Sequence record: PP724615.1
Origin: Escherichia phage HK6
Length of the DNA: 64,000 bases
Reading direction: 5' to 3' (one strand)
This document shows, in pieces, positions 1 to 64,000 of the stretch (positions are counted from its first letter, which is position 1; the number at the start of each line of letters is the position of its first letter). A model generated the notes under the pieces. That model did not search any database, had not been told where the DNA came from, and saw nothing but the letters and a program-made list of their open reading frames with translations. The translations under genes were made by a program, and so were the position numbers.

Positions 1-258
1 GCTTTAAAAGTTTAGAAGTTTGAGTTCTTTAAACTTTTTAGCTTTCATACTTAAATGTTGATCTTTGAAGTTGTGTCGGTAATATCAACGACGCTTTGTT
101 TTTACGTGTCAGATTAAATGTCTGATGTAATAAACATAATCTCCAATAGATTATACTTTATAGTATGGTCAGCGGTCTTATTTAACCTCGTATTTCAACC
201 GCTGCTGCGAGGTAAGATGCTTGGGCTTTCGTCTACCGATTTACTAGCTTTTAAATTA

Positions 259-897
259 TTACTCTACTTCAATGAAGGTAGAGGCGTTAGACTCGGACAG
301 AACAAAGTCAACATTTGTTGCAAAGTCCTGGTATTCCTCGTCATGCTGCTTAATCAGCTTTTCCAGTTCCAGCGGGTCAATCAAGAATGGAGTATTCTTG
401 AGTTCCAGCAGGTTGAGCTGCATTTTAACTTCATCTTCGGAAGTTTTCTTATCGCGGGTAGCCATGCTATCCTGCAAACGCTCATATTTAGCATCAAACT
501 GTGCTTTCTGCGTATTAAACTTAACCGTAGCGGCATGGAACTGCTTACGCATGTTAGCCAGCAGTTGAGCTTTAAGTTCCATAGAACGCTTAGCTTCAAT
601 TGCTTCCGCAACAGTCATCTTACGAGAGCCAATCTCAACGACTGTTTCCGCATTGCTTTTAATCAGAGCAGCTTTGATACGATCACGCTGGGACATCATA
701 TCCAGGAGAGATTGGAAATCTGCCTTAATACGAGCAGACAGATCGTCTACTTCGATTGCAGCGCCAACTACAACCTTATTTTTATCCTTACCTTCACCAA
801 CAGCGATCAGAAGCTGTTGTTCAGTAGCTTTACGAATTTTAGCTTCCAGAGATTTGATAGTTGCCAGAGCGCGAGTTTTAGAGATACGAGTAGTCAT
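259..897 (-). CDS. hypothetical coiled-coil protein (212 aa)
   Basis: Complete ORF with an AAGGAAG RBS 8 nt upstream of the ATG. Composition is consistent with the neighbouring minus-strand genes. The overlapping + strand ORF at 118..930 is Leu/Ser-rich antisense noise. Confidence 0.55.
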   Translation of the reverse strand: MTTRISKTRALATIKSLEAKIRKATEQQLLIAVGEGKDKNKVVVGAAIEVDDLSARIKADFQSLLDMMSQRDRIKAALIKSNAETVVEIGSRKMTVAEAIEAKRSMELKAQLLANMRKQFHAATVKFNTQKAQFDAKYERLQDSMATRDKKTSEDEVKMQLNLLELKNTPFLIDPLELEKLIKQHDEEYQDFATNVDFVLSESNASTFIEVE

Positions 898-950
898 TAT
901 TTGCTTCCTTATATGAAGTTTGAGATTTGAATTTGTTTAAATTTGGTCTA

Positions 951-1133
951 TTACAGACCAATTGCCAGCAGAGTGCGCAGAACAGTATCATTACTGTTAT
1001 CAATTTTAGGATTAGCACGATTTAGCAGATCAAAGATTTTCTGGATACCTGATTGACGTTCAGCCATACGACGGATACCCAGATTACGAGTAGCTTTCTT
1101 ACCATTTTTACGAACATTTTTAGATACTGGCAT
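951..1133 (-). CDS. small basic protein (60 aa)
   Basis: AAGGAAAA RBS upstream and a T5-type promoter (1174-1202) just 5'. The protein is Lys/Arg-rich. Confidence 0.45.
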   Translation of the reverse strand: MPVSKNVRKNGKKATRNLGIRRMAERQSGIQKIFDLLNRANPKIDNSNDTVLRTLLAIGL

Positions 1134-1173
1134 ATTTGTTTTCCTTTTATTGTTTTCTCAAATTTATGAATAT

Positions 1174-1202
1174 ATTATACAGAATTTTGGAGCCGGAAGC
1201 AA
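1174..1202 (-). promoter_or_regulatory. T5-type early promoter TTGCTT-N17-TATAAT
   Basis: On the minus strand, followed by 'ATATTCATAAATTTGAGAAAAC'. Confidence 0.6.
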
Positions 1203-1203
1203 A

Positions 1204-1905
1204 TCAAATTTTCATTTTTTCGATCATAGCTGCAACACAATAGCTCTCAACTAAGGCATCGAATGCTGGATCATGTTTAACCGGATAGATCCCATAACGA
1301 ATAGTGTCCATTTTCTCCATTTTAGCGGTTGCCCAGCTAATACCTTCAGCCTCTAGCTCTTTGTAACTATATCCAGCTTGCATCCAGAGATTACGAAGAG
1401 ATCGAACATTGCCCAAATTCCAGAATTTCCACGGAACTACCTCTTCATTGGTTCCAGCATGGAAAGTGTTTGCAGAGTAGATAGTCATATCAAACTCTGG
1501 GCCATTGCCATAATACAAAGCATTATCGCCTAGAGCCAACTCCATAATATTTTGAGCCATAGAGTAGGCAGCATAGTTAGAGCCGAGTTTATTAGTACAA
1601 TGATGTTTACCGTTTTGGAATGCAATCAGCTTTGGATTACGCTCGTTCATAGCTTGCATAATGTGGATAGCAGACGGACTGTCTTTAGCTTGATCCATCC
1701 AGAATGCTAGAGTAGATGCTGTAACTTTGGCACCAGAATTAAGCTGATCCTGCACATCCAAAGTAACAAATACTAGATCAGGGTCTTTATCAATTCCATG
1801 CATAGCCACAAAAGCGAATGAAGGCATTGCGATATGAGTAGTACCACAATCTCCCGGAGTTCCCAGAGATTCAATATCTAGCATACCAAATGGTTTTACT
1901 TTCAT
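1204..1905 (-). CDS. DnaQ-like (DEDD) 3'-5' exonuclease, putative
   Basis: N-terminal 'FGMLDIESLG' matches DEDD exonuclease motif I (D-x-E). An RBS is present upstream (AAAGGATAAGTT-ATG). 233 aa. Confidence 0.45.
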   Translation of the reverse strand: MKVKPFGMLDIESLGTPGDCGTTHIAMPSFAFVAMHGIDKDPDLVFVTLDVQDQLNSGAKVTASTLAFWMDQAKDSPSAIHIMQAMNERNPKLIAFQNGKHHCTNKLGSNYAAYSMAQNIMELALGDNALYYGNGPEFDMTIYSANTFHAGTNEEVVPWKFWNLGNVRSLRNLWMQAGYSYKELEAEGISWATAKMEKMDTIRYGIYPVKHDPAFDALVESYCVAAMIEKMKI

Positions 1906-1933
1906 AACTTATCCTTTATTGTGTAGAAAACTA

Positions 1934-2170
1934 TTAAAGAGCTGTCTCTTTAATAGACTCCCACTTCTTGGGGTCTTTAAAACCAGGAAGCATATCCTCA
2001 CTGACATCCCAGTTCTCTTCCATAGAGAAGTCGGGCCATTCATTCCAGCTACCTTCCAGCTCTTCATAACAGGTGTCCATTACCTCATGACTAGAAAGTC
2101 GTGTATAATCTCTAGCGGACTTATGAGTGCTAGCACGGTTAAAATCATTCTTTACTACAAAATTACGCAT
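1934..2170 (-). CDS. hypothetical acidic protein (78 aa)
   Basis: GGAGAAACT-ATG RBS. Trp-rich acidic protein. Confidence 0.45.
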   Translation of the reverse strand: MRNFVVKNDFNRASTHKSARDYTRLSSHEVMDTCYEELEGSWNEWPDFSMEENWDVSEDMLPGFKDPKKWESIKETAL

Positions 2171-2211
2171 AGTTTCTCCAAATAAGAGGGGCTTTCGCCC
2201 CCTGATTTAAA

Positions 2212-2427
2212 TTACTTGCCCAGCAGTTTAAGGATATTTTCCATAATAGTTTGGGCAGATTTTTCACTCTTGTTGGTTTCAGCCAACTTTAAAGCTAGTT
2301 CTTCCTGCTGTTTCTGAATATCCGCAGCAATTTTTTGATCAGCCTCAATACGAGCTTGAAGCTCATCAGTGATAGTGGTAAAGGAAGCAACGATTTCAGT
2401 AACGGAACGTGGTTTCTTAGAGAACAT
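2212..2427 (-). CDS. hypothetical coiled-coil protein (71 aa)
   Basis: ORF flanked by GGGGC-tetraloop-GCCCC hairpins. Confidence 0.4.
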   Translation of the reverse strand: MFSKKPRSVTEIVASFTTITDELQARIEADQKIAADIQKQQEELALKLAETNKSEKSAQTIMENILKLLGK

Positions 2428-2491
2428 AAAAAATATCCTTGATTAGTTAGAGAATTAGTAGATTGTAGGGGCTTCTGCCCCTATTTATCTA

Positions 2492-3007
2492 TTACTTCGC
2501 TTTACGCTTGCGAGCTGGTTTAGCAGATTTACGGGCAGAATCACCCGTGAACTTAATGCCTACACCGTAACACAGAGCGCGAACGTTATCTTTACTATAC
2601 TCTACGCCAAAGATATTTGGCTTAACAGAACCAAACTGTCCACGAGCATCACGTAGTACGTCTGCCGTTGGTTTACGCTTCTGGTTAACTGCTTTCTCAT
2701 AGTCTTTCATAGCCATGCCATTACGAGAGAACAATTCAGCCCCAGCGTTGAAGCTCAGGGAAACTGGGACAGATTTGTGGCCGTAATTTTCTACATACAT
2801 AACCATTTTGTAGGATTTACGGGTGGCATTTTTAGCTTTAGGCTTCTGACGAATCGGAGCCGGATTATTCAGTGCTTGTGCAGCCTGAGCATCGGTAGGA
2901 TGCTTACGCAGGTGGCGTTCCAGACGAGCTTTGCGATTAGCCTCGGTCTGCGGGAAAGTTTTAACTGCCGGAGCTGCTTGAGTTTTTGCGTTTTTCTGCT
3001 TAGCCAT
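2492..3007 (-). CDS. lysine-rich basic protein (171 aa), possible DNA-binding
   Basis: Both termini are strongly K/R-rich. Has its own T5-type promoter (3046-3074) and an AAAGGAAAACAAATA-ATG RBS. Confidence 0.5.
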   Translation of the reverse strand: MAKQKNAKTQAAPAVKTFPQTEANRKARLERHLRKHPTDAQAAQALNNPAPIRQKPKAKNATRKSYKMVMYVENYGHKSVPVSLSFNAGAELFSRNGMAMKDYEKAVNQKRKPTADVLRDARGQFGSVKPNIFGVEYSKDNVRALCYGVGIKFTGDSARKSAKPARKRKAK

Positions 3008-3045
3008 TATTTGTTTTCCTTTTTGTTTATCAATTTATGAAGTAT

Positions 3046-3074
3046 ATTATACGAGAATTTGAAGCGTTTAGCAA
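3046..3074 (-). promoter_or_regulatory. T5-type early promoter TTGCTA-N17-TATAAT
   Basis: On the minus strand, followed by 'ATACTTCATAAATTGATAAAC'. Confidence 0.6.
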
Positions 3075-3082
3075 ATGAATTT

Positions 3083-3532
3083 TTAATTTATTAACTGTAA
3101 GCTTCTTTTAATTTCAGACCTTACCTGCATCAAAAGAACTCCTAAAGTATTATCCCCGATGCCTCGGCAAACACCCCAATATGTATCTCCCCAGGTATTT
3201 CCTTCGATCAAAGTTGCATTTTTTGTTGCTAACAGTTTGTCCCTCAAATCAGGGATTGCAAACTTTAACCGTAAAAGCTCTAGCATTACATCATCTTTTA
3301 CCTTATCCCAGTCAGAGCGCAGAGTTAATTTACGTCCTCTACGTTTGGCAACACCTGCATTTAGGGAGCGCAGTACATGAGCTACATCATCTTTTTGGTC
3401 GGATTTCATAGCCTGAAAAGCATGTTCTACAGTATCAGCATGCCATATTTCATTCAGATATTCAAAAGTAATTGGTGATAAATAAAAGTTTGATAAGAAA
3501 CTATAAGCACCTTTAAATTCAGTAATCTTCAT
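3083..3532 (-). CDS. NADAR/YbiA (DUF1768) domain protein
   Basis: Motifs 'NTWGDTYWGVCRGIGDNTLGVLLMQVR' and 'AFQAMK' match the YbiA/NADAR N-glycosidase fold. 149 aa. Confidence 0.65.
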   Translation of the reverse strand: MKITEFKGAYSFLSNFYLSPITFEYLNEIWHADTVEHAFQAMKSDQKDDVAHVLRSLNAGVAKRRGRKLTLRSDWDKVKDDVMLELLRLKFAIPDLRDKLLATKNATLIEGNTWGDTYWGVCRGIGDNTLGVLLMQVRSEIKRSLQLIN

Positions 3533-3813
3533 TTTTTACGCCCCGCATCTTTAGCCTCTTCGGCTGTATAGATATACTGATAAGCCCCTTTGGAGTATGC
3601 TGGAGCAGTACACATTTTCTTACGCTCAATCTCTTCTTGAGCTTTTCTTTCGCGTTCAGCTAATTCTTCGTCCAGATAAACTAAACGTTGTTCTGGAGGG
3701 GGTGGAAGACGTGTTTCTGGCTCACCAATATTAGCCTTTCTTATTTGACGAGGTGATTGTGCGCGTTTTCTCAATGGTTTAAATCCTAATGAATTTGAGT
3801 TATAAATCCGCAT
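3529..3813 (-). CDS. hypothetical protein (94 aa)
   Basis: Has its own T5-type promoter (3841-3869) and a GAGGAGGGCTTT-ATG RBS. Confidence 0.45.
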   Translation of the reverse strand: MRIYNSNSLGFKPLRKRAQSPRQIRKANIGEPETRLPPPPEQRLVYLDEELAERERKAQEEIERKKMCTAPAYSKGAYQYIYTAEEAKDAGRKK

Positions 3814-3840
3814 AAAGCCCTCCTCACTTTCAATACGAAT

Positions 3841-3869
3841 ATTATACTAAATTAGAGGGCTTTAAGCAA
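3841..3869 (-). promoter_or_regulatory. T5-type early promoter TTGCTT-N17-TATAAT
   Basis: On the minus strand. Embedded in a 9-bp inverted repeat (AAAGCCCTC/GAGGGCTTT). Confidence 0.55.
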
Positions 3870-3890
3870 GAGAATTTTTCAATTTATTTA

Positions 3891-4379
3891 TCACATCTCA
3901 GCCATTTCAGCTTCAGTAATAACTGTATTACATAAGGCATCTACAGCTTCATTACCACTAATACCAGAATGTCCTTTAACCTTAATAAAGGTAGGGTTAG
4001 TATTATGAAAGTTGATATACTGCTGTGTTAATTTAAATGCTTCCTGCCAAAGTTCTAGATTAAGAGGAACTTCACCATCTGCTTTCTTCCAGCCTTTCCT
4101 TTGCCAAGAAAACATCCAACTTTCCATGCCATTTTTGCAATAAGCAGAGTCAGTATAGATAGCAATTGGTCTATTATCTTTTTTAACAGACCAACGTAGA
4201 GCTTCTACGATAGCTGTGAGTTCCATCTCATTATTTGTAGTTTTAGGATTATAACCAGATTTAGAACCTAAACGATCGTAGTTATCATCATAGACAATAA
4301 AACCCCAAGCACCTGGACCTGGGTTAGACTTACAAGCACCATCTGTGTAAATGTGGAAAACCGACATTATACCTCCCAA
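3891..4379 (-). CDS. rnhA: ribonuclease H
   Basis: RNase HI signatures 'IYTDGAC..NPGPGAWG', 'ELTAI', 'IYTDS' and 'KGHSG..GNEAVD'. Confidence 0.85.
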   Translation of the reverse strand: MGGIMSVFHIYTDGACKSNPGPGAWGFIVYDDNYDRLGSKSGYNPKTTNNEMELTAIVEALRWSVKKDNRPIAIYTDSAYCKNGMESWMFSWQRKGWKKADGEVPLNLELWQEAFKLTQQYINFHNTNPTFIKVKGHSGISGNEAVDALCNTVITEAEMAEM

Positions 4380-4648
4380 CTAATTTTAAGACCCATGTCT
4401 ACAAAGGCGGCTTCTCGGTAGTATTGTGAGAGATGATACCCCTTATCCGATAAGGTTTTTAGTACCGATTTAGCTGCTCCTGGCATTTCTCTAGGATTAT
4501 ATAGCCACCTAGCGTAAGGATTATCTCGAATAATTACTTCTGTATTTCCAGACTTAGCAGCTTCTACAATCTTTTCTTCTATAAACTTTAGAAATGCAGG
4601 TACTTCTGTTAACCCTGCAAGTTCTTGAGCTTCTTTGGCTGAAATCAT
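4367..4648 (-). CDS. hypothetical protein (93 aa)
   Basis: Has its own promoter (4674-4702) and a TTGGAGGTATA-ATG RBS. Overlaps rnhA at its 3' end. Confidence 0.5.
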   Translation of the reverse strand: MISAKEAQELAGLTEVPAFLKFIEEKIVEAAKSGNTEVIIRDNPYARWLYNPREMPGAAKSVLKTLSDKGYHLSQYYREAAFVDMGLKISWEV

Positions 4649-4673
4649 TATATACCTCCAATTTATAAAATAT

Positions 4674-4702
4674 ATTATATTTAAATTTCACTAAATAAGC
4701 AA
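4674..4702 (-). promoter_or_regulatory. T5-type early promoter TTGCTT-N17-TATAAT
   Basis: Preceded on the minus strand by a terminator hairpin (4720-4735, AGCCC-TTCG-GGGCT followed by a T-rich tract) after thyA. Followed by 'TTTTATAAATTGGAGG'. Confidence 0.6.
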
Positions 4703-4741
4703 ATGAAATTTAAATATAATAGCCCCGAAGGGCTACTTAAG

Positions 4742-5581
4742 TTAAGAGGACATTTTAGCTTTAAGAGCTGGATGTGGATCATATCCTTCAAGTTGGAAGG
4801 ACCAAGCCGCAGTATTATTCTCTAATAAATCATAGAGATCTACAAATTCTGGCATTACTAGAGTTGGCAAAGGACGTGGTTTGCGTTTCATTTGCTCCTC
4901 TACTTGCTCTATATGATCACTGTAAATATGTGTATCTCCACCACTAAAGATGAGATAACGAGGTTTTAATCCAGTCAGTTTTGCCAGGATATGTGTTAAT
5001 AAAGCATAGCTAGCAATATTGAAAGGCAGACCTAGAAAACAGTCTACAGAACGTTGTGTCCATTTAAGGTCTAAGTATCCATCATTACTTACGTAACATT
5101 GAAAACCATAGTGACATGGTGGTAATGCCATCTTATCCAGTTCAGCTACGTTCCATGCGGATACTAGGTGTCTACGACCGTGTGGATTATTCTTGAGACC
5201 CTCAATGAGTTCTAGGATCTGATCTCGTCCACCAAAGTTACGCCATTGTTTACCATATACTGGCCCTAGATTACCATTGTCATATCCCATACTTATGGCT
5301 TGGTCTTCATAATTTGGAGTCCAGATGGTCCACTGTCCTTCGTCACGCCCAAATGTGAATACTCGCAGATCATGGAGATTTGTAGATCCAGATAAAAACC
5401 ATAAGAGTTCTCCAACTACCGACTTCCAAGCTAGACGTTTTGTAGTTACAGCTGGAAATCCCTCACGTAAATCGAACTTAGCATAGGAATCAAAAATTGA
5501 AACTGTGCCTGTTCCTGTACGGTCGTTACGTGGTTCACCTAGTAGAATTACATCTGTTAGAATTTTTAAATATTGTTGCAT
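4742..5581 (-). CDS. thyA: thymidylate synthase
   Basis: Active-site motif 'ALPPCH.GFQCYV', plus 'DLGPVYGKQWR' and a C-terminal 'DAHIY'-type region. 279 aa. Confidence 0.92.
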   Translation of the reverse strand: MQQYLKILTDVILLGEPRNDRTGTGTVSIFDSYAKFDLREGFPAVTTKRLAWKSVVGELLWFLSGSTNLHDLRVFTFGRDEGQWTIWTPNYEDQAISMGYDNGNLGPVYGKQWRNFGGRDQILELIEGLKNNPHGRRHLVSAWNVAELDKMALPPCHYGFQCYVSNDGYLDLKWTQRSVDCFLGLPFNIASYALLTHILAKLTGLKPRYLIFSGGDTHIYSDHIEQVEEQMKRKPRPLPTLVMPEFVDLYDLLENNTAAWSFQLEGYDPHPALKAKMSS

Positions 5582-6114
5582 TAATAAGTAACCAATTCCT
5601 GTACAAATCGCAGGCTGTTATCACTGTTTGCGCCAGTTGCGTAAACTAAACGAGTAGATTCATAGTTGTAATCTAGAATCGTATTATCCAGATGTACATC
5701 TGCCTCTAGTTTTTGATTACTAAAGATTGTTGATACAAAAGCACTTTCAATATGTCCATGAATATACATTTCGTACAGTAATGTTGCACCGCCTAAAACC
5801 ACTGTCTGTTGATCTTTTAAGAATGTGGGTAATGTATCTCCAATCTTTGAAATTGGGGTATAGATACCATGTTTAATATCATCAGGCAGAGGACGATCCG
5901 CACGAATAAAGAGATCAGATTCTCCAATCATACGTTGCCGAACAACTTCTGGAAGTGCTAAATAAGTACCCGCACCAATGATGATGTTATCTGGATTCAA
6001 CACGTCCAGTTGAGAATAGAAAGCATCTAGTTCTTCTTTGAAGGAACCCCAGGGGAGTTTACCTCGGAGGCCGAACTCTCCATTCGGCCCAACTGCATAT
6101 ATTGCTGTAATCAT
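5581..6114 (-). CDS. frd: dihydrofolate reductase
   Basis: N-terminal 'ITAIYAVGPNGEFGLRGKLPW' DHFR motif and a GG..L motif. 177 aa. Start/stop ATGA overlap with thyA, as in T-odd/T5 phages. Confidence 0.75.
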   Translation of the reverse strand: MITAIYAVGPNGEFGLRGKLPWGSFKEELDAFYSQLDVLNPDNIIIGAGTYLALPEVVRQRMIGESDLFIRADRPLPDDIKHGIYTPISKIGDTLPTFLKDQQTVVLGGATLLYEMYIHGHIESAFVSTIFSNQKLEADVHLDNTILDYNYESTRLVYATGANSDNSLRFVQELVTY

Positions 6115-7256
6115 AAGAAATCTCCAAATTCATTACCCAGATCTTTCAGAGTATCCGTAGAGGTCTCAGTTACCTGACCTACACGGTAGGCTGCACCAAT
6201 CTGGATTTCTTGTGGAGCAGGCTGTAAAGAAGTAGTATCCAACCAGTTCATGATCCACGGAATAGGGTTTTTGGTGATTACTGGTAAATGACTAGGCCAT
6301 TCTACACCAATGTGCATGAACGCATTACGCCCTACAAAATATAGGTACTCTTCTAGAAGTTCTGCGTTCAAACCAATCAGACTACGACCTTTGAAAATGA
6401 AATGACCCCATTCAATTTCAGTTTTCAGAGTTTTCAGGAGCTGTGCTGGTGCTTTAGCCACTGCTTCATCTACCAGATCTTTGTCAAACTGCTGGAACAT
6501 AATCTGGATGATTGCTTTAGACATCTGAGTGTGTAGAGCTTCATCTTTAGCGATTAATTGCAGATTTTTAGCAATACCTTGCAGAATATCGTTCTCTGCT
6601 AATGCAAAGGTACATGCAAAGGATGCGTAAAACTGCATTGCTTCCAGACCGTAGATCGCAAAGTAAGCATCTAATAGCTTAGCCTGAGTTTCACGTTTAA
6701 CTTCAGGGAACTCAGTTTCTGGATATGTATTGTCTCCACGATGATCGCGTACTGCGATGAAATACTGACCTAACTGGTACAGTTCATCGAATAGTTCAAC
6801 AGAATCAGCGATGCGTGCGAATGCTTCTTGGTTTTTGGTTACAGAATCAATAAATTCTGCTGGATCAGTCAGCACATTACGAATAATATTGCTATAAGCA
6901 CGACTATGCAGGTCTTCAAAATAGCTCCACTGTTTGAGCATACCTTCCAATTCTGGACGACTTACAAGGGGCATAATAGCTGCTTCAGGAGCACGACTAA
7001 TAAAGGAGTCTGTTTGAGTCTGCCATGCTAAGTTCAGGAGTGTAATTTCCTGAATTTCCCGTGGGAGATTAGGCCATTGTTTCTTATCTGCTTCCAGACT
7101 GATTTCAGTTTCAGTCCAAAATTGAGAGCGTTGCAGGAGTGCCAGACGTTCTAGTTCTGGATGTGCTACACGTACATAATCTGCGATACCGAGAGAATCT
7201 CCCAGGAAAAGGTCAGCGTTAGTATGATCCCAATTCAGGTTTAGTAAAGTAGTCAT
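6111..7256 (-). CDS. nrdB: ribonucleotide reductase class Ia beta subunit
   Basis: 'YASFACTFALAE...IAKDEALH' diiron/tyrosyl-radical region and a C-terminal acidic tail. 381 aa. Confidence 0.85.
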   Translation of the reverse strand: MTTLLNLNWDHTNADLFLGDSLGIADYVRVAHPELERLALLQRSQFWTETEISLEADKKQWPNLPREIQEITLLNLAWQTQTDSFISRAPEAAIMPLVSRPELEGMLKQWSYFEDLHSRAYSNIIRNVLTDPAEFIDSVTKNQEAFARIADSVELFDELYQLGQYFIAVRDHRGDNTYPETEFPEVKRETQAKLLDAYFAIYGLEAMQFYASFACTFALAENDILQGIAKNLQLIAKDEALHTQMSKAIIQIMFQQFDKDLVDEAVAKAPAQLLKTLKTEIEWGHFIFKGRSLIGLNAELLEEYLYFVGRNAFMHIGVEWPSHLPVITKNPIPWIMNWLDTTSLQPAPQEIQIGAAYRVGQVTETSTDTLKDLGNEFGDFL

Positions 7257-7287
7257 TGATTTTCCTCTTTCTCACTATTTCAGGAAT

Positions 7288-7316
7288 ATTATAGCAAATC
7301 TGATAGCGATTAGCAA
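7288..7316 (-). promoter_or_regulatory. T5-type early promoter TTGCTA-N17-TATAAT for nrdB
   Basis: Lies downstream of the nrdA terminator hairpin. Confidence 0.6.
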
Positions 7317-7325
7317 GTAAAATTT

Positions 7326-7355
7326 CAAAGAAAAAGGAGACCCGAAGATCTCCTT
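7326..7355 (-). terminator. rho-independent terminator after nrdA
   Basis: On the minus strand, a GGAGATC-UUCG-GGTCTCC hairpin followed by TTTTTCTTT. Confidence 0.65.
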
Positions 7356-7362
7356 GTTTTTA

Positions 7363-9693
7363 TTAAATAGTACAACCACCGGATGCACAACCGGCTGCTT
7401 CTTCTCCAGCACCTCCACCATTTGCGGTATTGAAGTTAGCATAATACCAAGTTTTCCACCCATACTTAACAGCAGTCATGAAATCACGAACCACTACTGG
7501 GCCAGGAATGATTTCATTCTCAAACTTGGTGTAGTCATAGTACATATTCGTACTGATAGACTGACTGAAGAATTTCTGCATAGTTGCTACCCACTTGATC
7601 CACTCGATACGATCTACATCATAAGCCAGTTTATAGCTCATTAACGTTTCCCAATCGGTTGCACCCGGAGCAATTGCAATTACTTTATTCACTGCACTAC
7701 CCTTGATAGATACAATCTTACGAGGCGGTTCAATAGAGTTAGTAACACCTAACAGAACAGAAGAACTTTCTCCCGGCATCTGAGCAGTCAGAACAGAGTT
7801 ACGCATACCATATTTCAGAATATCTGCACGCAGAGACTCCCAGTCCATTTCTAGACCTACGGATACCAGTTCATCAACAGTTTTCTTGTACGTGTCGATT
7901 ACCAGAATTCCTTTAGATGGTTTAGTACGATCAAACCACTCACATGCACCCTGTTCTTTAGCTAGTCGTACAGAGGCTTTATGCAGGAAGTAAGACAGTT
8001 TTTCAGCCTCACGGTGAATCCAGTTACGGGCTTCAATACCTTCATAAGCCAGACCTTCTGCTGCCATTGCACCTGCTGCGTTCATTAGTCCAATACCAAC
8101 ATTACGACGTTTCTTAGCCGTATATTCCATAGTTGGGAACGGATAATCCTGAATTTCAATAATTGTATCAACGAATTTCAGAAGGATGTAGCAAGTTTTT
8201 TCCCACTCAGCTAGTGATTCCATACGTCCAAGTACAACACCACCTAAGTTACACAAAGATACTTCACCAATATCCTCCGGTTTCATTTGATCAAGCTGCT
8301 CTTTTGTCTTATACAGCTCTGTGATATGATGGAACGGGCGTGTAGGCTGAGTAATTTCAACACAAAGGTTTGTCATACGGATCGGATCAAGGAAATTACC
8401 GTGACGATTAGATTCCCCGATGTGATGAGCATACATACGTCCTGTTTCCATTCGGATACGTAGCCAAGTATCTAGGATTTCTTTTGCAGAGACTTTAGGA
8501 GCTGCAGGAACTGTTTTTCCTTCGTGGTCGATCTTTGTAAGAGATGCCACACGTTTCTCCGCTGCCACGTAGATTTCTTCAAATTTAGCCTCGTCATCAC
8601 TATAAAACGCTTCATGAACTTCTGGAGCATAGAAGTATGACATTAGCGTAATATCTTCGTTTTTAAGATAACGTTTTAACAAAAGATTGTTAAAGCTCAG
8701 AGAATAATCCATCTTATCGATTTTATTCTCATCTGTAGCACGTTGTTGCTTAACCTGCATCAATTGAATGATTTCAGGGTCGAAGTATGGATAAGACACT
8801 GTAGCAGAACCACCACGAGTTTGCTGAGTATTGGCCTTTACTGAGCGGTCAATGTGTCGATAATATGGCAGTTTTCCGGAATGCGGGAATGCCCCATTTC
8901 GCACCGGATCAGCAATTGATCGGCTTTCAAGATGATACCCGATTCCCGCTCTGGCTGCGACCATTTTGAAGACGATGTGCTCGGCGGTGTCGATTGAATC
9001 CAACGTGTCAGTGGAATCCACGAGGCAGCAACTAGCAAATCCACGGTCACTAGAGCGCAGACCAACCAGTGGCGGCGTAGGAACGTTGATTTTGTGGAGT
9101 GACATTGCGTTGTAGAGATCGATTGCATCTAGAATTGTCCAGTTAGGTTGAGATAGCATCGCCATTGCCATACCCATGTAGGCAAACTGCGGAGTTTCGT
9201 AAATTTCACCAGTGGCTATGTTACGACGGGAATACTTATCAAAGAACTGCTTCAGTCCACCACTAGTAAAAAGACGGTCACGATCATGGTCGATAACCTG
9301 ATTCAGAGCTTCAAATTGCTCATCGGTAATCCATGCACTCATGTCTTCCCATGCACCTACGCTAACCATATGGTCATGGAAGAAGCGTAGAGAAGGTGGT
9401 TCGAAAGAATCATAAAGGCGTTTACGCATTTGCGCAAGACGTAATTCCTTTGCTGGCACATCATATGCTGGATTATCTTTAATAAGACTTTCAGCAGCTT
9501 TAATTAATGCATCCATCAGAGTGTCGGAATCTACAACCCCTTTAGGCAGAGTTTTTTGAGCAGCCATAGTAATGGCTGACCAACTTACATCAACTGTTTT
9601 GCAACCATACTCTGCCCAACCATTGATTTTTTCAGGAGCAAAGTCTTCTACAGTACCGTCACGTTTAATTACTTTTTCAATGCGATGGCTCAT
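7363..9693 (-). CDS. nrdA: ribonucleotide reductase class Ia alpha subunit
   Basis: ATP-cone start 'MSHRIEKVIKRDGTVE', large catalytic domain and C-terminal Cys pair 'CASGGC'. The start was moved to the ATG at 9693, which has an AAGGAAAG RBS. The ORF-track start at 9798 is an upstream in-frame ATG without an RBS. Confidence 0.9.
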   Translation of the reverse strand: MSHRIEKVIKRDGTVEDFAPEKINGWAEYGCKTVDVSWSAITMAAQKTLPKGVVDSDTLMDALIKAAESLIKDNPAYDVPAKELRLAQMRKRLYDSFEPPSLRFFHDHMVSVGAWEDMSAWITDEQFEALNQVIDHDRDRLFTSGGLKQFFDKYSRRNIATGEIYETPQFAYMGMAMAMLSQPNWTILDAIDLYNAMSLHKINVPTPPLVGLRSSDRGFASCCLVDSTDTLDSIDTAEHIVFKMVAARAGIGYHLESRSIADPVRNGAFPHSGKLPYYRHIDRSVKANTQQTRGGSATVSYPYFDPEIIQLMQVKQQRATDENKIDKMDYSLSFNNLLLKRYLKNEDITLMSYFYAPEVHEAFYSDDEAKFEEIYVAAEKRVASLTKIDHEGKTVPAAPKVSAKEILDTWLRIRMETGRMYAHHIGESNRHGNFLDPIRMTNLCVEITQPTRPFHHITELYKTKEQLDQMKPEDIGEVSLCNLGGVVLGRMESLAEWEKTCYILLKFVDTIIEIQDYPFPTMEYTAKKRRNVGIGLMNAAGAMAAEGLAYEGIEARNWIHREAEKLSYFLHKASVRLAKEQGACEWFDRTKPSKGILVIDTYKKTVDELVSVGLEMDWESLRADILKYGMRNSVLTAQMPGESSSVLLGVTNSIEPPRKIVSIKGSAVNKVIAIAPGATDWETLMSYKLAYDVDRIEWIKWVATMQKFFSQSISTNMYYDYTKFENEIIPGPVVVRDFMTAVKYGWKTWYYANFNTANGGGAGEEAAGCASGGCTI

Positions 9694-9835
9694 TTGGCTT
9701 TCCTTTTTATAGTTATCAGGATTTAAGGAATATTCTACTTTATTATCGGTCATTAGGCAAATAAAATTTTCTGATAGAAAAGGCCCGAGTATTTTCATAC
9801 CCAGGCCCTGTATATTACCAGTCTAGCTTTTTAGC

Positions 9836-10057
9836 TTATTCAATTACTTTAGCTCTAGCTACTTCTTTTAATAGAATATCTATGGAGGTGCTCAGCTCGT
9901 TATAATTGAATGGTTTATTTGGATTTGAGGTTACAATTTTCCACGCTAGGGTTGTCTTAGGACTTTCTTCCCCTTCCTTACGTGTAATCATATTAGCAGC
10001 ACTCAGTGAAGTACGATGTATTTTAGTTTTACGGCTCAGATGAACGACGTTTCCCAT
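9836..10057 (-). CDS. hypothetical protein (73 aa)
   Basis: Start chosen at 'MGNVVHL' with a GGGGAAGG RBS immediately after the phoH stop. The longer track ORF (to 10126) overlaps phoH. Confidence 0.4.
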   Translation of the reverse strand: MGNVVHLSRKTKIHRTSLSAANMITRKEGEESPKTTLAWKIVTSNPNKPFNYNELSTSIDILLKEVARAKVIE

Positions 10058-10058
10058 A

Positions 10059-10820
10059 TTACACCTTCCCCATGTCTTTAAAAATATCATAGAATGCTTT
10101 AGACTCAACAGAACGAACGTTATCAATCAATTCGATCATTGAGAATGGGGCATTTTCGTATTTCTCATAGACTTCCATAAGGAGTGCTAGACCTGAGTCA
10201 CCTTTAATGTCTTTCTGAGCTATATCTCCGCAGATAATTAAACGGCAGTCTTGTCCTACACGAGTTAGGAGACAAATCATTGCCTCAACGGAAATATTCT
10301 GAGCTTCATCGACAATTACATAGGAGTTGTTGAAAGTTCTGCCACGAGCATGTTCGATAGCCAAAAATTTAATTTTCTGACGTTCGACATATCCTTTATA
10401 TGCATGATCGCCGATGGCCCATTTCATACCATCAGCTATTGGCTCCAACCAAGGTTCTAGCTTTTCCGCTAGATCACCAGGAAGCATACCAAGAGACTTG
10501 CCTAGAGGTTCATTAGGACGTACGAGAATCACTTGCTCAATATCTGAGTGAATGTCTACGAGTTCCTGAGCTGCAAGAACGGACGGAATAAAGGTTTTAC
10601 CAGTACCCGGCTCACCGATACCCACAGTCACTGTGTTGTTCTTGATCATATTGATATATGATTTTTGCTCGCGGTTTTTACCTACTAGGGATTTAGCAAC
10701 TGGATTAGCGTAATCATTAGAAAAATCAGCCTGAATTACGTTGTTCTCATATTTGTTGCCACGCTTTCTTGAACCATTGCGGTTCTCTCTTTTTTGACGT
10801 GCTTTTCCCATAAATAACAC
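10059..10820 (-). CDS. phoH: PhoH-like ATPase
   Basis: Walker A 'GEPGTGKTF', Walker B 'VIVDEAQN' and PhoH core. 253 aa. First gene of the minus-strand operon. Confidence 0.85.
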   Translation of the reverse strand: MLFMGKARQKRENRNGSRKRGNKYENNVIQADFSNDYANPVAKSLVGKNREQKSYINMIKNNTVTVGIGEPGTGKTFIPSVLAAQELVDIHSDIEQVILVRPNEPLGKSLGMLPGDLAEKLEPWLEPIADGMKWAIGDHAYKGYVERQKIKFLAIEHARGRTFNNSYVIVDEAQNISVEAMICLLTRVGQDCRLIICGDIAQKDIKGDSGLALLMEVYEKYENAPFSMIELIDNVRSVESKAFYDIFKDMGKV

Positions 10821-10884
10821 TCCTATAGTGTACTTCGCTAACAGAGGATCAACAAAAAGATCTTGTTTATCAACTTACAAATAT

Positions 10885-10913
10885 ATTATACCAATATATA
10901 CAGTAAAAAGCAA
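10885..10913 (-). promoter_or_regulatory. early promoter TTGCTT-N17-TATAAT driving phoH operon
   Basis: On the minus strand: TTGCTT (10913-10908), 17-nt spacer, TATAAT (10890-10885). Confidence 0.6.
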
Positions 10914-11105
10914 CTACAATTTTAAATAAGCCTATGATATTGCATTTAAATAAAAAATTTGCTTGCTTTTAACGTGAGATGTGTGATACTAGATAATCAT
11001 TTTATATCGCGTGCACGAGTGCGTGATTATACAATTTTTAATAGAGATTGGCAAATAAAATTTTTTGACTCAGATCATGTTACAGAACTTTATAGTAAAA
11101 TATTG

Positions 11106-11134
11106 TTGACATCCGCCCTCGAATGAGTTATAAT
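11106..11134 (+). promoter_or_regulatory. consensus sigma70 promoter TTGACA-N17-TATAAT upstream of nrdD
   Basis: Exact consensus hexamers with 17-nt spacing, 30 nt before the nrdD RBS GAAGGAG. Confidence 0.7.
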
Positions 11135-11163
11135 AGTAGTCTTAGTTAGAGAAGGAGAGTATA

Positions 11164-13038
11164 ATGAATCGCAATGAAGAACTAAAGTATAAAGAAATGC
11201 AGGCGTTAATTAGAAACTGCAAAGAGATTATCGAAGGGTCAGCAGATGAAGAGCTGCTGTTTAATAATGCTAATAAACCCTCAGAACGTTTCCCTACACA
11301 AAGGGATATGCTTGCAGGTGAGTTGAGTAAGTATCTGATTCTAGAAGAAATGCCAATTCAGATTCGAAATGCTCATATGATTGGGGATATTCATTTCCAT
11401 GATGCTGATTATGCTGCATTAGGCATGACTAATTGTTGTCTGGTAGCTCTGGAAGATATGTTAAAGAATGGTATGAAGGTTGGTAATGCTGAAATTAGCA
11501 CTCCAAACTCTATTACCACTGCGGCGGCTATTACTGCTCAAATTATCACTCAGGTTAGCTCCCATCAGTATGGTGGTACTTCTGTAGATCGCCTTGATGA
11601 AGTATTAGCCCCTTATGTTCGTAAATCCTATGACAAAAATCATGCGTTTGCAAAACGTTGGACTAAGGATGAAGCCAAAGCATCCGTAATGGCTACGGAG
11701 ATGACTGAAAAAGAAGTCTATGACGCTTGTCAGGGTTTAGAATATGAAATCAATACCATGTTCAACTCTAATGGTCAGAGTCCATTTATTACCTTTGGTT
11801 TTGGTCTAGGAACTTCTTGGGAAGCACGTCTAGTACAGAAAGCAATACTGAAAGTACGCATGGATGGTTTAGGTATCAATAAACGTACAGCTATCTTCCC
11901 AAAACTGGTATTTGTACTTCGTGATGGTGTTAACATGAAACCAGGAGATGTTAATTATGACATCAAGAAGTTAGCTATGAAATGTACTGCTGAACGTATG
12001 TATCCAGATTATATCAGCTATGACAAGGTTGTAGAAGTTACTGGAGACTACAAAGTTTCTATGGGCTGCCGTTCATTCCTAGCTGCTACAGAAGATGGTG
12101 AAACTGCCGGTCGTAATAACTTAGGTGTTGTTTCTGTAAACTTGCCTAGAATTGCTATCGAAGCTGAAGGAAATATTGACCTATTCTTTGATTTGCTTGA
12201 GCTACGTGTGGATACAGCGTTAAAAGCATTGGAGTGGAGAGTTGATCGCTTAAAATACATTCAAGCTAAAGCTGCACCTATCCTCTATATGTCCGGAGCC
12301 TTTGGGTTACGCTTGGGGCCTGATGAGTATGTGTTCGATCATTTCTATAACCGTGCTTCTGTATCTCTAGGGTATATTGGTTGCCATGAAATGCTACAGT
12401 TCATGTTTGGCAAAGATGTAGACACAATGTCCGAGACCTGCATCAAGTTTGTTCAGCGTGTATTGCAGTACATGCGGGATAGAGTCGATCAGAAGAAGGA
12501 AGAGACTAAGTTAGGTTATAGCTTGTATGCTACACCGTCAGAGTCCCTATGCGATAGGTTTTGCCGTTTAGATCGTGAATATTTCCCAGAGCATGAAGAT
12601 ATTCTGTCTAAAGGATACTACACTAACTCGCACCACCTTGATGTAGAACGTAAAGTTGCTCCCAATGTGAAATTTGATTATGAATCTAACTTTACTCCTA
12701 TTGCTTCTGGTGGGTGCATTTCCTATGTAGAACTACCAGATATGAAACGATTCCCAGATGCACTGGAATGGGTTATTAATTATGCTGCTAGTAAAGTTCA
12801 TTACTTCGGTATTAATACTCCAGTGGATTCTTGTGGTAAATGTGGATTCTTAGGTGAAACAGTAGCATCCGAAGATGGGTTTAAGTGCCCTATCTGTGGT
12901 AATCATGACCCCGAAACTCTTGAAGTAACTCGTCGAGTTTGTGGGTATCTTGGAAATCCAGGTGCTCGTCCATTTAACCCCGGCAAACAGCACGAGGTAA
13001 TGGGCAGAGTGAAGCATCAAGATATTCGAGCTAAGTAA
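11164..13038 (+). CDS. nrdD: anaerobic ribonucleoside-triphosphate reductase (class III)
   Basis: C-terminal glycyl-radical motif 'RVCGYLG' and Zn ribbon 'CGKCG...CPICG'. 624 aa. Confidence 0.9.
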   Translation: MNRNEELKYKEMQALIRNCKEIIEGSADEELLFNNANKPSERFPTQRDMLAGELSKYLILEEMPIQIRNAHMIGDIHFHDADYAALGMTNCCLVALEDMLKNGMKVGNAEISTPNSITTAAAITAQIITQVSSHQYGGTSVDRLDEVLAPYVRKSYDKNHAFAKRWTKDEAKASVMATEMTEKEVYDACQGLEYEINTMFNSNGQSPFITFGFGLGTSWEARLVQKAILKVRMDGLGINKRTAIFPKLVFVLRDGVNMKPGDVNYDIKKLAMKCTAERMYPDYISYDKVVEVTGDYKVSMGCRSFLAATEDGETAGRNNLGVVSVNLPRIAIEAEGNIDLFFDLLELRVDTALKALEWRVDRLKYIQAKAAPILYMSGAFGLRLGPDEYVFDHFYNRASVSLGYIGCHEMLQFMFGKDVDTMSETCIKFVQRVLQYMRDRVDQKKEETKLGYSLYATPSESLCDRFCRLDREYFPEHEDILSKGYYTNSHHLDVERKVAPNVKFDYESNFTPIASGGCISYVELPDMKRFPDALEWVINYAASKVHYFGINTPVDSCGKCGFLGETVASEDGFKCPICGNHDPETLEVTRRVCGYLGNPGARPFNPGKQHEVMGRVKHQDIRAK

Positions 13039-13080
13039 GCTAATCAGCCGGGTTGCTAGTCGACCTGGCTTTTATTTTAT

Positions 13081-13109
13081 TTGCTTTCATCCAAAAATTT
13101 ATATATAAT
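13081..13109 (+). promoter_or_regulatory. T5-type early promoter TTGCTT-N17-TATAAT
   Basis: Followed by the conserved 'ATAAATTTGAGAGGAG' leader box and the ATG at 13138. Confidence 0.65.
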
Positions 13110-13137
13110 AGATTTATAAATTTGAGAGGAGAAAGAT

Positions 13138-13518
13138 ATGGAATTAAAGCCCTATATAGTTGAATCTACATGTGGTAGTTTCCATCTGGGTGTGGATGAT
13201 ATTGCTGAGGCTGTCTTTGCTGCTACAGGTGATTACTCGCATATAGAGGGTGTTGCATACCCTACCATTATTGGCGATTGGGTGGAAACAAATCTAGATG
13301 TATCGCCTTATAACCCATATTGCTTGTTTGATGAAGACAGAGATGAAGTAAAATGTAATCTTGAATTTGTGTATAATAGAGTGTTAAAAGTATACCAACG
13401 TAGCCCCAATGGGTACGAAGATATTACTTGGAGTATTAAACAGTATCTTAAAGATATATACTCTAGTTTTTCTGACGAAGACCTAGAAATAGTTGCAGTG
13501 GAGTTTAATAATGACTAA
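13138..13518 (+). CDS. hypothetical acidic protein (126 aa)
   Basis: GAGAGGAGAAAGAT-ATG RBS. No radical-SAM CxxxCxxC motif, so not NrdG. Confidence 0.5.
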   Translation: MELKPYIVESTCGSFHLGVDDIAEAVFAATGDYSHIEGVAYPTIIGDWVETNLDVSPYNPYCLFDEDRDEVKCNLEFVYNRVLKVYQRSPNGYEDITWSIKQYLKDIYSSFSDEDLEIVAVEFNND

Positions 13519-13717
13519 GAATGTGAAACACCTTAAATATCGCTTAATTTACAACGGACGTATGGAAACAGAAGATCTGGCCCAGTTAGCTATTAATTCT
13601 AAGGAGGTTACAGTGCGTGCGCTGGCAATTGAAAAGTTGCGTGCCTCTTATGAAAATCGTGTTATGGAATTAGAGGAGAAACTTTATGGCATTCTCGAAG
13701 CCGATGCTACCAGATAA
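13511..13717 (+). CDS. hypothetical protein (~69 aa)
   Basis: ATGA overlap with the preceding gene ('MTKNVKHLK'). Confidence 0.35.
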   Translation: MTKNVKHLKYRLIYNGRMETEDLAQLAINSKEVTVRALAIEKLRASYENRVMELEEKLYGILEADATR

Positions 13718-13907
13718 GGGTTTAAACGCCGCTTTGGAAAACGCATTAATGCAGCACTGGGAAACTGGCTATAAGGATGGTGTTGAATCCTGCGCTACTA
13801 TGCTAGAAGTTATTGCTAATACCTTAATGGAGAAAGGCAATAAAGAATTAGCTGAGCTATTAGATAGTATTGGGCAAAACTTCAGAGAACAGGTGAAAAA
13901 TGCGTAG
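13686..13907 (+). CDS. hypothetical protein (73 aa)
   Basis: ORF overlapping its neighbours by a few codons, typical of phage operon packing. Confidence 0.35.
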   Translation: MAFSKPMLPDKGLNAALENALMQHWETGYKDGVESCATMLEVIANTLMEKGNKELAELLDSIGQNFREQVKNA

Positions 13908-14736
13908 ATTAATTATTATTAGTGGTGCAGGTTTGAGTGTTGAAAGTGGTGTACGAGCTTTTCGTACTAATACTGCTAGCGGTAAAGCATTGTGGGATGA
14001 TTATGATCTAGAAGAAGTATGTAATATTCATGCCTTTCGTGGTAATTTTTATCATAAAACCCATATGTTTTACAACAAGCGTCGTGAAGAGCTAAAAACT
14101 GTTGAACCCAATCTTGCGCATTTGCGTATTGGTGAATGGTATAAACAATATCCAGGTCAAGTAGTAAACTTGACTACCAACGTTGATGACCTTATTGAGC
14201 GTGCTGGCGTTTCACATAGTGACATTCTGCACATTCACGGATATTTAAAAGAGGTTGTTGTAGCTGATAGCTACAATAGTAGCAATAAACGGATTATTGA
14301 TGTAGGATACAGTTCTATCGATCCGGATGATTATAAATGGGTTAAACCTAATGTAATCTTCTTTGGAGAGCATGCTCCAGCATATGCAGAAATGTACAAT
14401 GTTTTTGATGGTATTACCAGTCAAGATATGATTGTTGTGGTTGGTTGTTCTAACCAAGTAATTAACTTCTACTGGGAATTATTTCCTGTTCTTAATTTGA
14501 CTGCTGCGAAACTTATGGTTGTTAACTACCATGATAGTGCCCTCGCAGCGGAACCGGGCTATCAAGGTATGACTCGTAGTGAGATGTACCAGCTGGAGGA
14601 ACGCGGTATCCCTTACTGGAGTAAAGGTGCGGTAGATGCTTTCAGTGACCCTGATTTTATTGCTCGTGTAGAAGCTCATTTAGAGGGTAGACCTTATGTG
14701 TTGAGAAGCAAGGGAAACAGATATGTCCATAGTTAA
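13900..14736 (+). CDS. SIR2-family NAD-binding protein (sirtuin-like)
   Basis: N-terminal 'IISGAGLSVESGVRAFR' matches the sirtuin GAGIS-ESGIP-FR motif, and 'ILHIHGYL' matches the catalytic HG motif. No Zn-ribbon cysteines. 278 aa. Confidence 0.6.
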   Translation: MRRLIIISGAGLSVESGVRAFRTNTASGKALWDDYDLEEVCNIHAFRGNFYHKTHMFYNKRREELKTVEPNLAHLRIGEWYKQYPGQVVNLTTNVDDLIERAGVSHSDILHIHGYLKEVVVADSYNSSNKRIIDVGYSSIDPDDYKWVKPNVIFFGEHAPAYAEMYNVFDGITSQDMIVVVGCSNQVINFYWELFPVLNLTAAKLMVVNYHDSALAAEPGYQGMTRSEMYQLEERGIPYWSKGAVDAFSDPDFIARVEAHLEGRPYVLRSKGNRYVHS

Positions 14737-14905
14737 ATCTGTATATACACATCCCGATGACATATTTGTATGGGCAGATGGTAGTTGGTGCTATCGATGT
14801 GAGTTATGGGAAATGGACTATAAATCCGATGACTATGGCGTCATATATGTTGATACGGTTGAGTATGATACGTTCTTAGAAAGGAACAAAAATGGAAATA
14901 AGTAA
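14723..14905 (+). CDS. hypothetical protein (60 aa)
   Basis: Short ORF, weak support. Confidence 0.3.
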   Translation: MSIVKSVYTHPDDIFVWADGSWCYRCELWEMDYKSDDYGVIYVDTVEYDTFLERNKNGNK

Positions 14906-15398
14906 TACTCCAATTATTTTTCTAGATATTGATGGGGTGCTCAATTCGAGCATCTCCCACCATCATGCACCTGATAATGAAAAGATTTTCTTTGGAAGTG
15001 ACTGGGTTTTCAAACCGCTTCTCAAGGCTTTTCAGGATTTTATTCGTCCTTCTCCGATAATGATTGTTGGAGTATCCTCATGGTTCTCTGTCAGGAATGA
15101 GATGGAAAACGTTCAGATTATGACCGGATTAGGTCTTATCGATCGTTTTCTTGGTACAACGGATTTTACTGGGGGTGGATTATCTAGGGGTAATTCTGTT
15201 CTTCGCTTCGTTGAAAAGCATAAGCTCAAACATTGGTGTGTGCTTGATGATGCTGGTGCTATGATGTATCAGTATCCAACGGTTATAGTCAACGGTAGGA
15301 CTGGGATAAATCTTCAAGATTTAAAAGCTGTTAGCTATATGCTAGAATTTAGCCCAGATCTTGAAATGTGTAAATCCTTACAACAATTTAAGGTGTAA
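14892..15398 (+). CDS. HAD-superfamily phosphatase, putative
   Basis: 'IIFLDIDGVLNS' matches HAD motif I (DxDGT/V), and 'VLDDAG' is a motif IV-like segment. 168 aa. Confidence 0.5.
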   Translation: MEISNTPIIFLDIDGVLNSSISHHHAPDNEKIFFGSDWVFKPLLKAFQDFIRPSPIMIVGVSSWFSVRNEMENVQIMTGLGLIDRFLGTTDFTGGGLSRGNSVLRFVEKHKLKHWCVLDDAGAMMYQYPTVIVNGRTGINLQDLKAVSYMLEFSPDLEMCKSLQQFKV

Positions 15399-15400
15399 AT

Positions 15401-15829
15401 ATGTTCAATAATGTATTCTCTAAAGAAGCTAACCCAATTTTGGTTAACTTTTGGCGTACTCTCCCAGCTAGCCTGTATAATGAGGCTATTAACTCCTTGA
15501 AAATATGGTGTGAGAATAATGAAATCTCCTTTGCTTTTAAAGATGATATTGATGAGGCCCCCTGTATTGGTTTAATTGTTCAGGTAGAGGAGGGTCTTGA
15601 GGAGATTGTCGGCTGGAAAGAGTTAGATGAAATAGGCTTAGTTTTTGCGTTAAACTATAAGCTGTTTATGCCTGCTAAGCATCGCCTCGTTGTTAACTAT
15701 AAAACTAGTGAATCTCCTGGTTTTCAAGTTAATGAACGTTACGGTTGGTCTTACTTACCGGAAGAAGTAAATGATGGTATCCAAAAACTTCGCCGTTTTG
15801 GTTATCAAATTCCGGGTTTAACTGCTTAA
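15401..15829 (+). CDS. hypothetical protein, paralog A (142 aa)
   Basis: Shares 'PCIG..V....E.EW.EL..GL..ALN' and a C-terminal 'R.G..IPGL' with the next gene. Confidence 0.5.
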   Translation: MFNNVFSKEANPILVNFWRTLPASLYNEAINSLKIWCENNEISFAFKDDIDEAPCIGLIVQVEEGLEEIVGWKELDEIGLVFALNYKLFMPAKHRLVVNYKTSESPGFQVNERYGWSYLPEEVNDGIQKLRRFGYQIPGLTA

Positions 15830-15838
15830 GGAGGAAGA

Positions 15839-16231
15839 ATGGAACAAGTATATTGGCGTCAGATTGACCCTAGTTTGGTGAAGCGTGCGGAAAAGCTGCT
15901 ACAACGTTGGTTAGGGGTAAGGCAAGCCTCCTTCACTTTTCCGGAGCAGCAAACGGATGATCCCTGCATTGGCGTTTTCCTGTCTGGATATGCCGGGGAA
16001 TGGGAGATGGACTGGAATGAATTGTCAGCTATGGGTTTAATTGTTGCCCTAAACTTCTCTATATTCCATCCACGTGGTTTGGCCATATGTCGCGTGCCTG
16101 ATGACGGTTGTTCGCCCCATCTTTTACAGGTGGAAAATGATATTTGGGAGTACACTCCAGATATTCTCGCAGAAGCTAAAGAACAATTAAATCGTGTTGG
16201 GATTTATGTTCCGGGATTAAATGATGAATAA
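15839..16231 (+). CDS. hypothetical protein, paralog B (130 aa)
   Basis: Tandem paralog of 15401..15829, with a GGAGGAAGA-ATG RBS. Confidence 0.5.
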   Translation: MEQVYWRQIDPSLVKRAEKLLQRWLGVRQASFTFPEQQTDDPCIGVFLSGYAGEWEMDWNELSAMGLIVALNFSIFHPRGLAICRVPDDGCSPHLLQVENDIWEYTPDILAEAKEQLNRVGIYVPGLNDE

Positions 16232-16418
16232 GGAATTTTGGAAAATAAAAGGGAAGATTTCTAAGTGGAATACTACAGGGAAAATTAGTAAGTCTCTAGA
16301 GATAGAGATAGCTAGAATGTTTACTGATCCTAATTTTGATATAGAAAAACTAAGCAAAGTAGATGCTAAAAAAGTAGATAAGTATATAGAAGAGATTAGA
16401 AGTATTTTAAGTGTCTAA
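16221..16418 (+). CDS. hypothetical protein (65 aa)
   Basis: ORF followed by the terminator at 16426-16450. Confidence 0.35.
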   Translation: MMNKEFWKIKGKISKWNTTGKISKSLEIEIARMFTDPNFDIEKLSKVDAKKVDKYIEEIRSILSV

Positions 16419-16425
16419 TCCACGT

Positions 16426-16450
16426 AACCGAGTCATTTTGGCTCGGTTTT
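16426..16450 (+). terminator. rho-independent terminator
   Basis: AACCGAG-loop-CTCGGTT hairpin followed by TTTT. Confidence 0.55.
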
Positions 16451-16494
16451 ATCCGTACTCAAGACCAATGATAGCACCATCCGGAAAATTTTAC

Positions 16495-16523
16495 TTGCAG
16501 GATGCCCAAAATCTTGATATAAT
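16495..16523 (+). promoter_or_regulatory. early promoter TTGCAG-N17-TATAAT
   Basis: Followed by a leader-box variant 'ATTTATATTGAATTGAGAGA'. Starts the long leader of the helicase gene. Confidence 0.5.
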
Positions 16524-17021
16524 ATTTATATTGAATTGAGAGACATTAGTAAAAATTGATTTTGCTAATTTTTCTTGTTTACAATCCGCGATACGGAACA
16601 GTTAGGCTGCCCCATTAAGGGTTGTTTTAACTGTTACGTGTTAGTTTTTAAACAAATAGTTAATAGAATACTTAGCGATCTACATCCCGTAGGAACCCTG
16701 GTAAGGCCTCGAAGCAACCTAGTGTGAGGTGGTTGTGAAGTGAGACGGGAAGAGTGAAAAACTCTGAGAAGTGATGACGTAAGGTATACTGCATCTAGTA
16801 TGAGCTAGTACATGAAGCATTAGGTGAGCAAATCTGGCTTAGCGGCCATCCTCAAGGATTTGTGCGGTATAGTGAAGCGGCAGTGTAGCGTGAAAGGGGA
16901 AGTTGCCACCCCCCTTCAGTATTTGCGATTAATTGTTGAGAAATTGACAGTAACAGTTGTTCTATTCTTTCTGAATAGTCCTAAAGAAAACTTATTTCAT
17001 TTCCAACACAGGAGTATTGTT

Positions 17022-19811
17022 GTGTTCTCAATCCTACAAGGTCATGCAGGATTTCATCGCGACTTAGCCACAGGCATTTGGCGAGAAGTTAAAGCAGAAG
17101 ACTATCTTTTTGCTAAAAGATTTTCCTCAAAGCATCCTGAAGGTAAACCAGCTTCAATGCCCTTCAAGTTTGATGTAATTGATGAAGTTGATCCTCAAAC
17201 CCTAGTAGAAATGCTCCCTCTTATGAGACGTTTAACGTCTGACCCTCATATCGTTGCGGTACGAGGTCGATGTCTTGCACCCAAAAATAACGTGCGGCGT
17301 AAGAAGGGCAACTTTAATGTATCTAACCCAAGTCATATAATTGCATTGGACGTGGATGGTATTGTAGATACAGGTGGTTGTAACAAGTTTGATCTTGTTG
17401 GCATGGCTCGACATATTATTAGGATGTTAAATAGTATTAGTGAGGATATGTTTCCTCTTGATGCAGGGTTTATTGCTCATGCATCGTCTTCGGCTGGGCT
17501 AAAACCAGGTATCCGAATGCACTTAATACTAGAATCTAATGTTAAAGTAACTCAGGGTCAAATCAAATTCTTATTTACATCTATCAACGAAAGTAGTAGA
17601 CAAAAGTATGGCTTTGATATTGCCGACTTAGCTTATTACTCTTCCGTACAGCTCCATTATTTTGCAGATCCGTTATTTACCGATGGTATAGTAGATCCGT
17701 TTAAAGCGGAGGGTGCCTCACGTCTGGTATTTGTTAAGGGTTCTAAAGTAAATTTACCTAATAATCTGGTTGACTATGAAACAACTAGAGGTGAGTTTAA
17801 AGAGGAGTTCTACTCTTTACTCGACCAAATTAAGGGTAAAAAAGCTGCCTCTGATAAAGTAGAGGAAACTATCAGCGAACTAGAAGAAGCTGAGGATGGA
17901 GTGTACCTACGTATTATACCTAAACTCTATCATAGAGCTTTGGAGGATGGTGTTGATTTTGCATGGCTAGAAAAAGAAATCCGTCCAGCCTTATCAGAAT
18001 ATATTGCAACTAAAGATAATAGTCGCAATATTCAAGATTACTTTAATAACGGTCGTAAGCAGGCTCTAAAAGCATTTGTTAATAATTCTAAACGTGATAT
18101 ACCTGATGTTTTAAAAGGTATTCCACTTAAAAAGCTAGAAACTAACTCTCTAGAAACTGATAACTTCTTGAAATTAAATACTGTACCACCAGAAGGTTAT
18201 ATGACTTTTGTAAAAGCAAGTCTAGGTACAGGTAAAACTACGGCGGTTGTGCGTTGGTTAGATTCAGGAGTTATTAAAGGTAATTTCTTAGCAATTACCA
18301 ATACTCGAGCACTGGTATCTTCAAATGCTAAGAAATTTAGTGCAGGACAATATGATAAGTCTGTAGATATGCTTAATTTTAAGCGTGGCGCTATTGACCG
18401 TATGTCCACAACTATACATTCTTTGCATAAGTTCAAGAGTTTTATTGGTCAAATTGATGCAATCTTTATCGATGAATGTGATGCTGTAATGAATGACCTA
18501 TTATTCGCCCCGGTTGTTAAACAACGTCGTGAATGTATTCAGGTTCTTCGGGATATTCTTGCAACTGCAAAAATCATTATATTATCTGATGGGGATATTA
18601 GTGCAGAAACAATTGAAGCATACGGTTCTTTGATTGAGTTTGATAAACCAGTAGCATTTTATAATCATCACCGTAAGATGCTGTCAAAAGCTCATGCTTA
18701 TGAGTTCCCTGACGAATCCAGTATTTGGGTTGCACTTCAGACTTCTCTAGAGATGGGTGAGAAATCTATCCTAGTATCTGACTGTGGTCCAGATGAACTG
18801 AATGAGAAGGGCATGGCGTTGCGTCGTAATACGGGTGCGTTAGTTAAGGAAATCCACTCAAACTCTACGTCTGATGTAGATATTCGACGTATTCTGGATT
18901 ACACAACTAATGAGTTAATTGACCAACAAATTGATTGCTTATTATGTAGCCCATCCGTAACGAGCGGTGTTGACTTTAACTATTTTGATAACGTATTCGT
19001 TATTACTAGGACCAGTAACCAAGCGCCAAACATGCGTTTTCAAGCAATCAGGCGCGACCGTGGCGCTCAGAACATTTATTATTTTATTGATAAATCTACG
19101 AGTGGATTCTCCGCAGGTTCTGAGCAATATAACATTGACGAGGGTTGGCTGGAGTTAGCACAGCAATTATACGCACGTCGCAGAGAGCTGGAATCTAGGA
19201 ACTATACTAGTACTTTACGTTACTATTTGCTTGATCAGGGTGCAACTATTGATATTTTCAGTGAAAGCTGGGGAACTATCGAAGGTGCGGGGAAAGAATA
19301 TACAGAAGAGCGAATCAAAGCCATTTTGTATTCAACCCCTGATTATTGTGCTCCACGCCATGCAGATGCGTATGAAGCTAAACTACTTCTTGTACGCTAT
19401 TATCATCTTGAGTCTATTAAAGATGTAACAGTTGAGCATGTTGAACAATATATCAAGGATAAACCGAATGATCGAGCTGCATTCTTCCATAAGATGCACG
19501 AGATGTTCTGGGAAGATATTAAGAAGTGTTCAAATGTCACTATCAAACCATTCATAGAAGCTCTGAAAGGTAAGAAGAAAGATTTCTTCCTTAAAACAGG
19601 TCAGAGTGCTAACCCAAAATATGCAAGAATGTATCTTGGTATGATGGGTATTGGTAAGGATATGAACACGGAGAATATTGTAGACTGGTACAGAACCTAT
19701 TGTAAAATCGAGTGTATGCCAATCCCATATAAGTTTATGACTGATGAGGAGAAACATATGCATGATGAAGCAATGGCAGAGCTAGGTGCTAGAAATGACA
19801 GTGAAGAATAA
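17022..19811 (+). CDS. SF2 helicase, replication-origin-binding-protein type
   Basis: Walker A 'LGTGKTTAV' and DExD 'IFIDECDAV'. Start placed at an in-frame GTG 7 nt downstream of AGGAG. The track start at 16824 (GTG) has no RBS. ~929 aa. Confidence 0.6.
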   Translation: MFSILQGHAGFHRDLATGIWREVKAEDYLFAKRFSSKHPEGKPASMPFKFDVIDEVDPQTLVEMLPLMRRLTSDPHIVAVRGRCLAPKNNVRRKKGNFNVSNPSHIIALDVDGIVDTGGCNKFDLVGMARHIIRMLNSISEDMFPLDAGFIAHASSSAGLKPGIRMHLILESNVKVTQGQIKFLFTSINESSRQKYGFDIADLAYYSSVQLHYFADPLFTDGIVDPFKAEGASRLVFVKGSKVNLPNNLVDYETTRGEFKEEFYSLLDQIKGKKAASDKVEETISELEEAEDGVYLRIIPKLYHRALEDGVDFAWLEKEIRPALSEYIATKDNSRNIQDYFNNGRKQALKAFVNNSKRDIPDVLKGIPLKKLETNSLETDNFLKLNTVPPEGYMTFVKASLGTGKTTAVVRWLDSGVIKGNFLAITNTRALVSSNAKKFSAGQYDKSVDMLNFKRGAIDRMSTTIHSLHKFKSFIGQIDAIFIDECDAVMNDLLFAPVVKQRRECIQVLRDILATAKIIILSDGDISAETIEAYGSLIEFDKPVAFYNHHRKMLSKAHAYEFPDESSIWVALQTSLEMGEKSILVSDCGPDELNEKGMALRRNTGALVKEIHSNSTSDVDIRRILDYTTNELIDQQIDCLLCSPSVTSGVDFNYFDNVFVITRTSNQAPNMRFQAIRRDRGAQNIYYFIDKSTSGFSAGSEQYNIDEGWLELAQQLYARRRELESRNYTSTLRYYLLDQGATIDIFSESWGTIEGAGKEYTEERIKAILYSTPDYCAPRHADAYEAKLLLVRYYHLESIKDVTVEHVEQYIKDKPNDRAAFFHKMHEMFWEDIKKCSNVTIKPFIEALKGKKKDFFLKTGQSANPKYARMYLGMMGIGKDMNTENIVDWYRTYCKIECMPIPYKFMTDEEKHMHDEAMAELGARNDSEE

Positions 19812-20028
19812 AAAATGGGAAACAAGGAAGTTCCCAGTAAAAGAACGTAAAGTTCCTGTTTACGACACTTCGGAAAAGCTATGTAGGGTAGTACCGCATA
19901 GATTAGCTGGCATCCCTAACATATCCGAGTGGTTACTTAAACAACGGAAAACAAACGTGTCTCTTCGTATCGGCTTTGAGTTAGATAAAGTCTACGCTGA
20001 ACTTGCTTCTTTGCTCAAGGAATCGTAA
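19786..20028 (+). CDS. hypothetical protein (80 aa)
   Basis: ORF overlapping the helicase 3' end. Confidence 0.35.
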   Translation: MLEMTVKNKKWETRKFPVKERKVPVYDTSEKLCRVVPHRLAGIPNISEWLLKQRKTNVSLRIGFELDKVYAELASLLKES

Positions 20029-20036
20029 AAATTTAT

Positions 20037-20065
20037 TTGCTTTCAGGAAAATTTTTCTGTATAAT
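20037..20065 (+). promoter_or_regulatory. T5-type early promoter TTGCTT-N17-TATAAT
   Basis: Followed by 'CATAAATTTGAGAGAGGAG' and the ATG at 20097. Confidence 0.65.
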
Positions 20066-20096
20066 AGATTCATAAATTTGAGAGAGGAGTTTAAAT

Positions 20097-20801
20097 ATGG
20101 CTGGTTCTCGCAGAAAGAAACATATCCATGAAATCCCGGATGAAGTCTTTAAAAAGGTTATAGAGCATCTGGAGAACGGTGGTACTAAGAAAGCAGCATG
20201 TGAAATGCTCGGCGTATCATCCAATCCAACTATGGAAAGGATGATTGAAGAATGGCAAGACCGCCAGATTCAAGTTGCCGAAATGAAGAAAAAGAAACGT
20301 GGTACACTCATTGAAGGCATTGAGTTAGCTAACGTTATTGAGCAGTATTTATCTGGTGATTCTTTTGAAGAAATTGCCGATCGTAATTATCGCTCTGTAG
20401 CAATGGTCAAATCAGTTTTGGAACGCTATGGTGCTTTACTTCGTTTGAACGATATTGTAGACCCATTGAATCCTCCAATTATTCCTGATGATGCTGTAGC
20501 AGAAGAATTTGCAGTTGGTGAGCTTGTTTGGGTTCCTGGATACCAGTGTATAGGCGAAATCAAAAAGGCAATGGATAATCCTGTAGGTTGCTACCGTGTA
20601 TGGCTTCTATCGGAAGGCAAACAACAGAACGTCCATTATATGAATTACGAGCTGGCCTCTGTTAAACATCTGGAAAAATTAGGGGTTGACGTAAAATCTC
20701 TAGGGTACAAGTGGACTCGTGAAGAAGTAATTTCATTAATTAATGAAGCTGTTAAGGCTGCCTTGAAACTTGATAAAGAAAAAGGAAAACGCCGTGAGTA
20801 G
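20097..20801 (+). CDS. DNA-binding protein with N-terminal HTH (234 aa)
   Basis: 'GTKKAACEMLGVSSNPTMERMIEEW' is a helix-turn-helix. In the T5 genome the D5-like transcription/replication factor sits in a similar position, but that is inference only. Confidence 0.5.
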   Translation: MAGSRRKKHIHEIPDEVFKKVIEHLENGGTKKAACEMLGVSSNPTMERMIEEWQDRQIQVAEMKKKKRGTLIEGIELANVIEQYLSGDSFEEIADRNYRSVAMVKSVLERYGALLRLNDIVDPLNPPIIPDDAVAEEFAVGELVWVPGYQCIGEIKKAMDNPVGCYRVWLLSEGKQQNVHYMNYELASVKHLEKLGVDVKSLGYKWTREEVISLINEAVKAALKLDKEKGKRRE

Positions 20802-21045
20802 GCTAACTGATTTGCTTAAAGATGGGGAAGTAAAAACTCTCTATCGTAGAAGCTGGGATAATGATAATAATGGCTTAGTATTACTAACTCTAGATGCTGA
20901 CTCAGATGTAGTTACCCAACATACCTGGGTAGCTGGTAATTATCCCTATAGTGAGGTTGTTACGTTAACAGTATGCGAAGCTATTGCCGACGATTGGGAG
21001 GTTGCCAGCATCGATGATATGCTCGCTGTTGGCCTGGTGGAGTAA
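20794..21045 (+). CDS. hypothetical protein (~83 aa)
   Basis: GTG start 5 nt after AAAGGAAAA. The track start at 20770 overlaps the upstream gene. Confidence 0.35.
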   Translation: MSRLTDLLKDGEVKTLYRRSWDNDNNGLVLLTLDADSDVVTQHTWVAGNYPYSEVVTLTVCEAIADDWEVASIDDMLAVGLVE

Positions 21046-21148
21046 CTACAGAAAAATTTCAGTTGCTTAATCCTATAATTCTTGATATAATATTCTCATA
21101 GTTTGAAAGAACTATTCTGTTTAATTCTTAATTAAGGAAATATAAAAT

Positions 21149-21559
21149 ATGACTACTCCAACTCAGTGGACTGATGAACTGTTCGAAAAAATGTCTTCCG
21201 AATACGTTGCTCGCATGGAGCAATTTCCAGAGGATGAACGTCCGGGTGTTAGCATGGAAATTGTTAGCGAAATTGCCCAGGAAAATGGTGTAACTCCGAA
21301 TGGTTTTCGTATGAAGCTAACTAAAGCAGGTGTGTATATCAAGAAAGCTGCTGGCTCCGCTTCTAAATCTAGCGCATCTACTGGAGAAAAAGCTTCTGGT
21401 GGTTCTCGTACTTCTAAAGCCCAAGCTCATGCCGACCTTCGTTCAGCATTCTCTGATGCTGGCCTAGCACCAGATTTTCTGGATGATGCAATTATCGACA
21501 AACTGACCGGTAAAGCGGCTGCTCATCTGGCAGAAGCAATCCGAGCTATCACTAAGTAA
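21149..21559 (+). CDS. hypothetical protein with Ser/Ala-rich linker (136 aa)
   Basis: AAGGAAATATAAAAT-ATG RBS. Low-complexity 'GSASKSSASTGEKASGGSRTSKA' segment. Confidence 0.5.
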   Translation: MTTPTQWTDELFEKMSSEYVARMEQFPEDERPGVSMEIVSEIAQENGVTPNGFRMKLTKAGVYIKKAAGSASKSSASTGEKASGGSRTSKAQAHADLRSAFSDAGLAPDFLDDAIIDKLTGKAAAHLAEAIRAITK

Positions 21560-21595
21560 TTTTTAGATAAATCCACCAACAAAAGGAACACAGTT

Positions 21596-21892
21596 ATGAC
21601 CAAAGCTGAAATTATCGCACAATGTGAAAAATTTGGTGAGTTTTATCTTCATTACGAAAAACTTCGTCAGAAAGGAACCACGTACCTTCAGGGTACGATG
21701 GAATTTGATCCAGCTCAAGATAAATATCTGGCTGAGCGTATTAAACGTGAACGTATTCGTAAAGCGAAAGATGATGAGATCCTTGTCTTCTCTCGTACTA
21801 ATGATAGCTTCCGTTTTATTCCTGTCGAGAAAGTCCGTCGTGTGACTAGCCTCCAATCAGAGTTAGATCGTGCTTCTCCAGTAGGCCGATAA
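21596..21892 (+). CDS. hypothetical protein (98 aa)
   Basis: AAAAGGAACACAGTT-ATG RBS. Followed by a terminator. Confidence 0.5.
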   Translation: MTKAEIIAQCEKFGEFYLHYEKLRQKGTTYLQGTMEFDPAQDKYLAERIKRERIRKAKDDEILVFSRTNDSFRFIPVEKVRRVTSLQSELDRASPVGR

Positions 21893-21902
21893 GAAACCAA
21901 TT

Positions 21903-21924
21903 AGCCCCTATATGGGGCTTTTTG
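21903..21924 (+). terminator. rho-independent terminator
   Basis: AGCCCC-TATA-GGGGCT hairpin followed by TTTTT. Confidence 0.65.
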
Positions 21925-21942
21925 TGTATTTGGGATATGTAA

Positions 21943-22251
21943 ATGAGCGAACAGGTAAATCAAAACTATGAAGGACACGTTGATGACCAGTCCATCATAC
22001 TCTGGGAGAAGGAGGGAGAACAAGTAAGATTAACAGTATCTGAATTTCGTGGGAATCTATACATGGGTATTCGTTACTGGCTTCTTGATATTAATGATGA
22101 ATGGTTTCCAACGAAATCTGGCTTCTCTTTTCCTTACACCCTAGAAACAACATCACAGCTTTTCTATGCGTTTACACAGATTCTTAGCGAATCTGAGGTT
22201 TTACATGAGGTACAGAAACGAGCTGAAGAACTCAAAGCCAAGAATGCCTAG
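21943..22251 (+). CDS. PC4/Sub1-like ssDNA-binding protein, putative
   Basis: 'LTVSEFRGNLYMGIRYW....W.PTKSGFSFP' fits the PC4 C-terminal domain pattern (sEFkG...iDIRe.....PgkkGisL). 102 aa. Confidence 0.45.
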   Translation: MSEQVNQNYEGHVDDQSIILWEKEGEQVRLTVSEFRGNLYMGIRYWLLDINDEWFPTKSGFSFPYTLETTSQLFYAFTQILSESEVLHEVQKRAEELKAKNA

Positions 22252-22278
22252 TTCTTGGCTTTTTCTTTATAAATGTAT

Positions 22279-22307
22279 TTGCTTTCAACTCAGTTTTGTT
22301 ATATAAT
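22279..22307 (+). promoter_or_regulatory. T5-type early promoter TTGCTT-N17-TATAAT
   Basis: Followed by 'ATTTATATAAATTAATGAGAGGG' and a GTG start at 22338. Confidence 0.6.
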
Positions 22308-22337
22308 ATTTATATAAATTAATGAGAGGGTTGCAAA

Positions 22338-22610
22338 GTGAAAAAGATAAATATAAGTACACTTAAACCTTTCCCATATATCGGACAGCCTCTTATACTT
22401 ATGTGGGAGGAGAAGATTAATGGAGAAAAGTATACTAAAATTAGAAGTGGGTATAAGCTGATTTCACTTCATTACGAAAAAGAAGTATTAACAGCTGAAA
22501 TATACTCTCCATTATCAGATAGGCTAGTAAAAACCACGTATTTGCATCTCTGCAAAAATTTTACATGGCACGGATCCACTAGACAGCCCACGTACTATGA
22601 GGCAGAATAA
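22338..22610 (+). CDS. hypothetical protein (90 aa, GTG start)
   Basis: ORF ending with the TAA that overlaps the ligase A ATG (TAAATG). Confidence 0.4.
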   Translation: MKKINISTLKPFPYIGQPLILMWEEKINGEKYTKIRSGYKLISLHYEKEVLTAEIYSPLSDRLVKTTYLHLCKNFTWHGSTRQPTYYEAE

Positions 22611-23582
22611 ATGACTAATGTAAAAGACTTTATTAAACGTTGCCAAGAAGCGTATTACCAGGGAATGTCTTTAATCTCTGACGAAGAATATGATCGTCTG
22701 ATTAAAAGATTTCCGTTAGAAGAAGAGATCGGGCCTAAGGGCGATATTCCACATCTGTATCGTATGTATTCTTTACAGAAAGTTTATTATAATCGTGGAG
22801 ATAAACCTCCATTTAACCCATTAGGTCAGGTAGAAACTGATAAGTTAGATGGTTGTGCGATTTCTCTGTTATATATTAATGGAGAATTTGTTCAAGCACT
22901 AACTCGTGGTAATGGTATTCTAGGGAATGATGTCACAAGCAACGTAAGATTGCTGAACATCCCTAAAAAGATTTCCCAAAAAGTACCTACTCAAATCACT
23001 GGTGAAGTTCTAATTACAAAAGAAGTAGAAAATAAACGTAACTTTGCCTCTGGTGCTATTAACCTCAAAGATAGTGATGATTTCGTACAACGTATCGGAG
23101 AAGGTGGTTTAATCTTCGTTGCATACGGTATCCAGTGTTCTGCTGAATCTGTAGGTATTACAGAAGCATATTTAAAAGATATGCTTTGGCTAGAGAATGA
23201 GGACTTCTTAACAGTTGTTAATGTGCGTTCCTTCTTTAAATGGATTCCGACGGACGGTAAAGTTGTTCGTATTAATGATAACAACAAATTCTTTCGTGAA
23301 GGCTGGACTAATAAATTTCCTCGTGGCGCATTCGCTATTAAAGAAGATGAAGAAGGCGAAATTACAACTCTTACTAAAGTTGAATGGCAGGTAGGGGCTT
23401 CTGGTAAAGTAACTCCAGTTGGTTATTTCGAACCGGTAATTATTGATGATGCTACAATTGTTAAGGCGACTCTTAATAACGTTGATTATATTAACTCTCT
23501 TGATCTAGAGATCGGTTGCCAGATTCGAGTAATTCGTGCTGGTGGTGTGATCCCGTGCATAGTAGAGCGAGTATACGATTAA
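22611..23582 (+). CDS. NAD-dependent DNA ligase, subunit A (adenylation domain)
   Basis: Adenylation motif 'ETDKLDGCAISLLY' (KxDG) and a LigA Ia/NTase-like N-terminal half. 323 aa, no OB/Zn/BRCT domains. Confidence 0.75.
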   Translation: MTNVKDFIKRCQEAYYQGMSLISDEEYDRLIKRFPLEEEIGPKGDIPHLYRMYSLQKVYYNRGDKPPFNPLGQVETDKLDGCAISLLYINGEFVQALTRGNGILGNDVTSNVRLLNIPKKISQKVPTQITGEVLITKEVENKRNFASGAINLKDSDDFVQRIGEGGLIFVAYGIQCSAESVGITEAYLKDMLWLENEDFLTVVNVRSFFKWIPTDGKVVRINDNNKFFREGWTNKFPRGAFAIKEDEEGEITTLTKVEWQVGASGKVTPVGYFEPVIIDDATIVKATLNNVDYINSLDLEIGCQIRVIRAGGVIPCIVERVYD

Positions 23583-23632
23583 TACATAACCCTTTGCTAC
23601 CCATCTACCATATCGGAATTATAAAGTGGTTA

Positions 23633-23661
23633 TTGACATTTTCGCCGCTTAGGTATATACT
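23633..23661 (+). promoter_or_regulatory. sigma70 promoter TTGACA-N17-TATACT
   Basis: Sits in the ligA-ligB spacer and is followed by an 11-codon mini-ORF. Confidence 0.5.
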
Positions 23662-23725
23662 ATTATCATTCAGTTGAGGGATAGAAAGTTATGGCGAGGG
23701 TAAGCAAAGTTAGTTAAAATTGTAG

Positions 23726-23754
23726 TTGCTAAATGCTTAAATACTTGCTATAAT
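23726..23754 (+). promoter_or_regulatory. T5-type early promoter TTGCTA-N17-TATAAT
   Basis: Followed by 'ATTTATATAAATTGATAAGGAAG' and the ATG at 23782. Confidence 0.6.
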
Positions 23755-23781
23755 ATTTATATAAATTGATAAGGAAGAAAT

Positions 23782-24564
23782 TTGATGAAAATCGAAATTC
23801 CAACACAATGTCCCTCTTGTGGTTCTAAGCTAGATCTTGTCAACGGACAATTATTCTGTAGGAATAAGTCCAACTGTCCAGCGCAATCAAGTAAGTTAAT
23901 TGAGAACTTCTGTTCAAAAATGAAGTTAAAGGGCTTTGGCCCAAAAACTATTGAGAAGCTGGAGCTGACGAAGATTTCAGAACTATTTTACCTAACCGAA
24001 GAAGATTTGGTTAGAGCCGTGGGTAGCAAGGTTGCCGCTAAGTTAATTAGCGAATTAAATACTAAAGTTCGCGGAGGCATTGACTTTGGTTCAGTTCTCG
24101 GTTCTTTAGGAATCCCTCTAATTGGAGAGGTTGCAGCAAAGAAATTATCCCAAAATTGCACTAGCTTCCACGATGTGAAGGCTGACGGCAAGGCTGGAGA
24201 AAACTATAAAGCCTGGCTAAATTCCCCACAAGGCAAGGATGTTATCGAACTACCGTGGAAATTCTCAACTGGTATTAAGGGCACTAAAGCCGACATCATC
24301 ATTACAGATGAGTTAGTTGCCCAGCCAAATGGAATCGCGGTATGTATTACCGGATCTTTGCAAGATTTTGCAAATCGAACGGATGCAACAAACTATTTAG
24401 AGAGTCTAGGATATACGGTTAAGAAATCCGTTACCAAAGACGTCAAATACCTAATCTGTGAGGATGAATCAAAACGTTCTTCCTCATCTTATAAGAAAGC
24501 CGAAACGAATGGGATAGAAATCCTGTCGATTAAAGAACTATTGGAGAAAAATAATAATGTCTAA
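23782..24564 (+). CDS. NAD-dependent DNA ligase, subunit B (Zn-finger/HhH/BRCT half)
   Basis: 'CPSCGSKL....C.N...CPAQ' Zn ribbon, HhH-like 'GFGPKTIEKL', and a C-terminal BRCT-like 'ICITGSL...YLICED'. 260 aa. Confidence 0.7.
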   Translation: MMKIEIPTQCPSCGSKLDLVNGQLFCRNKSNCPAQSSKLIENFCSKMKLKGFGPKTIEKLELTKISELFYLTEEDLVRAVGSKVAAKLISELNTKVRGGIDFGSVLGSLGIPLIGEVAAKKLSQNCTSFHDVKADGKAGENYKAWLNSPQGKDVIELPWKFSTGIKGTKADIIITDELVAQPNGIAVCITGSLQDFANRTDATNYLESLGYTVKKSVTKDVKYLICEDESKRSSSSYKKAETNGIEILSIKELLEKNNNV

Positions 24565-25324
24565 ACTGAACTGGAACGTAGAAGGTGTAACCGAGTCTCT
24601 GAAAGCAAAAGCCACTGCTCTGGGTGTTGCTGTAATCTCTCAAGAACAAGTAGCTGCTATCGCTGCTGAACTGGCTGCTGAAACTGGCAAAGATGTTACT
24701 GCTCGCTCTGTTGGCTCTAAACTGCGTAAAGAAGGTTTTGAAGTACAGAAAGCTAACGAAGTGCAGAAATCTCCGTGGACTCCTGAGCAGGAAGCTGAAC
24801 TGGTTGATTTCCTGAACGCTCATGCTGGTCAGTATACCTATGCTGAAATCGCTGCTGCTGTAGCTGGTGGTCAGTTCGGTGCTAAACAGGTACAGGGTAA
24901 GATCCTGAGTCTGGAAATGACCGCTTCTGTTAAACCAACTGAAAAAGCTGCTGCTGTTCGTTCCTTCACTCCGGATGAAGAAACTGATTTTGTTAATCAG
25001 GTTGTTGCTGGTGCTACTATTGAAGCTATCGCTGCTCACTTCGGTCGCAATATTAAGCAGATCCGTGGTAAAGCTCTGAGCCTGCTTCGTGAAGGTCGTA
25101 TTGCTGCTATGCCGGTACAGGAAACTTCAAGTGCTAAAACTCGTGAAGATCTGTTAGAAGGTCTAGATCTGGTTAACATGACTGTTGCTGAGATCGCTGA
25201 GAAAACCGGTAAGTCTGAGCGTGGTGTTAAATCTATGCTGTCTCGTCGTGGTCTGGTTGCTAAGGACTATGATGGTGCCGCTAAGCGTGCTAAACTGGAT
25301 GCAAAAGCTGCGGCTGCTGAATAA
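24557..25324 (+). CDS. Ala-rich protein with four sigma-region-4-like HTH repeats (255 aa)
   Basis: Four repeats of (T/V).AEIA....G.......(I/V)...L.....G, for example 'TIEAIAAHFGRNIKQIRGKALSLLREGRI'. Strong E. coli-optimal codon bias (GCT, CTG, CGT, GGT). Confidence 0.6.
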   Translation: MSKLNWNVEGVTESLKAKATALGVAVISQEQVAAIAAELAAETGKDVTARSVGSKLRKEGFEVQKANEVQKSPWTPEQEAELVDFLNAHAGQYTYAEIAAAVAGGQFGAKQVQGKILSLEMTASVKPTEKAAAVRSFTPDEETDFVNQVVAGATIEAIAAHFGRNIKQIRGKALSLLREGRIAAMPVQETSSAKTREDLLEGLDLVNMTVAEIAEKTGKSERGVKSMLSRRGLVAKDYDGAAKRAKLDAKAAAAE

Positions 25325-25342
25325 TCTGGTAAATTAAACCTA

Positions 25343-25373
25343 AGGGGAGGGGGCTATGCTCCTTCCCCTTTTT
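25343..25373 (+). terminator. rho-independent terminator
   Basis: GGGGAGGGGGC-TATG-CTCCTTCCCC hairpin followed by TTTTT. Confidence 0.6.
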
Positions 25374-25406
25374 GCATTTAGAAGGCACGAAAGCGTGCAA
25401 AGGAGA

Positions 25407-26879
25407 ATGACCTTGTTTAACGTGCAAGCTGTAGTGTTGAAGATGCTTCTCGCTTCCGAACAGAAGCAAATAGCATTGGAAACATTCTCAAAACTGCATA
25501 AAGATCATTTTAATGACGCTTTCTCCTCAATTTACCAAGCCGTCCAGAATTATTATAAAAAATATAACACAATGCCGTCCATTGACGCACTTATGCTTGA
25601 AGCTAATAGGAACGCCCGCCTTTCTCAAGCTCTAGTCGTCTTAGCTAACACTCAAATTCCAGAAGTGAGCATGGAACAGGCACTTGAAGTCCTAGAGGCC
25701 GAATATACACAGGATTTATTCCTGAAGCTTCTAGAAACAGACGTGCTTCAAGATTTAACAATGCTGGATCAGGGAGAAATTCTCAACCGAGTTGCCTCCC
25801 TTCACTTAAAATTAGAAGAGAAAGTAACGAATACTGGAAAAGTATTCAACGCAGATAACATGCGTATTTTCCAGAGAGAAGAAGATACCAAACTGAACTT
25901 AATCGCTCTTGGTATTTGTAATGAGTTCGACGCTCAAATTGGTTTAGCTCGCACAGAAACGTTACTGCTTGGTGGTTGGCGTGGTACTGGTAAATCCATT
26001 ATCTGTTCAAACATACAGGTTCAGCAATATTTGAATGGGGATATTGCTCCATACTTCTCAATTGAGATGAAAGAACATGAAGTATTTAGACGTAATCTAG
26101 CCATGTTAGCTGGTGTATCAGCATTAGCAATGCGTAATAATACTCTAGAAGGTGCAGCTCTATTAAGATTAGCCAGAACTAGAGCTAGAATGTTTAATGG
26201 TGGTGAAGAGCTTTTCGATAACTTCGTTAAACAGTACACAATGGCTAAGATGAGTGATTTCTACGATATGGAGAGTAAACTAATAGAAGGGTATGAGCTA
26301 CATACTCCTATGATTATTGTTTATGACCCTGAGCTGTCTATTACAACAGTTGACGTAGAATTAAATAAATTAGTTGCTAGATATGGAGATAAAGTTACAG
26401 TAGCTTTACTGGACTATATTAACCAAACCCGACTTCCAGATTCTAAAACCATTGATATGTATGACTGGAAAGAACAGATGGTTGTTAGCTCGTCTTTCAA
26501 ATCTATCTGCCAGAAACATAACGTGGCTGGTGTAGCTCCTTACCAGATCGATCAAGATGGTAGAACACGTATGTCAAAGGGGATTCTTGATTCCGCAGAC
26601 ATGGCTGCTAATCTTAATGCTGCAAAAGCTGATAATGGTCAAGGTGCTATTATGTTTGACTTCGTTAAGACTCGTTCTTCTGATAGCGTGAAGTTTATGC
26701 CTAAAATGAACTGGGAAACTCTGCGAATGGATAACACTACCAACCTAGCAATGGAAGATATATCTCAAATGGAAGCTGAGTTCGTTATCCCTATTGAGAA
26801 GGATAAGCCGGCTCAACCTAAACGTGCTAAGAAAGACAAAACTGAAAATTCAACAGGTGAACAGGCCAGCGATATATGA
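25407..26879 (+). CDS. DnaB-like replicative helicase
   Basis: RecA-like C-terminal domain with Walker A 'GGWRGTGKS' and an N-terminal helical domain. Start at 'MTLFNV' with an AAAGGAGA RBS. The track start at 25356 lies inside the terminator. Confidence 0.65.
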   Translation: MTLFNVQAVVLKMLLASEQKQIALETFSKLHKDHFNDAFSSIYQAVQNYYKKYNTMPSIDALMLEANRNARLSQALVVLANTQIPEVSMEQALEVLEAEYTQDLFLKLLETDVLQDLTMLDQGEILNRVASLHLKLEEKVTNTGKVFNADNMRIFQREEDTKLNLIALGICNEFDAQIGLARTETLLLGGWRGTGKSIICSNIQVQQYLNGDIAPYFSIEMKEHEVFRRNLAMLAGVSALAMRNNTLEGAALLRLARTRARMFNGGEELFDNFVKQYTMAKMSDFYDMESKLIEGYELHTPMIIVYDPELSITTVDVELNKLVARYGDKVTVALLDYINQTRLPDSKTIDMYDWKEQMVVSSSFKSICQKHNVAGVAPYQIDQDGRTRMSKGILDSADMAANLNAAKADNGQGAIMFDFVKTRSSDSVKFMPKMNWETLRMDNTTNLAMEDISQMEAEFVIPIEKDKPAQPKRAKKDKTENSTGEQASDI

Positions 26880-27766
26880 GTAGAATAACAGAACTACTTG
26901 ATCTGAAAGGCATTGAATATAAAGACACAGGTGGGGACATCCTCATCTGTTGTCTCAATCCAGATCATGACGATAAACACCCAAGTTTGCGTATTGATCC
27001 TGAAACAGGTATTATGCACTGCTTGAGTTGTGGCTTCGGTAAAGGTATACCGAGCATTTACCATTATTTTAATGAGACTCAGTACAGACAGTCCCCAAGG
27101 CTATCGCAAGTACGCAAAAAGATTTCAGAGATTAGGAATGGATCAACGAATCTTGCAATTCCTGAATCTGCTTACCTTTTCGAAGGTGATTTCCGAGGTA
27201 TAAGTTCTAAGACCTTGAAGAAATATTTTGCTTTCCAACACCAAGCAGACTGGGAAGGCAGAATTGTATTCCCAATCACAGATGCTGTTGGACGCAATAT
27301 CCTATTTTTGGGTCGTTCTATAAACAGTTCTGCCCCTCCTAAATACTTAGTAAAACCAAAACAAGTTTCACCGCCGATTTTCCCTGTACGATATAATACT
27401 CCAGTGCTTATTCTAGTTGAAGGTATCTTTGATATGCTGAACCTAGAGGATAATGGTATAGACTATGCTTCTTGCTGCTTTGGTACACATCAGTTCACTT
27501 CAGATAACATTGCAGATAAGTTCAGTCCTTATATTATTGCTGGTGTAAAAGTTGTTGTTATCTTACTAGATAATGATGCTTCTGGTAATAAAGCTGCACA
27601 AGCGTTGGCCAAGCTAATTCGTACAAAAACGCGTTTAACACCTGTAGTTGCTAACTTTCTCCTACCTGAAGGCAAAGATCCAGGTGAGTTAAACAAAGAT
27701 GAAATTGATATGTTAGCAAAACGTATTGAAATTTTAGTTGCTGAATCGCTTAAAGATTTGGTATAA
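26876..27766 (+). CDS. DNA primase (DnaG-like)
   Basis: CHC2 Zn finger 'CCLNPDHDDKHPS....CLSCG' and Toprim 'ILVEGIFDM...LLDNDASG'. 296 aa. Confidence 0.8.
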   Translation: MSRITELLDLKGIEYKDTGGDILICCLNPDHDDKHPSLRIDPETGIMHCLSCGFGKGIPSIYHYFNETQYRQSPRLSQVRKKISEIRNGSTNLAIPESAYLFEGDFRGISSKTLKKYFAFQHQADWEGRIVFPITDAVGRNILFLGRSINSSAPPKYLVKPKQVSPPIFPVRYNTPVLILVEGIFDMLNLEDNGIDYASCCFGTHQFTSDNIADKFSPYIIAGVKVVVILLDNDASGNKAAQALAKLIRTKTRLTPVVANFLLPEGKDPGELNKDEIDMLAKRIEILVAESLKDLV

Positions 27767-27828
27767 TATATTGGTAAGTTAGAGAAGAAACACTGAAGTT
27801 ATACTTACTTACCAAGAGGAGATTAAAT

Positions 27829-30396
27829 TTGAAAATCGCAGTAGTTGATAAAGCTCTAAATAACACTCGTTATGATAAACATTTCCAGCTATACGGCGAG
27901 GAAGTTGATGTATTCCATATGTGTAACGAGAAGTTATCTGGTCGTTTGCTTAAAAAGCACATTACTATTGGAACACCAGAAAACCCATTTGATCCGAATG
28001 ATTATGATTTTGTTATACTAGTAGGTGCTGAACCTTTCCTGTATTTCGCAGGTAAGAAAGGCATTGGTGACTATACTGGTAAACGTGTAGAGTATAATGG
28101 ATATGCTAACTGGATTGCGAGTATCAGCCCAGCCCAGTTACACTTTAAACCTGAAATGAAACCAGTTTTTGATGCAACAGTAGAGAATATCCACGATATT
28201 ATCAATGGTCGTGAGAAGATTGCAAAAGCTGGTGATTACCGTCCTATTACTGACCCTGACGAGGCGGAAGAATATATCAAGATGGTGTATAATATGGTTA
28301 TCGGACCTGTAGCATTCGACTCCGAAACCTCAGCACTATACTGTCGAGATGGTTATCTGCTTGGTGTTTCTATGTCTCACCAAGAGTATCAGGGTGTGTA
28401 TATCGATTCTGATTGCCTCACAGAGGTTGCAGTATATTATCTCCAGAAAATTCTGGATAGTGAAAATCACACTATTGTTTTTCACAACCTGAAGTTTGAT
28501 ATGCACTTTTATAAGTACCATCTGGGACTTACTTTTGACAAAGCACATAAAGAACGCAGGCTCCATGATACCATGTTGCAGCATTATGTTCTGGATGAGC
28601 GTCGTGGTACTCATGGCTTGAAATCTCTAGCAATGAAGTATACCGATATGGGTGACTATGACTTTGAACTAGATAAGTTCAAGGAGGATTACTGCAAAGC
28701 ACATAAAATCAAGAAAGAAGATTTCACTTATGATTTAATTCCGTTTGATATTATGTGGCCTTACGCTGCAAAAGATACCGATGCCACCATACGTTTGCAC
28801 AATTTCTTCTTACCAAAAATTGAGAAGAATGAAAAACTTTGCAGTCTGTATTATGATGTTCTAATGCCTGGTTGTGTATTTCTCCAGCGTGTTGAGGATC
28901 GTGGTGTACCAATTTCTATTGATCGCTTGAAAGAAGCTCAGTATCAGTTAACTCATAATCTGAATAAAGCTCGTGAGAAGCTGTATACTTATCCAGAAGT
29001 CGTTCAGCTAGAGAAAGATCAGAACGAAGCGTTTAACCCAAACTCTGTTAAACAACTCCGTGTTCTTCTGTTTGATTATGTTGGCTTAACTCCAACAGGT
29101 AAATTGACGGATACTGGAGCAGACTCTACAGATGCAGAGGCTTTGAACGAATTGTCTACGCAGCATCCAATTGCTAAGACTCTACTAGAAATTCGTAAGC
29201 TGACTAAGCTGATCTCTACTTATGTTGAGAAGATTCTTCTGAGTATTGATGCAGATGGTTGCATTCGTACTGGCTTCCATGAACACATGACTACTTCTGG
29301 TCGTCTGAGTTCTTCTGGTAAACTGAACCTGCAACAGTTACCTCGTGATGAATCTATTATCAAGGGTTGTGTAGTAGCTCCTCCCGGGTATCGTGTAATC
29401 GCATGGGACTTAACAACTGCGGAAGTTTATTATGCTGCTGTTCTATCTGGTGATAGAAATATGCAACAGGTATTTATCAACATGAGAAATGAACCTGATA
29501 AATACCCTGACTTCCACTCTAACATCGCACACATGGTATTTAAGCTCCAATGCGAACCTCGTGATGTTAAAAAGTTGTTCCCAGCTCTGCGTCAGGCTGC
29601 TAAGGCAATTACCTTTGGTATTTTGTATGGTTCTGGCCCGGCTAAAGTAGCTCATTCTGTTAATGAAGCTCTTCTGGAACAAGCTGCTAAGACAGGCGAA
29701 CCGTTTGTAGAATGTACTGTTGCAGATGCTAAAGAGTACATTGAAACTTATTTCGGTCAGTTCCCGCAGCTTAAGCGTTGGATTGATAAGTGCCACGATC
29801 AAATCAAGAATCATGGGTTTATCTATAGTCACTTTGGGCGTAAACGTCGTCTGCATAATATCCACTCCGAAGACCGTGGTGTTCAGGGTGAAGAAATTCG
29901 TTCTGGATTTAACGCAATCATTCAGTCTGCTTCCTCTGATAGCCTCCTTTTAGGTGCTGTAGATGCAGATAATGAGATCATTTCTCTTGGCCTAGAACAA
30001 GAGATGAAGATTGTTATGCTGGTTCATGACTCCGTAGTTGCTATTGTTCGTGAGGATTTGATTGATCAATACAATGAAATCCTGATTCGTAATATCCAAA
30101 AAGACCGTGGTATCAGTATTCCTGGCTGTCCGATTGGTATTGATTCTGATTCTGAAGCTGGAGGTTCTCGTGACTACTCTTGTGGTAAGATGAAGAAGCA
30201 GCATCCATCAATCGCTTGTATTGATGATGATGAATATACTCGTTATGTCAAGGGTGTATTACTTGACGCAGAATTCGAGTATAAGAAACTAGCTGCAATG
30301 GATAAAGAGCATCCAGATCATAGCAAATACAAGGATGATAAGTTTATTGCTGTATGTAAAGATTTGGATAACGTGAGAAGGATTCTCGGTGCTTGA
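27829..30396 (+). CDS. DNA polymerase (family A) with 3'-5' exonuclease
   Basis: Exo I 'VAFDSETSALY'. Pol motifs 'DLTTAEVYY', 'RQAAKAITFGILYG' (motif B) and 'LVHDSVV' (motif C). 855 aa, the same length as the T5 polymerase. TTG start 6 nt after AGAGGAGA. Confidence 0.9.
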   Translation: MKIAVVDKALNNTRYDKHFQLYGEEVDVFHMCNEKLSGRLLKKHITIGTPENPFDPNDYDFVILVGAEPFLYFAGKKGIGDYTGKRVEYNGYANWIASISPAQLHFKPEMKPVFDATVENIHDIINGREKIAKAGDYRPITDPDEAEEYIKMVYNMVIGPVAFDSETSALYCRDGYLLGVSMSHQEYQGVYIDSDCLTEVAVYYLQKILDSENHTIVFHNLKFDMHFYKYHLGLTFDKAHKERRLHDTMLQHYVLDERRGTHGLKSLAMKYTDMGDYDFELDKFKEDYCKAHKIKKEDFTYDLIPFDIMWPYAAKDTDATIRLHNFFLPKIEKNEKLCSLYYDVLMPGCVFLQRVEDRGVPISIDRLKEAQYQLTHNLNKAREKLYTYPEVVQLEKDQNEAFNPNSVKQLRVLLFDYVGLTPTGKLTDTGADSTDAEALNELSTQHPIAKTLLEIRKLTKLISTYVEKILLSIDADGCIRTGFHEHMTTSGRLSSSGKLNLQQLPRDESIIKGCVVAPPGYRVIAWDLTTAEVYYAAVLSGDRNMQQVFINMRNEPDKYPDFHSNIAHMVFKLQCEPRDVKKLFPALRQAAKAITFGILYGSGPAKVAHSVNEALLEQAAKTGEPFVECTVADAKEYIETYFGQFPQLKRWIDKCHDQIKNHGFIYSHFGRKRRLHNIHSEDRGVQGEEIRSGFNAIIQSASSDSLLLGAVDADNEIISLGLEQEMKIVMLVHDSVVAIVREDLIDQYNEILIRNIQKDRGISIPGCPIGIDSDSEAGGSRDYSCGKMKKQHPSIACIDDDEYTRYVKGVLLDAEFEYKKLAAMDKEHPDHSKYKDDKFIAVCKDLDNVRRILGA

Positions 30397-30886
30397 TTTC
30401 AAATTGCCCGTATATGCTTTACGGGCGTTTGTATCAATTGAGCAAGAAGGTGATTATTCCGTAATTACAACAAGGTATAATAAATACGTGCTAGATAACA
30501 GGAAGTTGCCTGGCACTTTTTCTCAACGTAGGCTTATTCTATTTGAGAAACGGAAAGAATTACCATACAAGCTCTATCCTATTAGAGGTAGAATATCAAT
30601 GTTGTCTCAATTAGTTGGGTCAAAGCGTAGCCAATTTATAGATTCTGATGGAAATCTTATTAACTGGAAGAAAACTACGTTCTATGATGTTGTCACCTCT
30701 AAAGTTTTGCATTCAGCTAGAATTTATAACGGAAAATACCAATGCTATGTAGCTAAAGTTCCATACCCATTTGTATTATCCTATGTTCCAGCTTATATAA
30801 GCTATATTCTGGTAAATAATAGCCCTGTTATTTATCAAGTCCATCAAGAGGAGCCTGAAATTCCTAGACTTAGAATAAAATTATGA
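30389..30886 (+). CDS. hypothetical protein (165 aa)
   Basis: ORF overlapping the polymerase stop. Confidence 0.45.
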   Translation: MLDFKLPVYALRAFVSIEQEGDYSVITTRYNKYVLDNRKLPGTFSQRRLILFEKRKELPYKLYPIRGRISMLSQLVGSKRSQFIDSDGNLINWKKTTFYDVVTSKVLHSARIYNGKYQCYVAKVPYPFVLSYVPAYISYILVNNSPVIYQVHQEEPEIPRLRIKL

Positions 30887-32235
30887 AGGTTGTCATATCT
30901 AATAAAGCATATTTCAAGCCCGATGATGAACTTTGGGATTATTGTAGTAAGCAAACCACTTATCACATTGAGACAATGACTAGTAAATACCCTATTATGT
31001 ATAAGAATAGTGGTGTTGTTGCCAAAGAGATTAAGTGGATTCCTATTACGCGTCTGGACTTACTAGACGCTAAAGGAGTAAAATACGAATTAGTCGATAA
31101 ACGTACATTAGCTCCGGTAGATATACCAAAACCTAAGTTCAAACTGCGTGAAGAAGACCAGCTCCCAATATATGAAGAGTGTGATGATACCTGTATTATT
31201 AATGGTAAGCCCGGATTCGGTAAAACTATCCTAGCCCTTGCACTTGCGTATAAATTTGGCCAAAAAACTCTGGTAATATGTACGAATACATCCATTCGTG
31301 AGATGTGGGCAGCAGAAGTTCGTAAATGGTTTGGGTTTGAGCCTGGTATCATAGGTTCTGGGAAATATAACATTGATCCACCAATTGTGGTCAGTAATAT
31401 TCAAACAGTGAATAAACATGCGAATAATCTTTCTAAAGTATTCGGTACTGTTATAGTTGATGAGGTTCACCATTGTGTGGCTACAACTTTCACTAACTTC
31501 CTAGAAATATCATGTGCTCGCTATAAGATTGGGCTATCTGGAACATTAAAACGTAAAGACGGTCTACAAGTTATGTTCAAAGATTTCTTTGGATATAAGA
31601 TCTTTAGCCCACCGGTTAATAATACTGTTGCACCTACAATCCATAGATACTCCGTACCTGTTGAGTTATCAGGGAACCAAAACGTACCATGGGCATTACG
31701 TGCTAACGATGTATATAATCATCCTGAATATCGAGAGACTATTATAAATCTAGCACATCTATACGTGAATATGGGGCATAAAGTACTCATTGTAAGCGAT
31801 AGAACAGAGTTAATCCAAACAGTACTAGAAGCTCTTGCACAGCGTGGTGTTACAACATATGAAATTATAGGGGCAACCCACTTAGATGATCGATTAAAAA
31901 TTCAGGAAGATATAGCAAAAGGTGGACCTTGTGTACTTGCAGCAGCTCAAAGTATCTTCTCTGAAGGTATTTCTCTTAATGAGTTGTCCTGTTTAATAAT
32001 GGGAAGTCTCATTAATAATGAGTCTCTCATTGAACAGCTTGCAGGTCGTGTTCAACGTATTGTCGATGGTAAACTCGACCCTATTGTTGTAGATCTAATT
32101 ATGAAAGGGGGCACTGGACTAAGACAGGCTTCTGGACGTATGGCAGTATATCGTAACAACGGGTGGAAAACTATTACCATGACTCCGGAGAAAGCAGTTC
32201 AATTAGCTAAAATTGCATTTGGCAACAGCTCATAA
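30883..32235 (+). CDS. SF2 (DExH) helicase, D10-like
   Basis: Walker A 'NGKPGFGKT', DExH 'VIVDEVHH' and motif VI 'QLAGRVQR'. 450 aa. Confidence 0.75.
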   Translation: MKVVISNKAYFKPDDELWDYCSKQTTYHIETMTSKYPIMYKNSGVVAKEIKWIPITRLDLLDAKGVKYELVDKRTLAPVDIPKPKFKLREEDQLPIYEECDDTCIINGKPGFGKTILALALAYKFGQKTLVICTNTSIREMWAAEVRKWFGFEPGIIGSGKYNIDPPIVVSNIQTVNKHANNLSKVFGTVIVDEVHHCVATTFTNFLEISCARYKIGLSGTLKRKDGLQVMFKDFFGYKIFSPPVNNTVAPTIHRYSVPVELSGNQNVPWALRANDVYNHPEYRETIINLAHLYVNMGHKVLIVSDRTELIQTVLEALAQRGVTTYEIIGATHLDDRLKIQEDIAKGGPCVLAAAQSIFSEGISLNELSCLIMGSLINNESLIEQLAGRVQRIVDGKLDPIVVDLIMKGGTGLRQASGRMAVYRNNGWKTITMTPEKAVQLAKIAFGNSS

Positions 32236-32247
32236 ATGATGTATAAT
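32219..32247 (+). promoter_or_regulatory. early promoter TTGGCA-N17-TATAAT
   Basis: Followed by 'ATATACATAAATTTGAGAGAG' and a 6-bp hairpin (TTCGGA...TCCGAA). Confidence 0.5.
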
Positions 32248-32318
32248 ATATACATAAATTTGAGAGAGAAAGTTTCGGATTGATAAGAAAGTCCGAAGCA
32301 GAAAAATAAAAATTTTAG

Positions 32319-32348
32319 TTGCTAAATTCTCTCGAAATCTAGTATAAT
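32319..32348 (+). promoter_or_regulatory. T5-type early promoter TTGCTA-N18-TATAAT
   Basis: Followed by 'ATATACATAAATTCGAGGAG'. Confidence 0.5.
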
Positions 32349-32455
32349 ATATACATAAATTCGAGGAGAAAACAAAAATTAAATTCTTCGATTATGAAAA
32401 GCTATACTTACTAGCTAGAGGAAATTCCGACCTAATTATTAAGCTATTCAAAAGA

Positions 32456-32740
32456 ATGCTTACAGAGCCTGATGCTCACCAATTATTGGTCGGTTCCTCA
32501 TTCATTTTGAATGAATCAACAATAGTTGATAATCCAAATAAATTGTCTAATAGACAACTGGCAGAATATCTAGGAATTTTAAGTCTACGAAATTATGCCG
32601 AATACAAGTTTACAAACGATCCTAGTTTGGACATACAATATGTTCCAGTATGGATACCACGTTTAGTAATCGACACTAACCCACTAATCGCAATTAACAA
32701 ATCGAAATTAATCTTTAAAGAGGAAATAAAATATGGCTAA
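32456..32740 (+). CDS. hypothetical protein (94 aa)
   Basis: ORF whose TAA stop (32738-32740) lies 5 nt downstream of the next gene's ATG (32733), so the genes overlap by 8 nt out of frame. Confidence 0.4.
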   Translation: MLTEPDAHQLLVGSSFILNESTIVDNPNKLSNRQLAEYLGILSLRNYAEYKFTNDPSLDIQYVPVWIPRLVIDTNPLIAINKSKLIFKEEIKYG

Positions 32741-33506
32741 GTCTTGGGGCGAAACTACTGGCGGTTCTAACGATAAAATCGAATTCCTGAAGTTCAACAA
32801 CGGTATCACTCGTGTTCGTATCGTTTCTGGTGTTCTTCCACGTTATGTTTATTGGCTGACTAATAAAGATGGTAACGCAGCTCCTTTCGAATGTCTCCGT
32901 TTTAACCGTGACAAAGAGAGTTTTGTTCGTGGTAAAGCTGATCCGGTTCATGAGATGGGCTTCTTCGAGAAAGAGCTGGATAAAGATGGTAATCGTGTTC
33001 CGCTGAAACCGAAGAAAAACTATATCGCTTTTGTTATCGACCGTTCTGATAACAAACTGAAGGTAATGGAAGTCAAGGCTACTATTCTGAAAGGCATCCA
33101 GTCTATCATGAAGCAGTTGAGCCTGGCAACTCCGTTTGATATTGATATTTCTATCGAGAAAAAAGGTAAAGGTTTCGATACTGAGTATGATGTACAGCAG
33201 ATTGCTGCTATGCAGTTCCAGATTAAGCTGCAAGATCCTAACAGTGCGGAATCTAAGCAATATGTTGCGGATGTAGATCTGATCGGTGAAGCTATGTGTG
33301 ACGAAGATGGCGACATCATTAAGTTCGAAAAAGTTCCTTCTCTGGAACAAACCTATCCGGTTCCTACCTATGAAGAGCAGAAAGAAGCAATCCAAGCCTT
33401 CATGGAAGGTCGTGAGAATAAAGATGATGATGCCAAATCTGGTAATAGCAATGCAGGCTCCCAGAAAGGTATTGACTCAGAAGCTGCAAGCGATCTAGAC
33501 GACTAA
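32733..33506 (+). CDS. D11-like abundant early protein, possible ssDNA-binding protein
   Basis: Acidic C-terminal tail '...DSEAASDLDD' as in SSBs. Strong optimal-codon bias. AAGAGGAAATAAAAT-ATG RBS. 257 aa. Confidence 0.45.
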   Translation: MAKSWGETTGGSNDKIEFLKFNNGITRVRIVSGVLPRYVYWLTNKDGNAAPFECLRFNRDKESFVRGKADPVHEMGFFEKELDKDGNRVPLKPKKNYIAFVIDRSDNKLKVMEVKATILKGIQSIMKQLSLATPFDIDISIEKKGKGFDTEYDVQQIAAMQFQIKLQDPNSAESKQYVADVDLIGEAMCDEDGDIIKFEKVPSLEQTYPVPTYEEQKEAIQAFMEGRENKDDDAKSGNSNAGSQKGIDSEAASDLDD

Positions 33507-33511
33507 TAAAT

Positions 33512-33535
33512 AGAGGGGCTTCGGCCCCTTTTCTT
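33512..33535 (+). terminator. rho-independent terminator
   Basis: AGAGGGGC-TTCG-GCCCCTT hairpin followed by TTCTTAT. Confidence 0.65.
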
Positions 33536-33543
33536 ATATCTTT

Positions 33544-34020
33544 ATGATTACACAAGATAGACTTAAAGAGCTATTGGACTATGATCCTCTAACCGGTATA
33601 TTTAGATGGAAAGTCTCAAGAGGAAGAGTATCAAAAGGATTCATAGCAGGGACGGAAGTATGGGTATCTGATAACTATATCAGATTGGAAATCCGAATTG
33701 ATGGTAAAAGGTATAAAGCACATCAACTAGCTTTCTTATACGTGTATGGATACATTCCAGAAGAAATTGACCATAAGGATAGGAATCCATTAAATAATGC
33801 CATAGATAATTTACTAGACTCTTCTAAGTCACGCAATCAGTTGAATAGAAACAAGAATAGTAATAAAGAATTACCAAAAGGTGTTTTCTTAAAACATTCA
33901 ACTGGTAGATATTTTGTTCAAATTAAAGGTAAGCATTATGGATATACAGATTCCATATATGAAGCAGAGACTGTAGCAAATGCAGTATATGATAGTCTAT
34001 TAAGTGAAAATACTATTTAG
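33544..34020 (+). CDS. HNH homing endonuclease with AP2 DNA-binding domain
   Basis: HNH_3 motif 'IDHKDRNPLNNAIDNL' and a C-terminal AP2-like 'GVFLKHSTGRYFVQIKGKHYGYTDS'. 158 aa. Confidence 0.75.
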   Translation: MITQDRLKELLDYDPLTGIFRWKVSRGRVSKGFIAGTEVWVSDNYIRLEIRIDGKRYKAHQLAFLYVYGYIPEEIDHKDRNPLNNAIDNLLDSSKSRNQLNRNKNSNKELPKGVFLKHSTGRYFVQIKGKHYGYTDSIYEAETVANAVYDSLLSENTI

Positions 34021-34981
34021 TGCTGATCATCATATTAAGCTGGGCCAAGATAAGATACCAAAAGAATGGCAGAAGCGTCGCTTCCTGATGCTAGGAGAAC
34101 GGTTAAATGATATATTCCATAGTCATAACTGTGATCTTCATATTGCTGGTGGTGATATACTTGATGTTGCCGACCCGTCGTCAGAAGAAATAGAACTGCT
34201 TGAACAGTTCATGTCAAGACTTGACCATCCAGGCAAAATCTTTACTGGAAATCATGAAATGTTAACGAAAACCATTTCATGCCTATATCATTATGCAGGA
34301 GTTATTAATAAAGTAACGAGTGGGAAGTGGGAAGTAATTACCAAACCATATCGTTCCCCTGAGTTTGATATTGTTCCATATGACGAAATCCATAAATCCA
34401 AATGGAAACCATCTGAATCAAAACTATGTTTCACACATGTTCGTGGTGAAATACCTCCACATGTAAAACCAGAAATTGATCTAACTAAGTACAACTGTTA
34501 TGATACTGTAATTGCTGGCGATTTACATTCTTATACTAATAGCCAGACTATCGGATCCACTAGACTTCTCTACCCAGGGTCTCCATTAACTACATCGTTT
34601 CATAGAGAACGCACAAAAGGTACAAATGGTTGCTTTATCATTGATACCGACACATTAAAAGTAGAATGGATTGAACTCGGTGATTTACCACAACTGATTC
34701 GTAAAACAATCGGAGCGGGTGAAGAGATGGAACCTAGTGATTATGATCGTGTAGTCTATGAAGTTACTGGTGACGTTGTTCAATTAAAGTCTATTAAAGA
34801 CTCTGATTTATTAGATAAGAAGATTAACCATCGAGTTACTAAAGATGCTAAGTTAAATCTTGTTGATCTTGATATGTTAGGTGAACTTGAACTTTACTTC
34901 CGTGAAGTCGAGAAGCTATCTCAAGGAGACATTGATAGAATCTTAGCTAGAGCTGCGAAATATGTCAAAGATTACAATTAA
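34004..34981 (+). CDS. SbcD/Mre11-like nuclease (D12-like)
   Basis: Phosphoesterase motifs 'ILFSADHH', 'GGDILD', 'GNHE' and 'GDLH'. 325 aa. Overlaps the HNH 3' end. Confidence 0.8.
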   Translation: MKILFSADHHIKLGQDKIPKEWQKRRFLMLGERLNDIFHSHNCDLHIAGGDILDVADPSSEEIELLEQFMSRLDHPGKIFTGNHEMLTKTISCLYHYAGVINKVTSGKWEVITKPYRSPEFDIVPYDEIHKSKWKPSESKLCFTHVRGEIPPHVKPEIDLTKYNCYDTVIAGDLHSYTNSQTIGSTRLLYPGSPLTTSFHRERTKGTNGCFIIDTDTLKVEWIELGDLPQLIRKTIGAGEEMEPSDYDRVVYEVTGDVVQLKSIKDSDLLDKKINHRVTKDAKLNLVDLDMLGELELYFREVEKLSQGDIDRILARAAKYVKDYN

Positions 34982-36800
34982 GACACTAAAATTTAGTAAC
35001 GTTATGTCTTACGGTAAGGACATCGTAATTCATTTCGATAAGAATCCAGTTACTCAACTAATTGGTGGCAATGGGCTAGGGAAATCCACCATCGCTACTG
35101 TTATTGAAGAACTATTCTATAATAAGAACTCACGTGGTATTAAGAAGGATGCTCTGTTCTCTTGGTCTACTCCGAAAAAAGAGTACGATATGCACGCTTA
35201 CTTCTCGAAAGATGAAGATGAGTACGAACTACATAAAGTAGTTAAATCAACTGCTAAAGTAACTCTTATTAAGAATGGAGAAGATATTAGTGGACACACG
35301 GCAACTCAAACATACAAGATGATTGAGGAGATTATGGGAGGTGACTTCCAAACGTTCACCAAACTAATTTATCAATCAGTGGGTTCCAATCTAGACTTTC
35401 TAAAAGCAACAGATGCAACACGTAAGGCTTTTCTTGTTAACTTGTTCAATCAAGAACAGTATAAAGAAATGTCAGAAACTATTAAGGCTGACCGTAAAGA
35501 AATAGCAAATACCTTAAATAATTTGCAGGGCCAAATGGCTGTAATTACGAAAATCCTTAATGGAAAGAATAATCTAGGAACTCTACAGGAACCTGTAGAA
35601 GTACCCGAGTTTGATGAAGAGCCATTAGCACAAGAACTTACTGAATCGAAAATTAAGGCGGCATTAGCCAAGTCTCAAGAGGCTAATATTACTAAATTGC
35701 GTAATTTGGACAAAGCTGTACAAGTTGCCGAACAATCTTTCGAGCCTTTCAAAAATTTGCCTGCGCCCACTGACCAAAATGAAGAGATCTCGAGTGTTAC
35801 GCGTGACCTAACGATTGTGACCTCACGTGCGGGCGAAGTCAAGAAACGTTATCAGAAGTTCAAGCAAGAAGCTTCAAATACTGAATGTCCTACTTGTGGT
35901 ACTCATCTGGATACAACTGCTGCTCAAAAAGCAATGGATATGGCTAGAACAGAATATGATCCTCTGTTCAAAGAGAAGCAATCTCTTGAAGCTAAGTTAG
36001 AACAGTTGAAGAAAGAACAACTTGAATACACTGCATATATTAGAGCAAAGGATGCTTTGGATAAAGCAGTGATAGCTAGAGACGAGTTCAAAAATTCAAT
36101 GAGTGATGCTTCTTTTGAAGAACTCAATGTGCAAATCCTACAGGTGCAAATCCGACAATTAGAACAGGAAATCGCTGATGGCCGTTCTAAGGTTGCAATT
36201 GCCAAAGAGCATAACGCAAATGTTGAATTAGCCAATGCAAAATATAAGGCGAAACTAGAACAGATTGAGAAAGCTGAGGCAGAACTGTCTGAGATTACTT
36301 CCAAACTGGATGAAGTATCAGAAGCTGTTGCTGATCTCGATATTCTGATCGCCGCATTGAAAAATCTGGTAGGGTATAAGCTAGAGCATAGTGTGAAAGT
36401 ATTTGAAGAGCTTATCAATAAATACCTTTCCATTATGACTGGTGGTAAGTTCGCACTTGGATTTGAACTTGATGAAACAAAATTACAAGTAGTAATCTTC
36501 AATGATGGAAATCGTACTAGTATGGAGAATTGCTCTACTGGTCAGCAAAGTAGAATCAATCTAGCAACTCTGTTAGCTATTCGAATGCTACTAACATCTA
36601 TTAGTAAAGTTAATATTAATCTTCTATTCCTTGATGAAGTAATTAGCTTTATTGATACTAAAGGACTTGACACTCTTGTTGAATTATTAAATGAGGAAGA
36701 AAGTCTAAATTCTATCATTGTTTCTCACGGGCATACGCATCCATTGGCTCATAAGATTACTGTCAAAAAAGATGCAGAAGGATTTTCCTACTTAGAATAA
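34962..36800 (+). CDS. SbcC/Rad50-like ATPase (D13-like)
   Basis: Walker A 'GGNGLGKST', long coiled coil with CxxC zinc hook 'ECPTCGT', signature 'STGQQSR' and Walker B 'LLFLDEV'. 612 aa. Confidence 0.85.
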   Translation: MSKITIKTLKFSNVMSYGKDIVIHFDKNPVTQLIGGNGLGKSTIATVIEELFYNKNSRGIKKDALFSWSTPKKEYDMHAYFSKDEDEYELHKVVKSTAKVTLIKNGEDISGHTATQTYKMIEEIMGGDFQTFTKLIYQSVGSNLDFLKATDATRKAFLVNLFNQEQYKEMSETIKADRKEIANTLNNLQGQMAVITKILNGKNNLGTLQEPVEVPEFDEEPLAQELTESKIKAALAKSQEANITKLRNLDKAVQVAEQSFEPFKNLPAPTDQNEEISSVTRDLTIVTSRAGEVKKRYQKFKQEASNTECPTCGTHLDTTAAQKAMDMARTEYDPLFKEKQSLEAKLEQLKKEQLEYTAYIRAKDALDKAVIARDEFKNSMSDASFEELNVQILQVQIRQLEQEIADGRSKVAIAKEHNANVELANAKYKAKLEQIEKAEAELSEITSKLDEVSEAVADLDILIAALKNLVGYKLEHSVKVFEELINKYLSIMTGGKFALGFELDETKLQVVIFNDGNRTSMENCSTGQQSRINLATLLAIRMLLTSISKVNINLLFLDEVISFIDTKGLDTLVELLNEEESLNSIIVSHGHTHPLAHKITVKKDAEGFSYLE

Positions 36801-36803
36801 AAC

Positions 36804-37286
36804 ATGGCTGTAGATAGTAGAGAGAAAGGTAAACGTGGTGAATATCAGGTAAGAGATATTTTACGTGAACGTACAGGTCTTGAGTGGGAACGTGTTCCTG
36901 GTTCTGGTGCTTTTGGCCAGAGCCATGGACTAAAAGGTGACATCTACCTTCCACCACAAAGCGGACACATTAGTAAATACTGCTTCGAAGTTAAGTGGTA
37001 TAAAGATGACGCATTATCAAGTAATTTATTTAATGTTGGTGAATCCACTCTAGAGAAGTGGTGGCAGCAGTGCTCACGTGAAGGTGAGCAGATGAACTCC
37101 AAACCTGCATTAATATTCAAAAAAGACAGAGGACAGTGGTTAATAGCTTTGGATAGCTCAGACCCGATGGTTGACAACTTAATGAGTCGTACCCATATGG
37201 TGTTAAATAAGAAAGACATGGAAATCGTAATTGGTTTATTTGAGCCGTGGCTACATCATGCATCTGTTGAGGACTTAATTAAATAA
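36804..37286 (+). CDS. PD-(D/E)xK-fold nuclease, putative (D14-like)
   Basis: 'LKGDIYL....CFEVKW' fits a D...E.K nuclease motif, with basic N-terminal 'REKGKRGE'. 160 aa. Confidence 0.4.
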   Translation: MAVDSREKGKRGEYQVRDILRERTGLEWERVPGSGAFGQSHGLKGDIYLPPQSGHISKYCFEVKWYKDDALSSNLFNVGESTLEKWWQQCSREGEQMNSKPALIFKKDRGQWLIALDSSDPMVDNLMSRTHMVLNKKDMEIVIGLFEPWLHHASVEDLIK

Positions 37287-38161
37287 TGAGTAAATCCTGG
37301 GGAAAATTTATTGAAGAAGAGGAAGCTGAAATGGCTTCCCGTCGTAACCTAATGATTGTCGATGGAACTAACTTAGGCTTTCGCTTCAAGCATAATAATA
37401 GTAAGAAACCATTTGCCTCAAGTTATGTTTCCACTATTCAATCTCTTGCAAAATCTTATTCTGCTAGAACTACAATAGTTTTAGGGGATAAAGGGAAGTC
37501 AGCATTCCGCTTAGAGCATTTACCTGAGTATAAAGGGAACCGAGATGAGAAATACTCGCAGCGTACGGAAGAGGAGAAAGCGTTAGATGAGCAGTTCTTC
37601 GAGTATTTGAAAGATGCTTTCGAGTTATGTGAAACTACATTCCCAACTTTCACTATTCGTGGTGTAGAAGCAGACGACATGGCAGCTTATATTGTTAAGC
37701 TCATCGGGCATCTATATGATCACGTTTGGCTAATTTCTACCGATGGTGACTGGGATACCTTATTAACTGATAAAGTTTCTCGTTTTTCTTTCACAACGCG
37801 TCGTGAATACCATCTTCGTGATATGTATGAGCATCATAATGTTGATGATGTAGAGCAGTTTATCTCTCTGAAAGCAATTATGGGTGATTTAGGGGATAAT
37901 ATCCGTGGTGTCGAGGGTATCGGGGCAAAACGCGGGTATAATATTATTCGTGAATTTGGTAACGTTCTGGATATTATTGATCAGCTTCCACTGCCTGGAA
38001 AACAGAAATATATACAGAATTTAAATGCTTCGGAAGAACTGCTTTATCGAAACCTAATTCTGGTTGATTTACCTACCTACTGTGTGGATGCTATTGCTGC
38101 TGTAGGTCAAGATGTATTAGATAAGTTTACAAAAGATATTTTGGAGATTGCAGAACAATGA
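37286..38161 (+). CDS. flap endonuclease / 5'-3' exonuclease (D15-like)
   Basis: PIN-like N-terminus 'LMIVDGTNLGFRF', 'ISTDGDWD' and a C-terminal HhH 'GVEGIGAKRG'. 291 aa, the same length as T5 exo. Confidence 0.85.
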   Translation: MSKSWGKFIEEEEAEMASRRNLMIVDGTNLGFRFKHNNSKKPFASSYVSTIQSLAKSYSARTTIVLGDKGKSAFRLEHLPEYKGNRDEKYSQRTEEEKALDEQFFEYLKDAFELCETTFPTFTIRGVEADDMAAYIVKLIGHLYDHVWLISTDGDWDTLLTDKVSRFSFTTRREYHLRDMYEHHNVDDVEQFISLKAIMGDLGDNIRGVEGIGAKRGYNIIREFGNVLDIIDQLPLPGKQKYIQNLNASEELLYRNLILVDLPTYCVDAIAAVGQDVLDKFTKDILEIAEQ

Positions 38162-38604
38162 TTAAAATTAAATTAACTCATCCAGATTGTATGCCTAAGA
38201 TTGGTTCCGAAGATGCCGCAGGTATGGATCTACGAGCATTCTTTGGTACTAACCCTGCTGCAGATTTACGCGCTATTGCACCTGGTAAATCCCTAATGAT
38301 TGACACCGGTGTCGCGGTGGAAATTCCGCGAGGTTGGTTCGGTTTGGTAGTTCCACGCAGCTCTTTAGGTAAGCGTCATCTGATGATTGCAAACACCGCA
38401 GGGGTGATCGATTCAGACTATCGTGGAACTATTAAGATGAACCTTTATAACTATGGTTCTGAAATTCAAACTCTGGAGAATTTTGAAAGACTTTGTCAGC
38501 TAGTAGTAGTACCACACTACTCAACTCATAATTTTGAAATCGTTGACGAACTGGGGGAGACTAATCGTGGGGAAGGCGGATTTGGAAGTTCAGGAAGCAA
38601 ATAA
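38158..38604 (+). CDS. dut: dUTP pyrophosphatase
   Basis: Motifs 'AAGMDLRA', 'GLVVPRSSLG' and 'GVIDSDYRG'. 148 aa. Confidence 0.9.
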   Translation: MIKIKLTHPDCMPKIGSEDAAGMDLRAFFGTNPAADLRAIAPGKSLMIDTGVAVEIPRGWFGLVVPRSSLGKRHLMIANTAGVIDSDYRGTIKMNLYNYGSEIQTLENFERLCQLVVVPHYSTHNFEIVDELGETNRGEGGFGSSGSK

Positions 38605-38617
38605 TTTTACTGATCCT

Positions 38618-38830
38618 AATATGATAGGTGTTGATACTAATGCGTCAACTTATCAGATTAAAACTACTGAACCAGAAACGTTTGTGCTAAGAACGGATAA
38701 AGAAGGTAATGTTATTTTCTGGGATCCTGAAGGTTTTGTAGAGCTTTGTACTAATACAGATAATGAGCAGTTAAAATTACTACTAACTATTTATAATCTT
38801 GGCATTATAGAAGGTTGTAGAAGTGAATAA
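38618..38830 (+). CDS. hypothetical protein (~71 aa)
   Basis: Start taken at an internal ATG after the dut stop. The track ORF (38534) overlaps dut. Weak RBS. Confidence 0.3.
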   Translation, partial: NMIGVDTNASTYQIKTTEPETFVLRTDKEGNVIFWDPEGFVELCTNTDNEQLKLLLTIYNLGIIEGCRSE

Positions 38831-38833
38831 CAG

Positions 38834-38870
38834 AAAAAACCCCAGTGGATTTTGTCCACTGGGGTTTATT
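38834..38870. terminator. bidirectional rho-independent terminator
   Basis: ACCCCAGTGGA-TTTTG-TCCACTGGGG hairpin flanked by AAAAAA on the 5' side and TTTATT on the 3' side. Confidence 0.65.
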
Positions 38871-38920
38871 GTACTTAGCATCATAAAACTACGCTAAGTT
38901 CTCTATATTAACAAGTTTAT

Positions 38921-39086
38921 TTACAGGGCTTTAAGTTCTTCAGCGAAGTTACCGCGACCACCCCAACCGTTACCGATCCAGAAACCAATCAAACCACCAA
39001 TTGCATCACCGATACCAGCCGCACCAGCTTCGCTACCAAAGCCGTCACCGCCCAGATTGGTAGGTAAAAGAGTCAAGTCAGACATA
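38921..39086 (-). CDS. Gly-rich small hydrophobic protein (54 aa), not in ORF track
   Basis: ATG preceded by GGAG at -8. Product MSDLTLLPTNLGGDGFGSEAGAAGIGDAIGGLIGFWIGNGWGGRGNFAEELKAL. An isolated gene between two terminators. Confidence 0.45.
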
Positions 39087-39306
39087 AGAAAATCTCCATA
39101 TATGGGTTGTTAGACGGATGTAACCAGTTGGTTACACTGGTAAGTATACTCGCTAACATACTATTTACCATGATATGCGTGTAAATAAATTGTAAATAGC
39201 CTGGCATTGGTACTCCTATAATGCAATGGACGCCATGACTTGAACAAAAGGAGGGAGTTATGTTTAAACGCGGTGCGGTCATAGGTAAGGCGAGAAAGTG
39301 ACAACT

Positions 39307-39339
39307 AAAAAAAAAAAAAAAAGGAGCCAAACGGCTCCT
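39307..39339 (-). terminator. late-operon terminator (hairpin + U16)
   Basis: On the minus strand, a GGAGCC-GTTT-GGCTCC hairpin followed by 16 T, immediately after the tail-fiber stop. Confidence 0.7.
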
Positions 39340-39351
39340 TAATTATTGTGG

Positions 39352-42009
39352 TTATGGCAGATCGTTGTTAACCACATTGCCCTTCAACGCAGCTATCTCC
39401 GCTTTCAAACTATCAATTTCTGCTTTGAGCGCTTGAGTGGCGCCCATCAAGTCCATAATAATAGGGTTAGTATCAATTGAAGGTCTGTCTCGGGTCTTCT
39501 GTGAAACAATTTTCTTCTCGACTTCACGACGAATAAATTTCTGTTCAATGCGTTGTTCTTTGATTTGTTCTGTAATACCAGTTTCGGGGTCGGTATAATC
39601 TACAGTAACCTCTACAGGTACATCCTCGTATATATCCTTATAAACATCCTCGTATACATCCTCATAAATCTCTTCATTGTGCTTCACATATTGTGGGGTG
39701 ACTTTCTCCGATTCTTCTGCAATAATACCAAATCTTATTCTTTCTTGTTCATCATCCTTATAAATAAAAGTGACCATGCGTTGTGCCATGATGCGGTTTA
39801 AAGCATCAATAGGATTACCGTCATTGATCTCCTTTTTATATGCTAAGCCAGATGTTCCTTGCAGTGCAAGGGTTCCGGCAGCACTCGGAAGCCTAATCCA
39901 ATACTCAGGCGAACCTGCTGGGGTATATGTTTGAAATCCATAGCTCCCTACAGTTTCGCTAAATCCAACACGGGTTCGAATAACTCCATTTGCTGCTAAG
40001 TTACAAGCATAAGACGCTGCACCATTGGATCTAAACGTTGCAGCGTCGGTTCCTGCTTCCCCGCCACCTGCTACAATCCGCCCGGTAATATAGGTAGAGA
40101 ACGCAAGTGTAATCCCAGTACCCGCACCCCCAATGATTACCGGAGTAGAATGATACGTGCCATCCTCATTGTAGTAGTAGAATGCATAGGCCCCGCTGGC
40201 AGCATGCCCTGATCGCCATCTTACAGTAGATGGACTGGAAGGTCCAGTATAGGCTGTGTAAGCCGTACCCGCACCCGTCGCTCTAACTAATAGGCTGTCT
40301 TGACTATAGCTCCCAGTTGTCCTGAGCTGACCAACTTCCCCAAATGAATTAGTCTTGTGAGATGGTAGCGTGACTGTTTTAGCTGAAGCGCTGTAGTTAA
40401 AGACAGCATTAGTGCTACTAGTATTATTCTCCTGGAGTCGTATGCTACCGCCATCCATAACCATAACATAGCCAGTTACATCACCTGCGGCGTCAACTTC
40501 TTCAAATTTAATTGTTGGGTTAGCACTCTTGATTAAAAGAGGGTCACTAGCGGTCGCCCCAAATTCTGCATTAAGGTTAAACTTCTGCTTTTTGGTAAAA
40601 GTATTTTCAGCACCAAGTCTAGCTATGCTGGAAGGGTCCATTGAATCCACATACCCTTTCGCACGGTTAGCTTCCTCTGTTGCTAGGGTAGCTTTCTGCC
40701 CTGCGGTTGTAGCGCTGCCTGCGGCTGCTGTAGCTTGTTTCACCGCTTCGGTTGCACTAGCACCCGCTTGAGTTGCAGAAGCTGCGGCAGCGTCTTTTAG
40801 TGGGGTTATTGCATTAATTGCTTCCGTCTTAGCTGTATTAACTTCTTTGACTGCGTCGGCTTTAGCTGTTGCGACTTCAGTCAACGCGGAGTCTTTAATT
40901 GCTTGAGTATCTGTTTTTAACTGAGTAACGTCAGCCTTAATCTGAGTAACTGTAGCTACAGCAGCGTTAGTTGTGTTAGCAGACCCCGCCGCGTCAGCTT
41001 GTGCTTGTCTAGCAGCCTCTTCACTAGCTTTTGAGTTAGTTTCACTAGCTTTTGAGTTAGTTTCTGAATTTTTTGCTGCAGCAGCAGCAGCAGTAGCCTG
41101 CGTAGCGAATATTTCTGCCTCATCCCTGAATCCTTTGGAATCAGAAGCAGATGCAGCACTACTAGCAGCGTTAGTTTCTGAAGTTTTAGCTGCGGAAGCG
41201 GATGCAGCAGCGTTAGTTTCTGAAGCTTTTGCAGCTGCAGCAGAAGCAGCCGCAGCCGTTTCTGAGGTTTTAGCCGCTGAAGCAGAAGCAGACGCAGCAG
41301 TTTTGCTACTATTAGCATTAGTCTCAGAAGTTTTAGCCGCTGTTTCACTAGCTTTTGCATTAGTCTCAGAAGTTTTAGCTGCGGTTTCACTAGCTTTTGC
41401 GTTGGTTTCTGAAATTTTTGCTGCTGTTTCACTAGCTTTTGCATTAGTCTCAGAAGTCTTAGCAGCTTTAGCACTGTTAGCAGAAGCAGTAGCAGAAGAA
41501 GCAGAAGCAGTAGCAGAAGAAACAGACTGAGCTGCAGAAGAAGCAGACTGAGTTGCAGATTGTTGAGAAGATCCTGCGGAAATTTCTGCTTCATTCTCAG
41601 AAGTTTTAGCCGCTATTTCACTTGCTTTTGCGTTAGTTTCTGAAGTTTTAGCCGCTATTTCACTTGCTTTTGCATTGGTCTCAGAAGTCTTAGCAGCTTT
41701 AGCACTATTAGCCGAAGCAGTAGCAGAAGACGCAGACTGAGTTGCAGATTGCTGGGAAGATGTTGCGGAAATTTCAGCTTCATTCTCAGAGTCTTTAGCA
41801 CTTAATTCTGACTGTTTAGCATTAATCTCAGATTGCTTAGCTGCTGCAGCGGATGCTTTAGAGGACTCTATAGCAGAGGTTAGCTCTGCAGCAGTAATGG
41901 AGCTAATTGTATTCCCAAGAACTACAGTGTATTTAGGGTATTTACTTGCAGTTACACTATTTTGGTCCATAGTGACCATTTGTTGTAAAATTATTTTCGT
42001 TATAGCCAT
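39352..42009 (-). CDS. ltf: L-shaped tail fiber protein (pb1/Ltf-like) with C-terminal intramolecular chaperone domain
   Basis: N-terminal '[18 protein letters not shown]', ~10 tandem 'AKTSETNAKASE(T/I)A' Ala-rich repeats, a Gly/Thr/Ser-rich beta region and a C-terminal S74-type chaperone-like domain (...GLAYKKEINDGNPIDALNRIMAQ...). 885 aa. Confidence 0.75.
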   Translation of the reverse strand: MAITKIILQQMVTMDQNSVTASKYPKYTVVLGNTISSITAAELTSAIESSKASAAAAKQSEINAKQSELSAKDSENEAEISATSSQQSATQSASSATASANSAKAAKTSETNAKASEIAAKTSETNAKASEIAAKTSENEAEISAGSSQQSATQSASSAAQSVSSATASASSATASANSAKAAKTSETNAKASETAAKISETNAKASETAAKTSETNAKASETAAKTSETNANSSKTAASASASAAKTSETAAAASAAAAKASETNAAASASAAKTSETNAASSAASASDSKGFRDEAEIFATQATAAAAAAKNSETNSKASETNSKASEEAARQAQADAAGSANTTNAAVATVTQIKADVTQLKTDTQAIKDSALTEVATAKADAVKEVNTAKTEAINAITPLKDAAAASATQAGASATEAVKQATAAAGSATTAGQKATLATEEANRAKGYVDSMDPSSIARLGAENTFTKKQKFNLNAEFGATASDPLLIKSANPTIKFEEVDAAGDVTGYVMVMDGGSIRLQENNTSSTNAVFNYSASAKTVTLPSHKTNSFGEVGQLRTTGSYSQDSLLVRATGAGTAYTAYTGPSSPSTVRWRSGHAASGAYAFYYYNEDGTYHSTPVIIGGAGTGITLAFSTYITGRIVAGGGEAGTDAATFRSNGAASYACNLAANGVIRTRVGFSETVGSYGFQTYTPAGSPEYWIRLPSAAGTLALQGTSGLAYKKEINDGNPIDALNRIMAQRMVTFIYKDDEQERIRFGIIAEESEKVTPQYVKHNEEIYEDVYEDVYKDIYEDVPVEVTVDYTDPETGITEQIKEQRIEQKFIRREVEKKIVSQKTRDRPSIDTNPIIMDLMGATQALKAEIDSLKAEIAALKGNVVNNDLP

Positions 42010-42431
42010 TATTGAGTTACCCCGTCACTAATATAAATTTTACCTTCCATAATACGGAAAGAGCTAGTAGCACTACCAACAGCTGTTCTAGTAATTATAA
42101 CATCGTAGTATCCAGCTAACCTTTGTCTAGGATTATACCTATCCCTTTCTTTGGATGCTTTGGAAGCAATAGTAGTTACGGCATTAACAGGTAAGCTTAT
42201 AGATGCTACACCTTGTCTAGCATCCACAATAGAAGTGGTAAAGGATGCTAAAGTTTCAGCTCCATCTTCTAAGCTACTTTTAATACTTCCTCTAAGAGAG
42301 AAGCCAGTAAGATCTACTGGCTTAGATGTAGCAGGATAAACACTATCATCTACATCCATAAATTGCATAAGTAAACCATAAGGTACGTTTTCGTCTACTA
42401 CTAAATCAATAACTCTATTTTCTGTACTCAT
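42009..42431 (-). CDS. collar/p132-like tail protein
   Basis: 140 aa, the same length and position as T5 p132, between ltf and pb4. Confidence 0.5.
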
Positions 42432-42435
42432 TATT

Positions 42436-44538
42436 TTACCTTATATGGATATACCCGTTTTGCAGGTCTATCTTCATTTTGTAAGATCCCTCTGGATTAG
42501 AGGATAGTGCTGCTGCACGATCATATATAATATTTACACCAATTTGTGATAAGAAAGCGTTATTAGCAACAATTTTACTAGCAGTTACTGTACCATTAAC
42601 TATCATATCACCATGTAAAACCATTGCAGGGCTAGCCCATGCTGAACCATTCCACTGCCTAGTAAACGCTGTTCCTGGTGCTCCGCTCTTATACTCTGTT
42701 AGTACATCATATTTAACAGGACCAGTACCAAAGTTAGATGTAAAAAACGAATTAGCTTGAGAATCATTCCATGCTGTTAAATTCGCAATAGCAAGAGAAT
42801 ACATTCCAGGACCACGTTGTCCATTATTACCTGGTCGTCCATCAGCTCCTGGTTTACCATCTGCTCCTGGTCTACCATCAACACCTTCAGTACCACTCCA
42901 TTGAACTACATCTGACCAACTGGTTCCGGATACTAACTGATTAGTAACAGGGTCTAGAGTACCAGTAGAGCAGTAAATATTTTGAGTATTAGATGTTCTA
43001 TTTGGTGGGGTTTTAGACCAACCAGAAGGTGGGTATGCAGGGCTTGTTGGTTTAGCAGGTAATGAAGTACCTAGAATATAAATAAATACTGTTTGTTTAC
43101 CCTGTATACCCGTCGCTATATCAATGTCGCCATTAGGTGTACCGATCACAACTCCACTAGAAATTCTTAAGGTATCACCATCATAACGAATATATTGTGT
43201 AGCATTACCGATATCTAGTTTTGGCTTCGCAGTAGCATTATCCATACCCATCCAAATACCAGATTTTGTATCCCCCCAAGTTTTACCTTGAGTATAGATT
43301 GCAGGGTTGTCTTGACCAGTCAAATTAGTCATGACAAAGTTCGCAGCATTAATGGTTTTGGTTATTACACTTCCATCAACGTTAACTATCTTTTTAATAG
43401 GGTCAAAAGATATTGGTGCTTTTCCTTCGGCATCTAGAAGTCCAATGTTAATTGCACCGGTGGCAGCGTCTATTAGAAAGGTTTGTTTCCAGGTAGATCC
43501 ATCTTTAATCTTACCCTTGATGTATGCATAGTTTACTTCGATACCGGTCTCATTAACAAAACTATTATCTAACGGTGTACTCTCATTTAGTATAAATGTC
43601 TGTACTGCGGAATCAGTAACATCTTGAGCATCTGGTCCCCAGGCAATAGATGACACTTTAAATTTATGCTCTACTTTCCATGGGAATGATATAATTGTTG
43701 CCGACTGAGCAGCCCCCACGTTGATTTTTTGTGCTTTAGTCCATCCAGTTCTTGCAAATTCTGCTGAATCTATATAAGAGACAACGAATTCACGAACGTT
43801 GGCACCTGCACCCCTATTCCAATCCCATTGCACACGTAAATCATAGCGTTCTTTACCGTCTGCTATACGCGCAGCTTTAAACGCAATATTAACAGGAGCT
43901 GTAGGGGGTACAAAGTTATATCTAACTTCAAAGACAGTAGGATACTCATAGTATCCAGATGAATCAATAGTTACTCCATCTGGTAGGGATATTTGTCCAG
44001 AAATTCTTACCTTATAGAACCCTATTGGCACACCACCAAACATAATAGTTGGCATCAACGCACCAACATAATATTTAACCCACGGATTATTAGCATTAGA
44101 ATTGTTTTTTAATTCTATAGTACAATAATCAGCTTCTCCTGTAGTATCTATATAAACTATTGGCGCTCCAACACCTACGTCTACAGGCTCTGATTCACAT
44201 CTAGTACCTGTAATTCTAGGTGCCGACTTCATTTTAAAAGTTTGTTTGTCAGATAGATTAATACCTATCTGAGCATTAAGTAGTTCAGAGTCTATTATAG
44301 AATCATAAAATGCACCCTGAACTTCATAAGTTGTTGTAGGTTTTAGGTTATTAATAGTTACAGAGAAGGTATCAACTCCAGTAAAATCTCTACGAGTAAC
44401 ATTGCTACCTTCTTTAAGCCAAAAAGATCTGCCTATAACGTCGTAATCAGAGTAGATAGAATGCTGGATATACGCCAACGTATATCCAGTTAAGACGCTA
44501 TTTAGGACCATTTTAGCTGGTGCATTATTTGAAATCAT
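42436..44538 (-). CDS. baseplate/central fiber protein pb4-like
   Basis: 700 aa, with a collagen-like run '[25 protein letters not shown]'. Position matches T5 pb4. Confidence 0.55.
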
Positions 44539-47388
44539 TTAAATAGTAGCCCAACTAACAGATTGCTCACCATTTTCCCCTTCTGCTCTAATCCTAAATC
44601 GTAGTTTACGATTAATTCCTAAAGCACCAGAGTTTAATAGTGCAAAATCCGCCTTATTATATGTTAATAGATAGTCATAAGTATAGGCATCCTCTATCCT
44701 AATACTACGAAGCATTCTATCCTGAGAATCATGTATTTCTAGAGTATAATAAATTTCTGGAATTATTTCTTCCTCAGGTATCTTATCCCAAGCAAGCTTC
44801 ACGTCTGGCCCAACAAATTCAGTTACATCTCCAGAAGCTGTATTAGTTACTCTGAAGTTACTAACTACACTCAAGTTTCTAGCAGAGTTAAGATCCACGG
44901 AAAGAGTAACAGGAGAACTACGTCTACCGTTAATATCAACAGCACGTAATTCAAAAATAGCTAAACCAGCAGGCTCACCTATAATCTCCTGAATCATCCT
45001 TTCATTAGGATTATTCTCTAATTGCTGAATTATGTAAGGATCTACATGACCTGAATGAGCTATAGAATAATATACTACGTTATTAGTAAGACTAGGTAGC
45101 CAAGATAGTTCCCCATTTTTACCTATAGCACCTATCATGCCACCAGGAGTTGGGGTATATTTAAAGTCTCTAGGAGGAAGAACATTATTACTAATATCTG
45201 GAATATCATTGCCGCTATTATCCACTTGATCAGAATTGATGAATACATCTTCACCATACTCTTGTAGTGTTAAATTAATCTTACCATCACGAGTATTTTC
45301 TACTTCATCTACTAAGAAGAACTTGTCTTTCCACCCATAACGCTCGTAAGTAAAAGCAATCGGGTCATTTGGCTCTATACCAATAAACTTATATGGTACT
45401 GAGAAGCTAAGTGTACGTGAGTACCTGGACTTTTTAAGCTCTCTATCAGCGTAACTACGAGCGGTGTAGTAGTTAGTAATATTTGCAAAAGATAGCTGAA
45501 GTTTTTTATCCAAACCCTTATCTTGTTCTTTAAACTTAGAGTTATAGAATGTAATAGAGTTTGTTTTCCAGCTTAGTGCAGGATCTACTAAAGATGCTTG
45601 TACTGAGTTAAACTTATTCCTACCAGTAGTATCAGATAAGTCTAAGTCCCCATAAGTATCTAGAAAACCTATTTTCAAAGGAGTTGTAGAGTGCTTCTCT
45701 ACAGTTATTCTATACTCACCAGATAAGTTATTTATAGCACCACCAAAAGAGTCTAGTACTCCCTGAACGTTTTTAAATACTGATTCGGAGGTGTCTAATA
45801 TAGTGTTTAACTGGACTACTTGGCGGTGTTCAGAAATAGAATCACTCCAACCAATATATCTCCAATAGGGTTGCCAACTAATCTGATAAGACTCATCGAT
45901 TATATCCAGAATTTTTGCTTCTGATATAATTTTTTGTAGTGGAAACTGATCTAGAGTTATATTAGCTCCATAACGTTCAGAGGTTAGATAGTCCATGAGC
46001 TGCCAGATACCGTTAAGGCTAGTTTTATCAGCTTTAACAGACCCATCAGAGCTATATACTTTAACTTTCTTACCTTGTACTTCGGCACTAATTTCTGGAA
46101 TTTCAGTTCTATTCTCGTTAATAGTAAATCTAACTACAGCATAGGCTGTATCTAAGAGCTTATAACGAGAATCCCAGTACTCTGGACCATTGCCATTTTG
46201 ATTCTGTAAATAGAAACCTCTTCTTTTAGCAATATCTACTAGTACTTGAGCTGCTGTCTGGTCGGGTTTGCCATGAAAAGTCCATATTCTTATATCGCCA
46301 TTACCATCATTATACTTGTACTCCTGGCCATGTACAGAGGGTTGAGAAGTACTTGTACCCGCAGCCAATCTATGCATTGTATCGCCCACTAGTTTCTTAC
46401 GACCAAAGCAGGTTCTAGCACTGGAATCCGTTTCATCAAAACAGATCATTGGGCTGTCACCAATATAGAAATCTAGAAATCCGTCAATTTCTCCTTCCGA
46501 AAACGCATAGACTACATACACTATATTAGGGTTATTTAGCTCAGTATCTGCAAAAATAGGGATACCAGGAATTTTCTGAACCCCATATACAACAGGTATG
46601 AATTTAGCAGCTAAGTTAAAGTCTAAATCAACTTCTTTAGTTACAGTCTCATAATACTTTTTAAGACTGTAACTTCTTGATAGCCCAAAAAGTTTCTTCT
46701 TGGACTGAAGTTTATAGCGTTCTTCTTTTACCTGATATTTAGCTAATATAGTGGTACTTTTATTAGAGTGGAAGAATCCATAGTCTTCTTGGTACTCAGG
46801 GCGTTTAGCACCATTTGATGGCTGAAGAGTCCCATTAACAACTTCAAGACCTCGGTGAGAAGCATCATCAGTATAACGACCATTCACTCTATCAAAGTCG
46901 TAGAACTGGTTGGAACAGTTCCACGTTATAACAGAAGTTCCTATACCAGAAGTGTTAACATTATCCTTTATTCCTCCGCCAGTAATTTTACCCCGAAAGA
47001 ATAGTAAAGGTCCATTAGTATCAGGATCCACAGGAAGAATATTACCTTCTTCATCAATTATAGCTTGATGTATAGTGATAGTTCTATCTAAGAAAGATAC
47101 TCCATTTTGAACTAGTTTTAATACTTCATCTTCTGCTGTACCAGTTATGGTAAAAGATAGGCTCCCAATAGATAGTTCACGGTTTTGTTTATGGGAGCCG
47201 ATACTTTTTACTTTACCAGATCTATATAAGATTCCGTTATAAGTAACATCTCTAAAGTAGTCAGTTAAATAAATATAAGTAGCAGCAGAGCCTGATGAAC
47301 TAGGAAGCTCTAAAGCTATAAGACAAGCTGTTTTTAGCTTGTCATGAGTATTAAGATATGTTTTAGCACTATCGAGTATCTGCTTCAT
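44539..47388 (-). CDS. baseplate hub protein pb3-like
   Basis: 949 aa, the same length as T5 pb3. Sits between Dit and pb4. Confidence 0.6.
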   Translation of the reverse strand: MKQILDSAKTYLNTHDKLKTACLIALELPSSSGSAATYIYLTDYFRDVTYNGILYRSGKVKSIGSHKQNRELSIGSLSFTITGTAEDEVLKLVQNGVSFLDRTITIHQAIIDEEGNILPVDPDTNGPLLFFRGKITGGGIKDNVNTSGIGTSVITWNCSNQFYDFDRVNGRYTDDASHRGLEVVNGTLQPSNGAKRPEYQEDYGFFHSNKSTTILAKYQVKEERYKLQSKKKLFGLSRSYSLKKYYETVTKEVDLDFNLAAKFIPVVYGVQKIPGIPIFADTELNNPNIVYVVYAFSEGEIDGFLDFYIGDSPMICFDETDSSARTCFGRKKLVGDTMHRLAAGTSTSQPSVHGQEYKYNDGNGDIRIWTFHGKPDQTAAQVLVDIAKRRGFYLQNQNGNGPEYWDSRYKLLDTAYAVVRFTINENRTEIPEISAEVQGKKVKVYSSDGSVKADKTSLNGIWQLMDYLTSERYGANITLDQFPLQKIISEAKILDIIDESYQISWQPYWRYIGWSDSISEHRQVVQLNTILDTSESVFKNVQGVLDSFGGAINNLSGEYRITVEKHSTTPLKIGFLDTYGDLDLSDTTGRNKFNSVQASLVDPALSWKTNSITFYNSKFKEQDKGLDKKLQLSFANITNYYTARSYADRELKKSRYSRTLSFSVPYKFIGIEPNDPIAFTYERYGWKDKFFLVDEVENTRDGKINLTLQEYGEDVFINSDQVDNSGNDIPDISNNVLPPRDFKYTPTPGGMIGAIGKNGELSWLPSLTNNVVYYSIAHSGHVDPYIIQQLENNPNERMIQEIIGEPAGLAIFELRAVDINGRRSSPVTLSVDLNSARNLSVVSNFRVTNTASGDVTEFVGPDVKLAWDKIPEEEIIPEIYYTLEIHDSQDRMLRSIRIEDAYTYDYLLTYNKADFALLNSGALGINRKLRFRIRAEGENGEQSVSWATI

Positions 47389-47999
47389 AGACTTTCCCTC
47401 AAGGAAAGTGAAATACCAGAGTAAGTACCATTGTTATTTAATGTAGAACCAAAAGAATCAGCATTCATTAGCTTAGTTCTAAATAGGATACCATTAAAAA
47501 CTGGTTTTTCACTACCCGTAGTAGTAATAAATAGGTCAGGGTATAAGGATAAGTTCCATACATTTCCTGAGCTAGTAAAATTTGTTATTTTATAGACTTT
47601 TGGGTGGTTGGATAATTTAAATAGATCTCCAGCTTTTGGTAGTCCTGTCAAGGTTCCATTAGTATTTAGTATAATCTGAGAACCTTTCTGTCCTGCTGGT
47701 ATAGTAACACTTTTAGTATCACCACGTACTCTAAATGCTTCATACTGAGGTAGAAGTACTTCTAGGTAATCTCCAGTTCTTTTATATTCTAAAATTTTAG
47801 AATCTAGGAACGCATATTCATCTGGGAAAAGTTCCGGGTATGAGATATTAATTCCCCAGTATTGAGCAGATATTTTAACCTCTTTGACTTTACCATTAGG
47901 TAATTCATCACGAATCATAGGGTCATTATCTACTACGTTGACGCTTTCAAAACCTAACCCTGGGTACTCTGGGTTCGTGTATGGATCTGGTAGTCTCAT
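47385..47999 (-). CDS. distal tail protein pb9-like (Dit)
   Basis: 204 aa, the same length as T5 pb9. Lies immediately downstream of the tape measure gene. Confidence 0.55.
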   Translation of the reverse strand: MRLPDPYTNPEYPGLGFESVNVVDNDPMIRDELPNGKVKEVKISAQYWGINISYPELFPDEYAFLDSKILEYKRTGDYLEVLLPQYEAFRVRGDTKSVTIPAGQKGSQIILNTNGTLTGLPKAGDLFKLSNHPKVYKITNFTSSGNVWNLSLYPDLFITTTGSEKPVFNGILFRTKLMNADSFGSTLNNNGTYSGISLSLRESL

Positions 48000-48108
48000 A
48001 GTTAATTTCTCCTCTTTAATAACAATATTATAATAGTATTGGAAAATTTTATCAAGAAATTTTTATTTTTCCATAAAGAAAAGGAGGACATAAAGTCCTC
48101 CTCCAATA

Positions 48109-51100
48109 TTACATATTACCAAGAGATTTAAGGGTGGATCCATTCTCATTAAGAGCCAGTTCCACGGCATCTCTTAAAGCAGTGCTGTTATTCGATGCAA
48201 AATCTCTAAAGCTAGCAGCATCCATTGTGCTAATATTCAGAATGATTGGTCTTCCAGAGGTAGTCTTTGATCCATCGGAAAGCTGATCATTAGGTGTGGC
48301 TTTCATAGGAACCATAGGAGTTACTACTTCGGTACCATGCTCACCCATTTGATAGCTAACTCCAGGATACATCATACCACCTTCAGCACGCGGAACAAAT
48401 GAGTTAGCATTACCAACACCTTTATCACCACGTAAGTAGGATAATTCTCCTGAACTAGCCTGCATAGATACATCAACGTTCTTCTGTCGCTCACCTAAAG
48501 TTAGGTACTGAGTAGTATCTGCTCCAGAATCTGCAATAGAAGACATACCAGATGCAGAAGATGCTTGAGCAAGAGCTAAGGCACCTGCCAAACCTGCCGC
48601 CACCATCAAAGGAATAGAGAACGGGTATGGTACAGCTGTTGCCGCTTGCATTACTGCTACTGCAGTTTGGATGATAATCTGCTTCTTAGCTGCGTCTTGT
48701 TGAATCTTCAGCTTTTCAGCTTCCAACTTCTTCAACTTAGCTTTAGATGCTTCTGATTTACCATCACGTTTCTGCTCTGCTGCAATAGCTTGATCAATGG
48801 CACTAACCTGCTGGCTAGTACTATATTGAATCATAGAGGCTACAGTCTGCATACCGGAAGCAATCATAGACGTAGTATCTAGAGACCCCTGAGAGAACTG
48901 AATCATAGCATTAGTTAAATTACCCATGCTTTGAGCTACAGCAGTAGCTTCGGAATTTAACTCAGATAGTTTAGAAATTGCTTGGTCATAGGAAGACATC
49001 CTATTCTGCATATCAGCAAAATCTTTATCCTCTCCAGATAGCCCAGTTGTAGGAGTATACGTAGCTCCTACGGAAGAACCTACCTGTTGCTGCATCTGAC
49101 TTTCTCTCTGCTTCCTAAGTTGCTCTAAAGCAGCTGCAGTTTTATAAATCTCATTGCGATACTTAAGCTCTTCTTCAGTATTGCCCTTAGACAGCTCCAG
49201 CTGTTGCTGCAGAATGGATAACCTTTCAGTGAGAATCTGAGACTGGCCAGTAACATTTCTCTGCGTTTGGCTAACCTCTAAGGCATCCATGAGAGCTGAC
49301 ACATGAGTAGCGGTAGCCTGTTTCTCTGCTTCCCATAGTTCTCTACTTATTTGTGCTTGAGCACGTCTAGACTGTTCAGCCTCTTTCTGTTTGTCCGCTT
49401 GTTTTGTATACCATTCGTACTTCTCTCTCTCTATAGTTAGTTCTAGTTTTAGCTGAGCTAGTCTATATTGAGTAGTAGTCATAGTACGGTCATTCAGAAG
49501 AGCTATCTCACGATCTACACCAAGAATTTTATCTGTGTAATCCTTGACCTTCTTCTGGGCTTCCATACCCTGATTGGTAAGTTTAAGTTTCTCCAGCTGA
49601 ATTTTTTCAATTTCTTTTTCAACAGCTTTATTCCCCTGGTTTGTTTGAAGAACGCGGCGTAAAGCAGCTTCTTGCTCTTCTAACTGTTGTAATTCTAAAC
49701 GCCTACCGGCTTCCTGTGCCTTTTCTTTATCCTTAGTTTGATTGTATACATCAGCTATCTTCTGTTGAACTGCTAACTGATTTTTAGTTTCATTACCAGT
49801 TAGTTTAACATACTCAGATAGAGCCTGAGACGCAGTTTTCATTTCAGACAGAGTGTTATACCCCAGGTTAAGGTTTTTAACATACTCATCTGCACTTTTA
49901 CCAGTACCTAGAGATAGAGATTCTATGTTTTTTATAGCATCTGCTAAAGTAGCACTAGTCTTAGCAGCAGTATCTGTATTCTGAGCAACGTTCTGTATAT
50001 CATTAGCTAAGTCACTAGCAGTTTTCTTAGTCTGATTATATGCTTTTTGTTGTTCAGTTAGTCCTTTTAATACAGTAGAGTTAAAATCGTATACAGCATC
50101 AGGATCAGTAGTATCTCTCTGTAGATTAATCTGTTTCTGAAACTCTGGATTAGCCTTTGCAGCAGCAGCCCCAGCAGCTTGATACGCTGATTTCCAAGCA
50201 GTAAGATTCTCTGTAGAATCAGTAACTTCTTTATCCAAGCGTGCTACTTGTAGTCCCATAGCGGCGGTTTCTGCTACAAATTGTTTATTAGCTTCCGAAG
50301 CACCTGCTGCTGCAAGACCAACAGGAATACCTTCACCAACTTGACGTATAGCTAATTTTGTATAGAAATCTGCTTGTTCCATTCGTTTATCGAACTCAGA
50401 TTTTAGCTTATTACGCTTATCAAGAGATTCCTTATACATATCTAGAGCTTTATTATAGCCCTCTTCAGAAGCGGCCAAACTTAAAGCAACAGCACCAACG
50501 TTAGTAGGATCTATCTGTCTATTAGTTTTTTCTTGAGCTCTAGCTGCTTCAGCAGATACAGAAGCCTGAGAAGTATAAAATACTGTGTTGATAGCATCAA
50601 TTACTGGCCCTAGGTATTTAGCAGCAGCTTGTTGTATTGTTCTTAGTGCAGCATCTGCGTTAGCAGCAAATTGCTCCCACGGAGTAGCACGTAAAACTTC
50701 ATCTAAGTAACCAAAACGTTTAGTAGATTCTGCTATAACAGCATTGGCATACGCTTGCTGTTTCTGGAAGGTAGTAAGGCTATTAATATTATATGTTATA
50801 CCTGTGTTTGCAGCATTTAACTGTTTAACGTAATCAGCATAAGCATCGTTAAGACGAATAGTAACACCAAGTTCATCCAGAAGTTCGATTTCTTGTTTAG
50901 ATACACCCTTAATTACACGGTTAAGTGCATCAGTCATATCAACGCCAAGAACAGCAGCAGCACGACGAGCTACTAAACCAAATTTATTAAGTTGTTCGGC
51001 ATCAAATCCATAAGCAGATGCTGAAGATGCCTGTCTCATTGCTTCTTCAAAAGAGATTGCATAGCCAGCTGCCTCTTGTAGTGATCTAGCAAGGGACTGA

Positions 51101-51789
51101 ACAGGAGTACCTGTCTGAGTACCTACTATAACACCAAATTTTTCTAGACGATTTAACTGATCACCTAGTTTAAGTTGTTCGAATGCAGATTGCAAAACGA
51201 AGATGTTGGAAGCAATAGCAGCGTATAACAGTGGTAAACCACCACCTACCTTAGCCATTGCCGCAAAATCACGAGTTGCACCACGTGCTGAACCAGAAGT
51301 ATTACCAATGGCTCTAGAAGCTCTACCAGCGGCACCAGCAGTATCATTAAAACCTCTAGCTGTACCGCCTAAAACTCTATTGGTATCATACAATCTATCT
51401 TGAACTTTTTCTGTTGCAGCTGCAACATCATTACCCATTGCTTTAACAGATCTAGAAACTCCATCGAATCCAATCTCTAGTTTATCTGTTACTTCAATAA
51501 GTTGGATAGCCAGGTAATCTAGCTTATCACCAATACCATCAATGGATTTAGTGATACCAGCCATACCCCTACTAGCTTGCATTTTAGTAAGACTTTTTGC
51601 TGCCCTATCCGCTGCCCTCTCAATGGAGTAAAGGGTTTTGGGCATTTTACCTAACTGCTCATTTGTCAGTTCGGAAGCAGCAGCAGCGTTTTCCAACGCA
51701 TCAGATACGTTTTCAATAGACTTTGCAGTACGAGTTGCCCCCTTCTGCTTAACGTCTATTAGTAATTCTCGTATTAGCTTATCAGTCAT
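48109..51789 (-). CDS. tail tape measure protein pb2-like
   Basis: 1226 aa. Ala/Gln-rich coiled coils with hydrophobic transmembrane-like segments near the C-terminus ('IIIQTAVAVMQAATAV...MVAAGLAGALALAQA'). Largest gene of the tail module. Confidence 0.85.
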   Translation of the reverse strand: MTDKLIRELLIDVKQKGATRTAKSIENVSDALENAAAASELTNEQLGKMPKTLYSIERAADRAAKSLTKMQASRGMAGITKSIDGIGDKLDYLAIQLIEVTDKLEIGFDGVSRSVKAMGNDVAAATEKVQDRLYDTNRVLGGTARGFNDTAGAAGRASRAIGNTSGSARGATRDFAAMAKVGGGLPLLYAAIASNIFVLQSAFEQLKLGDQLNRLEKFGVIVGTQTGTPVQSLARSLQEAAGYAISFEEAMRQASSASAYGFDAEQLNKFGLVARRAAAVLGVDMTDALNRVIKGVSKQEIELLDELGVTIRLNDAYADYVKQLNAANTGITYNINSLTTFQKQQAYANAVIAESTKRFGYLDEVLRATPWEQFAANADAALRTIQQAAAKYLGPVIDAINTVFYTSQASVSAEAARAQEKTNRQIDPTNVGAVALSLAASEEGYNKALDMYKESLDKRNKLKSEFDKRMEQADFYTKLAIRQVGEGIPVGLAAAGASEANKQFVAETAAMGLQVARLDKEVTDSTENLTAWKSAYQAAGAAAAKANPEFQKQINLQRDTTDPDAVYDFNSTVLKGLTEQQKAYNQTKKTASDLANDIQNVAQNTDTAAKTSATLADAIKNIESLSLGTGKSADEYVKNLNLGYNTLSEMKTASQALSEYVKLTGNETKNQLAVQQKIADVYNQTKDKEKAQEAGRRLELQQLEEQEAALRRVLQTNQGNKAVEKEIEKIQLEKLKLTNQGMEAQKKVKDYTDKILGVDREIALLNDRTMTTTQYRLAQLKLELTIEREKYEWYTKQADKQKEAEQSRRAQAQISRELWEAEKQATATHVSALMDALEVSQTQRNVTGQSQILTERLSILQQQLELSKGNTEEELKYRNEIYKTAAALEQLRKQRESQMQQQVGSSVGATYTPTTGLSGEDKDFADMQNRMSSYDQAISKLSELNSEATAVAQSMGNLTNAMIQFSQGSLDTTSMIASGMQTVASMIQYSTSQQVSAIDQAIAAEQKRDGKSEASKAKLKKLEAEKLKIQQDAAKKQIIIQTAVAVMQAATAVPYPFSIPLMVAAGLAGALALAQASSASGMSSIADSGADTTQYLTLGERQKNVDVSMQASSGELSYLRGDKGVGNANSFVPRAEGGMMYPGVSYQMGEHGTEVVTPMVPMKATPNDQLSDGSKTTSGRPIILNISTMDAASFRDFASNNSTALRDAVELALNENGSTLKSLGNM

Positions 51790-51872
51790 GTTTTATTTTT
51801 CCCAATAAAAAAGGCTCTGGGCAAATCACCCAGAGCCAAGCCTCATCGTGGAACGCCCATTGGAGGAAACTT

Positions 51873-52241
51873 TTACCGTGCTCGAGATTTAGCATGTGGC
51901 TTAACGTTAGGAATCCTTCCGTTTTGCGGTTTATGCTTCTCAGCACGTTTACGTGCAGCATCTACAGCTTTAGCATCAAATATATTGATAATGTGTAGAA
52001 CAAATTCTTTTTCTATAGGATCAGTAATCCCATAAATATCAAATAAAACACCTAATGCAGCCTTATCCTTACCTATAAAAATAGGAAAGTCACCCGGTAT
52101 GAAACAGTCAATTAGACTGTTATAAATATTCATACTAATAGCTACAATAGGTGGAAAATCCTCAAGTTCAACGGGCATAGCCTTAGGATCAGGCTCTATA
52201 CCCATTGACTCACAAAGTATTAAATATTGTTGTTTGGTCAT
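51873..52241 (-). CDS. tail assembly chaperone candidate (122 aa; reading frame open 29 codons upstream of the ATG)
   Basis: Position between the tail tube and TMP genes. Its frame overlaps the 3' end of the upstream 134-aa ORF. Confidence 0.45.
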   Translation of the reverse strand: MTKQQYLILCESMGIEPDPKAMPVELEDFPPIVAISMNIYNSLIDCFIPGDFPIFIGKDKAALGVLFDIYGITDPIEKEFVLHIINIFDAKAVDAARKRAEKHKPQNGRIPNVKPHAKSRAR

Positions 52242-52302
52242 TTTAGATGCTGAGCTTTTAATACATTTATCTGCAAAATCAGCAACAGCATCTAGAAGTT
52301 CT

Positions 52303-52707
52303 TTACGCTTTTGCGCTACGAAAAGTGTCTAAGTGGAACACTGTCTGGTTGATCCAAGAATCAAACGCAGCAGAGTTCTGCATAAGCATTACAGCATTAT
52401 CGCGACTAAAAGGAACTTCAGTCTCAGGATCAGCATCTGTTTCAATCAGCATCAGTTTTTCAACGTCACCTACAGTCAAACCAGTCCAACCTTTAATAGC
52501 AGCATCAACGAAGGCTTCAATGAACTTATCATCATCCTGTACCTGAATCAAAGTACCATTAACCCACTCATCACGCTTAGCAGAAGTGATAACTCGTTTA
52601 GAAGTAGCACGAGACATATAATTAAGCTCTAGCTTAAAATTCGGCATACCTGGGTATGAGAGAGTGACAGTACGAGTTTCTAGAGTAATATCTTTTAAGT
52701 TAATCAT
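52303..52707 (-). CDS. tail assembly chaperone candidate (134 aa)
   Basis: Position upstream of the TMP. ATGA-type overlap with the 298-aa gene. Confidence 0.45.
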   Translation of the reverse strand: MINLKDITLETRTVTLSYPGMPNFKLELNYMSRATSKRVITSAKRDEWVNGTLIQVQDDDKFIEAFVDAAIKGWTGLTVGDVEKLMLIETDADPETEVPFSRDNAVMLMQNSAAFDSWINQTVFHLDTFRSAKA

Positions 52708-53603
52708 TATTTTCTTTCTCCAAAGAAGTTTATTTCTACAGGATCTGAATCAGCAGTAGGTATTACATCATACTCTACCTGATACAAATCTGAGAAGTTT
52801 AGGCGTTTTGAAATACGTGCTAAAGGGAATGTTATAGAAACATATTTATTCTTAATAATTAGTGGAGTTCTTGTTTCAGGGTCTAGATTCAAGAACTTAT
52901 CTCCTACCAATCTCTTAACGTAATAGAAAGCTAGCGTTGCGGAAGCATTCATTTCATTGACATAAGCTCGTTTATTAGTATAAACTTTATTTATATCAAA
53001 TATACTTCTATCTTCTCTCCAAGAACATTGTTGCTGGAAGGACATAGATGCTGAAACTAATGCAGGCAATGGTGCGCTATTAGTATACACAGCTGGAGGA
53101 CTATATGGAAGTACTTCACCTTGTGTAATTGTATATCCATCGCGGAAAGTAGATACTTCAGAGAATTTTCCAGACTCAATACCAACATTTAGGATCGGTA
53201 TACTCTTATCTAGAGAAAAATCAACTGTTGATACATAACAGTTTTCGAAATAAATACAGCTATTATTAGGATTAATAATATACATATTGAACATAATAGG
53301 TTCAATATTGGGAGTATTTCTTGGCAAAAATAAAGAATTTCCCTCACGCGTGAATCCCATCCAATCAAAGAAATTAGACTCAATAAGCGTAGTACTGAAA
53401 TTTATTGCCAATGAAATAGATGAAGGATCTTGAGCATTAATAATAGAGTCTGCATAGTTTGTACGATTATGGATAGTACGTCTAAGAGTTTTAAACTCTT
53501 GAAAAGACGTACTAGCATCATAGTTAGAGAGGGCATCGAAATGATACCCTCTACCATCGTACTCAATAACTATTTTAGACTCTCGCATGAGAGAATAAAA
53601 CAT
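52707..53603 (-). CDS. tail protein, unknown function (298 aa)
   Basis: Lies between the major tail protein and the chaperone candidates. Confidence 0.45.
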   Translation of the reverse strand: MFYSLMRESKIVIEYDGRGYHFDALSNYDASTSFQEFKTLRRTIHNRTNYADSIINAQDPSSISLAINFSTTLIESNFFDWMGFTREGNSLFLPRNTPNIEPIMFNMYIINPNNSCIYFENCYVSTVDFSLDKSIPILNVGIESGKFSEVSTFRDGYTITQGEVLPYSPPAVYTNSAPLPALVSASMSFQQQCSWREDRSIFDINKVYTNKRAYVNEMNASATLAFYYVKRLVGDKFLNLDPETRTPLIIKNKYVSITFPLARISKRLNFSDLYQVEYDVIPTADSDPVEINFFGERK

Positions 53604-53607
53604 TTAA

Positions 53608-54999
53608 TTAACCACCTGTTACAGTAATCTGTTTAGTGCCTTTAACTCCAGAACCATCTTTAGCAGTAGCTTCTACAGTTACTGCACCAGTTTTACTAGC
53701 ATGTGCTGTTAACAGTCCGGTTGCACTGATAGTAGCTGCATCACCGGCAGTGATAGCCCAAGTAACTTCCTTATTATTTGCGGAAGAAGGAGTAACTTCA
53801 ACACTCATCTGAAGAGTAGCCGAGTTGTTTACTGTAGTAGCATCACCGGCAGATTTAACAGTAATTGCGGTTACAGCATCAGTAGCACCATTACCATTAA
53901 CAATCAAGTTATTAATAGTTGTTTTGGTATATTTACTAGAGAAGCCTAAGTAACCTTCATCACCAGCATCCAGATCAGATGGAATAGCCTTAAACTCTAC
54001 TGAAGTACCAAGTACATCATCAGTTTCAATAGTAGGAATATTAACGTGGGCTTGTTTAGCTACTAGAATAGCTGCAGGACGTTCATCATCATACTCACCA
54101 CCAAGTACTAGAGCGATTTCGAAGCGGTTAACTACCTTCAGAGTTTTGATAAGATCTTTATACAGTTCCATAGAACCAAGAGATTTATCATTCAGATAAG
54201 CAGTTAATGAACCAGTTAATTCAAAAGCACCAGTAAAGGAACCAATTGGAATAGTGACACGGGACATTACATTAGGTGTTAAATAAGTAATGTTGTTGTT
54301 AATAGTAAAAGTACCACCGGTAATAGGTATGTCATAAGACTTATTGGTATCCATGTCCTTGATCTTCAAGATCGTTAGTTTGTTCTTAATATAAGAACCC
54401 TGGATAGTCATATAAGTTTCATCATCAATACCTAGTTGATCTGGATCAAATGGGGCGGAATCCAGAGGAATAAGCTGATTACCATTACCAGACCAAGTTA
54501 CACGGCCAATATCTTCAATATCAACGTTAACTTCTGCCTGATTAATCTGACAGGAATCGATATAACTCCATGCTTTATCAGTCAGAATATAAATATGTAA
54601 CATTGCTAACTCGTGATAAGAGTTATCTTTGAAGTTAACCATGAAGTTAGCTTCGTTATTGTGTGCCCCTGTATTACCTTCTAGATTAATAGCTTTACCA
54701 CTAGAAAGTGCATGCCATAACATATAGTCAGGAACAATTTGTTTGTTGGTAGTTTTATCTTTATACGGTAGGATGTAAGTAGAAAAACTCCACTCAGCTG
54801 CGTTTAAAGAGTCGTTAAAACGTTTAGAACCACGAGTTGGACGCGGACCAGCTTCATTAACAGTAATATCTGTTGAGTTACTGTCCTGACCCCAAGAAAT
54901 ATCATCCTGAACTAGAATCTCTTGCGTGTTGGTCTTATTATGACCAGTCTTAACCGTAGACACGAAGATTCGAGTATTACGTAATAGTTGTAAAGACAT
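53608..54999 (-). CDS. major tail tube protein pb6-like with C-terminal Ig-like (Big_2) domain
   Basis: 463 aa. C-terminal 'TVKSAGDATTVNNSATLQMSVEVTPSSANNKEVTWAI..ATISATGLLTA' is Big_2-like. Position matches. Confidence 0.7.
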   Translation of the reverse strand: MSLQLLRNTRIFVSTVKTGHNKTNTQEILVQDDISWGQDSNSTDITVNEAGPRPTRGSKRFNDSLNAAEWSFSTYILPYKDKTTNKQIVPDYMLWHALSSGKAINLEGNTGAHNNEANFMVNFKDNSYHELAMLHIYILTDKAWSYIDSCQINQAEVNVDIEDIGRVTWSGNGNQLIPLDSAPFDPDQLGIDDETYMTIQGSYIKNKLTILKIKDMDTNKSYDIPITGGTFTINNNITYLTPNVMSRVTIPIGSFTGAFELTGSLTAYLNDKSLGSMELYKDLIKTLKVVNRFEIALVLGGEYDDERPAAILVAKQAHVNIPTIETDDVLGTSVEFKAIPSDLDAGDEGYLGFSSKYTKTTINNLIVNGNGATDAVTAITVKSAGDATTVNNSATLQMSVEVTPSSANNKEVTWAITAGDAATISATGLLTAHASKTGAVTVEATAKDGSGVKGTKQITVTGG

Positions 55000-55025
55000 T
55001 TAATTATTTTCTCCTAATCTGTAAC

Positions 55026-55511
55026 TTATCTGCGAAGTGACCTACGTGGAGGCTGATACCTCACTGTTACATTTATTTCTGCTAAACCATATGGGGCCAG
55101 TAGACCCTCATCTGTACTAACTGATGTAATGATCATATCAGTTGCCTCACATGGGAAGGTCGATCCATTAGGTTTACTAACAGTATATTCTAAATTTCCA
55201 CCTGTGTCAATAACGGTTTTTATATCCGCTACGAGTTTTTCAAGTTGCTCTTGAATGTCTGTTTTCTCTTTATCGTACACCAGGATTGGAAGTTCTAAAA
55301 ACATCCACTGTTGGCCTGAAGGAAGATACTGCCCAGTTTCAGTTCCGATATGAACTGCCACATAAGGAAACTCTCGTATTTCCTCAAATTTATAAGTTTG
55401 ACGAGAAACGTTTCCGTATAGATTATTAAAATATTCGTCAGGTTGAGAACCATCCATTTGTTTAGAGATTCGGTCAACCATAGCTTGTGCAATACTTGTT
55501 CTATGATCCAT
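55026..55511 (-). CDS. tail terminator protein (p142-like)
   Basis: 161 aa, upstream of the tube gene. Confidence 0.45.
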   Translation of the reverse strand: MDHRTSIAQAMVDRISKQMDGSQPDEYFNNLYGNVSRQTYKFEEIREFPYVAVHIGTETGQYLPSGQQWMFLELPILVYDKEKTDIQEQLEKLVADIKTVIDTGGNLEYTVSKPNGSTFPCEATDMIITSVSTDEGLLAPYGLAEINVTVRYQPPRRSLRR

Positions 55512-55514
55512 TTA

Positions 55515-56282
55515 TTAGGTTCCTTGATTAACCTTAATTTTATATCTGGAGTGAATCAGGTCTCTTGCAGCTTTTGCTATAGCCTCACCAATAAGTTTTT
55601 GTGGGTTTCTAGCGCCAGGATAAGGTCGTAGAGATAATCTTCTGTATGTAGATACTGCCGGATTGAACACAGAATATGGACGAGTCATATAATTATATGT
55701 TACGTTCAATTCAGGAGAGCCTTTACTAGCTTCAGAATCACGAAGCATAACATCTTTAATTTTTAAAGAGTTTGCAAAGCGACCCGTTCTAAACTTTAAG
55801 GGTGCTCCCGCTTTTTTCATATCCTTTATTAAGTATTCTTTAGCAACTATCTCTAATATAATCTTCATATTGCTGTTAGACACAAAACGTCCAGAAGCAC
55901 CTGTTACTGCACCAGAGTATCCATCCTCAACATCACTAGGATCACCAAAGTTTACCTGCACTCTACCAGTAGAACGTTTTTTACCTACTGAGGATTTTTT
56001 ACCAGCAGTTGCTTGTATTAGATTCTCCAGAGCACCTAAATCTCCAGAAAGATCTAAACTAGAGGATACAGCTTTTAGTATAGAGGCTGTTCTAACATCA
56101 AGAAGATCTTGGGATACAGGTTTTGAAAACTTAAAAGATACTTGAGCAACAGTACCATCTCTGGTAGGATCTTTTAACCCTGTTTCAACAGAGTATACAA
56201 CAGTATTCTTATTATTTTCAGATCGGCCTGCAGTATCTAGCTGCTCTTTAATAATTTGTTTAGCTAGATCGGAAAGAGACAT
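55515..56282 (-). CDS. tail completion protein (p143-like)
   Basis: 255 aa. Synteny only. Confidence 0.4.
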   Translation of the reverse strand: MSLSDLAKQIIKEQLDTAGRSENNKNTVVYSVETGLKDPTRDGTVAQVSFKFSKPVSQDLLDVRTASILKAVSSSLDLSGDLGALENLIQATAGKKSSVGKKRSTGRVQVNFGDPSDVEDGYSGAVTGASGRFVSNSNMKIILEIVAKEYLIKDMKKAGAPLKFRTGRFANSLKIKDVMLRDSEASKGSPELNVTYNYMTRPYSVFNPAVSTYRRLSLRPYPGARNPQKLIGEAIAKAARDLIHSRYKIKVNQGT

Positions 56283-56794
56283 TATACTCTCCTATATACT
56301 TCAATAATAGTACGAATATGCTCTGGAATACCAGACTTAGTGCTATTGAAGGTTACTGTTTCACCACCAATTGTTTTAGCTTGGCGATAATCTTGTTTGT
56401 GCCAATGATCTACTAGCATACATGCTGCAAGTTTGAGATCTTCAGGTATTGGATTGAATCCACCTTGTGTATATGCTACGTCCATATAACCTTCTGGAGG
56501 ATTAAATTTGAGAAGGATAATACCGTCAGAGTATAGCTTATACTGCTCTGGGTCAATCTCATTATCGTTAATCGTCACTTTAGTTACGGAGGTAGCAGAT
56601 GGTGAGCTCAGAAAATATTTCCTACGTGTAGGTTTTGTATTGATTAACTGGTCTACCGCATCAGCATCATCCATGCCTAGAAGGCTCGTGATCAGCGCAT
56701 TGGCAGCAGTAATCATCATTTCTACACCAGATTCTAATTCAGGTCGTTTTAAACCACCATATAATCTATAATCTTCGGCTGTGATGATTTGCAT
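56282..56794 (-). CDS. head completion/connector protein (p144-like)
   Basis: 170 aa, immediately downstream of the capsid gene. Confidence 0.4.
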   Translation of the reverse strand: MQIITAEDYRLYGGLKRPELESGVEMMITAANALITSLLGMDDADAVDQLINTKPTRRKYFLSSPSATSVTKVTINDNEIDPEQYKLYSDGIILLKFNPPEGYMDVAYTQGGFNPIPEDLKLAACMLVDHWHKQDYRQAKTIGGETVTFNSTKSGIPEHIRTIIEVYRRV

Positions 56795-56853
56795 TTATTT
56801 TTCCCAATAAAAAAGGAGAGCCGAAGCTCTCCTTATCGGCTGAAAAGCCTGTA

Positions 56854-58230
56854 TTAAGATGCAGCGTAAGCACCAGATACAACGCCATTATTAAAGTAAC
56901 GTTGCAGGTTAACACGCTGAGTAACGTAGTACGCATCACGCTGTTTACCAGCTTGGCGCTCACGTTCAACAGTAACAGCACGCTGACGCGGCATTACGAA
57001 GTTATCTTTATAAACAATAACTGCGAACTCTGCAGAGTTAGCTTTAGCCGGGAAGAACTCAGAAACTACAACCGGCAAACCGTAAATACGACCAACCTGA
57101 CCTTGCAGTTTAACAGCATCATTACCAACCTGGGCAACATCCTGCCATTCTTCATCTTCCAGCAAATCGTAATAAGCATCCATAGATACGATCAGTACCA
57201 GTTTGCTCAGTTTCAGACCATGACGGCCCAGTTTACGACGCAGTTTAGAGATAGTTTTAGCAGTTACCAGAACAGAACCATCAGCTTTAGCTTCAGTAAT
57301 AACTTTAGCACTATCGCCTTCAGCCAGTTTCAGCAGACCCTTAGGCTTACCAGTACCGTCACCCGTCATAAACGCTTCTTCGATAGAAACAGCGTGTGCT
57401 TCAATCAGACGCTTACGCAGCAGAGGTAGCAGGGAGAAGATTGCATCTTCTTCAGTTTCATCAGTAATGAAGGACTTAGCAGCCAGTTTATAGGTTTTGA
57501 ACTGAATTTCAGTCAGAGCACCTTTAACTTCGTCACCAGTAGTAGTGTCAGTACCATATGCACTAGCATCTACCCAAGTAGCTTTACCAGCATCTGGTTC
57601 AACCAACATAGTAAGAATTTTGCTAGACATTGGCAGTTCTTCAAACAGAGCACCAACTACTAGTTCTTTCTGCAGGTCACGAATAATACGCTGGGAGAAA
57701 ATAGTTTCATAGCTTTCACTAGAAACTTCTACTGAAGAGGACTGGTTTACAGCTTTCAGGTGTCTCTGGCCATGTTCGGTATCAAATACACCTTTTTCCA
57801 TCACATAAGACAGAAGAACCAGTTTTTCAACTTCATCTTCAAAGTTTTCCTGAGTACCGTACAGTGCTTTAGCTACGCTATCACCAACGAAGGAACGACC
57901 TTCACGAGCTGCTAGCAGAGATTTAATTTCATCCTGGAGACCAACAATAGTTTCCTGCTGTTTTTCTACAGTCTGTGCAAACAGTTCTGCGCTCTTTTTA
58001 GATTTTTCATCCAGGGACTTAACCAGTTCCAGAGCTTGTTCCAGTTTCTGACGATCTTCGCCAACTGCTTTAGAAACCAGATCATTCATACGAGCCAGTT
58101 CTTTTTCTTCCTGCTCTTTACGCATACGTTCAGCTTCAGCAGCTTTCTGAGCAGCGGTCAGACCTTCCAGAGATTTAGCCAGATCACCCAGACCAAGTTC
58201 TTCTTTCAGCTTATTAATATCAATAGTCAT
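56854..58230 (-). CDS. major capsid protein pb8-like with N-terminal scaffolding delta-domain
   Basis: 458 aa, the same length as T5 pb8. N-terminal ~150 aa are coiled-coil (KLKEELGLG..., EKQQETIVGLQDEIKSL), followed by an HK97-like body. Confidence 0.8.
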   Translation of the reverse strand: MTIDINKLKEELGLGDLAKSLEGLTAAQKAAEAERMRKEQEEKELARMNDLVSKAVGEDRQKLEQALELVKSLDEKSKKSAELFAQTVEKQQETIVGLQDEIKSLLAAREGRSFVGDSVAKALYGTQENFEDEVEKLVLLSYVMEKGVFDTEHGQRHLKAVNQSSSVEVSSESYETIFSQRIIRDLQKELVVGALFEELPMSSKILTMLVEPDAGKATWVDASAYGTDTTTGDEVKGALTEIQFKTYKLAAKSFITDETEEDAIFSLLPLLRKRLIEAHAVSIEEAFMTGDGTGKPKGLLKLAEGDSAKVITEAKADGSVLVTAKTISKLRRKLGRHGLKLSKLVLIVSMDAYYDLLEDEEWQDVAQVGNDAVKLQGQVGRIYGLPVVVSEFFPAKANSAEFAVIVYKDNFVMPRQRAVTVERERQAGKQRDAYYVTQRVNLQRYFNNGVVSGAYAAS

Positions 58231-58247
58231 TTTTAAATAATTCTCCG

Positions 58248-58880
58248 TTATTCTTTAACGTAGCCTAAAGCTATCGCAAGTTTTTCTAGTTCAGAAAGAT
58301 TACGTTCTTGAGCTGGGACAGCTTTAGAACTTATTGCAGTAAAAGATTTACGCCATTCAGTATAATCATGACCATTCATGCTCTTAGCGAGATTGAATGT
58401 CGAGTCCTGATTACAAGGTACAGAAACTACCGAAACTTCGTATAGTTCTAAATCTTTAATAATAAATATATCAGTAGCTTCATCCCACTCTGCATCTAGG
58501 CAGCGGAATCCGATACTAAAAGTTTTCAGTACACCGTTTTTAATTAGTGAAAAGATAGCTGGATCAGAACTTTCATAGATCTCGCATTCGATTTCGAGAC
58601 CCATTTCAGTAGGGTTAAGATCAATACACTTGCCTATTGGACGACGATGGTCATGTCCGAAAAGAATAATCGGGTTTTTCATGTAGTTGGCAAGTGCATT
58701 AGATGTTTTCCATGCGGAGGCAGGAATTACATCCCCAGCGCGATCCTTACTAATTGTATTAGCGAATCCACGGATTTTTACAACACCCTCTCTGGATTCA
58801 CTATCAATAGATTTAATATAAGCATCTAAATGAACCGGTGCTGATTTTAACTTGTTATAGTCAATAGCAGCTTGTGTCAT
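58248..58880 (-). CDS. prohead protease pb11-like
   Basis: 210 aa, between the decoration and capsid genes. Confidence 0.55.
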   Translation of the reverse strand: MTQAAIDYNKLKSAPVHLDAYIKSIDSESREGVVKIRGFANTISKDRAGDVIPASAWKTSNALANYMKNPIILFGHDHRRPIGKCIDLNPTEMGLEIECEIYESSDPAIFSLIKNGVLKTFSIGFRCLDAEWDEATDIFIIKDLELYEVSVVSVPCNQDSTFNLAKSMNGHDYTEWRKSFTAISSKAVPAQERNLSELEKLAIALGYVKE

Positions 58881-58883
58881 TTA

Positions 58884-59372
58884 TTAGCCTCCAACACCAG
58901 GTGCAGTTGGGGTAGCTTTTACTGCCGCAGACTTAGGAGATTCTCCCGCCCCATTAACAGCTACTGCCTGGAAAGTATACTCTTTTGCTTCTAAGGTAGA
59001 AATAGTACCTGTTTTAGAAGACCCAGAATTATAGGTTTTTGGAGTAGTTCCATCAGTATAGTATACTTTATACTGGGTGATTGGTGAGCCGGTATTAGTA
59101 CCATCAGTAATTGTATAAGTTACTGAATTTTCACCTGGAGTTACCTGCAACGTAGGGGCTCCAGGGACAACGTCTACTGGACCAGCCTTACCATAAGCCT
59201 CTACAAATTTCTTCCATACTTTGCGGTTAGTATGCGCAGATGAAAGTCCTAGTTCTCTACGCAGAAAAGCATAGCTAGGAACATATTTATGCGCGGCAAC
59301 CGTAGCAAAGAAGATATGAGATTCTGGCAGTTTTTCACCAAAAATGGTCTTTAGACCACTATAATCAATCAT
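58884..59372 (-). CDS. head decoration protein pb10-like (Ig/FN3-like C-terminal domain)
   Basis: 162 aa. C-terminal 'PGAPTLQVTPGENSVTYTITDG...YKVYYTDG' is an FN3/Ig-like beta domain. Confidence 0.55.
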   Translation of the reverse strand: MIDYSGLKTIFGEKLPESHIFFATVAAHKYVPSYAFLRRELGLSSAHTNRKVWKKFVEAYGKAGPVDVVPGAPTLQVTPGENSVTYTITDGTNTGSPITQYKVYYTDGTTPKTYNSGSSKTGTISTLEAKEYTFQAVAVNGAGESPKSAAVKATPTAPGVGG

Positions 59373-60586
59373 TCTTTATCTCCCTCGGTGGAACCTTGAG
59401 GTCTACCACCTTCTTGACCGGATACACCTGTTGCAGAACCAGCAACGTTGGCAGGAATACGAATCTTATTCATCTGCTCATCATCTAAAGGTTCAAGGTT
59501 TAGCTCTACACGAGCTTCGTTACCAGTCATAATACCATTATTAACCAATGAGGTTAAATGTTTAGCCTCAGCTTCTTTATCTGGTGTTAATGCAGCTACT
59601 TCCTTAGTATTAGGAGTAATCTTATAACCAAAAAAGAAAGTAAGAGAACTAGTCAGTTTGTTCAGCATAGGGATGATAGTCATGTAATAGAACAGTTCGA
59701 TATTTGGTCGAATGTTCGCATTATTACCACCATCAAGTAGCACCTGCGGAACACCAAAGGCTAGACAGATAGATTTATTAAATCCTTCTATGTCTTCCTT
59801 AAAGTCTAGATCTTTAAAAGAGGATATTTGGGAGTACGGTTTAGCTTTCATACCACCATCTAGAATCAGGACAGAGGACTGACCAGTACTAGGATTATAA
59901 TCTAGTTGTAATTCTTCTTGTTTACGCTCACGCAATTTCTTGTTCAGGATTTCATCCGTCTCAAGAATAAGACCAATCACGGTTCCGTTATCTAGGAACT
60001 TCTCTTTAAAGTTAAGCATCTTAGAACGCTTCTCAAGAGAATCAATAACAGTAGCAACACGAGATTGTCCAGAAATTTGAGAATTTGTGCCACACACGTA
60101 ACTGTTATCCTTTATAAAGATAATCTCATCTACGCGATAGTCTATCTGATTATTAAATATAAATTTTTTGATAAACTTATTGGCATCTGCCTCTACTTGC
60201 ATTAGTGCAGCAGGGACATGGTAAAGTGCTGTGCCATCCCAATAGATGTATGCACAACCTTCAAAAAGTAGGTCAGTGACTACAAGTCTACGGAATGTGC
60301 TTATATCCATGAATGGATTAGGTCGTACATTTAAGAGAGTGTCTAGAGTCTTTGTCTTGATGCCATTGGCATACGTGACAATATTATATTTATCTCCGAC
60401 AGTATAAGAACACTCCGCCGCACTATCTATAACCATATTAGCAGTTCTATTGAGAATCTCAATTTTACTGTAGGCTTGTCCAGTGGTAAAAGGCTTACGG
60501 TTAGTGCGATGACTAACTGGTTCCATGTCTCTTATAATACGTTGACCCGGATTTAGCTTTTCAGTAATCCAGCTTTTAAAACCCAT
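59369..60586 (-). CDS. portal protein pb7-like
   Basis: 405 aa, directly downstream of the terminase/HNH genes. Confidence 0.65.
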   Translation of the reverse strand: MGFKSWITEKLNPGQRIIRDMEPVSHRTNRKPFTTGQAYSKIEILNRTANMVIDSAAECSYTVGDKYNIVTYANGIKTKTLDTLLNVRPNPFMDISTFRRLVVTDLLFEGCAYIYWDGTALYHVPAALMQVEADANKFIKKFIFNNQIDYRVDEIIFIKDNSYVCGTNSQISGQSRVATVIDSLEKRSKMLNFKEKFLDNGTVIGLILETDEILNKKLRERKQEELQLDYNPSTGQSSVLILDGGMKAKPYSQISSFKDLDFKEDIEGFNKSICLAFGVPQVLLDGGNNANIRPNIELFYYMTIIPMLNKLTSSLTFFFGYKITPNTKEVAALTPDKEAEAKHLTSLVNNGIMTGNEARVELNLEPLDDEQMNKIRIPANVAGSATGVSGQEGGRPQGSTEGDKE

Positions 60587-61023
60587 TATAAGAACCTTGC
60601 GAATCCTGATTTTGTTTCAGTCTTGACTTGTGTCTTTTCTTGAGGATTCTGTAATTTGTCTTTCTGCTTTTGAACCCACACTTTTTGCTTATTAGCAGAA
60701 AATAAAGGAGGTTCTTTTGTGTAAACCTTATGTAATAATTGGTGATGGTGTACACAAAGGGTAACAGTGTCTTCTACTAGCTCATGCCTATATCGATCAT
60801 AGAATGCCGTCCTATTTGAAAGGACTATTTCTTCGTCAGTGAAATCCAATTGGAGTTCTTTAGCAAATTTTTTAACTAGTAGAGACACCGTATGGTAATG
60901 ATGAAGCTCTAATTCTTCAGCACAACCGCAGATAGCACATTGAGAGTCTTTTTTATATTGACTTTTTATTCCGTCTCTCATAAGGGATATAGCATCGCGT
61001 TTATATTTTACATTGCTTGCCAT
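60586..61023 (-). CDS. HNH endonuclease (terminase-associated)
   Basis: 'CAICGC...ELHHYH...LCVHHHQLLH' Zn-HNH motifs. Start at 'MASNVKY' with a GAGGAGAACACT-ATG RBS. The track start at 61110 has no RBS. Confidence 0.7.
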   Translation of the reverse strand: MASNVKYKRDAISLMRDGIKSQYKKDSQCAICGCAEELELHHYHTVSLLVKKFAKELQLDFTDEEIVLSNRTAFYDRYRHELVEDTVTLCVHHHQLLHKVYTKEPPLFSANKQKVWVQKQKDKLQNPQEKTQVKTETKSGFARFL

Positions 61024-61137
61024 AGTGTTCTCCTCAACTGTATGAATATAGTATACATAATCGTATCGAATTTGTAAAGGGGATTTTAAAATGCAGGAAT
61101 GGGATACCAACTGAGTAGTATCCCATCCTATACTTAT

Positions 61138-62454
61138 TTATTTACCACGGGAAATAGAGTAAATTCCGTAGCGCAGCGCATCACAAAGGTGAGAGTTAGC
61201 ATCATGACGTGGTTTTTCACGTGATAATTTCTCTTCGCCTTCTTGGAAATCCCACTTATAGTTCTGCAATGCATGGATTAATGAGGAACATGAAGCATCT
61301 ACAATAATCTTATCCTGCTGGAATAGTGCTTGCAAGCATGCTAGACCGTCTAGGACAGACTTTTTAGCTGGAGCTGATGCAATTTCATGTTCATAAGCTA
61401 AGTCCTGACGGAACTGGGCAGCCGCGGAGTCAACGAAGATACGATCTACGTTATAACGATCTATACAGTGCTGAATATACGCAGCATGTTGGGCTGTGGT
61501 TTTCTCCGCCTGCTGGTATTCTTCTAGTACATAGTAAGTATCCGTATCGTAATGATATTTAATAGTAAGAACTGCTGTAGGATCACGATAACCAACGTCA
61601 ATACCGAGCAACGTTTCGAAGGCTTCATCATCTTTAAAGAAGTGACGCATACCTTTGAGGTCTTTAACATGATCTATAGCATTAAAGGTATCAAAGATCT
61701 GACCTTCGAATACAGAGAAGTCAGCCTCGTATTCTTGGCGGAAGTAGTTTTTACTAACAGTACGACGTGCTTCCTCGATATCATTCAGGTCAGCACGTGG
61801 ATTATCACGATATGTACCATGAATAGATACCCAGTTAGGCAACGTATCATCAAACCCATAGGCATAAAACTCTTTAAACCAGTTACCGCCACGAGGAGTA
61901 GAGATAAACAGAGCCTTAGAATTAGGTTTATCTAGGGTAGGACGCAACTGAACCCTGAAGGCATCACCACCTACATCGGAAATTGCCGCCTCATCAAAGA
62001 TGATAAAGTCATATGAACGTCCAACTGCGGAGTCAGCCTGAGCTGCAGAAGCTAGTTTAAACAGTGAGCCGTTTGCCAGCTCAATTTCTTTATCTTTAGC
62101 ATTCTCACGTTCAGTTTGTAGGCCGTACTTTTTAATAAGACCACGAATCTGAGACCACCCGATGTTGGCCAGTGAGTAGTTAGGGGCAACTACTAATACC
62201 TTCACATTAGGTTCCAGCAATTTTAGGAACCCAAGGGTATACGCGATGAAGGATTTACCTACACGGCGTGATACACACGCCGTTACAAAACGATGTCTAG
62301 GATCCTCTAAAGCATTGATAATCGCTATTTGAGGACCATTAGGTGTAATGCCTTCTTGCGCTAATATTCCAGAAACAGGTAGACGAAAGAAACGTTTATC
62401 TATTCCGAAATCAATAACATCTACTGTGTTAACGTAGGGTCTTGATACTTCCAT
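61138..62454 (-). CDS. terminase large subunit
   Basis: 438 aa. Walker A-like 'CVSRRVGKS', Walker B 'FIIFDEAA', and a C-terminal RNase-H-like nuclease with conserved acidic residues. Confidence 0.8.
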   Translation of the reverse strand: MEVSRPYVNTVDVIDFGIDKRFFRLPVSGILAQEGITPNGPQIAIINALEDPRHRFVTACVSRRVGKSFIAYTLGFLKLLEPNVKVLVVAPNYSLANIGWSQIRGLIKKYGLQTERENAKDKEIELANGSLFKLASAAQADSAVGRSYDFIIFDEAAISDVGGDAFRVQLRPTLDKPNSKALFISTPRGGNWFKEFYAYGFDDTLPNWVSIHGTYRDNPRADLNDIEEARRTVSKNYFRQEYEADFSVFEGQIFDTFNAIDHVKDLKGMRHFFKDDEAFETLLGIDVGYRDPTAVLTIKYHYDTDTYYVLEEYQQAEKTTAQHAAYIQHCIDRYNVDRIFVDSAAAQFRQDLAYEHEIASAPAKKSVLDGLACLQALFQQDKIIVDASCSSLIHALQNYKWDFQEGEEKLSREKPRHDANSHLCDALRYGIYSISRGK

Positions 62455-62936
62455 TACTTTTTACCTCCAGTAGCTAGGGAAGTAATTAAGTCCATGTAGT
62501 TTTGATCCCCAGCTCCAGCAATAATGTTATTCTGGATATTGGTCTGATTAGCAGGAGCACGGACGGCAGCTTTAGCTTTTTCTAGCTCCACCATCATTTT
62601 CATTTCCTCCATTTTCATCTTATGTGCCTTCCAGAGAATATCCATAATATCTTGGTCAGAACCCATGCCAGTTTCTTCTAGTTCCTCCAGCTTACGTTTA
62701 ATAACTTCATCTAGAACACCGAACAAACGATCTCTGTTACGGAAACCACTCTCCATAAAAATATCATTTAAGTAATTCTTAACTTCACTACGATTCATAA
62801 TATCTCGAAAAGCAATTTCGGACATTCCAAGACTACGTGCGGCAGAAGGCACATCGCTGCCGCACTGTAAATAAGCTTCAATCACATCCATCCCTTCAGG
62901 GGACATAAGATCTGGTACTAATACATCATTTGCCAT
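62454..62936 (-). CDS. terminase small subunit, putative (HTH)
   Basis: 160 aa, ATGA-coupled to the large subunit. N-terminal HTH '[19 protein letters not shown]'. Confidence 0.5.
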
Positions 62937-62946
62937 ATTTCCTCCT

Positions 62947-64000
62947 TTAGGTAAGGCGTTGAATTGTTATTTTTACATTAGGTAAGCAAGCTTTTAGCCC
63001 AGTTACATTACTAACAGAAGCATTTAACCATACGCTAACATTACCATTACCATCATTTTTTAAATAATAAGTTATAGTATAGTATCCAGTTTGTGCATTA
63101 CCACCATACAAGCTAGATACCCAGAAAGCTGTAGGAGTAAACATAGCACCACCACCACCAGTAGCATTAACCGCGGTTCCTTTGATAGTCATAAAAGGAA
63201 CATACTTTCCTGATGGTAACGATAAAATTTGGTGAAGTTTTTTACTAACTGCATTACTAGTAATTCTAAGACGACTATCGCCTGTGGTTGCTCCTCTATT
63301 GAGAATCTCGTTAGGATTAAAACATCCAATACCACCCGCGGATAACCAAGTATCATCTAAGAATTCCATAGTACATACAATAGCCCCGTCTCTAGCGCTC
63401 TGTATACCTAATCCCATAGTAGTTAAATGAACTGAACCCCCGCTATTAAATACAACATTCCCTGATAGTGTTGCAGATGCACTCCCAGATATTAAACGTA
63501 AAGGTATGTTACTCTCACTCCATACATCACCATATTTATTACCTATTTTTGGTGGAGTACTTTGTACATACCAGGAACTAGAAGGCATAAAACTATAAAT
63601 ACTAACAGTACTATTAGTTAACCCACTAATATTACCACCTTTGAATAGGGGAACATTACTTCCGTTAGTAACAGGTACTGCAAAGGTAGCTATACCGTTT
63701 ACTCCAGTAGAGGCAGAACCACTACTAACATTATTACCAATATTTCGTATATCGGCCCTACTGCCGGGGTTATACCCAGGTTGAACGAAATTTATAAATT
63801 TCCAAGAAGTGGTAGATAGATTAACTCCACGAATGGTAAAATCAGTAGGACTTATTTTTATATCAGACCCTTTAAATAGGTCAGTACCTACAGTAAAGCC
63901 ACTACCAGTATACCTTAGATTAGTAACGTACCATGTAACTTTTTTAGGTGTTACACCTAAACTTTCACTATATATCCCTATAGGACCACCAGGACCATTA
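62947..64000 (-). CDS. large tail fiber / receptor-binding-like protein, 5'-truncated by window edge
   Basis: The frame is open from 62947 to the window end (no stops). The C-terminal 213 aa are Gly/Ser/Thr/Asn-rich, beta-type fiber-like. Confidence 0.5.

Follow-up and report, generated by a model that had tools for sequence, protein, structure and literature searches.

The toxin DarT1 attaches ADP-ribose to the N2 of guanine and NADAR proteins hydrolyse this bond (Schuller et al. 2023, PMC11543638), whereas DarT2 modifies thymidine, a modification that is reversed by the macrodomain protein DarG2 (PMC11543638, PMC12945103). Among phages the founding anti-DarTG1 NADAR is AdfN^T4 (T4 gp30.3), which requires a T-even-specific context and cannot neutralise DarT1 alone; the Bas32 type can (Johannesman, Awasthi, Carlson and LeRoux, Nat Commun 2025, PMC11825919). 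The phages Bas32 and Bas33, referred to in that paper as "Markadamsvirinae closely related to T5", encode identical NADARs which were named AdfN^Bas32. Expressed from a plasmid, AdfN^Bas32 neutralises DarT1 in uninfected E. coli (Fig. 5 of PMC11825919) and lets RB69, T5 and Bas25 plaque again at full titre on hosts with DarTG1, while the plaquing of T5 on a DarTG2 host is unaffected. The evidence for AdfN^Bas32 in the main text of PMC11825919 comes from ectopic expression, and neither a knockout in the native phages Bas32 or Bas33 nor an in vitro assay specific to the Bas32 protein is described there. The literature was also searched for subsequent studies of AdfN in T5-like phages, in particular native knockouts, and apart from the 2025 paper itself only a confirmation by T4 HIDEN-SEQ emerged.

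Here we analysed 64,000 nucleotides of Escherichia phage HK6 (PP724615.1), and this whole stretch is called the window in the following. A pairwise alignment of the 149-aa protein encoded at the locus of interest (Table 1) with bas33_0070 (QXV80081.1) extends over the full length without gaps and shows 148 identical residues out of 149. The sole difference is at residue 9, alanine in the HK6 protein and threonine in Bas33, and this column, in which E, D, Q, P, R, N and A occur, is among the most variable of the family. The function published in 2025 is that of a protein differing by one residue at a variable position. A tblastn search of the phage collection found copies of 95% identity or more in 95 records; in 49 of these the identity is at least 99%, and in some it is 100%. 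The copy in MZ501074 (Escherichia phage HildyBeyeler) is 99.3% identical, and this record was recognised by its bas33_ locus tags as the BASEL phage Bas33, which establishes the link to AdfN^Bas32. Bas33 belongs to the same phage group as HK6 (Markadamsvirinae, Tequintavirus), and its gene occupies the same slot, flanked by the T5.090 ortholog on one side and the DUF7022 gene on the other, with the same neighbours. HK6 is, however, a slur09/phiP4-like isolate and not Bas33 itself.

The sequence-only reading of this DNA had proposed a phage NADAR that reverses DNA ADP-ribosylation as a countermeasure against DarT. This central claim is borne out by the experiments on the nearly identical AdfN^Bas32 (PMC11825919). 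The reading had furthermore ascribed the guanine modification to DarT2-type toxins; the removal of ADP-ribose from guanine stands, but the toxin that installs it is DarT1 and not DarT2 (PMC11543638, PMC12945103). Since AdfN^Bas32 gave no rescue on the DarTG2 host, a plaque test of HK6 is expected to be positive on DarTG1 and negative on DarTG2 hosts. We consider it very probable that the HK6 protein is a stand-alone ADP-ribosyl glycohydrolase of the NADAR fold, an "orphan antitoxin" of the AdfN type which counters DarTG1 but not DarTG2.

In the ORF listing of the window the gene appears as an ATG-initiated reading frame on the minus strand. The motifs quoted from the sequence before, HAFQAMK and EGNTWGDTYWGVCRGIGDNTLGVLLMQVR, are both found exactly in its translation. 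The protein matches the Pfam family NADAR (PF08719, DUF1768) with 78.9 bits (E 6.9e-22; profile positions 9-163 of 163), well above the gathering cut-off of 35.1 bits, as well as PHROG 1017 (E 8e-45), a family labelled "unknown function". Sequence matches in the PDB are E. coli YbiA (2B3W, E 3.5e-15) and the NADAR of Phytophthora nicotianae (PnNADAR; 8BAU, E 6.7e-7), and a large protein collection contains 1037 homologues at E <= 1e-5. Because of these Pfam, PHROG and PDB matches and the number of homologues a chance reading frame is excluded and the ORF is a genuine gene. An identity with the anti-phage-defence NADAR DS32_2 (NCBIfam NF053876) was also considered and rejected, the score being 44.9 bits against a curated cut-off of 240. 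PADLOC returned for the NADAR protein a weak match to PDC-M42C alone (27.7 bits).

An AlphaFold2 model of the protein, calculated from an alignment of 36 sequences with homologues 47-60% identical, has a mean pLDDT of 97.3 and a pTM of 0.90. A Foldseek search of this model against the PDB gave two matches with E < 1e-3, namely YbiA (2B3W, TM 0.82, 37% identity) and the PnNADAR-ADP-ribose complex (8BAU, TM 0.78). The comparison with NADAR structures that had been suggested from the sequence thus points to the same family, and the model displays the YbiA-like alpha-helical core flanked by small beta-sheets which defines the NADAR superfamily. In PnNADAR the catalytic and ADP-ribose-binding residues comprise E43 and K50, spaced seven residues apart, a second acidic residue, E125, and the phosphate and adenine ligands K75, R79, W89, D130 and W133 (PMC11543638). 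The corresponding residues of the HK6 protein are listed in Table 1; at the catalytic Glu and Lys the register with 8BAU was taken from the family-profile alignment, the pairwise phmmer alignment being out of register there. The YbiA residues E48, K55, E125, D130 and W133 align likewise with active-site residues of the HK6 protein. Six of the residues (E36, K43, K63, E110, D116 and W119) are invariant in all 36 family sequences. The catalytic residues are hence alignable with those of PnNADAR, YbiA and, for E36 and K43, AdfN^T4; had they not been, the proposal made from the sequence would have failed.

This conservation also bears on the question whether the NADAR fold could be a mere scaffold of a non-enzymatic inhibitor which, like AdfA, binds DarT1. 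A further phage NADAR mentioned by Johannesman et al. differs from theirs in needing no enzymatic activity (PMC11825919). However, the invariance of the catalytic and ADP-ribose-binding columns among relatives which are 47-60% identical indicates selection on catalysis, and AdfN^T4 does not bind DarT1 and needs E36 and K43 for full activity (PMC11825919). A purely binding function of the HK6 protein is in our opinion extremely unlikely.

The enzymatic AdfN-type assignment can be refined by comparison with the described NADAR groups. AdfN^T4 shares with the HK6 protein the fold family, the specificity for guanine-linked ADP-ribose and the counter-defence logic (PMC11825919), and its mutationally tested residues E36 and K43 align with E36 and K43 of the HK6 protein, the equal numbering being coincidental. 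The relationship is nevertheless remote: hhalign gives a probability of 81.6% with 19% identity over an alignment covering residues 10-106. In the T4 clade the second catalytic Glu is replaced by His (PMC11543638, PMC11825919), whereas the HK6 protein keeps E110, a contrast that was established by eye and from these papers as the hhalign alignment ends at residue 106. With 19% identity and a Glu instead of the His, the HK6 protein was not assigned to the gp30.3-like clade.

DarG1 (BC4488 family; E. coli C7 and G. lovleyi) catalyses the same hydrolysis of guanine-N2-linked ADP-ribose, and its residues E88, K95 and K115 have conserved equivalents in the HK6 protein (PMC11543638). In contrast to DarG1 the HK6 protein lacks the N-terminal beta-beta-alpha extension, with the LSNF motif following from residue 13, and it carries E110 where DarG1 has an Asp (D171, PMC11543638); position 110 is Glu in 36 of 36 relatives. 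Moreover DarG1 is paired with an adjacent darT1, and no darT gene neighbours the HK6 gene. The HK6 protein was for these three reasons not placed with the DarG1/BC4488 type. The G. lovleyi DarG1-type NADAR was not retrieved from the PDB by sequence-profile or Foldseek searches and DarG1 was compared by means of the residue descriptions in PMC11543638.

Over the 2.1 kb around the NADAR gene HK6 shares 99% identity with slur09 and phiP4, two Escherichia phages, and 95-98% with many T5-like phages of Salmonella and Escherichia (Demerecviridae, Markadamsvirinae, Tequintavirus). The early nucleotide-metabolism context recognised in the sequence-only reading is confirmed by the genes for RNase H, thymidylate synthase, dihydrofolate reductase and the two ribonucleotide reductase subunits, all of which lie on the same strand (Table 1). 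The leftward block consisting of nrdA, nrdB, DHFR, thymidylate synthase, a small ORF and RNase H is colinear with T5.096 to T5.089. No ART-like or darT gene adjoins the NADAR gene, which therefore is an orphan in this phage; its neighbours are the T5.090 ortholog, the DUF7022 gene, RNase H, thymidylate synthase, DHFR and the ribonucleotide reductase genes.

Table 1. Features of the HK6 NADAR locus (positions in the window) and active-site residues of the encoded protein
Feature	Position	Strand	Remarks
adfN-type NADAR gene (149 aa), ortholog of bas33_0070/AdfN^Bas32, predicted guanine-ADP-ribose DNA glycohydrolase	3083..3532	-	ORF, Pfam, 148/149 identity, model, invariant active-site columns
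Accessory cassette: NADAR gene and 3' end of 94-aa ORF	3085..3574		blastn; about 45 bp instead in T5 and chee24
94-aa ORF, T5.090 ortholog, directly upstream of NADAR	3529..3813	-	orthologs in chee24, UTK0009 and T5
GGGG, Shine-Dalgarno-like element, inside the end of the 94-aa ORF	3541..3544	-	8 nt upstream of NADAR ATG; minus strand ...GATGCGGGGCGTAAAAA-ATG
Probable promoter region TTGCTT..17..TATAAT upstream of 94-aa ORF	3814..3890	-	near-identical to promoter upstream of T5.090 in the T5 record
Promoter-like TTGCTA-17-TATAAT just downstream of NADAR stop	3046..3074	-	scan, 10/12 matches; identical to T5 P-H 207
RNase H	3891-4379	-	same strand as NADAR
Thymidylate synthase	4742-5581	-	same strand as NADAR
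DHFR	5581-6114	-	same strand as NADAR
nrdB	6111-7256	-	same strand as NADAR
nrdA	7363-9798	-	same strand as NADAR
E36 = PnNADAR E43			profile alignment; roles from PMC11543638
K43 = PnNADAR K50			profile alignment; roles from PMC11543638
K63 = PnNADAR K75			profile alignment; roles from PMC11543638
R67 = PnNADAR R79			profile alignment; roles from PMC11543638
W75 = PnNADAR W89			profile alignment; roles from PMC11543638
E110 = PnNADAR E125			profile alignment; roles from PMC11543638
D116 = PnNADAR D130			profile alignment; roles from PMC11543638
W119 = PnNADAR W133			profile alignment; roles from PMC11543638

Directly upstream of the NADAR gene lies the 94-aa T5.090 ortholog, for which matches in Pfam and PADLOC were looked for and none were found. 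Its TGA stop codon overlaps the ATG of the NADAR gene in the sequence ATGA at 3529-3532 (tcat on the plus strand), and this overlap suggests that translation of the NADAR is coupled to that of the T5.090 ortholog. The region in front of the 94-aa ORF was not listed by a simple promoter scan and was assigned through its homology to the promoter annotated in T5; it probably serves as the promoter of a two-gene unit consisting of the 94-aa ORF and the NADAR gene. Between these two genes the scan found no terminator-like site on the minus strand, the lone match in the interval being located on the plus strand (3624-3642). The promoter-like element behind the NADAR stop codon corresponds to T5 P-H 207, which drives the next gene (DUF7022), and it marks the 3' limit of the cassette. 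Judged from this arrangement of sequence signals, the NADAR gene most likely comes second on an early transcript of two genes.

Several other gene products in the window were noticed along the way. Downstream of the cassette there is the DUF7022 protein (2492-3007, minus strand, 256 bits) and, further on, a protein with an Rv2179c-like 3'-5' exoribonuclease domain (1204-1905, minus strand, 34 bits), whose relatives are labelled "exonuclease" or "metallopeptidase". The RNase H reading frame as called mechanically has a TTG start and 162 aa, whereas the related records all have 477 bp (158 aa) and begin at an ATG four codons downstream (MSVFH...). About 10 kb from the NADAR gene a SIR2-family (NAD-dependent) protein is encoded on the plus strand (13900-14736, 88 bits), and T5 has an annotated Sir2 at the equivalent place; it is followed by a protein with a HAD_SAK_2 "Swiss-army-knife RNA repair" HAD domain (14892-15398, plus strand, 72 bits). 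These two genes represent further NAD-linked chemistry in the same phage.

The NADAR gene is not a general constituent of T5-like phages. When HK6 was compared by blastn with phage chee24, the flanks 2400-3084 and 3574-4500 aligned at 96%, and the 489 bp in between (3085-3573) corresponded to 45 bp. The result with T5 was the same, as the flanks 2467-3084 and 3575-4370 aligned and 3085-3574 corresponded to 46 bp; a tblastn search of 27 kb of T5 likewise found no NADAR gene. T5 is sensitive to DarTG1 (PMC11825919), and the lack of the cassette fits this sensitivity. In the phage records matching the locus, 91 of 441 have a coverage of at least 80%, and the others align as two separate segments and lack about 450 bp. 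The NADAR gene is thus part of a 489-bp accessory cassette that is absent from T5 and from about 80% of the T5-like records.

The cassette extends into the upstream gene. The last approximately 15 residues of the 94-aa ORF read ...YQYIYTAEEAKDAGRKK when the cassette is present and ...YQYVSDAEQAKMVGR when it is not, and the corresponding codons of the T5.090 ortholog, at 3529-3573 in the window, read ...YIYTAEEAKDAGRKK with and ...YVSDAEQAKMVGR without the NADAR cassette. The end of the upstream gene, with the ATGA overlap and the Shine-Dalgarno-like GGGG, was therefore supplied by the cassette itself. The Salmonella phage vB_SenS_UTK0009 (Epseptimavirus, OQ359889.1) encodes a 149-aa NADAR of 60% identity (2489-2938 of the examined locus) which is located between RNase H and the T5.090 ortholog and hence one slot upstream of the position in HK6. 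Because the UTK0009 gene occupies this different slot, the comparison suggests that NADAR genes of the HK6 type and of the UTK0009 type were inserted independently into the same short interval.

The distribution of the gene is also relevant to a metabolic function, since a role in the salvage of riboflavin intermediates had been offered as a second option in the sequence-only reading. The protein would then be a YbiA-like housekeeping N-glycosidase destroying or salvaging reactive intermediates of the riboflavin pathway during infection. E. coli YbiA is indeed the best solved relative (profile E 1.3e-36, in addition to the sequence and structure matches given above) and represents the minimal core of the NADAR fold without extensions, and nucleotide-metabolism genes adjoin the NADAR gene. 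YbiA is chromosomal and lies in a LexA-controlled operon, whereas the HK6 NADAR is encoded by a phage accessory gene. A dispensable gene missing from T5 and most of its relatives fits a conditional counter-defence role and not core metabolism, and no riboflavin genes are found near the locus in the window. TIGR02464 ("riboflavin biosynthesis intermediates N-glycosidase") is matched with 66.5 bits, below the curated equivalog cut-off of 73.7, and the HK6 protein was not counted among the YbiA-type riboflavin N-glycosidases. Although YbiA hydrolyses guanine-linked ADP-ribose in vitro, it does not protect cells from DarT1 (PMC11125620), whereas the 99.3%-identical Bas32 protein rescues (PMC11825919) and is placed outside the YbiA group in the published phylogeny (PMC11825919). 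The riboflavin option is accordingly weak, and we regard it as very unlikely.

With respect to the origin of the AdfN-type gene, the closest cellular relatives reach no more than 54% identity and are scattered over Acidobacteria (Bryobacterales), Planctomycetes, Firmicutes, Pseudomonadales and a few archaea; a close enterobacterial donor is not among the cellular homologues. AdfN^Bas32 has been placed near archaeal NADARs (PMC11825919). Several genomes, among them the metagenome-assembled genomes of a member of the Bryobacterales (OZ241991.1) and of the Azotimanducaceae (OZ241908.1), carry at least four NADAR copies per chromosome. Recurrent neighbours of the cellular homologues are DUF3560 and DUF3085, and in Lachnospiraceae loci LPD11. 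These three domains are typical of the "polyvalent protein" regions of conjugative elements and phages. Beside the 80 closest cellular homologues no ART-toxin partner was seen, the high-GC loci giving many spurious ORFs. The multi-copy cellular loci have the appearance of repeated mobile elements and not of toxin-antitoxin pairs.

These neighbourhoods, which resemble mobile elements and have no DarT partner, lend some weight to a wider substrate range of the HK6 protein. It could be a broader de-ADP-ribosylase of nucleic acids for which DarT1 damage is one target and which in nature acts mainly against other ADP-ribosylating toxins, for instance guanine- or cytidine-modifying ARTs resembling pierisin and ScARP or RNA-targeting ARTs. 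To our knowledge no alternative ART toxin serves as phage defence in E. coli or Salmonella, which counts against this extension. All tested NADAR families remove guanine-linked ADP-ribose from DNA and RNA, and general NADARs as well as YbiA-type members also remove cytidine-linked ADP-ribose in vitro (PMC12945103), so that in nature the enzyme may act on other substrates besides DarT1 damage, or even mainly on these. At position 110 the HK6 protein retains the Glu of the YbiA and general type and has neither the Asp of DarG1 nor the His of the T4 type, and Johannesman et al. suggest that enzymes of this kind act irrespective of the toxin placing the modification (PMC11825919). However, the sole phenotype tested is directed against DarTG1 and is strong, with full rescue of the titre (PMC11825919). 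A broad activity is possible though rather unlikely, and it would widen the explanation as an anti-DarTG1 enzyme and not replace it. A still more far-reaching proposal, which we consider doubtful, is that the interval between rnh and the DUF7022 gene (T5.089) constitutes a small anti-defence hot-spot with at least two NADAR captures and that this NADAR clade generally erases ADP-ribose from bases (guanine and cytidine, in DNA and RNA), shielding incoming mobile DNA from ARTs beyond DarT1.

For the anti-DarTG1 function the following course of events can be envisaged. After infection the NADAR gene would be transcribed together with the early genes, following the T5.090 ortholog as second cistron, a timing suggested by the gene order and the conserved T5 promoters. 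DarT1 released from the host DarTG1 system would ADP-ribosylate the guanine N2 of the phage DNA, and replication would be blocked. The NADAR protein would then bind the ADP-ribose, with K43, K63, R67 and W75/W119 contacting the phosphates and the adenine and with E36 and E110 at the distal ribose, and would cleave the N-glycosidic bond between ribose and guanine, leaving unmodified DNA on which replication could proceed. ADP-ribose linked to thymine would not be removed and DarTG2 would not be countered. The roles of the individual residues are proposed here by analogy to PnNADAR, DarG1 and AdfN^T4, and we infer that in the native phage the gene affords protection in this way.

In the public records the NADAR gene is annotated inconsistently, as "swarming motility protein YbiA", "GTP cyclohydrolase II", "N-glycosidase", "DUF1768 domain-containing protein" and "hypothetical protein". 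The small ORFs beside it appear there as "tail length tape-measure protein", "baseplate wedge subunit", "virion structural protein" and "DksA C4-type domain-containing protein", and these labels on early-region proteins of 70-170 aa look spurious. The record OR848833.1 ("Listeria phage LM 4-14-1", 3468 bp) contains a NADAR of 100% identity with flanks that are 96% identical to T5-like enterobacterial phages, and it is probably a mislabelled or contaminant fragment.

Since the function of an essentially identical protein has been known from the literature since 2025, the locus raises no new biological question. The additions made here are descriptive: they delimit the cassette, point to translational coupling, show that the promoters are conserved, add a second site of insertion, that of UTK0009, and document the mislabelling of the records. 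The value lies in gene annotation, most GenBank records mislabelling a phage counter-defence gene, and in the prediction of host range. The approximately one fifth of the sequenced T5-like phages which carry the cassette should escape DarTG1, while T5 and the remaining phages should not, and this escape is relevant when T5-like phages are selected for therapy or for the biocontrol of E. coli and Salmonella.

What the first reader, a model, noticed from the sequence alone, without database searches (positions are those of the whole stretch)
13900..14736. SIR2-like NAD-binding protein lacking the Zn ribbon, encoded in the early region
The product matches the sirtuin GAGIS-ESGIP-FR motif (ISGAGLSVESGVRAFR) and the catalytic HG motif (ILHIHGY), but it has no CxxC…CxxC Zn module.

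SIR2 domains of this trimmed type also occur as NADase effectors of bacterial defence systems. In a phage, one could act as a protein deacylase or ADP-ribosyltransferase that reprogrammes the host, or it could manipulate NAD+ pools.

It is flanked by a HAD phosphatase and by small unknown ORFs, and the group could form a functional module.
Basis: partly seen in the sequence, partly recalled or inferred. Interest (0 to 1): 0.5.

Follow-up and report, generated by a model that had tools for sequence, protein, structure and literature searches.

The report
Zinc-less sirtuin gene of T5-like phage
This is the long-annotated Sir2-like gene of T5-type phages (T5.102), an apparently active NAD+-using sirtuin that has lost its zinc-binding cysteines; it is co-transcribed with a HAD phosphatase and its real substrate has never been tested.

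Summary
ORF 13900-14736 (+) encodes a 278-aa protein that passes the Pfam SIR2 threshold (E 9e-25). It keeps the GAGxS, F-R, N-x-D, H-G and FGE motifs and has only two cysteines and no CxxC.

The Zn module is not deleted. AlphaFold predicts a confident three-stranded sheet in its place.

Sequence and fold place it with classical class III deacylases (E. coli CobB, SIRT5, Sir2Af), including the YxxR motif. It does not match defence NADase SIR2 domains (no PADLOC hit).

The window is a T5-like phage. The gene is T5.102, annotated since the T5 genome, and 1007 phage records carry a homologue. All 120 close homologues lack CxxC and carry TTNVD in place of TQNxD.

Zn-less phage Sir2 proteins (2016) and the sirtuin plus Swiss-army-knife HAD neighbourhood with a Tpt1-like RNA-repair proposal (2022) are already published.

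The HAD link holds in 29 of 32 T5-like loci and survives gene reordering.

Function remains untested. I rate protein lysine deacylase about 0.4 and RNA or ADPR-phosphate chemistry about 0.3-0.4.

Verdict: real, already known, moderate-to-low interest.

The parts
13900..14736 (+). Sir2-like gene (orthologue of T5.102), 278 aa. It is a class-III-type sirtuin without Zn-binding cysteines.
   Evidence: ORF. Pfam SIR2 E 9e-25. PHROG 2162. CobB is the best PDB match by sequence and by fold. 94% identical to T5.102. dN/dS 0.06-0.13 against close relatives.
13924..13965 (+). NAD-binding loop GAGLSVESGVRAFR (residues 9-22).
   Evidence: G9, A10, G11, S13, S16, G17, F21 and R22 are invariant in 51 diverse homologues. 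The loop aligns to the CobB GAGISAESGIRTFR.
14020..14085 (+). Acyl-pocket residues C41, Y58 and R61 (FYNKRR; the class III YxxR motif).
   Evidence: All three are invariant. FYNKRR aligns with CobB FYNARR, and C41 aligns with CobB A76 by the offset derived. The equivalence to SIRT5 A86, Y102 and R105 comes from established knowledge, not from a test here.
14173..14241 (+). Catalytic core: TTNVD (residues 92-96, Thr in place of the usual Gln) and H113-G114.
   Evidence: T93, N94, V95, D96, H113 and G114 are invariant. TTNVDDL is present in nearly all of the 120 homologues. T at this position tracks loss of CxxC among library representatives.
14239..14355 (+). Small-domain segment that replaces the Zn module (residues 114-152). 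It contains no Cys or His ligands.
   Evidence: AF2 predicts strands 114-122, 131-134 and 147-152 with block pLDDT 92-98. The segment aligns to the Cys-bearing segments of CobB and Sir2Af2.
14892..15398 (+). Cap-less HAD phosphatase (HAD_SAK_2; orthologue of T5.105).
   Evidence: Pfam PF18143 E 7e-20. Invariant motifs are DIDGV, SSW, GG..RG and DD. AF2 pLDDT 94.6. Only weak fold hits to cap-less HADs including PNKP. Present next to SIR2 in 29 of 32 T5-like loci and in reordered loci.
14723..14905 (+). Small ORF (60 aa) between SIR2 and HAD, function unknown.
   Evidence: PHROG 5116, E 6e-30. Conserved in most T5-like loci.
15401..16231 (+). Two tandem DUF7415 paralogues (15401-15829 and 15839-16231; orthologues of T5.106 and T5.107).
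   Evidence: Pfam PF24187, E 1.6e-34 and 7.3e-32. Present in 32 of 32 T5-like loci.
13138..13907 (+). Three small upstream ORFs of the same transcription unit (13138-13518, 13493-13717, 13686-13907), function unknown.
   Evidence: PHROGs 11748, 5236 and 5827. Their presence varies among T5-like phages.
16221..16418 (+). Last small ORF of the unit (65 aa), function unknown.
   Evidence: PHROG 29527, E 1e-39. A close copy occurs in only one locus and weak matches in three others.
13081..13109 (+). Sigma-70-type promoter-like site: TTGCTT, 17-nt spacer, TATAAT.
   Evidence: Read directly from the sequence. It corresponds to the promoter annotated upstream of T5.100. It follows the nrdD terminator at 13046-13070.
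16426..16452 (+). Putative rho-independent terminator (AACCGAG, loop, CTCGGTT, then a T-rich tail) that closes the unit.
   Evidence: Read from the sequence. It is homologous to the terminator annotated after T5.107. The tool's scan missed it because the loop is 9 nt.

Best explanation
The gene encodes a catalytically competent, zinc-independent sirtuin of the class III (CobB/SIRT5) type. It is expressed from a T5 early promoter as part of a nine-ORF unit.

Shown:
- The fold is that of a classical sirtuin.
- All NAD+-binding and catalytic residues are intact.
- The acyl-lysine pocket residues are conserved, including the Tyr-x-x-Arg pair.
- The gene is under purifying selection.
- It belongs to a large phage-only clade.

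Inferred mechanism: it binds NAD+, and a substrate oxygen attacks C1' of the nicotinamide ribose, releasing nicotinamide. His113 then activates the ribose 2'-OH to resolve the adduct. The most likely substrate is an acylated lysine on host or phage proteins. The YxxR pair and the small Cys41 would favour acidic acyl groups such as succinyl or malonyl as well as acetyl. The enzyme would therefore reset protein acylation early in infection and release an O-acyl-ADP-ribose.

The co-transcribed cap-less HAD phosphatase would act on a phosphorylated product or co-substrate of the same pathway. This last step is the weakest inference.
For: - Pfam SIR2, 88 bits.
- CobB is the best PDB hit by sequence (E 1.8e-17 for the single protein; 7.9e-31 with the clade profile).
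- CobB is also the best hit by fold (E 4.5e-18; TM 0.86 normalised to the target), followed by Sir2Af1, SIRT5 and Sir2Af2.
- NCBIfam CobB-type models are the best hits, although all fall below their equivalog cut-offs.
- Residues invariant in 51 sequences that are 54-85% identical to the query: G9, A10, G11, S13, F21, R22, C41, Y58, R61, N94, D96, H113, G114, F154, F155, E157, G182, S184 and N209.
- Pocket residues map onto CobB A76, Y92, R95, I131, H147, V187 and F190 (numbering offset derived).
- dN/dS is 0.06-0.13.
- The protein is acidic (pI 5.9; clade median 5.2), which fits a protein substrate better than polyanionic RNA.
- No RNA ligase, kinase, cREC, 2H, Nudix, Adps or Namat homologue occurs anywhere in the 64-kb window.
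Against: - No enzyme assay exists for any member of this clade (literature searches).
- The Gln of the sirtuin TQN(I/V)D motif is replaced by Thr throughout the clade. This Gln is Q in 91 of the 150 best representatives and is taken as near-universal from general knowledge.
- The V-Y-P substrate loop of CobB reads V-I-N-F here, so canonical activity may be altered.
- Gene neighbourhoods in several phage lineages point to cyclic-phosphate, RNA-end or ADPR chemistry rather than protein modification. T5-like phages have HAD. Vequintavirinae have Metallophos, Rnl1, cREC and kinase. Jumbo phages have 2H and a Nudix-cREC fusion.
- A protein deacylase has no obvious need for a dedicated HAD phosphatase.
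- All NCBIfam CobB models score far below their cut-offs.
Confidence: 0.4

Rival explanations
1. Tpt1/KptA-like RNA repair enzyme, as proposed by Iyer et al. 2022. The sirtuin would transfer ADP-ribose from NAD+ to an RNA 2'-phosphate left after cleavage by a host anticodon or metal-independent nuclease. It would then release ADP-ribose 1'',2''-cyclic phosphate and a clean 2'-OH. The HAD phosphatase would either heal the RNA end or dephosphorylate the ADPR-phosphate by-product.
For: - Published prediction for exactly this neighbourhood type, exemplified by the T5-like phage SP15 (PMC9503650, section 3.7.3).
- My own census of 34 non-T5 loci finds, next to SIR2: a calcineurin-like phosphoesterase (15 loci), an AAA_33 kinase (14), a T4 Rnl1-type RNA ligase (13), an ATP-dependent DNA ligase (15) and a MazG-like protein (15).
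- cREC lies between Rnl1 and the kinase in SPLA5a, and a Nudix-cREC fusion lies directly after SIR2 in a jumbo phage.
- The SIR2-HAD pairing survives inversion of gene order in L070, L071 and L077.
- The sirtuin two-step chemistry parallels that of Tpt1 (established mechanisms; inference).
- The clade-specific Q-to-T change sits in the active site.
Against: - The protein and its clade are acidic (net charge -7; clade median -12).
- The acyl-lysine pocket, the FGE loop and YxxR are kept as in deacylases.
- This phage window contains no RNA ligase, kinase or cyclic phosphodiesterase, and no tRNA genes.
- The Vequintavirinae kinase, phosphoesterase and Rnl1 set is already a complete heal-and-seal pathway that leaves no 2'-phosphate (established knowledge of T4 Pnkp/Rnl1).
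- 3 of 32 T5-like loci lack the HAD.
- The Phapecoctavirus and KVP40-like neighbourhoods show no annotated RNA-repair genes.
Confidence: 0.28
2. Component of the phage's NAD+/ADP-ribose counter-defence metabolism. SIR2 and HAD would act on soluble NAD+-derived molecules such as ADPR-1''-phosphate, ADPR-cyclic phosphate or immune signals, rather than on macromolecules.
For: - Relatives of the window's HAD sit directly upstream of a Prs-like plus NAPRTase-like pair in about 150-kb myoviruses (L072-L074). That pair has the architecture of NARP1 (Adps plus Namat), which was defined in the Vequintavirinae phage Bas63 (10.1101/2024.02.11.579819).
- NARP1 operons are known to recruit an ADPR-1''P phosphatase, a Macro domain in the published case (10.64898/2026.01.28.702374).
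- In SPLA5a the NARP1-like operon lies about 5 kb from SIR2 and is divergently transcribed.
- In the jumbo phage Yen9-04, SIR2 sits among an annotated NAMPT and cytidylyltransferase and an Acb1-like 2H enzyme with a Pfam match.
- ADPR-PP decays to ADPR-cyclic phosphate, a plausible substrate for the neighbouring cyclic-phosphate enzymes (inference).
Against: - A sirtuin consumes NAD+, which is counter-productive when defence systems are depleting it.
- No sirtuin is known to act on such small molecules, apart from the CobB phosphoribosyl-transfer activity cited in PMC9503650.
- This window has no Adps or Namat.
- The HAD-NARP1 association comes from one phage lineage only.
Confidence: 0.14
3. 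Macromolecular ADP-ribosyltransferase, analogous to SirTM or SIRT4/6, that modifies a host protein to take over or disarm the cell.
For: Sirtuins can ADP-ribosylate (PMC9503650). The T5 record already lists 'ADP-ribosylase' as a possible activity. The gene is expressed early. SIR2 diverges faster than its neighbours between T5-like genera, at 51% versus 90% amino-acid identity for the HAD.
Against: No Macro-domain partner occurs in the operon (Pfam). The catalytic His and YxxR of deacylases are retained. Nothing specific supports this reading.
Confidence: 0.1
4. Defence-type SIR2 NADase that depletes NAD+, for example for superinfection exclusion. This is the link the first reader suggested.
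For: Only the general fact that SIR2 domains can be NADases and that this one lacks Zn ligands.
Against: - No PADLOC model matches at E<=1.
- There is no SIR2_2 Pfam hit.
- Structural neighbours are all classical sirtuins.
- There is no sensor domain or partner such as HerA, SLOG or pAgo.
- The phage needs NAD+ itself: T5 has an NAD-dependent DNA ligase about 7 kb downstream.
Confidence: 0.03

Closest known systems
Phage T5 gene T5.102 (YP_006930.1), 'Sir2 (NAD-dependent deacetylase)', and its orthologues in hundreds of Demerecviridae
   Same: It is the same gene at the same position: nrdD, small ORFs, SIR2, small ORF, HAD, two DUF7415 genes, then the origin-binding gene. It is 94% identical in protein sequence. 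Up to 98% identity is found in other records.
   Different: Only minor differences: the C-terminal tail, and which small flanking ORFs are present.
E. coli CobB (PDB 1s5p, 6rxj), a class III sirtuin lysine deacylase
   Same: CobB is the best match by sequence and by fold. The two share GAGxS, FR, NxD, HG, FGE and YxxR (FYNKRR versus FYNARR), and a small module of similar length.
   Different: - About 24% identity over the structural alignment.
- No Zn-binding cysteines.
- Thr in place of the Gln of TQNID.
- VINF in place of VYP after the G-x-S motif.
- Cys41 in place of Ala76.
- An acidic protein.
- It scores far below the NCBIfam CobB cut-offs.
Human and zebrafish SIRT5 (desuccinylase, demalonylase, deglutarylase)
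   Same: Class III fold and the Tyr-x-x-Arg pair, plus a small residue at the Ala86-equivalent position (the residue roles come from established knowledge).
   Different: SIRT5 has the four-Cys Zn site and the Gln of TQN. Sequence alignment covers only the N-terminal 118-120 residues.
Sir2/CobB proteins of Vibrio phages KVP40, phiSt2 and phiGrn1 (Skliros et al. 2016, PMC5107563)
   Same: They are phage sirtuins already reported to lack the Zn ligand while keeping the catalytic His. The paper lists T5 as carrying a homologue. They belong to the same broad clade, at about 40% identity (Va3).
   Different: They have a different neighbourhood, with no annotated HAD. That study was also computational and transcriptional only.
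Tpt1/KptA RNA 2'-phosphotransferase
   Same: This is a proposed functional analogue. Both use NAD+, both have an oxygen nucleophile attacking C1'', and both use the ribose 2''-OH in a second step. The proposal rests on association with RNA end-processing enzymes (PMC9503650).
   Different: The fold is unrelated, so this protein is not a family member. Activity is untested. This phage window lacks an RNA ligase.
Defence-associated SIR2 domains (ThsA, DSR1/2, SIR2-HerA, SIR2-pAgo)
   Same: A Rossmann-type SIR2 superfamily fold that binds NAD+, and absence of a four-Cys Zn site.
   Different: There is no detectable match to any PADLOC model and no sensor partner. The FGE and YxxR deacylase features are retained. 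The gene is carried by a lytic phage.

Membership tests
Sirtuin / SIR2 family (Pfam PF02146) | Profile match above the curated gathering score | tested here: met
   88.1 bits against a cut-off of 24; E 9e-25; residues 9-187 cover 178 of the 180 model positions.
Sirtuin / SIR2 family (Pfam PF02146) | Rossmann NAD+-binding loop GAGxS...FR, the N-x-D motif and the catalytic His-Gly | tested here: met
   G9, A10, G11, S13, F21, R22, N94, D96, H113 and G114 align with the CobB residues. All are invariant in 51 homologues.
Sirtuin / SIR2 family (Pfam PF02146) | Gln of the TQN(I/V)D motif | tested here: not met
   The motif reads TTNVD. Thr93 is invariant in the clade. Among the best library representatives, 86 full-length sequences have Q and 38 have T, and T tracks loss of Zn ligands.
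Sirtuin / SIR2 family (Pfam PF02146) | Structural Zn site with four Cys (CxxC...CxxC) in the small domain | tested here: not met
   The protein has only C41 and C183, neither in the small module. No CxxC occurs in the query or in any of the 120 homologues. The module's fold is nevertheless predicted to persist.
Sirtuin / SIR2 family (Pfam PF02146) | Two-domain sirtuin fold | tested here: met
   AF2 pLDDT 91.3 and pTM 0.89. Foldseek finds CobB at E 4.5e-18 with TM 0.86 normalised to the target, and all 50 top hits are sirtuins. This is a prediction, not a solved structure.
Sirtuin / SIR2 family (Pfam PF02146) | NAD+-dependent deacylase or ADP-ribosyltransferase activity | not testable with these tools
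   No biochemical data were found in five literature searches.
Class III sirtuins (CobB/SIRT5 type) | Tyr-x-x-Arg in the acyl pocket, a small residue at the SIRT5 Ala86 position, and class III proteins as nearest relatives | tested here: met
   Y58 and R61 are invariant and FYNKRR aligns with CobB FYNARR. C41 aligns with CobB A76. CobB, Sir2Af1 and SIRT5 are the top hits. NCBIfam CobB equivalog cut-offs are not reached (91 bits against 320), so this is a divergent branch and not an orthologue.
Defence-associated SIR2 NADases (ThsA, DSR, SIR2-HerA, SIR2-pAgo; Pfam SIR2_2) | Match to defence SIR2 profiles, and fusion or linkage to a sensor or partner (SLOG, HerA, pAgo, large C-terminal domain) | tested here: not met
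   No PADLOC hit at E<=1 for SIR2 or its neighbours. No SIR2_2 hit. The protein is single-domain, and its neighbours are a HAD, DUF7415 proteins and small ORFs.
SirTM-type ADP-ribosylating sirtuins | Operon partner with a Macro domain | tested here: not met
   No Macro domain was found in any of the nine ORFs of the unit.
Phage 'RNA-repair' sirtuin clade of Iyer et al. 2022 (neighbourhood type 3) | Phage sirtuin adjacent to a Swiss-army-knife-type HAD phosphatase | tested here: met
   HAD_SAK_2 lies 156 nt downstream in the same transcription unit. The pairing is found in 29 of 32 T5-like loci and in reordered loci.
Tpt1/KptA-like RNA 2'-phosphotransferase function (analogy only) | Presence of the rest of a 2'-phosphate-generating repair pathway (cyclic phosphodiesterase, RNA ligase) in the same genome region | tested here: not met
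   tblastn with phage Rnl1, kinase, cREC, Metallophos, 2H and Nudix-cREC queries finds nothing in the 64-kb window or in the T5 regions held. These partners are present in other phage lineages. The rest of this phage's genome was not available.
HAD_SAK_2 phosphatases (neighbour gene) | HAD motifs I-IV (DxDxV nucleophile motif, Ser/Thr, basic residue, acidic pair) and a profile match | tested here: met
   PF18143, 72 bits against a cut-off of 27.5. D12, D14, S62, S63, R99, D119 and D120 are invariant in 17 homologues.

The most novel reading that the evidence does not exclude
The Zn-less, TTNVD-type phage sirtuins may not be protein deacetylases at all. They may be NAD+-dependent transferases acting on phosphate-bearing substrates, working with interchangeable phosphoesterases: HAD in T5-like phages, cREC and Metallophos in Vequintavirinae, and 2H and Nudix-cREC in jumbo phages. 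The substrates could be RNA 2'-phosphates (a Tpt1 analogue on a sirtuin scaffold) or ADPR-phosphate metabolites tied to NAD+ reconstitution and counter-defence. In the second case the HAD_SAK_2 enzyme would be a non-homologous replacement for the Macro-type ADPR-1''P phosphatase of NARP1-AP.
Probability: 0.35. Interest if true: 0.7.

Novelty: already known. Interest (0 to 1): 0.3.

Why it matters
The gene itself is not a discovery. It has been annotated since the T5 genome and is present in about a thousand phage records.

What remains open is the biochemistry of a large, phage-only sirtuin clade. The clade has dispensed with the structural zinc and changed the conserved active-site Gln, yet it is under purifying selection in the close T5-like relatives tested.

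Two outcomes are possible:
- If it is a plain deacylase, phages reset host protein acylation early in infection.
- If the context-based prediction is right, it would be the first sirtuin acting on RNA or ADPR-phosphates. That would add a new enzyme to phage RNA repair or to the NAD+-centred arms race.

T5 is genetically tractable, so the question is directly testable.

Tried and rejected
- **Defence-type SIR2 reading.** Rejected: no PADLOC hit, no SIR2_2 hit, and only classical sirtuins among the structural neighbours.
- **'Trimmed' protein with the small domain deleted.** Rejected: the segment 114-152 is present and confidently modelled.
- **Pseudo-enzyme.** Rejected: the catalytic residues are invariant and dN/dS is about 0.1.
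- **HAD fold search to separate a polynucleotide phosphatase from a small-molecule phosphatase.** Inconclusive: the best E-value is 3.8e-3, with cap-less HADs of both kinds among the hits. The HAD has no sequence match in the PDB.
- **Partner enzymes in this window.** A search for RNA ligase, kinase, cREC, 2H, Nudix, NARP1 and MazG homologues found none. A tRNA search found none.
- **Literature.** Searches for experimental work on T5 or other phage sirtuins found only genome notes and the two computational papers.
- **Reverse phosphorolysis idea.** I considered that the sirtuin might rebuild NAD+ from ADPR-1''P plus nicotinamide. I set it aside on thermodynamic grounds (my own estimate, not computed).
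- **Promoter and terminator scan.** It gave no enrichment over shuffles. The unit boundaries therefore rest on direct reading of the sequence and on homology to T5 annotations.
Full report
**1. Observation**

The ORF at 13900-14736 (+) exists and encodes 278 aa. It has an AGGTG ribosome-binding site 5 nt upstream of the ATG, and its start overlaps the stop of the preceding ORF.

It matches Pfam SIR2 (PF02146) with E 9e-25, 88 bits against a cut-off of 24. It matches PHROG 2162 'Sir2' with E 1e-119.

- GAGLSVESGVRAFR on GAGISAESGIRTFR
- TTNVDDL on TQNIDNL
- HIHG on HMHG
- KPNVIFFGE on RPHVVWFGE

The protein has two cysteines (C41, C183) and no CxxC.

**2. The zinc module is de-metallated, not deleted**

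The segment between H113-G114 and K149-P150 is about as long as the Cys-bearing segments of CobB and Sir2Af2.

An AlphaFold2 model built on 51 homologues has mean pLDDT 91.3 and pTM 0.89. It predicts three strands there (114-122, 131-134, 147-152) with block pLDDT of 92-98.

So 'lacking the Zn ribbon' should read 'lacking the Zn ligands'.

**3. Which kind of SIR2 it is**

Foldseek against the PDB gives CobB 1s5p first (E 4.5e-18, TM 0.86 normalised to the target). It is followed by Sir2Af1, SIRT5, Sir2Af2, Sir2Tm and SIRT2. All 50 listed hits are classical sirtuins.

No PADLOC defence model matches at E<=1, and Pfam does not report SIR2_2.

The class III hallmark Tyr-x-x-Arg is present (Y58, R61; FYNKRR against CobB FYNARR). 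C41 occupies the position of CobB A76. The numbering offset was derived. The roles of the equivalent SIRT5 residues Ala86, Tyr102 and Arg105 come from established knowledge.

NCBIfam CobB models are the best hits but fall far below their cut-offs. This is a divergent branch, not a CobB orthologue.

**4. Where it comes from**

The window is a T5-like phage. The 3.4-kb region matches 446 phage records, with 95-96% identity for the best.

In phage T5 the gene is T5.102 (YP_006930.1). It is annotated 'Sir2 (NAD-dependent deacetylase) ... ADP-ribosylase, transcription regulator'.

The order is nrdD, terminator, promoter, T5.100-T5.107, terminator, then the origin-binding and replication genes. In T5 this is the early region.

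In the window I read the following features:
- the nrdD terminator at 13046-13070
- a TTGCTT, 17-nt spacer, TATAAT promoter at 13081-13109
- a hairpin terminator at 16426-16452, homologous to the one annotated in T5

SIR2 therefore lies in a nine-ORF unit spanning 13138-16418.

**5. The clade**

tblastn finds a homologue in 1007 phage records. These include Demerecviridae, Vequintavirinae, Stephanstirmvirinae, Schizotequatrovirus and jumbo phages.

All 120 closest cluster representatives lack CxxC. Nearly all carry TTNVDDL and FYNKRR.

In 51 diverse members, which are 54-85% identical to the query, the NAD-binding, catalytic and pocket residues are invariant.

A profile search of 1.84 billion representatives gives 166 hits at E<=1e-30. 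Among the best 150, the 133 full-length sequences with a recognisable N-x-D motif split as follows:

| Residue before N-x-D | No CxxC | At least one CxxC |
|---|---|---|
| Thr | 31 | 7 |
| Gln | 9 | 77 |

Fisher's exact test gives p = 1e-14. This is not corrected for phylogeny.

Pairwise dN/dS against close relatives is 0.06-0.13, so the gene is under purifying selection.

**6. Prior literature**

- Skliros et al. 2016 (PMC5107563) reported that the Sir2/CobB proteins of KVP40-type Vibrio phages lack the Zn ligand, and named T5 as carrying a homologue.
- Iyer, Burroughs, Anantharaman and Aravind 2022 (PMC9503650, section 3.7.3) described a distinct phage sirtuin clade with three neighbourhood types. 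[quoted passage not shown] They proposed a KptA/Tpt1-like removal of RNA 2'-phosphates.
- I found no experimental study of any member.

The finding is therefore already known as a feature, while its function remains open.

**7. Neighbourhood, tested independently**

*The HAD gene.* The downstream gene 14892-15398 is HAD_SAK_2 (E 7e-20) with invariant HAD motifs.

*T5-like loci.* Among 32 T5-like loci:
- DUF7415 paralogues accompany SIR2 in 32.
- The HAD accompanies SIR2 in 29.
- In three distant T5-like contigs the order is inverted (HAD, one or two small ORFs, then SIR2) and DUF7415 is absent. This argues for a real SIR2-HAD link rather than inherited synteny.

*Non-T5 loci.* Among 34 non-T5 loci the recurrent neighbours are:

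| Neighbour | Loci |
|---|---|
| Calcineurin-like phosphoesterase | 15 |
| ATP-dependent DNA ligase | 15 |
| MazG-like protein | 15 |
| AAA_33 kinase | 14 |
| T4 Rnl1-type RNA ligase | 13 |

A cREC domain lies between Rnl1 and the kinase in Seunavirus SPLA5a.

*Jumbo phage.* In Yen9-04, SIR2 lies between an Acb1-like 2H enzyme and a Nudix-cREC fusion. An annotated NAMPT and PhoH are nearby.

*Other lineages.* Phapecoctavirus and KVP40-like loci show nothing informative.

**8. A second context for the HAD**

Relatives of the window's HAD sit immediately upstream of a Prs-like plus NAPRTase-like pair in about 150-kb myoviruses. That pair has the architecture of NARP1 (Adps plus Namat), which was defined in the Vequintavirinae phage Bas63.

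In SPLA5a a NARP1-like operon lies about 5 kb from SIR2 and is divergently transcribed.

A 2026 preprint shows that NARP1 operons can recruit a Macro-domain phosphatase that converts ADPR-1''P to ADPR. HAD_SAK_2 might be a non-homologous equivalent. This is my inference, and it rests on one phage lineage.

**9. Weighing mechanisms**

*For a lysine deacylase.* The complete deacylase active site and pocket are retained, including YxxR and FGE. The protein is acidic (pI 5.9; clade median 5.2; net charge -12). No RNA ligase, kinase, cREC, 2H, Nudix or NARP1 homologue occurs anywhere in the 64-kb window.

*For RNA or ADPR-phosphate chemistry.* Different phosphoesterase families appear next to SIR2 in unrelated phages, which looks like functional displacement. 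The Gln-to-Thr change sits in the active site. A deacylase has no obvious need for a phosphatase.

The HAD fold search could not discriminate. Its best E-value is 3.8e-3, and the hits are cap-less HADs including MDP-1, KdsC and PNKP.

My probabilities:

| Mechanism | Probability |
|---|---|
| Protein lysine deacylase | about 0.40 |
| Tpt1-like RNA repair | about 0.28 |
| NAD/ADPR counter-defence metabolism | about 0.14 |
| Protein ADP-ribosyltransferase | about 0.10 |
| Defence-type NADase | about 0.03 |

**10. Verdict**

The feature is real and correctly read. It is an already annotated and already discussed gene. The defence-NADase analogy is wrong, and the module idea is right and already published.

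Interest is moderate to low as a finding. The unanswered biochemical question is worthwhile and easy to test in T5.

Noticed in passing
window 14892-15398 (HAD; T5.105 in L001 5589-6095): PHROG 18062 is labelled 'Sir2 (NAD-dependent deacetylase)', but it matches the C-terminal half of the HAD protein (E 6e-58). RefSeq and pharokka-style records therefore list two 'Sir2' genes in T5-like phages. Pfam finds only HAD_SAK_2 in this protein. This looks like a propagated mis-annotation.
   Followed up: partly
L072 6001-9217; L073 5001-8519; L074 5001-8569: In about 150-kb myoviruses, HAD_SAK_2 relatives (37-43% identical to the window's HAD) lie directly upstream of a Prs-like plus NAPRTase-like pair. 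That pair resembles NARP1 (Adps plus Namat). The HAD may be an analogue of the Macro-type ADPR-1''P phosphatase of NARP1-AP.
   Followed up: partly
L045, L047, L048, L049 (Epseptimavirus-type loci) versus window 13900-15398: Between otherwise similar T5-like genomes, the SIR2 protein is only 51% identical while the adjacent HAD is 90% and NrdD up to 98% identical. dN is 0.30 for SIR2 against 0.07 for the HAD. The divergent allele type carries an insertion of about 20 aa in the flexible cofactor-binding loop. The window's allele is closer to Vequintavirinae SIR2 (60-64%) than to this allele, which suggests exchange between phage families.
   Followed up: partly
window 15401-15829 and 15839-16231: Two tandem paralogues each contain two DUF7415 repeats. 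They accompany SIR2 in 32 of 32 T5-like loci but are absent from the reordered HAD-then-SIR2 contigs. Their function is unknown.
   Followed up: no
L068 3842-4288 and 5763-6671 (Yersinia jumbo phage fHe-Yen9-04): The small gene annotated 'RNA ligase' two genes upstream of SIR2 best matches the anti-CBASS Acb1 family (PF23474, E 2.6e-17). The gene immediately after SIR2 is a Nudt16-like Nudix fused to a cREC domain. An annotated NAMPT and cytidylyltransferase lie just upstream.
   Followed up: no
L079 3004-6076 (Salmonella phage SPLA5a): A 177-aa ORF with no Pfam match sits between the Prs-like and NAPRTase-like genes. This is the position occupied by the Macro phosphatase in published NARP1-AP operons. 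tRNA-Lys and tRNA-Met genes lie about 1.1-1.3 kb beyond the NAPRTase-like gene.
   Followed up: no
window 11164-13038 (NrdD) versus L005, L007-L009, L019, L020, L045: The anaerobic ribonucleotide reductase comes in two allele classes among close T5-like phages, at about 99% or about 60% protein identity to the window. This is another sign of mosaic exchange in this region.
   Followed up: no
window 16453-16823: About 370 nt of apparently non-coding sequence lies between the operon terminator and the long ORF 16824-19811, which matches the T5.108 origin-binding gene. Only short mechanical ORFs are listed there. Part of it is conserved in T5 at 93% identity (window 16427-16665). It was not examined for RNA genes.
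   Followed up: no

Follow-up and report, generated by a model that had tools for sequence, protein, structure and literature searches.

The region directly upstream of the D2 helicase gene, positions 16530-17021 (+ strand) of the 64-kb stretch of Escherichia phage HK6 DNA analysed here (the window), specifies a conserved structured RNA of ~490 nt that is transcribed rightward. The RNA is defined by covariation, by the absence of a conserved ORF and by the absence of an Rfam match, and it constitutes an RNA family missing from current catalogues and confined to T5-like phages, to which HK6 belongs (99.6% identity with Salmonella phage Th1). Along one strand, the sequence reads as a terminator, a promoter, ~490 ORF-free nucleotides and a Shine-Dalgarno sequence with a GTG start codon. 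Because no terminator separates the RNA from the Shine-Dalgarno sequence and GTG of D2, it is the 5' leader of the D2 mRNA. Our preferred explanation, to which we assign slightly less than an even chance, is that the leader RNA is a cis-acting domain governing D2 synthesis. The features listed in the original prediction for this region were mostly real, although purine richness, an 8-bp stem and iteron-like repeats were overstated or misleading; its interpretation held with respect to a structured non-coding leader and a helicase start at 17022, but not with respect to an iteron origin.

Transcription signals and the start of D2

The upstream transcription unit is closed by an intrinsic terminator (16426-16452, + strand), which had been predicted at 16426-16450. 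Its hairpin (AACCGAGTCA-TTT-TGGCTCGGTT, 16426-16448) has a 10-bp stem, a 3-nt loop and an energy of -13.5 kcal/mol, and TTTAT lies directly 3' of it. The terminator is kept in all aligned relatives but AKFV33, in which the segment is replaced by a homing-endonuclease gene carrying its own promoter. The HdH2 record carries a terminator annotation at the same site, and in the sequences of Klebsiella and Pectobacterium phages, terminator-like hairpins with downstream T-runs occupy this position. A strong early sigma-70 promoter follows at 16495-16523 (+ strand), again as predicted, consisting of the -35 element TTGCAG (16495-16500), a 17-nt spacer and the extended -10 element TGaTATAAT, with the -10 hexamer at 16518-16523. 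A promoter is annotated at this site in T5 as well; a simple promoter scan missed it because the -35 element matches at only 3/6 positions. Judging from the sequence, transcription probably starts near 16528-16531. A TTGCAx-N17-TATAAT promoter is found at the same place, 480-770 nt 5' of D2, in every clade examined, and in AKFV33-type phages its place is taken by an unrelated promoter that keeps the usual spacing from a conserved GAGAGAC.

The gene 3' of the leader is T5 D2, which encodes an "origin-binding-type" bipolar helicase. It extends from 17022 to 19811 (+ strand), and its 929-aa product, a UL9-like SF2 "replication origin binding" helicase, shares 88% amino acid identity with D2 of T5, matches Pfam PF02399 over residues 394-533 (E = 3e-7) and is covered end to end, from residue 1, by the PHROG 3712 profile. 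The GTG at 17022-17024 lies seven nucleotides after the Shine-Dalgarno sequence AGGAG (17010-17014, + strand), while the GTG at 16824, with which a mechanical ORF track opens the gene, has no ribosome-binding site; both points had been read correctly from the sequence. The proposed start at 17022 instead of 16824 agrees with the T5 annotation, with PHROG 3712, with in-frame stops in relatives and with the construct of Wong et al. 2013, who purified active D2 cloned from this GTG (PMC3632103). Calling it a revision is correct only for the ORF track, which alone errs, as the T5 reference annotation already begins D2 at the equivalent GTG. All clades have an equivalent start preceded by a Shine-Dalgarno sequence. 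Recognising the leader RNA fixes the D2 gene model.

We considered whether 16530-17021 could be coding, supplying either extra N-terminal helicase residues read from GTG 16824 or short conserved ORFs, and regard this as barely credible. The prediction that ~500 nt lack a convincing ORF proved accurate, with 6-21 stops in every frame. The frame 5' of 17022 does stay open for 66 codons, which would suit an extension, but it does so only in the HK6 stretch: relatives, including one with the same leader type, have in-frame stops 0-42 codons 5' of the D2 start (30-32 codons upstream in close relatives with the same RNA type, 0-42 in other clades). A conserved coding signal across 16824-17021 had been named in the original prediction as evidence that would speak against it; the open frame is not kept among relatives, and a conserved open frame with family-profile coverage 5' of 17022 was not found. 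In all clades, 17022 is where both the D2 profile and the N-terminal sequence MF(S/T)IL start, and the active protein was purified from this same start (PMC3632103). Small ORFs are called here in some database records, but these disagree in strand and position among records. Across database genomes, the leader either goes without annotation or is wrongly recorded as hypothetical small ORFs or as a lengthened or shortened helicase.

Covariation in the leader RNA

The proposal of a structured non-coding leader RNA was borne out by strong covariation in aligned T5-like phage leaders. Two independent alignments were used, A2 with 12 sequences and A4 with five phage clades, and slid alignments served as controls; a first short alignment made with MAFFT (A3) was misaligned and therefore discarded. 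The 105 pairs of A2 are formed in 99.5% of cells, compared with 35-50% in slid controls, and 21 pairs are compensatory, compared with 0-3. For the 66 pairs of A4 the corresponding value is 93% versus 36-49%, and 35 of the 66 are compensatory versus 9-13 in the controls, a number equalled in 0/500 shuffles. The same helices are kept in five clades despite a core identity of only 40-63%; the core changes fast in sequence and retains its structure. G·U accounts for ~17-19% of paired cells, which indicates that the fold is RNA-level and specific to the + strand; single-sequence folding z-scores fail to separate the strands (-2.25 for + and -2.91 for -).

Two "allelic" cores, termed window-type and T5-type, are ~50% identical and share the same fold and identical flanks. 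The outermost 115 nt at the 5' end of the leader and 75 nt at its 3' end are 100% identical across phages with differing D2 genes, and the first 60 transcribed nucleotides are invariant among aligned Tequintavirus-like phages. To the eye, these 60 nucleotides look strongly AT-rich, an appearance that is absent from the 5' part in Klebsiella and Pectobacterium phages. An optional hairpin module of 97 nt, which resembles an expansion segment, is inserted between P1 and P2 in 51 genomes.

The fold proceeds from a 5' hairpin, P1, through P2 to a long-range helix, P3, that closes a ~310-nt core containing P4, P8 and P9, and ends with a 3' hairpin, P10 (all on the + strand). P1 (16538-16576; GAGAGACAUUAGUAAAA/UUUUGCUAAUUUUUCUU) comprises 16 bp in A2, and as helix 1 of A4 it has both-side changes across clades in 7 of 19 pairs. 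P2 (16582-16624; A4 helix 2) contains the most conserved sequence, AUAC(G/A)GAACAGUnnGGCUGC, and covaries at pairs 71/97 and 76/92. The 5' strand of P3 (16628-16661; UAACUGUUAC with extensions at 16646-16649 and 16653-16661) pairs with its 3' strand at 16927-16959 (GAUUAAUUG ... GAAA ... GUAACAGUUG), including a 9-nt match of 100% complementarity between 16629-16637 and 16950-16958. Compensatory changes in P3, given as A2 columns, are AU to GC at 111/438, AU to UA at 126/425, and GU to CG together with CG to AU at 131-132/418-419. Klebsiella phages form GGCUUA/UAAGCU, and My1 has a wholly different 14-bp helix in the same place.

An 8-bp stem had originally been proposed at 16594-16638. The inverted repeat exists (AACAGTTA at 16597, TAACTGTT at 16628) and extends to 12 nt with 92% complementarity, but it is not the pairing kept in evolution: one of the stem's pairs is lost in the majority of T5-type phages, whereas the alternative long-range pairing, in which its 3' arm pairs with 16950-16959, covaries. 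The duplex energies are -12.3 kcal/mol for P3 and -9.8 kcal/mol for the 8-bp stem.

Nested within P3, the two strands of P4 (16670-16685 and 16883-16897) pair with compensatory changes in 4 of 9 pairs (A2 helix 8), and, within the window-type clade, a double change of recent date separates CUACAU/GUGUAG in HK6 from CUGCGU/GCGCAG in close relatives. P8 (16828-16863) is formed by GCAAAUCU/GGAUUUGU around the hairpin GGCU-UAGC-GGCC, with a 3' bulge; CUUAGCGG is invariant, and 7 of 8 outer pairs are compensatory across five clades (A4 helix 7). The sole invariant block in alignments A3 and A5 is CTTAGCGG. A covariance model of P8-P9, R1, scores 97 bits at P8, and its next best match in the 64-kb window reaches 12.5 bits. 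Covariation also supports the P9 hairpin (16894-16917; AAGGGG-AAGUUGCCA-CCCCUU), in which a G-C pair is compensated by U-A within the window-type clade (GGGG/CCCC versus GUGG/CCAC); the loop (A)GUUGCCA recurs in DU_PP_V and My1. P10 (16962-16978; CUAUUC-UUUCU-GAAUAG) lies in the invariant 3' block, is invariant in the window-type and T5-type clades and reads CUAUC/GAUAG in Klebsiella phages. It has no U-tract and is therefore not a terminator.

Distribution of the RNA family

More than 500 database genomes carry the leader RNA, all of them T5-like phages, with one copy per genome that in the genomes seen always lies directly 5' of D2. The P2 motif occurs once per T5-like contig, and its combination with CTTAGCGG ~225 nt downstream was found nowhere else; when 596 Gb of bacterial genomes and metagenomes were scanned for the motif, every match outside T5-like contigs lacked the second motif, and such matches were no more numerous than chance predicts. 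A search of the 64-kb window with the 4227 models of Rfam 15, including GOLLD, ROOL, OLE, RNase P, group I/II introns, riboswitches and ribozymes, returned no gathering-level match, and an E-value search of seven homologous loci returned nothing relevant. With E up to 10, only three C/D-box snoRNA models matched at 16400-17100 (10-17 bits, thresholds 36-54). These matches (GUGAUGA ... CUGA), a possible kink-turn, were rejected, their scores being far below threshold. Neither the window nor any of 10 homologous loci yielded a tRNA or tmRNA with ARAGORN.

An nhmmer HMM built from the five-clade alignment found no second copy in the window and did not detect the leaders of Proteus, Providencia, Vibrio and Aeromonas phages. 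R1 recovered only its five source clades and a 12-bit local match in Providencia, so those remoter long leaders are only possible homologues. In the literature we found no description of the leader RNA or of a T5 origin mapped to sequence, and no experimental data on the ends or regulation of the leader transcript. T5 is a classical model, and among phages of Salmonella, E. coli and Klebsiella the T5-like ones are some of the most often isolated; the leader adds a large and well-supported structured RNA family where virulent phages have supplied very few.

Short repeats and the proposed duplex origin

The original prediction had also raised a replication origin with iteron-like repeats recognised by the adjacent helicase. 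A dsDNA origin of this kind, bound sequence-specifically by D2, is very improbable in our view. D2 does have a UL9-type origin-binding-protein domain, and the reported GTGA(A/G)G-type repeats reflect a true enrichment of GTGAR motifs at 16700-16900 (7 versus 0.94 expected; 3 GTGARG versus 0.31 expected, P = 0.004), but they form no iteron array (at least three direct repeats of ~12-22 bp), and only one 2-copy 10-mer is present. The motifs are not kept as DNA either: T5-type phages have GCGAA at the aligned positions, which identifies them as RNA motifs and not DNA repeats. DnaA boxes (TTWTNCACA) are absent from 16400-17100, and the whole window contains four versus eight expected. Nor does an AT-rich unwinding element stand out beside the repeats, the 5' part lacking, by eye, its AT-rich character in other clades. 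GC skew does not switch at the locus: its two extremes in the window, a minimum at ~10.5 kb and a maximum at ~39.5 kb, both lie away from 16.5 kb. Finally, conservation that is compensatory and tolerant of G·U implies action at the RNA level and thus argues against a dsDNA origin. The comparison with herpesvirus UL9 and oriS/oriL holds for the neighbouring protein, D2 being a UL9 homologue (PMC3632103), but unlike oriS/oriL with their box I/II/III sites, the leader has no repeated duplex recognition boxes and is conserved at the RNA level. The description of the region as purine-rich fared poorly as well: purines make up 53% of the leader and 58% of its core, and other 300-nt windows of the phage reach 63%.

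The leader RNA as a proposed cis-acting domain

A cis-acting leader is expected on the same strand between promoter and start codon and with a conserved, covarying fold, and both features were found here. The kept promoter position, the strict linkage to D2, whose type the type of leader RNA tracks (163 records against 162), and the extra constraint near the ribosome-binding site also count in favour of this explanation, and a terminator scan detected none between the promoter and D2 in the HK6 stretch. On this explanation, the folded domain would set the amount of D2 made from a very strong promoter, D2 being a putative replication-initiator helicase with a weak GUG start. To this end the leader might bind a factor of the phage or the host, perhaps even D2. 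It might instead rely on long-range pairings between 5' and 3' parts close to the ribosome-binding site of D2, or shield the 5' end of the transcript.

In its site between promoter and start codon and its covarying fold, the leader resembles riboswitches, T-box and ribosomal-protein leaders, and the operators of T4 gene 32 and gene 43. It differs from these structured 5' leaders in being two to five times larger, and no conserved terminator/antiterminator or Shine-Dalgarno-sequestering helix was found in it. Indeed, no conserved expression platform was found, and sequestering pairings differ between clades. A small hairpin over the Shine-Dalgarno sequence and GUG (17007-17024) is present in Tequintavirus-like phages only. 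The 3' strand of P1 is complementary to a conserved AAGAAAA ~20 nt 5' of the Shine-Dalgarno sequence; the candidate alternative pairings (A:B versus B:A', and the P1 3' strand with AAGAAAA) are without covariation. Size also counts against a cis-acting leader: with ~490 nt and at least 10 helices, the RNA is far larger than any bacterial or phage cis-regulator known to us.

Two distant leaders of uncertain homology bear on the question. In Proteus phages, a promoter that matches the consensus at 12/12 positions separates a long ORF-free leader from D2, and Aeromonas phage TS3 has, by eye, a terminator-like hairpin and T-run before the helicase gene, which the terminator scan did not report. 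If these leaders are homologous, expression of D2 in those phages would not depend on the leader in cis.

Such an arrangement would fit an independent, trans-acting large structured RNA that is co-transcribed with D2 and freed by processing, or terminated in some lineages, an alternative that we consider possible if rather unlikely. It might serve as a ribonucleoprotein scaffold, a decoy or anti-defence RNA, or a ribozyme, and its position next to D2 would be mere synteny. The size and complexity of the RNA, with at least 10 helices, are those of large ornate RNAs and not of riboswitches. Its invariant hairpin loop CUUAGCGG and GNRA-like GYGA motifs, the rapid sequence change of a core that keeps its structure, and the optional 97-nt expansion-like module point the same way, as do the Proteus promoter and the TS3 hairpin seen by eye, which show that the leaders there, of uncertain homology to this RNA, can be separate from D2. 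Against a trans-acting RNA stand the strict adjacency to D2 in all genomes seen, the lack of a match to known RNA families, and the fact that in Tequintavirus, Klebsiella and Pectobacterium phages neither a terminator nor an evident 3'-end signal precedes D2. Of the hallmarks of large ornate ncRNAs, a length of >400 nt and many covarying helices are present; no terminator precedes D2 in the HK6 stretch, and an independent 3' end is suggested only for the long leaders of Proteus phages and TS3. The leader is like GOLLD, ROOL and OLE, for which cryo-EM structures are available (PMC12286853), in being several hundred nucleotides long, phage-borne, rich in covarying helices and found comparatively. 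It is unlike them in matching none of their covariance models, in being confined to one phage family and in being fused to an mRNA instead of forming a free-standing gene near tRNAs.

A possible role for the RNA in replication

The RNA could also be part of a transcription-dependent origin, in which the structured transcript persists as an R-loop or primer and opens the DNA for loading of D2; we regard this as improbable. A promoter followed by a structured RNA of ~500 nt parallels the architecture of ColE1 RNA II, and the promoter-driven structured transcript of that size which this model calls for is present. T4 oriF/oriG and T7 phi1.1A/B share with it this arrangement of a ~500-nt structured transcript beside replication functions. 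The leader/D2 locus lies at ~48-49% of the T5 genome (L029 coordinates), and T5 origins are reported to have been mapped by electron microscopy near the genome centre; multiple internal bidirectional T5 origins are cited in PMC3632103. That D2 is a UL9-like putative initiator and needs tailed or forked substrates would be in agreement with such a role, as would the invariant, AT-rich-looking first 60 transcribed nucleotides of aligned Tequintavirus-like phages.

Several observations speak against a transcription-dependent origin. The GC-skew extremes lie elsewhere (~10.5 and 39.5 kb), the AT-rich look of the 5' part is missing from Klebsiella and Pectobacterium phages, and no T5 origin is known at sequence resolution. 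The elaborate, tertiary-looking core exceeds the known needs of R-loop formation. There is no known sequence homology to ColE1 RNA II, GC skew gives no support, and no antisense promoter or RNA I-like element was found on the - strand of the leader locus, where the promoter-like sites begin only at 16410 and 17561, outside the leader RNA.

The most far-reaching proposal, that the leader is both a new large functional RNA class and the missing cis element of T5 replication initiation, we likewise hold to be unlikely. Under this proposal, the early transcript would fold and invade, or stay hybridised to, its template, creating a forked substrate for the bipolar D2 as a phage analogue of ColE1 RNA II, with the ornate, co-evolving core conferring phage-initiator specificity; in a variant, the product would be a free ornate RNA, or a ribozyme, whose activity is wholly new. 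The leader offers a sequence-defined candidate for control of the T5 initiator helicase and for the start of replication near the genome centre. The two "allelic" cores between identical flanks also represent a natural swap experiment.

Promoter and coding content of the D2 leader

The window belongs to a T5-like phage. Its segment 16400-17100 shares 99.6% identity with Salmonella phage Th1, and matches to this segment occur in 535 phage records. According to the T5 annotation, the downstream gene is D2 (+ strand, 17022-19811), whose product matches PHROG 3712 ("replication origin binding") over residues 1 to 926 and contains a Pfam Herpes_ori_bp domain at residues 394-533. As originally predicted, a terminator (16426-16448; 10-bp stem, folding energy -13.5 kcal/mol, followed by TTTAT) lies upstream of a promoter at 16495-16523, which consists of TTGCAG (16495-16500), a 17-nt spacer and an extended -10 element TGaTATAAT ending at 16523, and which is also present at this site in the T5 annotation. 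The proposed absence of a convincing ORF in the following ~500 nt held as well, with 6-21 stops in each reading frame from ~16530 to 17021. The leader had further been described as purine-rich; the excess is real but modest (53% purines in the leader, 58% in its core), and purine content elsewhere in the window is as high as 63%.

The surroundings of the promoter vary among phages. A 65-aa ORF (16221-16418; PHROG 29527, a family of unknown function) lies between the T5p105 homologue and the terminator in window-type phages and is absent from T5 and HdH2. In AKFV33 (L009:116-607) and at four other homologous loci (L013, L021, L026, L034), terminator and promoter are replaced by a homing-endonuclease gene that brings its own promoter, TTGCAAGGGAGTATTATTTTATAGTATAAT, unrelated to the one it displaces. 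This replacement extends right to the conserved GAGAGAC, so that the transcription start distance is kept. The promoter and the first ~20 transcribed nt (…TTGAGAGA…; 16485-16545 in the window) occur at a second site in Klebsiella T5-like genomes. The classical T5 N25 promoter has an initial transcribed sequence similar to this one, so that the conserved GAGAG may have a role in promoter escape in addition to its role in helix P1.

The D2 start codon had been placed at GTG 17022 instead of 16824, 7 nt downstream of an AGGAG at 17010. This placement is correct: the T5 reference annotation uses the equivalent GTG, and the D2 amplicon of Wong et al. 2013 starts at precisely this codon (primer ...GTGTTTTCTATCCTCCAAGG) and yielded an active helicase (PMC3632103). 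Moreover, the equivalent codon yields an MF(S/T/V)IL N-terminus in all homologues, including those of Vibrio and Aeromonas phages. What is corrected is only a mechanical ORF list, since the T5 reference was already there. The open frame across 16824-17021 is not conserved; relatives carry in-frame stops upstream of the D2 start (30 codons upstream in L005, a locus of the same leader type, 26 in T5 and 0-13 in other clades). As the extension to 16824 is open in this window only, a coding explanation of the leader is highly improbable.

In several GenBank records the D2 gene model is wrong: the start lies 45 codons late in Th1 (MN026741), and the gene is extended upstream in GEC_N3 (GEC_vB_N3, MW006478). 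Annotation of the locus is inconsistent among these records, PP554579 (PMBT29) and NC_047887 (DU_PP_V). In DU_PP_V, the helicase annotation appears to underlie the RNA region. Small "hypothetical proteins" are also called within the RNA in such records, three on the + strand or two on the - strand. Across about 50 GenBank annotations sampled, the locus is never marked as an RNA or an origin.

The leader is a conserved, strand-specific RNA

In an alignment with nine relatives, identity is 100% across 16525-16640, which covers the first ~115 transcribed nt, and across the final ~75 nt. Between these flanks, the ~310-nt core occurs in two forms, window-type and T5-type, which share about 50% identity, equal length and common anchors such as GGCTTAGCGGCC. 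RNA structure, which the original prediction had suggested examining in T5-like homologues, was assessed with RNAalifold and is supported by covariation against controls. For 12 sequences of both types, the structure comprises 105 pairs, 21 of them compensatory; 99.5% of cells are paired versus 35-50% after sliding the partners by 1-3 columns, the slid controls retain 0-3 compensatory pairs, and none of 500 column shuffles reached the observed covariation. Three further clades (Pectobacterium DU_PP_V, Pectobacterium My1 and Klebsiella T5-like phages) have cores with 39-52% identity to the window core; including them, for five clades in all, gave 66 consensus pairs with 93% of cells paired (36-49% slid) and 35 compensatory pairs (9-13 slid), again with 0/500 shuffles at the observed value. 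A separate alignment of our own making showed 89% versus about 40% paired cells and 58 versus about 20 compensatory pairs. Recent compensation is visible even inside the window-type clade, in P4 (CUACAU/GUGUAG in the window, CUGCGU/GCGCAG in close relatives) and in P9 (GGGG/CCCC versus GUGG/CCAC). Among paired cells, 17-19% are G·U, spread over 31-34 different pairs; as they would be A·C mismatches on the opposite strand, the fold belongs to the + strand RNA, the strand transcribed by the promoter. The element is a conserved, + strand-specific multi-helix RNA that starts at a conserved early promoter and in this phage runs directly into the D2 coding sequence, uninterrupted by a terminator.

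All helices lie on the + strand. P1 (16538-16576) is followed by P2 (16582-16624), which contains the most conserved sequence, AUAC(G/A)GAACAGUnnGGCUGC. The long-range helix P3 (16628-16661 with 16927-16959) encloses the core, within which lie P4 (16670-16685 with 16883-16897), P8 (16828-16863), whose hairpin tip CUUAGCGG is invariant, and P9 (16894-16917). P10 (16962-16978) precedes 30 nt, the Shine-Dalgarno sequence and the GUG.

The 8-bp stem of the original prediction pairs TAACTGTT (segment B) with AACAGTTA (segment A). This inverted repeat is present, with A at 16597 and B at 16628, but covariation and energies favor another partner for B, namely GTAACAGTT at 16950 (segment A'). A G to A change in B, found in most T5-type phages, is matched by C to U in A', while A is unchanged and would mismatch. 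Duplex energies are -12.3 (window) and -10.8 kcal/mol (T5-type) for B:A' versus -9.8 and -3.8 kcal/mol for A:B, and My1 and Klebsiella phages form a helix at the B:A' position from unrelated sequences.

About 10% of T5-like genomes (51 records; L008:700-800, L011, L038) carry an extra 97-nt hairpin module between P1 and P2, just after P1 (equivalent of 16576/16577) and at a single site per genome. It is flanked by duplicated TTTTTCTT, contains its own 8-bp hairpin AUUUACGG/CCGUAAAU and occurs in window-type and T5-type backgrounds alike. In GEC_vB_N3 (L007:~770-790), the 5' base of P2 carries a tandem duplication of the 7-nt CAATCCG. The motif CUGAGAAGUG(A/U)U, kept in window-type phages, DU_PP_V and My1 and present in Klebsiella phages as CCAAGAAGUGAAG, could be a kink-turn-like internal loop. 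Weak matches to archaeal C/D-box sRNA models (16741-16805; 10-17 bits, E 0.16-9.6) stem from CUGA...GUGAUGA.

The locus lacks the features of an iteron origin

The GTGA(A/G)G-type repeats had been interpreted as possible iterons. GTGAR is indeed enriched (7 copies versus 0.94 expected), but these copies form no iteron array: only one 2-copy 10-mer was found in the region, and in the alignment T5-type and Klebsiella phages have GCGAA in place of GTGAR. Since GUGA and GCGA both fit the GNRA loop consensus, the sequences point to RNA-level motifs. No DnaA box was found at the locus, and cumulative GC skew turns near 10.5 kb (minimum, ~10000-11000) and 39.5 kb (maximum, ~39000-40000), not at 16.5 kb; these extremes probably mark transcription-direction switches between gene blocks. 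An iteron-type duplex origin bound by the helicase therefore has next to no probability. Rather unlikely, too, is a transcription-dependent origin (R-loop or primer), for which the evidence is circumstantial: the locus sits some 48-49% of the way along the T5 genome (L029), close to the centre, where electron microscopy is reported to have mapped T5 origins, and D2 is a UL9-like candidate initiator, for which Wong et al. suggested a role in initiation (PMC3632103). Against it, the promoter scan showed no RNA I-type antisense promoter.

Distribution and possible function of the leader RNA

Each of 32 T5-like viral contigs contains a single copy of the P2 motif. In metagenomes and 596 Gb of bacterial genomes, hits preceded by GAGAG and followed by CTTAGCGG at a distance of about 225 nt were confined to T5-like contigs, the number of other hits equaling chance expectation. 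A P8-P9 covariance model scored 97 bits at 16822-16919, versus 12.5 bits for the next best match in the 64-kb window. No Rfam 15 family was matched by the window, by the locus or by any of seven homologous loci, ARAGORN detected no tRNA or tmRNA in the window or in 10 homologous loci, and we found no description of the leader RNA in the literature. This RNA represents a large family, uncatalogued and supported by covariation, that is specific to T5-like phages and is located upstream of a putative replication-initiator helicase gene. Of the proposed origin, regulatory 5' UTR or ncRNA, a conserved RNA in the D2 leader stands and the iteron origin does not; the finding is real and more interesting than that framing, being neither an iteron origin nor a gene-model problem.

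Our preferred, still tentative reading is that a cis-acting leader domain sets D2 synthesis. It would tune the output of a very strong promoter combined with a weak GUG start, possibly through a bound factor, long-range 5'-3' pairing near the ribosome-binding site (candidate 16566-16576 with 16984-16994) or stabilization of the 5' end. Counting against this reading, a conserved expression platform was not found. A strong promoter and an ORF-free leader of 500 to over 1400 nt also precede the D2 homologue in more distant Demerecviridae (Proteus, Providencia, several Vibrio phages and Aeromonas TS3), some of which have the CUUAGCGG hairpin; an exception is Vibrio phage D254, whose helicase gene directly follows a 240-aa ORF. 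Neither HMM nor covariance model picked up these leaders, so that their homology is only suggested. The Proteus phage Stubb/PM135 group has two perfect 12/12 sigma-70 consensus promoters (L039:705-733 and L039:1435-1464), one opening a 700-nt ORF-free structured region and the other 35 nt upstream of the D2 start. The second promoter counts against a cis-acting leader and favors the RNA as a functional product in its own right, which we nevertheless regard as less likely than a cis-acting leader.

In Aeromonas phage vB_AdhS_TS3 (L049:1-1508), the helicase gene is preceded by at least 1.5 kb that lack an ORF above 55 aa. Three (C/T)TTAGCGG motifs lie in this leader. Visual inspection also suggests a terminator-like hairpin and T-run immediately upstream of the gene, which is absent from the terminator scan output. 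One segment of the leader, AUCUGAUAU..GGGG(C/U)GG, is similar to the Proteus leader.
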